From Candidatus Bathyarchaeota archaeon (GTDB lineage Archaea; Thermoproteota; Bathyarchaeia; Hecatellales; Hecatellaceae): a stretch of 20,630 nucleotides of DNA. Within the stretch, counting starts at the first letter, position 1, and each line of letters begins with the position of its first letter. A program made the position numbers and the translations under genes. Positions 1-20,630 of the stretch are shown in pieces. Where the stretch lies: the NCBI GenBank assembly GCA_052246995.1, contig JBQPWD010000008.1, forward strand, positions 1 to 20,630. The letters run 5' to 3'. The notes beneath the pieces were generated by a model. The model saw only the letters and a list, made by a program, of their open reading frames with translations, did no database searches and was not told where the DNA came from.

Positions 1-358
1 GAAACTCACCCATATCAGGAAGAGGATACGGTACGGTAGGAAGATGAATAGAAGGCTCCACAGTATGCCATTCAGAAAAATTCAGTTTTACACCTCCTAT
101 AAGTCAATGGAGCTAGGCTTTAAGCCGGAAACCGTTAAAGCGGAAAACACCTCTAGGACATGTCCGGTATGTGGCGAGTTGAATAAGCCGAATAGGCATG
201 TCTTTAAATGTGGAAAGTGTGGCTTCCAAGCAGATAGACACTTTATCGCTGCATGGAATATAGCCATGAAACTTCCAATGTGGGGTGCTTTACCGTTGCC
301 CCCGAAAGCCATCCATGAGGCCATAGCCAAGGTGGAACGGATAGTTATAAAATGTTAA
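1..358 (+). CDS. tnpB: TnpB (IS200/IS605- or IS607-type OrfB) RNA-guided endonuclease, C-terminal part; 5' end outside window
   Basis: Frame open from base 2 (KLTHIRKRIRYGRKMNRRLHSMPF...). TSRTCPVCG...FKCGKCG zinc ribbon and RuvC-III-like DRHFIAAWNI. Confidence 0.9.
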   Translation, partial: KLTHIRKRIRYGRKMNRRLHSMPFRKIQFYTSYKSMELGFKPETVKAENTSRTCPVCGELNKPNRHVFKCGKCGFQADRHFIAAWNIAMKLPMWGALPLPPKAIHEAIAKVERIVIKC

Positions 359-372
359 CTATCCGACAACGG
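278..372 (+). ncRNA. Predicted TnpB omegaRNA scaffold / element right end (element A)
   Basis: ATGTGGGG...CCCCGAAAGCC motif; perfect 10-bp hairpin CGGATAGTTA (338-347)/TAACTATCCG (356-365); ACCGTTG (292-298) complementary to CAACGGT (367-373). 330-371 is identical to the reverse complement of 18020-18061. Boundaries approximate. Confidence 0.65.
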
Positions 373-373
373 T

Positions 374-450
374 TCAACGGAAAATCCCCACATCCTGGAT
401 TTTGCCTCACCACATATCGGGCTATGCTTTTGCCCATTCGGCGCCTTTTC
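374..450 (-). pseudogene. Short scrambled TnpB-like remnant abutting element A right end
   Basis: Minus frame reads EKAPNGQKHSPICGEAKSRMWGFSV (PNG, PICGE and MWG motifs typical of TnpB C-termini); DNA GATGTGGGGATTTTCCGTTG resembles the scaffold start of the other TnpB ends in the window. Confidence 0.5.
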
Positions 451-529
451 CATCGAGGAAGGGCCCAAAAGCGTTATATAAACTTAACTATTTATGAACT
501 GCTGATAAACCCTTTGGAGGGTTTAAAGC

Positions 530-952
530 TTGAGTGAGTTTAAATGTGAGATATGTAGTCTGAGAAATGCCAGGTATGTTTGCCAGTATTGTGGAAAAAG
601 GATTTGCGACTACTGTAAGATTCCAGGTAGGTTTACGTGTATAGAATGCTGTAGAACAAGGGAGGGTTATGGTGAAACTCAAGTTAAGGTTGAAGGTACA
701 CCTTTTCTACCATCAAAGCTCATGTTTATAGGCTTTATAACCATGCTTTTAGGCTTTATATTCATACTTGTTTCAGCTTTTCTTGGAGGCTTAGCTGGAG
801 AAGGCTGGGGTGGAGGGGTTTTCTGGATATTTCCCCTACCACCAATACTTATCGGCTCAGGCCTGACAGGAGTTTCCATACTTTTAACATTTTTAACCTT
901 CATAATTTTTTTCATCATCCTTGTCTTTCTCATGGTTAAAACCTTAAGATAA
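530..952 (+). CDS. Zinc-finger + membrane protein (DUF131-like C-terminus)
   Basis: Four CxxC pairs at N-terminus; hydrophobic segments around GGGVFWIFPLPPILIG. TTG start after GGAGG; TTATATAA box at 474-481. Confidence 0.7.
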   Translation: MSEFKCEICSLRNARYVCQYCGKRICDYCKIPGRFTCIECCRTREGYGETQVKVEGTPFLPSKLMFIGFITMLLGFIFILVSAFLGGLAGEGWGGGVFWIFPLPPILIGSGLTGVSILLTFLTFIIFFIILVFLMVKTLR

Positions 953-962
953 TAAGGTTTTT
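938..962 (+). terminator. Possible terminator hairpin at the stop of 530..952
   Basis: AAAACCTTA (938-946)/TAAGGTTTT (953-961), 6-nt loop, between convergent genes. Confidence 0.3.
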
Positions 963-992
963 GCTAAACCTTTACAAAGTTTTTATCAAAAT

Positions 993-1169
993 TTACATTA
1001 AAGTCTGCCCTTTACATGCAAGCATCAGAAGTTGGCAACATCTTGATTTTGTCGCGACCTGCTTACAGCAAGCGACTCCTCTCTAGTCTTCACAATCTTT
1101 ATTTACAACTATTGGTGTCAATTTTAGACTTAAAATATCCTCAATTTTTCGGCTTAAATTCCTTTTATC
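993..1169 (-). pseudogene. DUF169-like protein N-terminal relic, two frameshifts
   Basis: Across three frames: DKRNLSRKIEDILSLKLTPIVV / IKIVKTREES / KQVATKSRCCQLLMLACKGQTLM*, matching my recollection of the DUF169 start (LxLxxxPVAVK...RxCQxxxxARxG). Confidence 0.55.
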
Positions 1170-1186
1170 TAAGGGATTTTCCAGAA

Positions 1187-1534
1187 TTACTTTTTAACTT
1201 GTAATTTTTCTCTGTTCGCCAGAAGCTCTTCTCTACTACGTTGCACCACCTTATTTTTCTTTATCAACTTGTGCAAGTAAGATAATGGTGGAAAACTTAT
1301 TGCGTGTTGTGGGCATGTGTTTTGGCATGTGGTGCAGCCTACTAGGCAATTTAACGGTCTAGCTACAACCGCTACATTTCTTTCATAATCAAACTGGTAA
1401 ACGTTTCTTCCACAGTTTAAAACGCATATACCGCAGCCTATGCAAAGTTCAGAATCCACAGTGGGATACCAATTTATCTCCTCACGGGGTATACCACGCC
1501 ACGTTTGCTTAATGGCTCCTTCAACATTTACCAT
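1187..1534 (-). CDS. 4Fe-4S dicluster ferredoxin-family protein
   Basis: IPREEINWYPTVD, CIGCGICVLNC and CLVGCTTCQNTCP motifs. Confidence 0.9.
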   Translation of the reverse strand: MVNVEGAIKQTWRGIPREEINWYPTVDSELCIGCGICVLNCGRNVYQFDYERNVAVVARPLNCLVGCTTCQNTCPQHAISFPPLSYLHKLIKKNKVVQRSREELLANREKLQVKK

Positions 1535-1794
1535 TACTGGACACCTGCCTCTCTTAAGGCTTCCTTAAAGGTTTCTTCGCTCGGGCATACCCCTATTATG
1601 CGTATGTCCTTATCAATAACAACAGCGGGACTTGCAGTTATGCCATATTCGTTTAGCTTTGGGTTCATTCCGCGATAGATTTCAATTTCAATTTTGTCTT
1701 TATATTCCTCTCTGATTTTTTCTATCAGTTTGAGCAGCAGCCTTCCGCCTGAACATGGAGGCTCAGAGGTGAAAACTTCAACTTTAACTGGCAT
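1534..1794 (-). CDS. Thioredoxin-fold protein, PPCSGG variant
   Basis: VEVFT-EPPCSGG, YGITASPAVVID cis-Pro motif, C-terminal GVCPS; GGGGGT RBS. Confidence 0.85.
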   Translation of the reverse strand: MPVKVEVFTSEPPCSGGRLLLKLIEKIREEYKDKIEIEIYRGMNPKLNEYGITASPAVVIDKDIRIIGVCPSEETFKEALREAGVQ

Positions 1795-1796
1795 GT

Positions 1797-2057
1797 TTAC
1801 ACCCCCATTTCTTTAAGCGCCGCCTCAATTGTTTGCATGCTTGGACATACACCCATAATCTTTATTTTGCCTTCATTGAAGACTATGGCCGGCACTAATG
1901 TAAGACCGTATTTGCCGAACTCTTCACATGGCCCAACATGTTTTACCACCTCCACTTTATCACCGTATTTTGCCTTAATCAAATCCGCATACTCCAAGAG
2001 TTTTAGGCAGCCTGCACATGGCGGTTCAGCTGTAAAAGTTTCAACCTTTACAACCAT
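1797..2057 (-). CDS. Thioredoxin-fold protein, PPCAGC
   Basis: CxxC, YGLTLVPAIVFN, C-terminal GVCPS; AGGTGG RBS. Confidence 0.85.
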   Translation of the reverse strand: MVVKVETFTAEPPCAGCLKLLEYADLIKAKYGDKVEVVKHVGPCEEFGKYGLTLVPAIVFNEGKIKIMGVCPSMQTIEAALKEMGV

Positions 2058-2059
2058 GT

Positions 2060-2326
2060 TTACCCACCTTTTAATTCCTGTTTTACGGTGTTAAGTAGTT
2101 CCTCCCTACTGGGAACTTTTCCTGTAGTTAAAATTTTGCCATTAACGACAACGGTTGGAGTCATTAGTATATTGTACTTGTCAGCTTCCTCTGAGAAAGC
2201 TGTATACTTCTTTACCTCAATAGCTTCACCAAATTCTTTAACAATCTCCTCACACAGTTTAATTGTTGCTTTACATTTGGCGCAAGGCGGGTCAGATCCG
2301 AAAACCTCTATCTTAACTTTTTTCAT
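2060..2326 (-). CDS. Small redox-active thioredoxin-family protein (MTH895-like)
   Basis: PPCAKC, YNILMTPTVVVNGK...GKVPS; GGAGGTGG RBS. Confidence 0.88.
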   Translation of the reverse strand: MKKVKIEVFGSDPPCAKCKATIKLCEEIVKEFGEAIEVKKYTAFSEEADKYNILMTPTVVVNGKILTTGKVPSREELLNTVKQELKGG

Positions 2327-2382
2327 CCATTACCACCTCCCACAATTTTTTGTTATGTTAACTGAGCTAAACATAAAATCAA

Positions 2383-3459
2383 CTACCTCCAAAACGTGTT
2401 TCCTATGATGAAGGCGGTTATGGTAGCTAATACTACCGTGGTTAGTATGTAAACTAAAGCCTTCTTCACCGTAAACACCCTTGCAATTACAACCATGTTT
2501 GGAAGACTTAAACCAGGCCCAGCTAGTAGGAGGGCAAGGGCTGGACCTTTACCCATACCTAAACGCATAAGCATGTCAACAAACGGAGCTTCTGTAAGCG
2601 TGGCAAAGTAGCTTACAGCCCCTATCAACGTAGCAAGAAAGGTTGGTAAAATGGTGTTTCCGCCAAGCCATGTTTGAATCCATTCTGCAGGTAAAACTTT
2701 ACCTACAACTCCCACAACAAACACACCAACAAGTAGTAGTGGAAATATCATTCTAACAAACCATAGGGTTTCATAAAGCCAGTTTTTAACGGATGAGACT
2801 CCAAGTTTAAACCATGCATAGATAAATGTTAAAGTTACGGGTATAAGGAATAGGATAACCTTGTAAAGATAGGGTTTCCCTACACCAAGGTAGTTGGGTA
2901 GAAGAAGTGTAGCTATAAGCAGAATAAAAAGTATAAGATGTTTTAAACCTGTTACCTGAGTTGGTGTTATGGTTGAAGGGTTAGCAGCCTTCTTAGCCCT
3001 TTCCCTTTCATCCAACCTAAACATGTAAACCATAATTAAGCCAACAATAAAGGCTGTAGATAAGGCTGCAACAATCCTCATTAAAGCCATATCCAAACCA
3101 AGTATTGCTCCGGTATAAACTAAGGCTAGAAGGTTAGTTGCAGGTGCAGTCCAAAGTAGGATAAAGGCTGGCCCTATACTACTTCCCTTCCTATAAAGTC
3201 CAGCAGCTATTGGAATTACAGTACAAGAACAAACAGCCAAACATACACCAGAAGTAGCTGCAAGTGGAAATGAAACAATTTTCCTAGCTGTTGAACCCAT
3301 GTACCTAAGAATAGCTTCTCTTGAAAGAAAGGATGTTATAGCCCCCGCAAGCAGAAAAGCAGGAATTAAACATGTAAGAACATGAAAAGCTACATAGTCC
3401 CATAAAGCGTAAAACCCCGCAAAAATTAAATCTAACAGAAACACACCGTTTTCCTCCAC
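2383..3459 (-). CDS. ArsP/DUF318-family permease
   Basis: Multi-pass hydrophobic protein with HVLTCLIPAF, AVCSCTVIP, YFATLTE, GPALALLLAGPGLSLP motifs. Confidence 0.88.
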   Translation of the reverse strand: MEENGVFLLDLIFAGFYALWDYVAFHVLTCLIPAFLLAGAITSFLSREAILRYMGSTARKIVSFPLAATSGVCLAVCSCTVIPIAAGLYRKGSSIGPAFILLWTAPATNLLALVYTGAILGLDMALMRIVAALSTAFIVGLIMVYMFRLDERERAKKAANPSTITPTQVTGLKHLILFILLIATLLLPNYLGVGKPYLYKVILFLIPVTLTFIYAWFKLGVSSVKNWLYETLWFVRMIFPLLLVGVFVVGVVGKVLPAEWIQTWLGGNTILPTFLATLIGAVSYFATLTEAPFVDMLMRLGMGKGPALALLLAGPGLSLPNMVVIARVFTVKKALVYILTTVVLATITAFIIGNTFWR

Positions 3460-3475
3460 AATTTTAATATCATAT

Positions 3476-3512
3476 TATCGACATATCTAAATATCGCGAT
3501 ATATTTAAATAT
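3476..3512. promoter_or_regulatory. Divergent promoter with candidate ArsR operator
   Basis: 72-bp intergenic gap; perfect palindromes ATATCGCGATAT (3491-3502) and ATATTTAAATAT (3501-3512, TATA-like on both strands); ATATC-N10-GATAT at 3483-3502. Confidence 0.55.
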
Positions 3513-3531
3513 TTTCTAAGCATTATTTAAT

Positions 3532-3876
3532 GTGGTAACCTTGAATAAAGAAAAGGTTATTTCAGAATACAGGGTAAGACTTCTTAATGCGTTAGCAGAC
3601 CCACTTCGGTTGGAGATAGTGGAGTTTTTAAAGGATGGAGAACGTTGTGTATGTGAAATTATCCCGGTTTTTGGGAGAGCTCAATCCACAATTTCTAAAC
3701 ATCTTGACATTCTATACCAAGCAGGAATCTTAGATAGACGTGTTGAGGGAAAACGAACAATTTACAGCATAAAAAACAATCAAGTATTTAAAATTCTTAA
3801 GGAAGTTGACATCTTCATTCTAAATCAGCTTTCACCAGTAACTAAAGCCGTTAAGCTTCTGAAGACTTCTACATAG
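3532..3876 (+). CDS. arsR: ArsR/SmtB-family transcriptional repressor
   Basis: ALADPLRLEIV...GERCVCEI...QSTISKHLDIL; CVC alpha-3 metalloid-binding motif. Confidence 0.92.
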   Translation: MVTLNKEKVISEYRVRLLNALADPLRLEIVEFLKDGERCVCEIIPVFGRAQSTISKHLDILYQAGILDRRVEGKRTIYSIKNNQVFKILKEVDIFILNQLSPVTKAVKLLKTST

Positions 3877-3929
3877 TAGCAACTGTAAAAAAGAGAGTTA
3901 ATTAAGATGTTGTAAAGAATGTGTAAAAA

Positions 3930-4331
3930 GTGACCATTTTGGCTAAGACACTAACAATTGTGCTTTTAACAGGACCTTATACTTCACAGTATGCAGACAT
4001 AGCATGCCATATAGCTGAAAAGGCTTTAGAACAAGGTTGTAAAGTTAACCTCTTTCTTTACATGGATGGTGTTCATGTAGCTGTAAAAGGTCAAATAACA
4101 AACAATTTTCCCAATATTGAAGAAAACCTCAAAAAACTTATCAAAAAAGGGCTTAAAGTTAAAGCATGTGTAAGATGTGCGTCAGCTAGAGGATACGTTG
4201 AAGATGGGAAAACAGTTGAAACTGGCGTATTCTCTACTTCACGGTATGTTGAAGGGGTTACTATAACAGGAATTTATGAGCTTCCCAAATGGATAAGTGA
4301 AAGTGAAAAGGTTATAGTGTTTGGGGATTGA
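3930..4331 (+). CDS. DsrE/TusD-family sulfur relay protein
   Basis: LLTGPY, LFLYMDGVH, ACVRCASARG with conserved active Cys region. Start may be TTG 3939. Confidence 0.85.
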   Translation: MTILAKTLTIVLLTGPYTSQYADIACHIAEKALEQGCKVNLFLYMDGVHVAVKGQITNNFPNIEENLKKLIKKGLKVKACVRCASARGYVEDGKTVETGVFSTSRYVEGVTITGIYELPKWISESEKVIVFGD

Positions 4332-4695
4332 GATAACGGTTAACTCTGTTGTAATACTGGTAACTAAAGCACCTTATGGACATGAAAACGTCTATGGTGC
4401 ATTGTACACGGCTATAGCATGTCAAGAGATGGGGGTTCAGGTTACTGTGATTCTTCTCGGTGACGGAGTATACTCGGCTTTAAAAAAACAGAACCCTGAA
4501 AGAAGTATTGGCTACCCTTCAATTGAGAATCTTTTTTACACACTTTTACCAAACTGTGAAGTTCTTGTAGAGAAATCCTCGTTGGCGGAAAGGGGATTAT
4601 CAAAAGACAACCTTATTGAAGTTGTAAAGATAACAGATAGGGAAGGTGTATGTAAAGCTTTGAAAGAAAAAGGTAAAGCAATTTTAACATACTGA
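4321..4695 (+). CDS. DsrF/TusC-family protein
   Basis: VTKAPYG, LLGDGVY, SLAERGL. Start is TTG 4321 or possibly ACG 4336. Confidence 0.82.
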   Translation: MGIEITVNSVVILVTKAPYGHENVYGALYTAIACQEMGVQVTVILLGDGVYSALKKQNPERSIGYPSIENLFYTLLPNCEVLVEKSSLAERGLSKDNLIEVVKITDREGVCKALKEKGKAILTY

Positions 4696-4777
4696 ATGAA
4701 TGGTTTGAGGTTAAAAATGAGTAAAAATGTTGAAAACTTAACTAAACCTAGAAAATGTTACATTAGGGGAAAGCAGC

Positions 4778-5932
4778 ATGGATAATCCTACAGTTTGTGT
4801 AGTTGTCCCCAGCTTTGCACATGAGGGACAGACAAGGCTTAAAGAGGTGTTAAGCAGGTATTTAGGCAGTTTAATAGAGGTGTTAGAGGTTGCAAGTCTT
4901 TCTGAGGAGGATGTTATTAACACCATTGCAGAGTTTACATTAAAAGCAAAATTCTCCATTATCATTGTTTTAAGCTTTTTAGAACCGTTGACGGTTAAAA
5001 ACATAAAAAACATGTTTTCCATGCCCACCTACAGCTTAGATAACGCTATGATGGAAGTTGCAGGAGCCTACATCAATGAACGTATAGTAGTTTTACTATC
5101 GTCGGAGGAGGAGGAAAAGATATTCTCTTTACATAAACCACTATATGAGGTGACACCAAAACAGATTATGGATGTTAAGGTGGAAAGCTCACCTGAAAAG
5201 GTGGCGGATACAATCATCCAACTTTACAATCAAGGATACAACAAATTCTTTCTTGGCTCTGTAAGGCTTATTACAGATTTTGACCGTGTAAACGAGTTTC
5301 TTCTTGAGAAGATAGGTGTCAGAAAAGACTTAAACTTAATTAACCCATGCTTAACATTCGCCGAATTTTTGTCACAAACAGGGAGAGGTTTAAAAATTTC
5401 ATCTTACGAGATAAGCAAAATATTGCCATGTATTGCCGACCCAACCAAGATTAGGGTTGTAGCTAAGTTTAATACAAGCATTGACAAACTGTTACCCCTG
5501 TTGTACCTCAACATTAAAAATTCAAGGTATAACGACGCTTTAGAAACTTTAACATTTACAACAAAAGATGAAGAAATGATAACCATCTATGGGTCGGGAA
5601 AAGTTTGTATGGGGAAAGTAAGAGATGAGGAAAAAGCTAAAAAACTGTTAAAAATGTTGATGGAAACCTTAAACAAGGCTTACAACTACTATACCGTTCA
5701 CGGCGTCCCACCAGATGAGGCTTTTAACCTGAGAAGTAAGTTAAGCCCAATGCTGGTCTACAACCACCTACCTAAATTAGACTGTAAAGTGTGCGGTGAG
5801 GAAACATGCTACGTTTTCGCCTTCAAGCTTTTATCTGGTGAAAGAAAACTTGAGGAATGCAAGCCACTGTATGTTGAAGGTAGACGTCGTGATAGAGAGT
5901 TTTTAGAAAAAATAGTTAACCCAATATTTTAG
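4778..5932 (+). CDS. Fusion: Asp/Glu/hydantoin racemase-like N-domain + (Fe-S)-binding domain (COG4871/PF04060-like)
   Basis: C-half: LPCIADPTKIR, ITIYGSGKV, LPKLDCKVCGEETCYVFA...LEECKPL. N-half resemblance to racemase fold is weaker (IIVLSFLEP, FFLGSVRL, LINP). Confidence 0.72.
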   Translation: MDNPTVCVVVPSFAHEGQTRLKEVLSRYLGSLIEVLEVASLSEEDVINTIAEFTLKAKFSIIIVLSFLEPLTVKNIKNMFSMPTYSLDNAMMEVAGAYINERIVVLLSSEEEEKIFSLHKPLYEVTPKQIMDVKVESSPEKVADTIIQLYNQGYNKFFLGSVRLITDFDRVNEFLLEKIGVRKDLNLINPCLTFAEFLSQTGRGLKISSYEISKILPCIADPTKIRVVAKFNTSIDKLLPLLYLNIKNSRYNDALETLTFTTKDEEMITIYGSGKVCMGKVRDEEKAKKLLKMLMETLNKAYNYYTVHGVPPDEAFNLRSKLSPMLVYNHLPKLDCKVCGEETCYVFAFKLLSGERKLEECKPLYVEGRRRDREFLEKIVNPIF

Positions 5933-5943
5933 GGGTAAAAACA

Positions 5944-6264
5944 ACGACTCTAATTGTTATCTTAACCAAACCACCATCCCATCAAACAGTAGCAACATTA
6001 CTCAAGATTCTAAACAACGATGAAAAAATTTTGTTGTTTGCTTGTGGAGATGGTGTTTACTCGATAATAGAGGCAAACCCGCTTAGCAACATCATTCACA
6101 ACATTCTTAAGAAGGGTGGCATCATCTACGCTTCCCGTGAAGACATGGATGCACGAGGAGTCACATTCAACCTAGTCATTGAAGGAGTTAGAATTCCAAG
6201 AGACTTTTATGGTATGCTAATCCACACCATAATGAAGGAAGAAAACATTCTAGTAACCATTTAA
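5944..6264 (+). CDS. DsrH/TusB-family protein; extended upstream of the ORF-track start (6031)
   Basis: In-frame TLIVILTKPP...FACGDGVY...EDMDARGV; no ATG/GTG/TTG between the upstream TAA (5917) and 6031; ACG at 5944 lies 7 nt after AGGGGT. Confidence 0.75.
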   Translation, partial: TTLIVILTKPPSHQTVATLLKILNNDEKILLFACGDGVYSIIEANPLSNIIHNILKKGGIIYASREDMDARGVTFNLVIEGVRIPRDFYGMLIHTIMKEENILVTI

Positions 6265-6390
6265 AACAACAAAGGAATTTAAATAAAATTCTAGTAGAGT
6301 TGTAACATGTCTATTTCATACAGTATTGGTAGAGCTTGTATAGCAAAGCATCCTTTATCCATTTTTTTAAGCATAGTTGAAAGTTTACTT

Positions 6391-6594
6391 TTATGGTGGC
6401 TTAACATGTTTAAACTTTTCACTTGCCTGTTCTCCACCTACACCCCAGCTTTCCTTTGGAACCTCGTGAATTATAACCTCAACAGCCTCTTTAGGTACAC
6501 CCATATCGGTAAAAACCTTAGTTACTCCTGATATTACCTTTTTCTTAGCCTCATTTGAAAAACCAGTCCAAACATAAACATGAACAACAGGCAT
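6391..6594 (-). CDS. 4-oxalocrotonate tautomerase family protein
   Basis: 67 aa, N-terminal Pro after Met, VEVIIHEVPKESWGVGG. Confidence 0.9.
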   Translation of the reverse strand: MPVVHVYVWTGFSNEAKKKVISGVTKVFTDMGVPKEAVEVIIHEVPKESWGVGGEQASEKFKHVKPP

Positions 6595-6809
6595 ACAATA
6601 AGTTTCACCAGCCTACTTTAAAAATTTTACGTTTAAAAACTACAACCACAAGGTCACAACAGAGGCAATGTTAACCTCCACAAGAGATTTTTAAGTTTAC
6701 GGTGGACAAACGTGGTTATGCGGCTTTTCTTCATCAACCCTATGACTATTATATACTCTCAGTAACCTCTGGATTGATACAACTTCTACTGTCTAGATAG
6801 ATCAAGTGA

Positions 6810-6854
6810 AGCTTTCTTCCCCTCTATCTTAATTTTCTTAAATGTTTAAGCCAA
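6810..6854 (-). pseudogene. Relic of the N-terminus of a paralogue of the 10675..11049 aspartic protease
   Basis: Reads MA*TFKKIKIEGKKA versus MARTFKEIEIEGKKA. Confidence 0.6.
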
Positions 6855-6978
6855 CAAAAATAAGTTCGTATAATTGTTTATTTTTCCTTGTAACATTCGG
6901 AGTAGTGACGTATATATCTCGCTTAAGAGATTATAACCTTTTGGATAGGTGTGTGAATGTTTTGATGGAGATTGGTAA

Positions 6979-7971
6979 ATGGTGGAAGTTAGTATAATTA
7001 TGGTTAATTATAATGGTCTAAGATGGCTTAAGAGGTCTTTACCCTCATTGTTTAGGCAAAATTTTAAAGATTTTGAGGTTATTGTTGTGGATAACGCCTC
7101 GAGAGATGGTAGTGCTGAGTTTATTGAGAAAAATTATCCCCAAGTCAAATTGGTAAAACTTGATAAAAATTACGGTTTTGCCAAAGCTAACAACATTGGA
7201 CTGAAACATGCAAATGGGAGGTACCTTGTATTTTTAAACAATGATACTGAAGTATTAGAGGGTTGGCTGGAGAATTTAGTTAGAGGTATAAAAGAGAGAC
7301 CCGAGTATAAGTTACTAGCGAGTATCCAGCTTCCAGATCAAAATGGAAATAAAACAAGGGATTTAATGGTATACTTTGGCCCCAGCATATGCGACCCTCG
7401 AGTTAAAACAGTATGGAGAAAAAAGGCAGATAGAGATAACATTATAGTTGATAGCTTATTTGCTAGTGGTGCATGCTTTATCATGCCTAGAGAATGGCTT
7501 GAGGAGGTGGAATTACTTTTTGATGATTACTACTTTATGGCCGCTGAAGATCTAGATTTAAGTTTAAGAACAATATTTCTTGGTGGGAAGATTGGTTATG
7601 TCATGAATAGTAAACTTATTCATTATACTGGAGGTTCTAGCAGAAAGGTTAGAACTAAGATAACTAGGCTTGCAATGAGAAACGAGCTTTTAACAGCCTA
7701 CAAACTTTTAAGCCTAAAAAATTTTATCAAGATCTTACTGGTAAAAATTTTTTACCTTATTGCACGAAATGTTATTAAAGCTGATGAATTTAAGATAAAT
7801 TTCGCAATGACTAAAGGTTTTTTAGATTTTTTCGCAAACTTCCCAAGGTACACTGAGTATAGGTTAAATTTCGCTTGCAGAAAAAAGGTGCGTGATGAAA
7901 CCATCCTTAGGTTGTTAAAGTACAAGTCAAGAACCCAAGAAATTCTGTATAAGTGGTTAAACCGCTGGTAA
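6979..7971 (+). CDS. Glycosyltransferase family 2
   Basis: VSIIMVNYN, VVDNASRDGS, NYGFAKANNIG, FLNNDT, SGACF, EDLDLSLR. Confidence 0.93.
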   Translation: MVEVSIIMVNYNGLRWLKRSLPSLFRQNFKDFEVIVVDNASRDGSAEFIEKNYPQVKLVKLDKNYGFAKANNIGLKHANGRYLVFLNNDTEVLEGWLENLVRGIKERPEYKLLASIQLPDQNGNKTRDLMVYFGPSICDPRVKTVWRKKADRDNIIVDSLFASGACFIMPREWLEEVELLFDDYYFMAAEDLDLSLRTIFLGGKIGYVMNSKLIHYTGGSSRKVRTKITRLAMRNELLTAYKLLSLKNFIKILLVKIFYLIARNVIKADEFKINFAMTKGFLDFFANFPRYTEYRLNFACRKKVRDETILRLLKYKSRTQEILYKWLNRW

Positions 7972-7985
7972 GAGGTTAGGTAGGA

Positions 7986-8843
7986 GTGGGTTGGCATGAA
8001 AAAAGAATTACAGTCATAACGTGTGCAAAAAACGAAGAAAAATTTTTGAGCTTATCTTTAATTTCACTTCTAAACCAAACACTCTTGCCAACCGAAATTA
8101 TAATCGTGAACGACAGAAGTACCGATAGAACAGGAGAAATTGCTGAAAAATTTGCTAAAATGTACCCATCGCTTATCAGAGTTGTACATAGAAGTGGTAA
8201 CCCTAAACTTGAAGATGTCAAGGAAATCCCTAAAGCATTTAACGAAGGATTAAAATATGCTGGAAAATTTGATTTTCTAGCTAAGATAGACGCTGACATG
8301 GTGCTTATGCCAGAGTATTTTAAAACTATAATAGTGGAATTTCAAAAGGATGAAAAACTTGGCATTGCTGGTGGCAAAACCATAAATGAAGAACACATTA
8401 GTGTTCGTGGTGGTAATAGAGTTTTTCGCCACGAATGTTGGAGGGAAATAAGCAACAACGGGCTTATGCCAGTTGTTGACCCGGAGGACACCTACACAAC
8501 CCTTAAGGCTTGGTATTTAGGTTGGAAAGTTAAGCTTGTTGATGAGGCTAGAAGTTTTCACTTACGGCCAATGAAAAGTCTACCACTCAAGAAAATCATC
8601 AAACAAAGGTGGAGAGTAGGATTAGCATATTATAGATTTGGAGGACACCCATTAAGCTTTCTTGGAAAACTTTTGTTGCTATCTACTTCCGAAAAACCTT
8701 ACCTACTTTCAATATTGTTAGCCTCTTCAGGGTGGATTTATGGCTTTTTAAAACGTGAAAGGATAGATGAGGCATTAAGAAAGTATAACAAGGCGAGAAC
8801 GAAGGGGCTTGTTATTAAAAGGTGTTTAAGACTCTTAGGTTAG
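7986..8843 (+). CDS. Glycosyltransferase family 2
   Basis: ITCAKNEE, IVNDRSTDRT, KIDAD, PED motifs. Confidence 0.9.
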   Translation: MGWHEKRITVITCAKNEEKFLSLSLISLLNQTLLPTEIIIVNDRSTDRTGEIAEKFAKMYPSLIRVVHRSGNPKLEDVKEIPKAFNEGLKYAGKFDFLAKIDADMVLMPEYFKTIIVEFQKDEKLGIAGGKTINEEHISVRGGNRVFRHECWREISNNGLMPVVDPEDTYTTLKAWYLGWKVKLVDEARSFHLRPMKSLPLKKIIKQRWRVGLAYYRFGGHPLSFLGKLLLLSTSEKPYLLSILLASSGWIYGFLKRERIDEALRKYNKARTKGLVIKRCLRLLG

Positions 8844-8874
8844 ATAGTTTTTTAGGGATAAACCAAATCCTACC

Positions 8875-8992
8875 TCTTGTTTCTCTCTTGAATTCAAAAA
8901 ATCCTCTTTCGACAAAACCCTTTATGTATTATTCTATCGTTTCTATGCTTTCTAAGACATGCTTTATGAAAATTAAATGGGTTTTTCTTCAT
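8875..8992 (-). pseudogene. HepT/DUF86 (HEPN) toxin relic, frameshifted and truncated
   Basis: ATG overlaps MNT stop (ATGA); MKKNP / LIFIKHVLESIETIEYIKG / SKEDFLNSREKQE across frames; no RxxxxH C-terminal part. Confidence 0.7.
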
Positions 8993-9269
8993 AGAATTGC
9001 TTTCTGCTCCTGCAAAATTCTATCTCTTAAAAGAGGATGTAAGGAATTATAGGTTAAAACATCAACCTTTCTCCCCAAAGCCTCTTCCAAATCTATTTTC
9101 AATCCTGCAAGGTCGAGCAAACTTTTTTCTCCTTCAAACTCAACGAGGATATCTATGTCGCTATCTTTTCTTTCCTCTCCTCTCACAAAAGAACCAAAAA
9201 CAGCCGTTTTTTGACACCGTAACGCCTTGATAGGGGGATTATTTTATCTTTTACTTGTTCCAATTCCAT
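8989..9269 (-). pseudogene. MntA-type minimal nucleotidyltransferase antitoxin with one frameshift
   Basis: MELEQVKDKIIPLSRRYGVKK then, one frame over at the A6 run (9207-9212), TAVFGSFVRGEERKDSDIDILVEF...LGRKVDV. Confidence 0.82.
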
Positions 9270-9291
9270 AACTGAGTATTTATTTAGTCTT

Positions 9292-9426
9292 CTACTTTAA
9301 CTTTTCAAATTTAAGCCTTTTCCTCACAAAGTTTTCTGATACTTGAAATTCTTCTGCTAGTTCTGGAATTGGGTCTGGAAACTCTTTAACCCATTCCTGC
9401 TTTAAAATCTCATCGAGCTTTTTCTT
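9292..9426 (-). pseudogene. C-terminal fragment resembling ImmA/IrrE metallopeptidase HTH tail
   Basis: KKKLDEILKQEWVKEFPDPIPELAEEFQVSENFVRKRLKFEKLK*; LAxxFxVSxxxxxxRL motif; no start codon region. Confidence 0.5.
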
Positions 9427-9469
9427 CTAGATTCTAGAATTAAAAGATGCGTAAACATCCGATGGTGGA

Positions 9470-9543
9470 GGCCGCCGCCGGGATTTGAACCCGGCCTCCA
9501 GGCTCCACAGGCCTGTACGCTACCAAGCTACGTTACGGCGGCC
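9470..9543 (-). tRNA. tRNA-His (GTG), encoded G-1, no intron
   Basis: Acceptor GCCGCCG/CGGCGGC, anticodon arm CAGGC-CTGTGGA-GCCTG, T arm CCGGG-TTCAAAT-CCCGG; discriminator C followed by TCCA, so CCA is not directly encoded. Confidence 0.95.
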
Positions 9544-9765
9544 GTTTTCGCCTATAATTTTTCTTGGTTGGAAGGTTGAATGAAGTTAGAGTAATCTTCC
9601 ACATAAGTTTTTAGGTTTATTGGTGTTGTTTTGGCTGTTGTGGTTAGGACTGTTAACGTTAACAGCAAATGTTTTGTGATGTGTTTGCCAACTTTAAACT
9701 TTTTCACAGTTTTTGTGAAAATAGTCTTTTTATATCTTTTCTTTTTAACGTAGTAACAGGGTGGG

Positions 9766-10583
9766 ATGAAGTACAAGGAAAAAGTATGTTGTTGCTGTGA
9801 TGGTTTGCTTGATTGTAGGTGTTTTAGGCGGTTATAGCGTTGGATACGCGTTATATGAGTCTAAGATAAAAAACTATGAAAATCAGGTTTCTACCTGACA
9901 TTTGAACTTTTAAAGCTTAATTTAACCCTCTCCGAGGCTAAAAGCCTGATTATACAGCTTCAAAACCAAGTTTTAAGCTATAAAACACAGGTTTTAAACT
10001 TAGAGTTAGAACGAAGCCAACTAAAAAATGAGCTGACTGATGCCCAAGAAACAATTTTAAACTATGATAAAGCAGTTTTCTAGTTTAAACTCTCAAATTC
10101 AAGCCTTATAATCTCAAGTTTTAAGTCATCAGTATCAATTAAAGCTTTACAAAGGTGAATACGAGTTAAAAACAAGAGAATACATTGCGAAAATTTCTGA
10201 ACTGGAAAACAAAATTTTATACTTAAAGTCTCAGACACTTTACAGCAACCTAACTTATAGTGAAGTTAAAGAGTTTATTAGAAAAGACAGGACTGATGAA
10301 AACCAGCATATTCCAAGCAAGTATGTTTGTGCAGATTTTGCAGCAGACGTAAACAACAACGCAGAAGGGCAAGGTATTAGGTGTGGTTATATGATTGTAT
10401 ACTTTAAAGATGGTACACATGCTTTGGTTGTGTTTGAAACTATGGATAAAGGGCTAGTTTTCATAGAACCACAAGTAGATAGAGAAGTTAAGGTTGGAGT
10501 AGGTGTTAGGTACTGGGGTTGATAATGGCTTCTTAAAACCAGATTACGATGACACTATTACAAAAGCCCTTATAATTTGGTGA
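9766..10583 (+). pseudogene. Disrupted membrane-anchored coiled-coil protein with C-terminal papain/transglutaminase-like domain
   Basis: TM segment (YVVAVMVCLIVGVLGGY), heptad-rich stalk, then TYSEVKEFIRKDRTD...YVCADFA...GIRCGY...HALVVFET.DKGLVFIEPQ...YDDTI; about four frameshifts plus in-frame TAA at 10109-10111. Missed by the ORF track. Confidence 0.72.
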
Positions 10584-10674
10584 ATCCTGCCAAAGTAACT
10601 TAAAATGTAGTTTTTCAATTTTTCCACTTTTACAATGTTAAAGGGGTTAAAAAGCCTTCTTTGACTTTTTCTCT

Positions 10675-11049
10675 TTAATATTCTGTAAATTCCCTTTTCC
10701 TAAGTGCTGTGAGGTCTATTTCTCCTGTTTTAGGGTTTGGAGTTAAAGCCCACTTTTCCATTGCTAATGCTCCAATTATGGCATCTATCCTCCTTTTTCT
10801 TTCATCAAAACCTAGTTCTCCAACAGGATGGGCTTCAATGTCAAATGGTAAACCCTCTATCGCACATTCTATTAGGCAGACTTCTGTTATCCTATAAACC
10901 TTACCGCCTAAACCAACCTCAAAAGGAGTTATTTTCCGCCTAACTTCAGAGGTAAATTCCTCCCTAACGTAGGATCTTAATGAGCCTGTATCAAACAGTA
11001 CATAGGCTTTCTTTCCTTCTATCTCAATCTCCTTAAAGGTCCTAGCCAA
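10675..11049 (-). CDS. Retropepsin-like (clan AA) aspartic protease
   Basis: LFDTGS catalytic motif and DAIIG...ME motif; AGGTGA RBS before TTG. Confidence 0.85.
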   Translation of the reverse strand: MARTFKEIEIEGKKAYVLFDTGSLRSYVREEFTSEVRRKITPFEVGLGGKVYRITEVCLIECAIEGLPFDIEAHPVGELGFDERKRRIDAIIGALAMEKWALTPNPKTGEIDLTALRKREFTEY

Positions 11050-11460
11050 CCAACTTCACCTTAATTTTAATAACCATGCCTTCATAATAAACTAAACTAA
11101 GAAGAACTCAACAACTCAATTTATTTGTTTTCTATCAACTAGAGACAAACTTTACTAAGCATTATAAAAAACATTAAAACTTTCAAAAAGGAGTCAAATT
11201 CCATCATTGGGATTTGCGACAGGAGAATTAAGCATTACAAAGCCTTACTCAAGGAAGGTGAAGCTGTTAAAGGCTCTGTTTTATCATTGTTAAACATAAA
11301 ACGGTAAGTAATAATGTTAAGGGGGTGTTTCGTTAATCGATGTCCTAAAGAGATGGTTAACTTCTACATAAGTTTTTTGATTTTTGGTTTGATGGTATTT
11401 TGAAAAATGCTTTATAGAGCATTTCTTTTGATTTTTGTTCAGCTTAACTTGAACTGTTGT

Positions 11461-12681
11461 CTACTGGTTTTGTTGGTGTTTAGTTTTTCCTGTTTCCATG
11501 ATTGCTATGTTAAGTGTTAACGTTGTTCCGGCTATTGTGGCTAGTACTAGTAGTGGTGGATAGGGTGACCATGTAACATCTATCAACCAACCTACAATAA
11601 CTGGAAATAGGAAGGAGCCTGTATTACCTATTGAGTATATTAATCCTGCAGCTCCACCAACAAAGTTGGAGGTTTCAGGGTGTTCTGCTGCTATTATAAG
11701 AACTAGTGTTAAGATTCCTGATAGTGTAAAACCTGCTGTCAATATGACTATCCACAACGGTATCTGGGATAGTTGTGGGATGAGAATTATGGATGGAATG
11801 GTGGTTAAGCTAAGCATCCATAAGAATGGTTTTCTTAATCCAACCTTGTCGGATAATGCCCCAACAGATAGTCCTGAAAGTAGGAATCCTAGTGGGAGGA
11901 TTGAGGATGTAATGTTTGCCTCTAAAGCTTCTAAACCCTTAATTTCCAGCATACGTGGAAGAAATGTGAGAAGTGTGTCGTAGCAGCCCATTGAGCAGAT
12001 ACATAATCCTGTTAACAGCCATACCTGCTTCAACTTGACAACCTCTTTAAGCTTTAATGTTGACTGGTTTAAATTTACCTGTTTTGTCGAGTAAGCCTTG
12101 CCTATAAGCCACCACGTTAATGCTAAAAATATGCTCCACAAGCCAAATGTTTTAAAAACAGCTCTCCAATCACCTTTAAAGGTTAAGAGAAGGTAGGATG
12201 TTAAACTTAACCCTACAAGCTCACCAACAGGAAATCCTGAAACATAAACTCCAGTGGCAACTCCTGCTTTTTCTTGGAACATTGTATTTACAATTTTGGT
12301 TAAACATGGTAGAATGGCGGCCATACCAACTCCAAGAAGTAGTTGGAAGATTAACAGTTCATGGTAGTTGGAGGCAAATCCTCTTAAAAAACTAAAAACG
12401 CCAATAAGCATCATTGCCATCTTTATTACATTCATAAACCCTAAACGGTCAATCATAAATCCCCATGGAATGCGTAGTAGCATGATGGCTAAGATACAGA
12501 TTGAAAACACAAACCCTGCTTCAGCATGTGATATACCCATCTCCTCAATTACAAGTTGAATTATGGGTGAATAGGAGAATAGAAGAAGGTGAATGGTGAA
12601 CGCTGTAAAAAATGCTTGAATTAAAATTAAATTTCCAATCTTCGATTGTGCAACCACCAACCTTTTATTTAAAATTTCCAT
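11461..12681 (-). CDS. MFS transporter (CynX-like)
   Basis: About 12 hydrophobic segments; GFMIDRLG and GALSDKVGLRK motif-A repeats. Confidence 0.9.
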   Translation of the reverse strand: MEILNKRLVVAQSKIGNLILIQAFFTAFTIHLLLFSYSPIIQLVIEEMGISHAEAGFVFSICILAIMLLRIPWGFMIDRLGFMNVIKMAMMLIGVFSFLRGFASNYHELLIFQLLLGVGMAAILPCLTKIVNTMFQEKAGVATGVYVSGFPVGELVGLSLTSYLLLTFKGDWRAVFKTFGLWSIFLALTWWLIGKAYSTKQVNLNQSTLKLKEVVKLKQVWLLTGLCICSMGCYDTLLTFLPRMLEIKGLEALEANITSSILPLGFLLSGLSVGALSDKVGLRKPFLWMLSLTTIPSIILIPQLSQIPLWIVILTAGFTLSGILTLVLIIAAEHPETSNFVGGAAGLIYSIGNTGSFLFPVIVGWLIDVTWSPYPPLLVLATIAGTTLTLNIAIMETGKTKHQQNQ

Positions 12682-12807
12682 GTCAGCCCTCTGAACGGTT
12701 TTTGTTAGATGGTTATGTTCCTATTTTTAATGTTAACTTTTATATTTTACCTGTCGTTATATAGATACAATCTGCGTGGATGTTGAATTGTTTAGGGAGG
12801 GTTTTTT

Positions 12808-13248
12808 ATGGTAATTTTAACTTTCTGGGAGGATAAGGTTGGAGGTAAGCTTGCTAAGGTTAATGTTGAAGCCCACAACTACACGTATAAGGTTGGCCCG
12901 GATGGTGTTTGGTTGATGCTTATAGCTGCTGAGGATAAAGAGGTGAAAACAAACCAGCCGGTAAATGTAAAAATTGAGGAGATTGATGTTCCCCCAGAAT
13001 CTATAGTTTTTCCATGCGCATTTATGAGACATGCGTTGGGGTTTGTTGCTTCACTGGTAGGTGTAGGTATGCCTAGGAAGATTGAGGAGAAAAGAAAAAT
13101 TAATGAGGTAATATTCCACCCAATTTTTGACGGTAAAATCTGTAAAGGTGAACTTTTAGGTGTTATAAACATGTTCTATGCCCATCCGGAGTACACATTT
13201 ATTGGAAGGTTTGTTGAGAAGTGGTTGAGTGAAAGATACAGGTATTAA
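12808..13248 (+). CDS. DUF22-domain archaeal protein
   Basis: W-LIAAED, MRHALG, DGKICKGELLGVINM motifs; GGGAGGGT RBS. Confidence 0.7.
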   Translation: MVILTFWEDKVGGKLAKVNVEAHNYTYKVGPDGVWLMLIAAEDKEVKTNQPVNVKIEEIDVPPESIVFPCAFMRHALGFVASLVGVGMPRKIEEKRKINEVIFHPIFDGKICKGELLGVINMFYAHPEYTFIGRFVEKWLSERYRY

Positions 13249-13421
13249 TCTTCCGCCAGAAAACTGCCAAAACTTTTAACATAAACTTTTTATCCGCTAC
13301 TCCAACTTCTAAACCTAGAAATAGGTTTGATGAAATTTTTAGGTTTAAATTTTTAACCTGAATTTTTCTAAAAACTGTTAAGCTTTTAGGTGGATGTGGC
13401 AGAATGTTGGAAAGTTGGTTA

Positions 13422-13498
13422 TGGTGCGGCCGCCGGGATTTGAACCCGGGTTAGAGGCGTGGCAGGCCCCTGTCTTAACCAGGCTGGACCACGGCCGC
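13422..13498 (-). tRNA. tRNA-Gly (GCC), CCA encoded
   Basis: Acceptor GCGGCCG/CGGCCGC-A-CCA, anticodon arm GGGGC-CTGCCAC-GCCTC, T arm CCGGG-TTCAAAT-CCCGG. Confidence 0.95.
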
Positions 13499-13530
13499 GT
13501 CTAATATAGATTAGCTTTAAGCTGTGTTAT

Positions 13531-14238
13531 TTATGGTTTTACTGGTAAATTTAACCTTTTTTCATGTAACTTTATTTTTGCTTCGTAGGTTGTTATAATC
13601 CTTGAGGTTACTATCCATGTGTCTAAGGGTTTTGGGTCTATGCAAACTTTTTCGTCTGCAAGTTTTAATGTTTCATCTTTAAATTCTCCATGGGGGAATC
13701 CTCCAACCATGATTATCGGGTTGTTTTCCTTTTCCAGTTTTTCTGCAAGCATGGTTGGGGTTAACGGTTTTCCTTTTTCTGTTAAGAGAAATGTTTTTGA
13801 CGGGTTGAGTTTTTTGATTAGGTTTTCAATGTTAAGTTTTTCCAGGGTTAGCAGCGTTTTTCCTTCTAACGGTATTTTTCCAACTTGGAAAAGTTGTTCT
13901 ATTAAGCCTACAAACCTGTTGTAGTTTTTTGGTAGACGTGTTTCAGGGTTGACGTAGATGACGTAGTTTACAAATGTGTGGATGTATGTTTTAATTAAAC
14001 CTTCAAGGTTTAAAGGTGAACCTAAAACTTCAAGAAGGGTAAAGTGAACTATGTCTGGACGTCCCCTTTTTTCCTTGAATGGTAGTTTACCCATGGCTTG
14101 ATAATGGTAGGATTTGTCAAGTAAAACTTTTTCAGGTTTTTTTCCAACTTTTTTAGCGTAAGCCTTGATTTGCGGGTGGTTTTGAATTTCTGCCGGTATT
14201 GTTTCTAAGGCTGTTTCAACAAGGATAAAGTTTAGCAT
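13531..14238 (-). CDS. nep1: 16S rRNA pseudouridine-N1 methyltransferase Nep1/EMG1
   Basis: LLDKSYH, KRGRPDIVH, RLPKNYNRFVGLIEQL, VGGFPHGEF. Confidence 0.95.
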   Translation of the reverse strand: MLNFILVETALETIPAEIQNHPQIKAYAKKVGKKPEKVLLDKSYHYQAMGKLPFKEKRGRPDIVHFTLLEVLGSPLNLEGLIKTYIHTFVNYVIYVNPETRLPKNYNRFVGLIEQLFQVGKIPLEGKTLLTLEKLNIENLIKKLNPSKTFLLTEKGKPLTPTMLAEKLEKENNPIIMVGGFPHGEFKDETLKLADEKVCIDPKPLDTWIVTSRIITTYEAKIKLHEKRLNLPVKP

Positions 14239-14277
14239 TTAACATCAAAAACAGTATATGTTGCTTCCTCATATTTA

Positions 14278-14607
14278 TTGGGGGGAAGGTTGACTTTACG
14301 TAGAAAAAGGGAGGTTGTGGAAGTTGCAAAGGAGAGGATAGAGATTCTTATGGAAAATGCCTTTAAAAGGATGATGAAACATGATGAAGGGTTAGCTCAA
14401 AGATATGTTGACCTTGCTAGAAGGGTTAGTATGAAAAGTAGGGTTAGAATTCCACGTAAATGGAAGATTTTTATTTGCAGGGGATGTAAAAAGCTTATGA
14501 TTCCAGGTTTAAACTGTAGGGTTAGAGTTCAGAGGAGGAGAAATCCACATGTTGCTTTAACATGTTTGATGTGCGGTCATGTAAAACGTTTTAGCTATAA
14601 AAAGTAG
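14278..14607 (+). CDS. rnp4: Ribonuclease P protein component 4 (Rpp21)
   Basis: AKERIEIL, AQRYVDLARR, CRGC...PG...RVR...TCLMCG. Confidence 0.93.
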   Translation: MGGRLTLRRKREVVEVAKERIEILMENAFKRMMKHDEGLAQRYVDLARRVSMKSRVRIPRKWKIFICRGCKKLMIPGLNCRVRVQRRRNPHVALTCLMCGHVKRFSYKK

Positions 14608-14612
14608 AATGG

Positions 14613-15695
14613 CTATCTTTCCCTTTTACCCTCTATAAACTCTTCAACCCATTTTTTTGCCAGGTAGTCTGGAGCTTGAACTGGTGGATGTTTAAATGCA
14701 TATGCCGATATGCTGGTTAACGGTCCACCAATTTTTCTGTCAAGCGCAATTTTCATAGCTCTGATAACGTCAACCACTACTCCTGCACTGTTTGGTGAGT
14801 CTTCAACGCTAAGTTTAACATCTATGTAGACTGGTATGCCTCCAAACTTTTTGCCAACAATGTTGATGTAACATATTTTTCTGTCTTTGAGAAAGGGAAT
14901 GTAGTCTGATGGTCCTATTTTTACAGGTATTTTGTGGGGTACAAGGGATGTTACAGCCTCTGTTTTGCTTATCCTTTTTCTAGCTAACCTTTCTTCAACA
15001 GTCATGTTTAGGAAGTCGGTGTTTCCTCCTATGTTTAGCTGGTAGGTTTCTTCAATTTTAACACCTCTACTTTCAAGCAGGTCTACAAGAACCCTGTGTA
15101 GGATTGTTGCTCCAATTTGGCTTTTAACATCGTCACCTGCAACTGGAAGTTTGGCGTCTTCAAACCTTTTAGCCCAGTTTGGGTCTGAGGCTATAAACTC
15201 TGGTATGGCGTTTATAAATCCACATTTAGCTTTTAATGCTTGTTCAGCGTAGAATTGGGTTGCTTTTATACTTCCAACAGGTAGATAGTTGATAAGTATT
15301 TCAGCTTCACTTTCCGTTAAAACTTCTGCAACGTCAACAGGTTCTATTGGTTGGGTGTTGGCTAGGCCGAAGGCTTCTTTCATGTGTGGTGCAACACCGT
15401 CAAGAACTGGTGCAGGTTTAACTTTAACACCTATCTTTGGAACATCGGCAAACTTTACGGTGCAGTTTGGGGGTGAGAAAATGGCTTCTGAAAGGTCTTT
15501 ACCAACTTTTCTAGGGTCAACGTCAAATGCGGCTACAAACTTTATATCACTAATAGTGTATCCTCCAAAGTTGGGATGTATAAGTCCAACAACATCATCT
15601 TCGCTGTATCTGTAACGTCCATAAAAGTATACTCCTTGAACAAGGGAGGATGCACAGTTGCCGACACCTGCTATTGCCACTTTGATTGGTGACAT
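14613..15695 (-). CDS. ino1: myo-inositol-1-phosphate synthase
   Basis: GVGNCASSLVQG, INYLPVGS, GDDVKSQIGAT, GGNTDFLNM, DSPNSAG. Confidence 0.96.
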   Translation of the reverse strand: MSPIKVAIAGVGNCASSLVQGVYFYGRYRYSEDDVVGLIHPNFGGYTISDIKFVAAFDVDPRKVGKDLSEAIFSPPNCTVKFADVPKIGVKVKPAPVLDGVAPHMKEAFGLANTQPIEPVDVAEVLTESEAEILINYLPVGSIKATQFYAEQALKAKCGFINAIPEFIASDPNWAKRFEDAKLPVAGDDVKSQIGATILHRVLVDLLESRGVKIEETYQLNIGGNTDFLNMTVEERLARKRISKTEAVTSLVPHKIPVKIGPSDYIPFLKDRKICYINIVGKKFGGIPVYIDVKLSVEDSPNSAGVVVDVIRAMKIALDRKIGGPLTSISAYAFKHPPVQAPDYLAKKWVEEFIEGKRER

Positions 15696-15952
15696 TAAGT
15701 AACACCTAAATTTTAAGGCGGCCTGCTTTAACCCATGTTAAGAGTTAGTTTAATTATCTTTACTTTTACCTTAGGACGCATATAAAATTTCGTATATAAT
15801 TTGTTAAATTTTTTATATGTTTTTAGGTATTTACTAACACTATAAACATTGCTTTCCGTTTAACTGTAAAGGTTTTGAAGCCTGTATTGGGGTTGGGTTG
15901 TTGAGGCTTTAATTTTAAAAATTAAAAATGCTTAAAATAGATTGTAGTTTAT

Positions 15953-16735
15953 TTGTGGTTGGTGGGTGTAAAGGTGACTAACGTTTATCATGTTGCATTT
16001 TCAGAGCCTGGAGGCATACTTTCACTTTTTTTTGCAAGCTGTAATTTTAAGTGTAAAGGGTGTGCCATGAAGATTACACCTTGGAATTTTTACTTGGCTG
16101 AGGATGTACGTTTAAGGCTTGGGTCTGCTGAGGGTGTTAAAACGTTGGAGCTTTTTGAGCTTGAAAGGCTTCTTAAACCTTTAAAGGTTAATTATGCTGT
16201 TGTTGGTTGTGTTGGTGAGCCGACGATTGACGGGGAGATTGTTGACATTGTTAGGGTTCTTAAAAGGCTTAAGGCTGGTTTAATATTGCTGTTAACCAAT
16301 GGTTACAACTTGGATGAGGATATGGTTGGGGATTTGAAGAATGCAGGTGTGGATGAGGTTGAGGTTAGCATTAAAGCCTACACGGATGATATACATATAG
16401 AATATACTGGTGTTTCAAATAGGAGGGTTTTGGAAAACTTTAAACTTCTTTGGAGGATGGGTGTTAAGCTTAGGTGTGAAACTGTTGTAATTCCAAGGCT
16501 TGTGGAGGTTGATGAGGTTGAAAAAATTGCTAAGTTTGTGGCCTCGGTAAACCCGTTGATTCCTTACAGGGTTGATAGGTATACTAGGGCTCCAGGTGCA
16601 CCTTGGAGGGATGCTACGTTTGCAGAGGTTTTGGATGCTATGATGGTTGCAAAAAAATATTTAAAAAATGTTTATTATGCTGAGGCTACACCTCCAACTG
16701 AAAGGGTTTACACCGTTTACCCTAAACTTTCCTAA
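15953..16735 (+). CDS. Radical SAM protein, PflA/organic-radical activase-like
   Basis: CNFKCKGC, GEPT, LLTNG, VSIKA. Start uncertain (possibly GTG 15974). 3' end overlaps purM by 14 bp. Confidence 0.87.
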   Translation: MWLVGVKVTNVYHVAFSEPGGILSLFFASCNFKCKGCAMKITPWNFYLAEDVRLRLGSAEGVKTLELFELERLLKPLKVNYAVVGCVGEPTIDGEIVDIVRVLKRLKAGLILLLTNGYNLDEDMVGDLKNAGVDEVEVSIKAYTDDIHIEYTGVSNRRVLENFKLLWRMGVKLRCETVVIPRLVEVDEVEKIAKFVASVNPLIPYRVDRYTRAPGAPWRDATFAEVLDAMMVAKKYLKNVYYAEATPPTERVYTVYPKLS

Positions 16736-17816
16736 ATTTGCCTTTAAAACCTAAAAGGTTTTTAGGTTTTAGGTATAGTTTTTTTTCAGTGTCTTTTACC
16801 GTGAAGCCAAGTTTGTATGCTTTTGTTCCATGTTTTTCTGCTATGTCGACAACCATTTCGGCGTCTTGCTTGGAAACAACGATGCAAAAGCCTATTCCCA
16901 TGTTGTAAACGTTGTACATTTCCTCATCTGGGATTTTTCCGGTTTTTTGGATAAGTTTAAAGATTGGTTGGGGTTGGGGGAGGTTTTCTAGGATGTAGCT
17001 GTAGCCTTCTCCAACTCTTAAAAGGTTGAGTAAACCTTTACCTGTAATGTTTGCTAAAACTTTGATGTTTAACTCGGCTTTAACCATTTCCATGATTTCT
17101 TGAACGTAGATTTTTGTTGGTTTAAGAAGTTCTTCGCCAAGCGTAGATTGAAGTTCGTCAACGTATGTAAAAACGTCCATGTTGGTATTGTCAAGTAAAA
17201 CTTTTCTGGCCAGGGTTAAACCGTTGCTGTGGATTCCTGAGCTTTCCAGTCCGATGACAACGTCGCCTTCGGCCAAATTTTTACCGTCAACAATTTTTTC
17301 CAGGTTTACGATGCCTATACACATGCCTACAAGGTCGAAGCCGTATCCTTCCCTTTTACCTTTAATCATTTCTGGGAGTTGGGCAATTTCTCCTCCAACA
17401 ATTGTAACCTTGGCAAGCTTGGCGCCCTCGTACAGTCCTTTGGCTATTTCTTCAAGCATTTTTTTGTCTGGTTTTTGGATGGCAATGTAGTCTAGGAAGG
17501 ATAGTGGTTCAGCGCCTACACAGATGATGTCGTTAACGTTCATGGCAACACAGTCAATACCGACCGTGTCATATTTGTTCATGAGCTGGGCTATGAAAAC
17601 TTTTGAGCCTACTCCGTCGGTTTTTAACGCTAAACCGTATTTACCTAGAAATTTTACTACACCTGCAAAATGTCCTATGGGTATGGCAGGTTTACCGATG
17701 CCGGTCTTAAAGTTGAATGTTTTACTACACCATTCAAGCATGGATTTTAAGGCTTTATCCTCCTCCTCAACGTCAACACCAGCATTCCTGTATGTTTTAG
17801 GAGTATCTCCAACCAA
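16722..17816 (-). CDS. purM: Phosphoribosylformylglycinamidine cyclo-ligase (AIR synthetase)
   Basis: TYRNAGVD, TDGVGSK, DCVAMNVND, SSGIHSNG, YNMGIG. Confidence 0.96.
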   Translation of the reverse strand: MVGDTPKTYRNAGVDVEEEDKALKSMLEWCSKTFNFKTGIGKPAIPIGHFAGVVKFLGKYGLALKTDGVGSKVFIAQLMNKYDTVGIDCVAMNVNDIICVGAEPLSFLDYIAIQKPDKKMLEEIAKGLYEGAKLAKVTIVGGEIAQLPEMIKGKREGYGFDLVGMCIGIVNLEKIVDGKNLAEGDVVIGLESSGIHSNGLTLARKVLLDNTNMDVFTYVDELQSTLGEELLKPTKIYVQEIMEMVKAELNIKVLANITGKGLLNLLRVGEGYSYILENLPQPQPIFKLIQKTGKIPDEEMYNVYNMGIGFCIVVSKQDAEMVVDIAEKHGTKAYKLGFTVKDTEKKLYLKPKNLLGFKGKFRKV

Positions 17817-17920
17817 GTAAAACCACCAAAAGGTTTGTAGAAAATTGGGGTTCTGAGTTAAGTAGAGATAGATAATGTTTCATTACCTCTACTTAACTCT
17901 TCCCTCTCGATTGATTCATA
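17794..17920 (+). repeat. Direct repeat, copy 1 (127 bp identical to 20504-20630)
   Basis: Base-by-base match at offset 2710; contains purM start/RBS and TnpB element B right end. Confidence 0.95.
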
Positions 17921-18019
17921 GAGGGCTTTCGGGGTGAACCCAGACCCCCACATCTGAAGATTCAGCACAGCTATTATGTTTCTATCCATTACTAAACTAC
18001 ACTCCTTGCATTTCATTAA
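17848..18019 (-). mobile_element. TnpB element B relic: C-terminus and right end
   Basis: LMKCKECSLVMDRNIIAVLNLQMWGSGFTPKALYE...ST*; 13-bp hairpin GAGTTAAGTAGAG (17855-17867)/CTCTACTTAACTC (17887-17899). Confidence 0.82.
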
Positions 18020-18478
18020 CGTTGTCGGATAGTTAACATTTTATAACTATCCGTTCCACCTCAGCCTTAGAGGTTTCACAGATGGCTTTCAGGGGTAACG
18101 GGGCTCCCCTCATCCTGAGCATGTTTAAACATGCGGTTACATCTCTGTCGTTTTCAACCCTCAGAATATGCGGGTTAGAGCTTACTACCATGACGTTTGA
18201 CTCGTTGACATCTATCGCTATCCAGTCATCGGGATTCGATAAATCTACATCCTTTTTGAACGACACTATTATTTTACTTTCATTCATTGTTATCTCACCA
18301 GTCTTCAGCTTTCCTTCTTTCCAAGCATCTATGAACTTCTTCTGATACTCACCATACCTCTAAAGTCCTCTAATAGCTTCCTTACATTATCGTTTATCTC
18401 ATATCCGAAGGGGACACCGGTTATTACTTCCACGATTAGAGTATACTCAGAAATGTTATGTAAAGTTAACTATTCAGG
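18020..18478 (-). mobile_element. TnpB element C: internally deleted non-autonomous derivative retaining both ends
   Basis: GTG 18433 MEVITGVPFGY...LLEDFRGMV / GEYQKKF...WIAIDVNE (RuvC-I)...HILRV joined directly to ENDRDVTACLNML (RuvC-III); right end shared with element A; imperfect left-end palindrome at about 18450-18476. Confidence 0.85.
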
Positions 18479-18592
18479 AACTGCTACCGAACCCCTCAGC
18501 CTTCAACTTTTCAACTATTTCCTTTGCCTCTTCCTCCTTCACTTTACATTCCCCACATGTATTTTTACACACCAAGGTTTTAAGGTTTTAAG

Positions 18593-18700
18593 TTTTACGA
18601 GACTTACGAGGTTTACGACAACTTTTACCAGATTTACGAGTTCGTAAAACTCAACTTGTAACTATATGTCGTAAATTTGCTCGTAAAATGACATGTAAAA
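18593..18700. repeat. Cluster of short TTAC(GA) direct repeats followed by inverted (TC)GTAA copies
   Basis: TTAC at 18595, 18604, 18613, 18625, 18634; GTAA at 18644, 18658, 18671, 18683, 18695. Confidence 0.75.
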
Positions 18701-18858
18701 AGTTTTAATGAACTACAACAAAACAAATACTGTTCGTTTTTCGATTATCCTTATAAAGCCCAATGTAAAATTGGGATAATCGAAAAATGTTTAAAAAGAA
18801 AAACCTTATAAAAAGCTAAAAACAAAAAATAAACCAGAAAAACCACCCTCACACCACG
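18701..18858 (+). promoter_or_regulatory. CRISPR leader with BRE/TATA and 14-bp inverted repeat
   Basis: A-rich, non-coding; GAAAAAC-CTTATAAA at about 18798-18812; TTTTTCGATTATCC (18737-18750)/GGATAATCGAAAAA (18774-18787). Confidence 0.75.
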
Positions 18859-19738
18859 GTTACAAAACAAAAATCCCATAAGAGGGAATTGAAAGCTTTG
18901 TGAATAGGTAGTCTAATGTTTTGAATGTTCCAGATGTGTTACAAAACAAAAATCCCATAAGAGGGAATTGAAAGATACAGTTTCACAAACCTCTCTAAGA
19001 CTTGTTCTAATCTGTTACAAAACAAAAATCCCATAAGAGGGAATTGAAAGGCCGTTTTTATTACCACTTTCTCACCCCCTTATCTTTAGTTACAAAACAA
19101 AAATCCCATAAGAGGGAATTGAAAGGCCGTTTTTATTACCACTTTCTCACCCCCTTATCTTTAGTTACAAAACAAAAATCCCATAAGAGGGAATTGAAAG
19201 TTAACTACTATGTGGAACTTATGGATAGGTGAAACATAGTTACAAAACAAAAATCCCATAAGAGGGAATTGAAAGTTGATTAAACCTCTTTTAATCGCCA
19301 ACACTGTGAAAAACTGTGTTACAAAACAAAAATCCCATAAGAGGGAATTGAAAGTACATGTACATTTTTTAAGCCTTTAAAGTGTAAACTTCGTTACAAA
19401 ACAAAAATCCCATAAGAGGGAATTGAAAGCCAATGTTTTGTCTTCTTGCATTATCCTTAAAAAGATTCCGTTACAAAACAAAAATCCCATAAGAGGGAAT
19501 TGAAAGAAAACAGGACAGACAACAGCGTCGTAGGCGTAACTTGTATATGTTACAAAACAAAAATCCCATAAGAGGGAATTGAAAGTAATAGACGCTAAAA
19601 GTCAAGCAGAGTTTACGGATAAGCTGTTACAAAACAAAAATCCCATAAGAGGGAATTGAAAGAACTCCATCGCTATTTCTGGTGGGAGAGCTTGCAGTAG
19701 TGTTACAAAACAAAAATCCCATAAGAGGGAATTGAAAG
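18859..19738 (+). CRISPR. CRISPR array: 12 identical 37-bp repeats, 11 spacers of 38-42 bp
   Basis: Repeat GTTACAAAACAAAAATCCCATAAGAGGGAATTGAAAG starting at 18859, 18938, 19014, 19089, 19164, 19239, 19318, 19393, 19470, 19549, 19626, 19702; the ATTGAAAG 3' end is the class 1 (Cas6) handle. Confidence 0.98.
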
Positions 19739-19811
19739 TGAATAACGTAGTCGAGGAAAGAGGATAGCAAAACGGGGTTTTGAGGTTGTTTGTAAAATGC
19801 TGGTGAGAGTG

Positions 19812-19861
19812 TTTAAATATAACATTACAAATATTACGTTTAGATGCATGTTTAAACGTAA
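19812..19861 (+). promoter_or_regulatory. vapBC promoter and candidate operator
   Basis: TTTAAATA at 19812-19819; inverted repeat TTACGTTTA (19834-19842)/TAAACGTAA (19853-19861). Confidence 0.5.
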
Positions 19862-19870
19862 ACATAAACG

Positions 19871-20098
19871 GTGTTAAAGTTGCCAAAAACAATTACAATC
19901 AGAGATGATGTTTATAAAAGGTTGTTGGAGGTTAAACGTGAGGGGGAAAGTTTTAGTGAGTTGTTTGAGAGGCTTATTGGAGGTGTAGGTTTAAACTCTC
20001 TTGAGGTTTTAAGGATGCTTAGGGGTTGTGTTGAGTTTAAGGATAAGGAGAGGTTGATTAGGGAGATTTATGCTGTAAGGTCTGAGTGTAGACTATGA
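19871..20098 (+). CDS. vapB: VapB-family antitoxin (DUF217/UPF0330-like)
   Basis: KTITIRDDVYKRL...KREGESFSELFERL; ATGA overlap with PIN gene. Start may be TTG 19880. Confidence 0.88.
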   Translation: MLKLPKTITIRDDVYKRLLEVKREGESFSELFERLIGGVGLNSLEVLRMLRGCVEFKDKERLIREIYAVRSECRL

Positions 20099-20478
20099 TA
20101 GTCTTGGATACGGATGTGCTTATCGAGATTTTTGATAAGCATTCTGTTAAGGGGGATGAGGCTTTAAAGGTTCTTGAGGAGAGGGGAGAGGATGTTGCTA
20201 CAACAGTTATTAATCTTCATGAACTTTTATATGGTCTTGAGAAATATGCTAAACCTGTAAAGGAAGTTTTACTTTTACCGGTAATTGAGTATGGTAAGAG
20301 GGATGCTCAACTGTCCGCTAAGCTGGAGTTGAAGGCTGAGAGTTTAGGGGCGTCTGTTAGGAGGATGGATGCGATGATAGCAGCCATAGTAATAAACAGG
20401 GGAGCACAACTTTACACGTTTGACTTAAAACATTTCAGTTTATTCAAAAATTTTGGCTTAAAAATCATCGAACCATAA
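20095..20478 (+). CDS. vapC: VapC PIN-domain ribonuclease toxin
   Basis: IVLDTDVLI, ELLYG, DAMIAA, TFDLKHF: all acidic PIN residues present. Confidence 0.93.
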   Translation: MIVLDTDVLIEIFDKHSVKGDEALKVLEERGEDVATTVINLHELLYGLEKYAKPVKEVLLLPVIEYGKRDAQLSAKLELKAESLGASVRRMDAMIAAIVINRGAQLYTFDLKHFSLFKNFGLKIIEP

Positions 20479-20481
20479 ACC

Positions 20482-20526
20482 TTACATGTCAGCATCCTTA
20501 TACGTTTTAGGAGTATCTCCAACCAA
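20482..20526 (-). pseudogene. 14-codon stub of a second purM 5' end
   Basis: MVGDTPKTYKDADM* versus intact MVGDTPKTYRNAGV. Confidence 0.8.
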
Positions 20527-20630
20527 GTAAAACCACCAAAAGGTTTGTAGAAAATTGGGGTTCTGAGTTAAGTAGAGATAGATAATGTTTCATTACCTCT
20601 ACTTAACTCTTCCCTCTCGATTGATTCATA
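20504..20630 (+). repeat. Direct repeat, copy 2 (runs to window end)
   Basis: Identical to 17794-17920, including the element B right-end hairpin (20565-20609). Confidence 0.95.

Follow-up and report, generated by a model that had tools for sequence, protein, structure and literature searches.

The window, the whole 20,630-nucleotide stretch analysed here, is the entire contig C8 of a 1.53-Mb Candidatus Bathyarchaeota archaeon assembly comprising 17 contigs (G000). It opens inside a tnpB-bearing element, referred to as element A, whose right end is followed on the opposite strand by part of a related non-autonomous element (the sibling) and then by a host gene:

2..358, + strand: 3' part of tnpB of element A, an open frame of 118 aa truncated by the contig start (PF07282, 3.7e-16; aligned to relatives L049 and L051)
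278..372, + strand: predicted omegaRNA scaffold of element A, overlapping the 3' end of tnpB (comparative structure of 34 sequences)
367..372, + strand: right end of element A, CAACGG, with the GG crossover dinucleotide at 371-372
373..392, + strand: predicted guide of element A, antisense to the 5' half of the sibling scaffold
373..511, - strand: 5' portion, 139 nt long, of the non-autonomous sibling that A interrupts, comprising its left end, a scrap of tnpB and the 5' half of its scaffold (393 to 373)
466..511, - strand: left end of the sibling, with GG at 511-510, the family left-end motif (family D8) and a TATA-like TTTATATA at 482-475
530..952, + strand: host gene encoding a zinc finger and a membrane part, which directly follows a TIGR00304 gene in relatives

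A sequence check found the motifs quoted in a first-pass annotation exactly where it had placed them: ATGTGGGG at 278-285, CAACGG at 367-372, and a 22-mer at 373-394. That annotation had also put the right end of A at 372 with the guide beyond it, and the other copies agree. A second copy on contig C10 shows 100% identity to window 255-374 and diverges beyond, and a copy on contig C17 parts from the window after 373, which rules out an element reaching past 395. Across 69 junctions, drawn from 67 GTDB loci (one of which matches twice) and the window itself and including two chance matches in bacteria, conservation ends after the GG, and the +1 position is simply T-biased (53 of 69). Inspected by eye across L002-L068, the non-T bases at +1 cluster in a tnpB-only subfamily. 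A separate locus, L069, was discarded as a chance match to the right-end motif. The two identical right ends in this genome suggest that A moved recently.

The open frames of A cover the first 137 aa of tnpA and the last 118 aa of tnpB. The tnpA fragment lies on C17, where it scores 143.6 bits against NF033518 (cut-off 110) and runs off the contig. The assembled part of TnpB carries the zinc finger and the RuvC-III Asp (233-235). L049 and L051 are full-length relatives with TnpBs of 393 aa, and both have all three residues of the RuvC D-E-D triad; for A the third Asp is assembled and RuvC-I and RuvC-II fall in the gap. In both relatives tnpB lies downstream of and overlaps tnpA, the corresponding part of A again being in the unassembled gap. 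They pass the TnpB model NF040570 (133.7 and 111.7 bits, cut-off 100), whereas against NF038280 (IS607_TnpB) L049 reaches 32.8 bits for a cut-off of 350 and L051 and A are not listed. By these profile scores, the relatives of A are another TnpB clade, outside the NCBIfam IS607_TnpB.

The scaffold of A is predicted to form a nexus stem-loop (282-303), two further stem-loops (SL2, 309-335, and SL3, 338-365) and a pseudoknot joining 293-297 with 368-372. We compared 34 distinct scaffolds, obtained from 45 extracted sequences plus the window. In this alignment 90.7% of cells were paired, with 57 two-sided changes, a level matched by 0 of 500 shuffles and above all slid controls; kinship among the sequences inflates such counts, and two of five structure measures fell within the shuffle range. 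Anchored pairing was 15-23 of 23 for each nexus pair, and compensatory changes occurred in the nexus and SL2. The pseudoknot strands, CCGUU and AACGG, were complementary in 99.4% of cells but are near-invariant, so that they show no covariation, and the search pattern itself had set the 3' strand; the pseudoknot is thus predicted from complementarity and known architecture. No omegaRNA family matched when the window was compared with Rfam. CAACGG occurs twice, at 367 and 375, because pseudoknot strand 1, read in antisense, is identical to strand 2. We also considered a shifted register, in which the guide's CAACGG would act as the pseudoknot strand and the guide would start at 381, and rejected it, having found no GGG-flanked genomic site within 3 mismatches.

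Homology upholds the earlier proposal that A inserted into another TnpB-family element. Read on the minus strand, 373-511 aligns from the left end to CCGTT with family mini-elements of 215-250 bp, which are intact at L035, L015, L025 and L029. The antisense likeness of 373-394 to the scaffold start of A, equalled by 9 of 60,000 random genomic 22-mers, is explained by this homology, since the stretch is sibling scaffold. At the insertion point the sibling is one base longer than its closest relatives (L015, L025 and L035). Its scaffold 3' half and right end, through its own CAACGG, are found at G000:C17:472-542, where they directly adjoin an oppositely oriented IS607 left end followed by tnpA. 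This position of the 3' half, abutting the left end of A, rules out the tail-to-tail arrangement that had been proposed: A instead lies inverted within the sibling scaffold and splits it. Subject to the C17-C8 join, A is likely inverted inside the omegaRNA region of a non-autonomous sibling of about 212 bp.

The join was examined by comparison with relatives. The C17 and C8 pieces map to opposite ends of L049 (95% and 86%), with about 1,010 nt missing. In the same-genus genome G001, the counterparts of the C17 flank (81.7% identity) and of window 511-952 (75.9%) meet at L071:1480-1485, an empty site with neither element that lies within a gene run of chorismate mutase, TIGR00304 and the zinc-finger-membrane gene. 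In 10 of 11 loci of relatives the window gene has a TIGR00304-like gene immediately upstream; in G000 that gene lies on C17, which anchors the join. The sibling halves and the G001 empty site join over one GG, with no target duplication beyond the shared GG. Because the right end on C10 is identical and its left end is unassembled, the repeat has collapsed, and the pairing therefore rests on target continuity and synteny. It is likely that C17 (tnpA and left end) and the window (right end and 3' part of tnpB) hold two portions of one element. The G000 assembly holds no contigs shorter than 5,297 bp (short ones were perhaps dropped, and could hide copies), and sequencing runs X1-X5 consist of contigs of other strains or relatives, none of which bridges 372/373 or C17-C8 or gives information about RNA ends. 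The nested insertions alter the last TIGR00304 residues and separate the next gene by about 2 kb (G000:C17:531-816, window 510-530).

Family left-end junctions carry GG in 23 of 26 cases and GGG in 22 of 26, followed by T in 19 of 23. A itself has GG at both termini and a (G)GG target, with CAACGG at the right end and GGGG/TT (the slash marking the junction) at the left, where the motif is supplied by the sibling's C-run on the antisense strand. There are no terminal inverted repeats; the left-end motif also matches a subterminal stretch of the right end once that is reverse-complemented. By eye, across L002-L068, the left end is far more variable over the 7-9 nt just inside its GG than over the rest. 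The 6-mer GGGGTT occurs 789 times in the genome, and therefore the insertion site needs no special targeting; insertion into such dispensable DNA was likely tolerated. IS607 elements use (G)GG targets (excerpts of PMC6188088), and the TnpB TAM of CboIStron, TGGG, equals its insertion motif (excerpts of PMC10690162).

From these observations we propose the following history. A mini-element would first have entered the TIGR00304 membrane-protein gene, at a GG within its final codons, and A would then have inserted in inverted orientation at the antisense GGGG/TT of that mini-element, matching the family's GGG/T preference. This second insertion would have split and disabled the mini-element's own omegaRNA. 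Since the guide of A is flanking sibling DNA, its TnpB is predicted to be directed to the empty site left when A excises; cutting at the donor joint once it is restored, or at an allele of this locus that lacks A, would drive retention by recombination. The right-end junction of A is preceded by ACGG and not by GGG, and A's own junction is therefore proposed to escape cutting. We consider it quite probable that A is an IS607 element nested in a sibling scaffold whose guide serves ordinary donor-joint retention, a reading in which the join, an intact middle, expression and cleavage are presumed. The locus is then likely a real but ordinary one-off nesting, with a guide likely aimed only at its own empty insertion site.

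The same sequences could have been brought together by an assembly artefact or local rearrangement, in which a collapsed repeat or an inversion of related ends joined A to unrelated family sequence. The junction does lie 372 bases from a contig start that the collapsed repeat caused, and independent read support is absent, but two contigs hold complementary sibling halves that meet at one GG, both junctions are clean IS607 junctions, and the outer flanks restore the gene order of G001; we regard an artefact as highly improbable. A more consequential alternative, transposon-versus-transposon homing, takes the insertion into a scaffold as a selected strategy by which the TnpB of A cuts intact siblings and converts them to A-bearing copies. 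By construction the exact guide target, the restored mini-element at A's own locus, is a sibling with a GGGG TAM, although it is also the ordinary donor joint. Uninterrupted siblings in other genomes come close, with 1 mismatch in 16 nt at L035 and 2 each at L015 and L025, but these siblings are one base short at the insertion point and so all mismatch guide position 1, within the range (positions 1-13) where single mismatches abolish the activity of one IS607 TnpB (excerpts of PMC11061315). In run X4, one contig agrees with 374-402 except for a single difference, the match starting from 374 and not 373. Elsewhere in the assembled genome there was no guide site within 2 mismatches in 16 nt, the best GGG-flanked site sharing 7 TAM-proximal nt, and the scaffolds of A, the C10 copy and element B (described below) gave no match at a 4-mismatch limit in 16 nt; the absent contigs of less than 5,297 bp could conceal copies.

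Wider searches for homing targets gave a similar picture. Among 401 class genomes no family element came within 2 mismatches of the guide, the matches being a CRISPR repeat of G192 and three non-family sites. Viral contigs contained no TAM-plus-guide match and 31 right-end-motif matches, none in a family context. The mini-element was not found in 60 relatives, which gave four weak matches, G021 alone matching over the guide, in a distant scaffold that differs from it at positions 1-3. Nor does the junction recur, given that 0 of 65 archaeal right-end flanks resemble an antisense scaffold and a metagenome junction scan returned 0 real cases; both scans demanded the exact 15-18-nt right-end motif, and the lone metagenome match, L082, is unrelated DNA with no element. 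The guide searches of the assembled genome, the class genomes and the viral contigs gave no further TAM-flanked family match, and the suggestion that the nuclease is aimed at sibling elements is not supported. L029 does show a mini-element beside a tnpA start, in a record with an N gap (L029:117-620, where the initial ~110 nt of a left end of tnpA type precede the mini-element in the same orientation, with a duplicated end). Homing would be a new form of transposon conflict if true, and the searches yielded no support for it; we judge it very unlikely. The same low standing applies to its fuller version, in which A would be armed against the sibling subfamily, cutting intact copies (located on contigs missing from the assembly or in other cells of the population) or near-cognate L035-type elements, destroying their omegaRNA and homing in, with the drive throttled by guide fold-back. 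As a separate observation, CRISPR repeats of G192, a genome of another family, match the guide over 16 of 16 nt, and some of them are preceded by GGG, which is probably coincidence; at L085 and L095 (G192:C2:230160-230662 and C6 near 474100) the repeats share 17 nt with window 372-388. The CRISPR repeats of G000 itself gave no guide match.

A different function for the same anatomy is that the omegaRNA is self-silenced, with the guide pairing to the nexus 5' strand (279-285) and to the pseudoknot strand (293-298) and displacing 368-372. When the scaffold was folded with 20 nt of flank, 279-285 was predicted to pair with 386-392 and 293-298 with 375-380, giving -45 kcal/mol with the guide on the nexus, as against -33.1 for the scaffold alone. 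At 37 C the gap to the native-competent ensemble was -1.8, -3.6, -6.9 and -11.0 kcal/mol for 14, 16, 18 and 20 nt, and control flanks were at least as strong in 51, 23, 4 and 0 of 65 cases, respectively (65 natural flanks, three non-element flanks having been excluded). At 65 C the 20-nt gap was -7.7, still stronger than all 65 controls, and 1 of 65 was as strong at 18 nt. The fold-back that had been suggested is therefore predicted, in computation, for guides of about 18-20 nt or longer, whereas at 16 nt or less the effect is ordinary.

Several published observations bear on whether such folding would matter. The pseudoknot is essential for CboTnpB, an IS607 TnpB (excerpts of PMC10690162 and PMC13521648), and repeat-spacer pairing harms Cas12a (excerpts of PMC7102956). 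The TATA-like box at 482-475 also faces the right end of A, so that an antisense transcript from a putative promoter in the sibling left end may add to silencing. Reported native guide lengths pull the other way, being about 18 nt in excerpts of PMC10690162, where the effect is marginal, and 10 non-conserved nt in excerpts of PMC11061315. When the flank is extended to 45 nt, a hairpin farther downstream reduces the gap to -5.1, and the folding model omits pseudoknot energy and TnpB binding, both of which favour the native fold. Because of these omissions we hold self-silencing to be a tentative and somewhat doubtful reading, under which the window copy would lack TnpB protection and the C10 copy would be protected. 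Even with donor-joint retention as the preferred function, possible self-folding of the guide could block it at the window copy of A.

The lineage of A shares with the IS607 family (IS607, IS1535 and archaeal ISC1926, as described in excerpts of PMC6188088) a TnpA with a MerR-type HTH and serine recombinase that overlaps tnpB (the overlap as seen in relatives L049 and L051), GG termini and a (G)GG target, as well as the lack of target duplication and an imperfect subterminal inverted motif. It differs in its preference for GGG/T, in spanning several hot-spring archaeal groups, and in spawning non-autonomous elements of 200-550 bp that keep the omegaRNA, in one of which A is nested. The excerpts on CboIStron (PMC10690162, PMC13521648) describe a scaffold with three stem-loops and a nexus-to-3'-end pseudoknot, ending in CGG as in A, and a G-rich TAM equal to the insertion motif, a right-flank guide and donor-joint cleavage for retention; the counterparts in A are predicted from its sequence. 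Unlike CboIStron, A has no group I intron, and any competing RNA structure would come from the guide itself. ISFba1 and the RAGATH-18-associated IS607 TnpBs (excerpts of PMC11061315) resemble the A lineage in a TnpB of about 390 aa and a G-rich TAM, but the window holds no Rfam omegaRNA match. The nearest parallel to the fold-back is crRNA guide-repeat mispairing in Cas12a, in which spacer pairing with the constant part lowers activity (excerpts of PMC7102956); that case concerns engineered guides, and ours is a natural TnpB for which the pairing is predicted. None of the titles and abstract openings found described a TnpB whose guide is antisense to the scaffold of its own family, a search outside which most subscription papers fall, and the available portions of PMC12558985 and PMC10055086 hold nothing on nesting.

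The locus gives a worked example of an uncharacterised archaeal IS607 lineage, with its ends, a GGG/T motif that is the predicted TAM, and a covarying scaffold of about 95 nt. The 393-aa TnpB relatives, which come from hot-spring archaea, are candidate compact and possibly thermostable editors. The nested copy is also a natural test of whether TnpB is shut off by a guide that is complementary to the nexus and pseudoknot of its own scaffold, for which the identical C10 copy provides the control.

Other members of the family, and a second family, were observed in the same genome. A family mini-element of ~140 bp at G000:C2:84088-84210 has a variant right end, TGGCGG, and no nexus. Within the window, element B (18020-18495, - strand) is a deletion derivative of A's family of ~475 bp, its right end short of one G; its left flank has a paralogue on C10, a gene remnant that lies about 0.6 kb away from A's second copy. 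We considered whether element B, beside a second tnpB, is itself a clean nesting and ruled this out, as the C10-paralogous left flank and the missing G look like a deletion join. The neighbouring sequence (17849-18019, - strand) comes from a second TnpB-like family, of which it is the 3' end; its tail resembles an omegaRNA and ends in C's and not GG. Its putative pseudoknot pairs GGGTT with AACCC, where A's family has CCGTT with AACGG, and may be a compensated variant. Further along the window is a CRISPR array (18859-19738) of 12 repeats of 37 nt with one spacer duplicated and no cas gene among the window ORFs. A 141-bp direct repeat (97%), found at 17780-17920 and 20490-20630, comprises the purM 5' end, the right end of the second family and flank. 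Element B, the CRISPR array and a vapBC-like pair lie between its copies, and the contig ends in the second of them; the region may be an integrated element, or an omegaRNA may have been duplicated here along with its guide.

Follow-up and report, generated by a model that had tools for sequence, protein, structure and literature searches.

A DsrEFH-like module with an Fe-S partner in an arsenic-resistance-type island of a Candidatus Bathyarchaeota archaeon

Which role can a set of DsrE, DsrF and DsrH paralogues play when it is encoded behind an ArsR repressor? The question is raised by a stretch of 20,630 nucleotides from a Candidatus Bathyarchaeota archaeon (hereafter the window), in which a sequence-only reading had seen an arsenic-type regulon connected to a complete DsrEFH-like sulfur relay. 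The regulon part of this description is supported by the analysis reported here. The relay is tentatively reinterpreted as a source of thiol reducing power.

Two divergent arms around an ArsR-type control region

All nine genes of the island were recovered in the window by profile searches (Table 1). As described earlier, a 72-bp gap parts a permease, thioredoxin and ferredoxin arm from an arsR, dsrE, dsrF, fusion and dsrH arm. The gaps were also said to be short throughout, which is mostly right except for three of 53-82 bp (trxA-arsP 56 bp, arsR-dsrE 53 bp, dsrF-fusion 82 bp). A second sample also shows the two arms connected: one 7.6-kb contig of run X1 covers positions 1920-6700 with 37 differences from the window. 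The sequencing runs holding this DNA come from hot springs and sediment. In RNA run X5, contigs match portions of the left arm, arsR and part of dsrF, although contigs can neither show transcription nor rank genes.

Table 1. Features of the island in the window
Feature	Position	Strand	Basis
2x[4Fe-4S] ferredoxin	1187..1534	-	Pfam Fer4/Fer4_7
Three Thioredoxin_3 genes together	1534-2326	-	PF13192
Thioredoxin-fold trxC, EPPCSGG, second Cys in GVCP	1534..1794	-	PF13192; Cys positions
Thioredoxin-fold trxB, EPPCAGC, GVCP	1797..2057	-	PF13192; Cys positions
MTH895/ArsE-like thioredoxin trxA, DPPCAKC	2060..2326	-	TIGR00412 55 bits, cut-off 62
ArsP-family permease (ArsP_1) with CSC motif	2383..3459	-	PF03773 253.9 bits; CSC at 77-79
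Divergent control region with two 22-bp palindromes that overlap and resemble ArsR-type operators	3460..3531	.	Sites 3478-3499 and 3496-3517; matrix scan
ArsR/SmtB repressor with CVC	3532..3876	+	NF033788 84 bits, cut-off 55
DsrE/TusD-like subunit, invariant CxxC	3939..4331	+	PF02635; longest ORF starts at 3930
DsrF/TusC-like subunit	4321..4695	+	PF02635; no conserved Cys
Three-domain Fe-S protein, 384 aa	4778..5932	+	Racemase-fold N-domain, half-TBP domain, CFeSP/RnfB-type four-Cys cluster domain
DsrH/TusB-like subunit, inferred non-canonical ACG start	5944..6264	+	PF04077 35 bits, cut-off 24.4

The palindromes noticed earlier in the gap exceed chance. With an operator matrix built from 23 regions upstream of arsR at loci in other genomes, the left site (20.7) and the right site (17.0) outscore every other position of the 1.53-Mb genome, the next best reaching 15.5. 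A similar motif lies upstream of orthologous arsR genes. The CVC motif supplies both of the only two cysteines of the window ArsR; among island ArsRs, C39 is kept in 96/96 and C41 in 85/96. This CxC is presumably placed in the alpha-3 site. The ArsR HTH, the CxC and the operator-like sites at its own promoter are the sequence features of a putative CxC-type ArsR/SmtB sensor. The arsenic-type reading is supported, and the locus can be described as an island of the arsenic-resistance type that carries a CVC ArsR and a pair of operator-like palindromes.

The matrix built from the window's class fails to carry over to Methanosarcinales, for which a separate one was trained. In 23 of 63 loci, arsR heads the co-oriented run into dsrE. 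Of 14 core operons that lack arsR, 6 have an arsR-trained palindrome upstream, versus 5% of controls by construction. A sigma-70 scan, uninformative for an archaeon, returned 16 sites for 15.0 expected. Scores from an archaeal promoter matrix made for this analysis are 2.0 for the arsR promoter, -2.6 for dsrE and 6.9 for a site before the fusion; with only 2.0 for the arsR promoter itself, the matrix can neither exclude a dsrE promoter nor serve to judge the site ahead of the fusion.

In the left arm, the ferredoxin belongs to a subfamily that recurs in further arsenic islands (L322, L132, L137, L139, L217, L061, L117, L174, L062, L108, L042), and the adjoining trxC carries CSGG without CxxC. 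An arsR-arsP-arsM-trx-arsF-arsG-acr3-arsC operon of genome G004 encodes an ArsP with which the permease shares 39% identity. The permease scores below the SO_0444 (99.8, cut-off 300) and SaoE cut-offs, and a role in MAs(III) efflux, as opposed to a Cu/Zn role of the SO_0444 type, is putative.

A DsrEFH-like set with a near-constant Fe-S partner

The DsrE, DsrF and DsrH paralogues are encoded together (PF02635 twice and PF04077, all over cut-off), similarly to the three paralogous subunits of DsrEFH from Allochromatium vinosum (PDB 2hy5) and TusBCD from E. coli (PDB 2d1p), while remaining below the NCBIfam equivalog cut-offs (53.8/89.25, 48.6/94.15 and 39.2/49.2, respectively). The active-site position of DsrE is kept, the first CxxC cysteine aligning with Cys78 of 2hy5_A, which is the sulfur-binding residue (PMC3397948). 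Contrary to the single cysteine of DsrEFH/TusBCD, the window DsrE has a CxxC in which both cysteines are invariant among homologues (108/108 and 107/107). CxxC also occurs in all 20 DsrE proteins of a further set, mostly unlinked to arsenic genes, and is thus not specific to the module. For dsrH, no ATG, GTG or TTG stands before position 6031, and an ACG at 5944, preceded by AGGGG, matches the initial Met of the homologue in G039 in an alignment; the letters around it are identical in runs X1, X2 and X4. The window DsrH has Leu and Ser where 78/110 and 80/109 homologues have Cys. It lacks the Cys seen in Methanosarcinales DsrH as well as the conserved Cys20 of A. vinosum, whose position would be the first of these two columns.

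The fusion N-domain (about residues 1-200) had no Pfam or PDB sequence match and was placed by fold search only: its model (pLDDT 91) resembles allantoin racemase 5lfd (Z 15.3, rmsd 3.0 over 181 residues). A protein search with this domain returned one homologue besides itself. Asp/Glu/hydantoin racemases use a catalytic cysteine pair. No invariant Cys was found among 8 homologues, the window having Ser beside the column where 7 others have Cys. The C-terminal part is modelled with pLDDT 94 and predicted to be TBP-like (Z 13.0), with an hmm match to the CFeSP large subunit (E 1.5e-12). It keeps four cluster cysteines and a fifth invariant one, in a Pro-Cys of the half-TBP domain. The half-TBP domain, the PF04060 cluster domain and the Pro-Cys motif are shared with archaeal proteins named '(Fe-S)-binding protein' or 'ArsR family metal-binding transcriptional regulator', a family which we take to be COG4871 and of which no characterised member was found. 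The Methanosarcinales form, to which JGI gives the regulator name, is fused to a winged HTH, suggesting regulation rather than catalysis, whereas the window copy has the racemase-fold domain instead. The Fe-S protein is frequent without dsrEFH, and in many class relatives it adjoins arsR in this state. Predicting a complex between the Fe-S domain and DsrE+F+H gave a score of 0.01 (mark 0.32), which speaks neither way. Among plasmids, the Fe-S domain had one match, unannotated.

The usual partners of a sulfur relay are missing from the window's genome (1.53 Mb, 100% complete by markers), in which TusA (PF01206), DsrC/TusE (PF04358) and rhodanese had no match. Neither Acr3/SBF nor ArsM-type or ArsC-type proteins were found genome-wide, and no ArsA over cut-off; one LMWPc protein outside the island reaches only 37 bits on the ArsC profile, and two weak ArsB matches (PF02040, 28-30 bits) are taken as other transporters. 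A SufS-like desulfurase is encoded. The notion of a complete sulfur relay is not supported, given the lack of TusA and DsrC, the invariant second DsrE Cys and the near-constant Fe-S partner, which had been read as an insert. The absent TusA and DsrC/TusE, this partner and the arsenic-gene context all set the module apart from DsrEFH/TusBCD.

Conservation of the module beside arsenic genes

The core was defined as the Fe-S protein plus dsrE/F/H, and the arsenic markers as acr3, arsM, arsC and arsP. A locus scan with a single DsrE sequence gave no match, and the sample of loci stems from an alignment-based scan; the search profiles were built from loci found in such scans, and the sampled genomes are kin, not independent. 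Among the matches listed, the core is intact in 52/53 genome loci with enough flank, and arsenic markers lie near it in 35/44 genome loci and 19/23 metagenome loci of at least 12 kb. In Methanosarcinia the core is intact in 19/20 loci and adjoins arsenic markers in 18/20, versus 0/19 control windows. The Methanobacteria values are 20/20 and 17/20, arsC being a neighbour in 16/20. Module-type DsrE occurs in 106 of 201 Methanosarcinia and 43 of 121 Methanobacteria genomes. The module is carried by Methanosarcina and Methanobacterium (records L142, L156, L117). Most genomes, of 2-5 Mb, have a single acr3 copy. The arsenic link persists across the gene orders EF-FeS-H, FeS-EFH, HEF-FeS and FeS-HEF, and in several lineages the core stands directly behind arsC, acr3 or arsR in operons. 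The linkage of dsrEFH to arsenic genes, suggested previously, is supported by its conservation in Methanosarcinia, in Methanobacteria and in a further family of the class to which the window belongs; overall, the two are not unlinked in relatives. The module very probably belongs to an arsenic or metalloid response.

Exceptions were observed. The nearest DsrE relatives (L171-L173, 63-65% identity, only L172 being long, at 16 kb) have dsrH-E-F without Fe-S gene or arsenic markers among the matches listed, as do L314-L317. In L313 the core is complete and no arsenic markers accompany it. Several Methanobacteriaceae loci adjoin genes for flavoprotein A, rubrerythrin and a pyridine-nucleotide oxidoreductase. 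Rhodanese-fold neighbours occur in 16/68 loci, including Methanothrix; their rhodanese domains have no conserved Cys and they were rejected as support for sulfur transfer. The backbone of the DsrE tree is without resolution, hence no donor or transfer direction is claimed.

Parts of the island recall other systems. To our knowledge, YchN of E. coli has no known function. It has the DsrE fold and an equally placed CxxC, although its entry (PDB 1jx7) contains a single sequence type, unlike the window's DsrE/F/H. 'Operon C' (arsR5-arsP-arsE-DGC) of Pseudodesulfovibrio mercurii ND132 also combines ArsR, ArsP and a PF13192 thioredoxin and is upregulated in arsenic-amended cells (10.1101/2022.10.17.512643); the word 'dsrE' does not occur in the main text. 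In contrast to operon C, DGC gave no match in a profile search of the window's genome, while it is present in many homologous islands. The SAO system, described from Clostridioides difficile and further anaerobes, is a nine-gene selenoprotein/ABC-import locus with a CSC ArsP-family exporter SaoE, a thioredoxin-like SaoT and a DsrE-like SaoD with invariant CxxC (10.1101/2022.07.06.499078). SAO has a single DsrE-like gene where the window has three; the window proteins are far below its cut-offs (SaoE 100.8/325, SaoT 24.3/65, SaoD 16/152), and no ABC importer or MerB-like gene was seen in the window locus. No description of the module itself was found in the literature searched, subscription journals and supplements being outside its scope.

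A possible dithiol relay and its alternatives

On sequence grounds, the island may, with somewhat less than even confidence, encode under ArsR control a ferredoxin- and Fe-S-driven dithiol relay giving thiol reducing power to the detoxification and export of arsenicals. As(III) or MAs(III) bound at the CVC site of ArsR would release both divergent promoters, with arsR-dsrE-dsrF-FeS-dsrH forming a single transcript. By homology, DsrE/F/H would assemble like DsrEFH with the DsrE CxxC exposed; cycling between dithiol and disulfide, it could reduce pentavalent arsenicals or oxidised cysteines of ArsC, ArsM or ArsE-like thioredoxins. It would be re-reduced by the Fe-S protein, through its cluster and fifth Cys, itself fed by ferredoxin, and trivalent products would exit via ArsP in the window and Acr3 in other genomes. 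ArsC and ArsM require a dithiol reductant. The alternation of arsC, arsM, acr3 and arsP among the neighbours fits such a shared service. The invariant second DsrE Cys, the fifth Cys of the Fe-S protein and the missing TusA, DsrC and rhodanese count for the relay. The lack of ArsC or ArsM to serve in the window's genome, the arsenic-free nearest DsrE relatives, the wider occurrence of CxxC, the frequent Fe-S protein without dsrEFH, the winged-HTH fusion and the redox genes beside several Methanobacteriaceae loci count against it. A dithiol redox role would fit the module's parts better than the making or dethiolating of thioarsenicals. If reductant were supplied to ArsC/ArsM in ferredoxin-based anaerobes, the module would be a new component of arsenic resistance, and the DsrEFH fold would here have a use other than sulfur transfer. 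Although much is known about arsenic operons, the four-gene core, which lies within or next to them in two major classes of methanogens, is a part of them for which no description was found.

Sulfur chemistry is an unlikely alternative, in which the DsrE Cys takes the terminal sulfur of a thioarsenate or methylthioarsenate and becomes a persulfide, while the arsenical turns trivalent and can be exported; sulfide would then be freed by the second Cys and the disulfide re-reduced by the Fe-S protein, thiolation being the reverse variant. The alignment with Cys78, the SufS-like desulfurase and the hot-spring and sediment origin of the runs agree with it. One preprint describes an archaeal DsrE3A as a thiosulfonate transferase and proposes detoxification of reactive sulfur as the role of DsrE4 proteins (10.1101/2023.12.18.572138). 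Nevertheless, neither a sulfur donor nor an acceptor partner was found in the genome, and the rhodanese-fold neighbours in Methanothrix are of no help to it. A TauE-family exporter gene that follows the orthologous arsR in same-family genomes counts for it, but those loci lack dsrE. It is likewise doubtful that Fe-S plus DsrEFH form a ferredoxin-driven desulfurase/reductase for thioarsenate resistance, stripping sulfur from thioarsenates and methylthioarsenates for export by Acr3 or ArsP. The enzyme would then be present in roughly half of Methanosarcinia and one third of Methanobacteria, a direct link between methanogens and the arsenic-sulfur speciation of sediments, paddies and hot springs. 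According to a review, thioarsenate resistance mechanisms should exist (PMC6205960), a gap that a thioarsenate-handling module would address.

It is also improbable that the module is a chaperone or sensor in which As(III)/MAs(III) is bound by the CxxC together with partner cysteines and then passed to the exporter or signalled via an Fe-S regulator. The winged-HTH fusion, the JGI name, the predicted TBP-like fold, a modelled racemase-fold domain that could bind ligand and the Fe-S genes beside arsR without dsrEFH point to it; the window and Methanobacteria forms, however, have no HTH and yet keep cluster ligands and fifth Cys, and the island already has a separate CVC ArsR. Equally hard to favour is a general thiol, Fe-S or oxidative-stress module captured in stress islands, without arsenic-specific chemistry. 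This would account for the arsenic-free copies among the nearest relatives and the redox-stress genes flanking Methanobacteriaceae loci, and in Thioalkalivibrio DsrE/F-like genes go both up and down under arsenite (PMC6620896). Such a capture is at odds with the place of the core in operons, directly behind arsC, acr3 or arsR, across several lineages and several gene orders, and with the control windows, none of which carries any arsenic marker.

Locus composition and control region

The nine-gene composition proposed in the sequence-only reading was borne out, all genes being found where it had placed them. The two arms are spanned by a contig of X1, a sequencing run of another sample, that covers 1920-6700 with 37 differences from the window; their junction is therefore not an assembly artefact. 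In another such run, X6, one contig passes straight from the end of arsR into that of dsrH and leaves out 2398 bases (window 3878-6277), a weak hint, with a short side of 29 letters, of some relative without the whole module (Fe-S protein gene, dsrE, dsrF and dsrH, also called the core).

Features of the locus and of its surroundings in the window
Feature	Arm	Strand	Position	Remarks
ArsP_1 permease	left	minus		253.9 bits; CSC motif
Three thioredoxin-fold genes	left	minus		PF13192
Ferredoxin	left	minus		two-cluster
ArsR	right	plus		CVC
DsrE, DsrF, DsrH	right	plus		
Fe-S fusion	right	plus		384 aa
Divergent control region			3460-3531	72 bp, between arsP and arsR
Best matrix site			3478-3499	score 20.7
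Second matrix site			3496-3517	score 17.0
dsrH start region			5931-5946	GGGG element, then ACG at 5944
4-Oxalocrotonate-tautomerase-family gene		minus	6391-6594	convergent, directly after core
Short ORFs			44-358; 18033-18287	common C-terminal end AKVERIVIKC
ORFs with repeated peptide			near 19044-19892	region 18900-19900

The organism is an archaeon, probably one of the Bathyarchaeia to judge by the organisms named for its close homologues. The genome (1.53 Mb, 100% complete by markers) holds two PF02635 genes, both in this locus. Family searches found in it no TusA, DsrC, SBF/Acr3 or rhodanese and no ArsA above cut-off, and profiles built for this analysis found no ArsM, ArsC-type or DGC genes. 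A SufS-like desulfurase is encoded (470 bits versus a cut-off of 475).

A palindromic matrix was trained on 23 arsR-upstream regions from 21 loci other than the window (consensus TCGAAATATTTAAATATTTCGA). The palindromes noticed earlier in the divergent region were recovered as the two best matrix sites of the whole genome; the third site scores 15.5. The palindrome core is similar to the archaeal TATA box; this would suit a repressor, yet it raises scores at promoters generally. The same matrix gave -1.3 on the arsR-dsrE gap and 0.0 on the dsrF-fusion gap. As these inner gaps have no operator-like score, any control of the right arm by ArsR would need read-through; no T-run was seen by eye in the plus-strand gaps, and dsrE may possess its own promoter.

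The tautomerase-family gene also lies convergent after the core in G787, which belongs to a different class (L313:10558-10836; E 1.9e-33), hinting at a shared cassette. The two short ORFs look like transposase remnants, and the repeated peptide may reflect a DNA repeat array.

Conservation of the core and its link to arsenic genes

The DsrE alignment search gave at least 69 genome loci and at least 80 metagenome loci; the sampled loci include kin and are not independent. The genome set comprised 68 loci above the DsrE threshold among the matches listed, four genomes giving two loci each. Among the matches listed, and with profiles derived from these same loci, dsrF, dsrH and the Fe-S gene were present in 52/53 genome loci with 2.2 kb on either side, and acr3, arsM, arsC or arsP in 35 of the 44 genome loci of at least 12 kb (33/44 when arsP was not counted); the metagenome equivalents, again among matches listed, were 26/29 for the full core and 19/23 for an arsenic marker. 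Gene-cluster labels were verified on representatives. The gene order of the core differs between loci while the arsenic link stays, and acr3 is mostly single-copy across 36 of the core-bearing genomes.

In 20 Methanosarcinia loci, picked by size of the assembled piece from 106 positive genomes, the full core was found in 19 and an arsenic marker in 18, against 0/19 in control windows 500 kb away, which cover this sample only. Methanobacteria (20 loci from 43 positive genomes) gave 20/20 for the core, 17/20 for a marker and 16/20 for arsC. G039, which shares the class of the window's genome but not its family, carries acr3...dsrH-dsrE-dsrF-FeS...arsR-arsC-trx-arsP. The neighbourhood conservation put forward earlier as a check was thus observed in all three. 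The module is real and conserved, an accessory part of archaeal arsenic islands that has apparently not been described; searches of an open-access collection, which omits most subscription papers, found no account of it.

The co-oriented run into dsrE opens with arsR in 23/63 loci, 9 of 72 having been left out for want of a dsrE match or upstream DNA. In Methanosarcinales, an arsR-trained palindrome occurs upstream of 6/14 core operons without arsR, with scores exceeding the 95th percentile set by 212 controls.

A Cys/His-rich protein of about 95 aa follows dsrH in 13/20 Methanosarcinia loci (L128:9150-9545 and kin); it has no Pfam match and is a candidate fifth component. Of the 20 Methanobacteria loci (L333-L352), 19 have a DUF166 gene close to the core, in most cases between arsC and dsrE.

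Within the class to which the window belongs, the module is rare, a close DsrF occurring in G039 alone among 400 other genomes, and a same-genus genome has no PF02635 match. The nearest DsrE relatives (L171-L173, L172 being the one with sufficient length for a judgement) show dsrH-E-F without the Fe-S gene and without arsenic genes. Twenty regions round weaker DsrE matches comprise one arsenic island (L322), one core without markers (L313) and 18 with neither, CxxC being present in all 20 DsrEs.

In same-family genomes (L008, L035, L036, L037, L051), the racemase-TBP-FeS fusion stands divergent from an arsR orthologue that has a TauE-family exporter gene behind it; the operator-like motif is the same as in the window, and dsrE is absent from these loci. 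A same-family ArsP island encodes an MtrA-like protein between DGC and arsR (L054:9680-10375).

Module proteins and proposed mechanism

In the homologue alignment, the DsrE CxxC is invariant (first Cys 108/108, second 107/107). The first matches the A. vinosum DsrE active Cys in position, while at the place of the second DsrE and TusD have Ala and YchN has Cys. DsrF has no conserved Cys in its alignment, and the cysteines that most DsrH homologues carry are absent in the window copy and in several other clades. dsrH has no standard start codon; its start region is identical in three runs (X1, X2, X4), and the ACG, which aligns with the Met of G039 dsrH, is the probable start, either a weak non-canonical one or an ATG lost recently.

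The Fe-S domain, modelled with confidence (pLDDT 94), combines a CFeSP-type cluster domain (E 1.5e-12) with half a TBP fold (Z 13.0; 92 residues superposed at rmsd 2.0); besides the four Cys of the cluster it has a fifth, invariant in 110/110. The N-domain of the window fusion has a racemase fold (Z 15.3 in a fold search) without invariant Cys among homologues; this fusion recurs in L132, L145 and L313, whereas the Methanosarcinales version carries a fused winged HTH.

The window locus would function in the manner of an ars operon that has an ArsR-ArsP-ArsE arm, such as is described for ND132 operon C (10.1101/2022.10.17.512643). The ArsP, Trx and CxxC DsrE theme is common to the window and SAO (10.1101/2022.07.06.499078), but the window proteins fall below SAO cut-offs. 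They are DsrEFH-like; membership of the Dsr/Tus relay was rejected for the module.

The "complete sulfur relay" of the sequence-only reading is not supported by this genome search: a persulfide relay requires both donor and acceptor (PMC3397948), of which the search found neither, and a dithiol redox relay fits better. We tentatively favor such a relay in arsenic detoxification, in which the Fe-S partner with its spare Cys, the ferredoxin and the thioredoxin folds would act around the DsrE vicinal dithiol; the change of clients between loci (ArsC, ArsM, ArsP/Acr3) also fits it. That the module would instead desulfurate thioarsenicals seems unlikely, and a chaperone or sensor role is just as improbable. 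A general stress module is slightly more doubtful still.

In contrast to the window module, a separate dsrE trio in genome G004 (L052:3758-6525), accompanied by SAMP/MoaD, TusA-like and UbaA genes, looks like a conventional sulfur relay.

Follow-up and report, generated by a model that had tools for sequence, protein, structure and literature searches.

A CRISPR array with a vapBC pair next to purM in a hot-spring archaeal genome: a likely fragment of a type I CRISPR-Cas island with a rearrangement scar

Archaeal type I CRISPR arrays (I-A/I-B-like) are processed by Cas6 and have an 8-nt 5' handle. In Sulfolobales, vapBC genes are interspersed with CRISPR-cas modules in variable regions rich in insertion sequences, as described in the available part of one report (PMC4390879), where module maintenance is a proposed role of vapBC; this role is hypothetical there and in the locus presented here. 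Mini-arrays form another group; according to the available parts of the sources (PMC6858448 and, for viruses of Bathyarchaeia, PMC10541130), they hold 1–4 spacers and are part of genomes that can be recognised as viral or plasmid. For SPAdes assemblies, 127-bp terminal repeats are described in the available part of PMC8104045.

Here, we analysed a window of 20,630 nt, which is the entire contig C8 of G000, a metagenome-assembled genome of a hot-spring archaeon (1.53 Mb; bin contamination 0.54%). In the following, C6, C8, and C9–C17 are contigs of this source genome, G001, G006, G007, G009, G025, G030, and G040 are relatives, and X2, X3, and X4 are sequencing runs; Logan k=31 contigs were used as an independent assembly. 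Towards the end of C8, a CRISPR array and a vapBC pair lie between two copies of a direct repeat (Table 1). We favour the reading, which we consider likely, that this is a fragmented CRISPR-Cas island of type I that includes vapBC, lies between purM and its old neighbour, and carries a rearrangement scar.

Table 1. Features at the end of contig C8 (positions in the window; minus-strand genes marked −)
Feature	Position	Strand	Evidence or remark
purM (AIR synthase), TTG start	16722..17816	−	Pfam AIRS + AIRS_C; 84% identical to G001 orthologue
Diverged left edge of repeat copy 1, purM codons Y-R-N-A-G	17780..17793	−	10/14 identical to 20490–20503
Repeat copy 1	17794..17920	.	Identical to contig end
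IS relic 1	17848..18019	−	TnpB last ~52 codons (17858–18016); BLASTP E 1e-9
IS relic 2, internally deleted IS607-like element	18020..18495	−	BLASTP E 9e-8
5' relic of 111-aa gene and distal leader	18492..18598	−	94% identical to C10:11604–11710
CRISPR leader, A/T-rich	18599..18858	+	Homology to leaders in G006, G009 (and C10)
CRISPR array	18859..19738	+	12 identical 37-nt repeats GTTACAAAAC...ATTGAAAG, 11 spacers
vapB antitoxin gene	19871..20098	+	PF02697, 57.3 bits, E 2.7e-15
vapC PIN-domain toxin gene	20095..20478	+	PF01850, 48.8 bits, E 1.3e-12
purM' fragment, Y-K-D-A-D then M-stop	20490..20503	−	13/14 identical to G001 purM
Repeat copy 2	20504..20630	.	Contig end cuts it exactly 127 nt past last mismatch

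The TnpB relics, the leader, the array of 12 repeats, and vapBC, which an initial annotation of this DNA had placed between the repeat copies, are all real (BLASTP, Pfam, and repeat count). Regular identical repeats, spacers of uniform length (38–42 nt, of which 10 are unique as spacer 3 equals spacer 4; period 75–79 nt), and a conserved leader on one side characterize the array, the only one in G000. Judged from these features, it is an ordinary archaeal array of the Cas6 type and probably working. In its leader, the palindrome TTCGATTATC-N25-GATAATCGAA (18740–18784) surrounds a TATA-like box, 74 nt upstream of repeat 1. This palindrome is unique within G000 and occurs in all six related leaders, and we predict that it is the array's own promoter palindrome. 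The relic upstream of the leader has its counterpart on C10, where the 111-aa gene is intact and a single degenerate repeat is left of the decayed array. Comparison of the spacers with the G000 genome gave chance matches of 13–22 nt and nothing longer. Exact matching against viral_contigs gave no match for stretches of two of the 10 unique spacers, which is a weak test, and none for the repeat core. The leader points away from the presumed cas genes, and the IS relics separate it from any cas gene.

The two genes downstream of the array overlap by 4 nt (20095–20098), and both profile scores are above the cutoffs. Their order and overlap, with the VapB-type antitoxin first and the PIN-domain toxin second, identify them as a type II toxin-antitoxin pair. 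D5, E43, D92, and D110 of VapC are presumably the four acidic residues of the PIN active site (assigned by eye, with the motif positions unaligned).

Upstream of the leader, TnpB coding remnants with a structured right end characterize relics of the IS200/IS605–IS607 type. They were found by BLASTP with the PF07282-positive TnpB fragment at 2–358 as the query, and neither of them reached the PF07282 profile in the scan of the window ORFs. Relic 1 has an end hairpin (I1; 13-bp stem, 17855–17899), and its stretch 17848–17912 shows 94% identity to a copy in G030. Relic 2 is composed of a right end (18020–18062), the C-terminal 84 codons of TnpB (18033–18287), and a left-end-like stretch (18449–18495). 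Its ends match four other sites (C8:293–371, C10:12193–12275, C17:500–552, and C17:427–473), the last of which adjoins a fragment of an IS607-type serine recombinase (TnpA), the sole recombinase seen. An Rfam search over 17500–20630 with E up to 0.1 gave no match. TnpB-guided homing was considered as a possible source of the duplication and set aside; the duplicated flank (64 nt) exceeds the length of a guide.

The old neighbourhood of purM can be read from the relatives. In three of the 11 purM loci examined (G001, G007, and G009), a CxxCxxCC (ykgJ-like) gene adjoins purM; in G000, this gene sits at C6:4161. The match to the 125-nt purM–ykgJ spacer of G001 is limited to ~70 nt before the ykgJ-like gene and 27 nt after the purM start. 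A comparison of the purM upstream regions had been proposed in the initial annotation, and it reveals that the island in its entirety, and not merely the 2.7-kb unit delimited by the repeat, is missing from G001, G007, and G009. Relative to these genomes, the island is an insertion in the short purM–ykgJ-like intergenic region.

Among the 22 window ORFs scanned, there was no match to a cas family. The annotated absence of cas genes holds for the window but not for the genome, as its only cas6 (TIGR01877, 122 bits, above the cutoff) and a cas8b-like gene (TIGR02556, 51.8 bits, below the 157-bit cutoff; truncated as it runs off the contig) open C6. There, cas6 stands 2.3 kb from the ykgJ-like gene that adjoins purM in the three relatives. 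Neither Cas1, Cas7/DevR, Cas3 above the cutoff, nor Cmr2 was found anywhere in the G000 assembly, and the 55 ORFs of contigs C9–C17 include no cas gene. A search of genome_contigs with the Cas8b fragment gave one irrelevant weak match (44% over 34 residues, proteobacterial MAG). A close cas6 homologue is present in one among 40 relatives (G025, 70%), in which the arrays use the same repeat family as C8 and the cas6 contig likewise ends inside cas8b. In G040, this repeat family adjoins csa1-cas1-cas2-cas4-cas7-cas5-cas3. We infer that C8 and C6 are adjacent, assuming a complete cas operon, and that the array on C8 is probably not cas-less. Against this adjacency, no contig or read joining the end of C8 to the start of C6 was found, and the purM–ykgJ-like gene order holds in only three of the 11 loci. 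In addition, no contig of the bin starts at the repeat's right edge and no contig end matches C8:17794–18500; therefore, the continuation past copy 2 is missing from the bin.

The exact repeat claimed in the initial annotation was confirmed by sequence comparison, as 17794–17920 and 20504–20630 are identical over exactly 127 nt, and the 1.53-Mb assembly contains no third copy. The direct repeats lie at a gene end, the purM start, and comprise at least 127 nt plus a 14-nt diverged edge. Copy 1 consists of purM codons 1–8 (the first 23 nt of the gene fall inside the repeat), a 27-nt stretch of the ancestral intergenic region that carries a ribosome-binding site (GGTGG), and the terminal part of IS relic 1; homology to G001 within it extends as far as 17843. 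To the left of the identity, the copies were correctly described as homologous yet diverged (TYRNAG versus TYKDAD, then a stop), with 10 of 14 positions matching (17780–17793 versus 20490–20503) in our count instead of 9 of 13. Translated from the minus strand, copy 1 gives ...KTYRNAGVD as part of purM, and copy 2 gives ...KTYKDADM-stop. The edge of copy 2 is closer to purM of G001 than that of copy 1, which matches it at 11 of 14 positions, and the purM homology of copy 2 ends at 20489/20490. The match between the two copies cannot be chance. A simple recent duplication does not account for the sharp switch from no mismatch in 127 nt to four in 14, which requires gene conversion, an allelic replacement at purM, or descent of copy 2 from a foreign source.

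The length of 127 nt is not biological; it is the mark of an assembler k-mer. It equals k, it is found at a contig terminus where copy 2 ends with the last base, and it recurs at other ends: terminal exact matches at the contig ends of G000 are 127 nt long in five of 34 and 88–120 nt long in eight, and none exceeds 127 nt. At three other places in the assembly, pairs of contig ends overlap internal repeats (868, 347, and 1170 nt long) at their two edges, and hence a terminal overlap marks the edge alone of a longer repeat. The caveat of the initial annotation, that 127 is an assembler k-mer and that the repeat may be longer, was thus well placed. In X3, record 22 starts precisely at 17794 and continues without a break to 18031, which suggests that the repeat probably covers IS relic 1 completely. 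The true length of the repeat is probably ~226–323 bp, which would be made up of 37 nt from purM, 27 nt of the old intergenic region, and IS relic 1.

The second copy of the purM start exists, and the vapC/purM' joint is real; record 16 of X2 (20354–20533; Logan k=31) spans this joint. In X2 and X3, Logan k=31 contigs end at 17823, which is 30 nt inside the repeat. Depths were compared as per-contig k-mer means at 3–10x, which are not copy numbers and are weak evidence. In X3, record 22 has a depth of 9.75, and beside it the purM-side contig has 5.4 and the vapC contig 4.8. Exact-match depths in the interior of the unit are 4.1 for the leader, 3.7–6.3 for vapB, 2.8–4.8 for vapC, and 6.3–7.7 for IS relic 2. 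Overall, purM-side contigs have depths of 3.7–5.4 and the leader, vapBC, and 18117–18357 contigs 2.8–7.7, and a roughly double depth is limited to 17794–~18031. Run X4 gave no cover over 17820–18007.

According to the reading we favour, the island would have entered the purM–ykgJ-like intergenic region and would later have been struck by two TnpB-type insertion sequences. During rearrangements, a short purM-edge segment (purM, old intergenic DNA, and IS relic 1) would have been duplicated behind vapC. The duplication would then be a recombination scar, the interior identity of which was presumably kept by recency or gene conversion. The island probably continues over an unassembled gap into C6, with the cas8b-like gene and cas6 first; if so, the array would store the guides of a type I (I-B-like) system. 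The assembler path would lead from purM through the repeat, the array, and vapBC into the repeat again and halt there after one k-mer (127 nt), which produces the exact 127-nt match where the contig ends.

Alternatively, the purM/repeat and vapC/purM' joints could stem from different co-existing strain variants, so that the contig is a walk through the assembly graph that corresponds to no one chromosome. This is conceivable for a metagenome bin from samples with many related arrays (array bins reach a depth of 100–800 versus ~5 in the flanks), and it agrees with SNPs that vary between runs (e.g., 17992 C/T) and with a twofold depth difference between the joint-side contigs in X2 (3.7 versus 7.3). 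We nevertheless regard it as unlikely. An intact purM start is indispensable also in a genome with the vapC/purM' stub, and therefore one genome contains the duplication in any case. Moreover, the depth of the shared segment in X3 is the sum of the two sides, and the bin contamination of 0.54% also speaks against a mixture.

Quite improbable, in our view, is the portable or amplified cassette proposed in the initial annotation. A 2.7-kb circle (IS relic, leader, array, vapBC, and a 37-nt purM-like stub) would have integrated in Campbell fashion by recombination within the purM-start/IS segment and could loop out again, with its loss penalised by vapBC. The direct repeats flanking the unit and the real vapC/purM' joint are compatible with this, as is the edge of copy 2, where four of 14 positions differ before homology is abruptly lost, as if it came from another molecule. 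In a de Bruijn graph, an integrated unit looks the same as an empty site accompanied by a circle, and homologous recombination of one copy with the other could physically loop the unit out. Leader-bearing arrays lie at unrelated sites in G009, inside an r-protein cluster, and cas-less mini-arrays on mobile elements are known from the available parts of PMC6858448, PMC11656645, and PMC10541130. However, no recombinase was found among the 22 window ORFs scanned, in agreement with the annotated absence of an integrase, and a repeat of probably at least 226 bp over the IS relic suggests homology-driven rather than site-specific exchange. The coverage check suggested for 17794–20503 gave the same low depth in the interior as in the flanks, which, as weak evidence, gives no indication of amplification or excess circles. 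The unit does not recur either: all six vapBC loci in relatives have no CRISPR repeats or other cassette part within 1.5 kb, and exact searches of metagenome_contigs with the vapC/purM' joint (32 nt) and a 28-nt repeat core gave no match each, as did the search of viral_contigs with the repeat core. Both arrays of G009, which are inserted at other places, lack flanking repeats of at least 11 nt. Finally, cas genes are probably next door. A cas operon just outside the window, which had been named as speaking against the cassette, is nearly what C6 presents with cas6 and the cas8b-like gene; the full operon was not seen. Because of these cas genes near the ykgJ-like gene, the flank-level depth, the lack of recurrence, and the G009 arrays without repeats, the cassette is unsupported.

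Tandem amplification, with at least two head-to-tail copies of the 2710-bp unit collapsed by the assembler, is hardly credible. A contig ending in its own internal repeat looks like a collapsed tandem, but this reading was rejected on contig depths (not copy numbers; X4 without cover over 17820–18007), as unit-interior contigs are no deeper than purM-side contigs. The edge divergence of 4/14 does not fit a recent tandem copy either.

It appears very improbable that the 2.7-kb unit is a recombination-mobilised packet of CRISPR memory, i.e., a circle or linear fragment moving between related strains, anchored by homology at the purM/IS junction and held by vapBC. If true, such a packet could account for leader-array modules at unrelated sites in the chromosomes of this archaeal family, such as the ribosomal-protein cluster of G009. 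As a fragmented type I island, the locus would be one more archaeal CRISPR-Cas island with vapBC and IS debris amid housekeeping genes, and its small real duplication could remove the array through recombination. A window without cas genes may have them on the adjoining contig, and a contig-end repeat of length k in a short-read metagenome bin should be taken as the mark of a graph loop first and as an attachment site second.

Compared with the terminal overlaps of the SPAdes type at k=127, as far as the available part of PMC8104045 describes them, C8 shows the same exact 127-nt identity stopping at the last base of the contig. Unlike these, its overlap pairs with a site inside C8 and not with the other contig end; therefore, it is the sign of a repeat or loop rather than of a circular replicon. 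With the mini-arrays (available parts of PMC6858448 and PMC10541130), C8 shares the absence of adjacent cas genes and the potential use of a host Cas6 and effector. It differs from them by its 11 spacers, its full host-type leader, and its chromosomal position between housekeeping genes with no surrounding element genes. The likeness to archaeal type I arrays is closer: the repeats are 37 nt long, end in the handle ATTGAAAG, and contain a short stem (UCCC/GGGA, deduced from the sequence), the spacers are 38–42 nt long, the conserved leader is A/T-rich, and cas6 and a cas8b-like gene occur in the same genome. Adaptation and interference genes, unlike in type I systems, are absent from the G000 assembly. 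In comparison with the Sulfolobales loci, as presented in the available part of PMC4390879, C8 belongs to a different archaeal class and has a single vapBC pair, but as in those loci, vapBC lies directly beside a CRISPR module amid transposable-element remains and rearrangements.

The repeat copies at the purM start (17794-17920, copy 1) and at the contig end (20504-20630, copy 2) are identical over exactly 127 nt, and a search of all 1.53 Mb in the 17 contigs found no further copy in the assembly. On their left, 17780-17793 matches 20490-20503 at 10 of 14 positions, and similarity ends beyond. On the minus strand, copy 1 encodes the start of PurM, M-V-G-D-T-P-K-T-Y-R-N-A-G..., and copy 2 gives M-V-G-D-T-P-K-T-Y-K-D-A-D-M-stop; 11 nt separate it from the stop codon of vapC. 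Both the exact repeat and the diverged but homologous left edge with a distinct second purM start, as described in the initial annotation, are thus confirmed.

The window comprises all of contig C8, and the final base of copy 2 is thus also that of the contig. We measured the longest exact terminal match elsewhere in the assembly at all 34 contig ends. It was exactly 127 nt at five (C2 end, C3 start, C3 end, C5 end, C8 end), 88-120 nt at eight, 27-61 nt at three and absent at 18; no match at any of the 34 ends exceeded 127 nt. A de Bruijn assembler run at k = 127 leaves this pattern, and 127-bp terminal repeats in SPAdes assemblies are reported in PMC8104045. Three longer internal repeats, C2:2549-3416 (868 nt), C6:114977-115323 (347 nt) and C3:93722-94891 (1170 nt), are each overlapped at both edges by a pair of other contig ends. 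Hence, a terminal overlap marks only the edge where a contig re-enters a longer repeat, and the earlier caution that 127 is an assembler k-mer and that the repeat may be longer was justified. When contig ends were compared, no partner contig leaving the C8 repeat was found in the bin; the continuation is therefore missing from the bin. Elsewhere, a tandem duplication with a period of 294 nt closes C2 (C2:259902-260322), the terminal overlap being 127 nt, and the first 99 nt of C4 match C2:260124; here, too, the assembler failed to resolve a junction at a repeat.

Of the words sampled from 16700-20630, 23-49% occur in four public hot-spring metagenome runs of one study (X1-X4). These runs are possibly the source samples, which makes them a check on the assembler and not on the reads. 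We aligned their k = 31 contigs to 15000-20630. The purM-side contigs of X2 and X3 end at 17823, 30 nt into the repeat, as expected at a branch point. X2 record 16 (20354-20533, depth 7.3) spans the joint between vapC and the second purM start (purM'), its two arms being 136 nt and 44 nt long; X4 record 32 extends beyond the joint by only 16 nt. X3 record 22 starts exactly at 17794 and runs unbroken to 18031 at depth 9.75, the purM-side contig having 5.4 and the vapC contig 4.8. There is no X4 cover over 17820-18007, and the right edge of the repeat is blurred because 18020-18116 is a multi-copy insertion sequence (IS) end (depth 39-92). We read the vapC/purM' joint as real and the repeat as running from 17794 to between 18019 and 18116 (226-323 bp). 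At 17992, X1's only contig reads T at double depth and X3's reads C, a weak hint that both repeat copies change together. A mixture of strains is an unlikely source of this structure. The repeat on either side of the unit is a genuine duplication, viewed through an artefact of assembly.

The content listed in the initial annotation was recovered throughout. PurM has AIRS and AIRS_C domains, VapB matches PF02697 and VapC the PIN-domain family PF01850. The array consists of 12 identical 37-nt repeats and 11 spacers of 38-42 nt, spacer 3 being the same as spacer 4. Two TnpB C-terminal relics match a PF07282-positive TnpB fragment at 2-358 (BLASTP E 1e-9 and 9e-8). Homology to the same-genus relative G001 extends from purM through 17843, with none beyond, and G030, which belongs to another family, carries an IS copy with 94% identity to 17848-17912; thus, IS relic 1 was inserted at 17844-17847. 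As the repeat spans this junction of native DNA and IS relic, the duplication is younger than that insertion. IS relic 2 is IS607-like, since one of the matches to its ends, C17:427-473, adjoins a MerR-HTH/resolvase TnpA fragment.

Features in and around the unit between the repeat copies (coordinates without prefix refer to C8)
Feature	Position	Details
purM start in repeat	17794-17816	
Ancestral spacer	after purM start	27 nt, GGTGG ribosome-binding site
IS relic 1	17848-18019	hairpin 17855-17899; TnpB tail 17858-18016
IS relic 2	18020-18495	ends match C8:293-371, C10:12193-12275, C17:500-552, C17:427-473
111-aa gene 5' stump and distal leader	18492-18598	94% identical to C10:11604-11710
Leader, array, vapBC, purM' stub, copy 2		in this order after the 111-aa stump
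Leader palindrome	18740-18784	45 nt
Leader palindrome in relatives		L037:6916-6960, L038:435-479, L040:10762-10806, L027:5134-5178, L028:172-216

C10:11344-11710 is a second, decayed CRISPR locus of this genome, its array down to one degenerate repeat. The proximal leader including the palindrome is deleted there, and an intact 111-aa gene and an IS607-like end adjoin, at the contig end. The last 120 nt of C10 are the reverse complement of C8:255-374. C8 itself opens inside a TnpB gene (1-373, PF07282), the only TNB-domain match in the assembly, and the start of C17 (2-552) falls within a serine-recombinase TnpA of IS607 type. Evidently, the full-length IS is present in multiple copies that were not assembled and that cause several contig breaks.

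Our preferred reading of the duplication is that of a scar left by rearrangement. The switch from no mismatch in 127 nt to 4 in 14 is abrupt at the left edge of the repeat and marks a recombination boundary. Within the 14-nt edge, G001 agrees with copy 2 at 13 of 14 positions vs 11 of 14 for the functional copy 1. Gene conversion could have held the repeat interior identical while the edge escaped, or one side could have been replaced by, or derived from, another allele.

We consider it rather probable that the unit between the copies belongs to a fragmented type I CRISPR-Cas island of the ordinary sort that includes a toxin-antitoxin pair. In G001, purM and a 170-aa CxxCxxCC gene are divergent neighbours separated by a 125-nt spacer. 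This adjacency is found at 3 of 11 relatives' purM loci examined (G001, G007, G009), where our genome has an insertion instead; the other eight have different neighbours within ~1.5 kb. In our genome, the CxxCxxCC gene lies at C6:4161-4673 and only ~70 nt before it align to the G001 spacer, the other half of which is the 27 nt at purM. With the spacer halves split in this way, all that lies between is an insertion. C6 opens with a cas8b-like gene (TIGR02556, cas8b/TM1802 family; 51.8 bits, below the 157-bit cutoff), which is cut off by the contig edge and matches positions 1-333 of the 571 in the model. It is followed by the only cas6 in the assembly (TIGR01877, 122 bits vs a cutoff of 58.65), and C8 carries the only array with this repeat. 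Searches of the assembly gave no Cas1, DevR/Cas7 or Cmr2 and no Cas3 above cutoff, and the 55 ORFs of the small contigs C9-C17 included no cas family. The rest of the cas operon, if it exists, is in the same gap as the exit from copy 2. Among 40 relatives, a close cas6 homologue (70% identity) occurs only in G025, of another family, whose arrays use GTTCAAGAAGAAAAATCCCATAAAGGGAATTGAAAG, the same repeat family as the C8 array. In G040, this repeat family lies beside csa1-cas1-cas2-cas4-cas7-cas5-cas3. Both observations support pairing the C6 cas6 with the C8 repeat. We infer from synteny that C8 adjoins C6; no contig or read joins the two.

The initial annotation had instead proposed a portable cassette without cas or integrase, amplified or excisable as a 2710-bp circle. 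Its statement holds inside the window, where none of the 22 ORFs scanned matched a recombinase or cas family; beyond the window, synteny would place cas6 and the cas8b-like gene next door. Exchange between the copies could remove 2710 bp or release them as a circle; there is no sign that this happens. Exact-match contigs have depths of 6.3 and 7.7 (18117-18357), 4.1 (leader), 3.7-6.3 (vapB) and 2.8-4.8 (vapC), and those of the interior are no deeper than purM (3.7-5.4), these values being per-contig means at low coverage and not copy numbers. The interior thus appears single-copy. Neither CRISPR repeats nor another part of the unit lie within ~1.5 kb of vapBC homologues (59-70% identity) at any of six relatives' loci, and searches of metagenome and viral collections returned neither the joint nor the repeat. 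Portability is therefore not upheld, and an excisable cassette is even less likely than a strain mixture. Tandem amplification is hardly credible, as contig depths give no sign of extra copies.

Judged from its sequence, the array has the features required of a working one: all 12 of its repeats are identical. Each repeat has a 4-bp stem and a ATTGAAAG tail. The leader has a TATA-like box inside the palindrome TTCGATTATC-N25-GATAATCGAA, which occurs once in the entire assembly and was seen in each of the six CRISPR leaders examined (our genome, G009, G040 and G025; at least three families). This palindrome ends 74 nt before the first repeat in our genome and in one G009 leader, and resembles a conserved promoter or operator that acts in transcription from the leader or in its recognition. 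The array likely functions through leader transcription, Cas6 cutting and type I interference; if cut by Cas6, its crRNAs would carry an 8-nt AUUGAAAG tag.

Several other loci were seen. In the G009 ribosomal-protein supercluster, two arrays with leaders and two repeat variants apparently lie between L22/S3 and L18/S5, gene pairs that are adjacent without an array in our genome. No flanking direct repeat of at least 11 nt was found at these arrays, which also counts against a mobile cassette, and all four array contig ends (L041, C1 end; L037, both ends of C51; L038, C53 start) break inside arrays. Either the insertion site is unusual or this is an assembly effect. C16 (L035) carries at 443-4691 a primase-polymerase/DUF5906 gene and a CcdA-like antitoxin, with a plasmid- or virus-like look. 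C12, C13 and most of C11 (L030-L032) hold same-strand ORFs without a Pfam match at 1e-5, and C11-C13 may be viral or integrated-element contigs. The spacers of the C8 array have no match in C16 or C11-C13. At 2383-4695, C8 encodes an ArsP-type permease, an ArsR-family regulator, two tandem DsrE/DsrF-like genes and then an Fe-S cluster domain protein, a cluster unrelated to the repeat and array.

Mini-arrays without cas genes have been described on viruses and other elements (PMC6858448, PMC11656645, PMC10541130); even if true, the mobile-cassette idea would be a variant of an already known kind. For Sulfolobales, section 8 of PMC4390879 describes vapBC next to CRISPR-cas modules within variable regions rich in IS elements, and a role in maintenance is proposed there.
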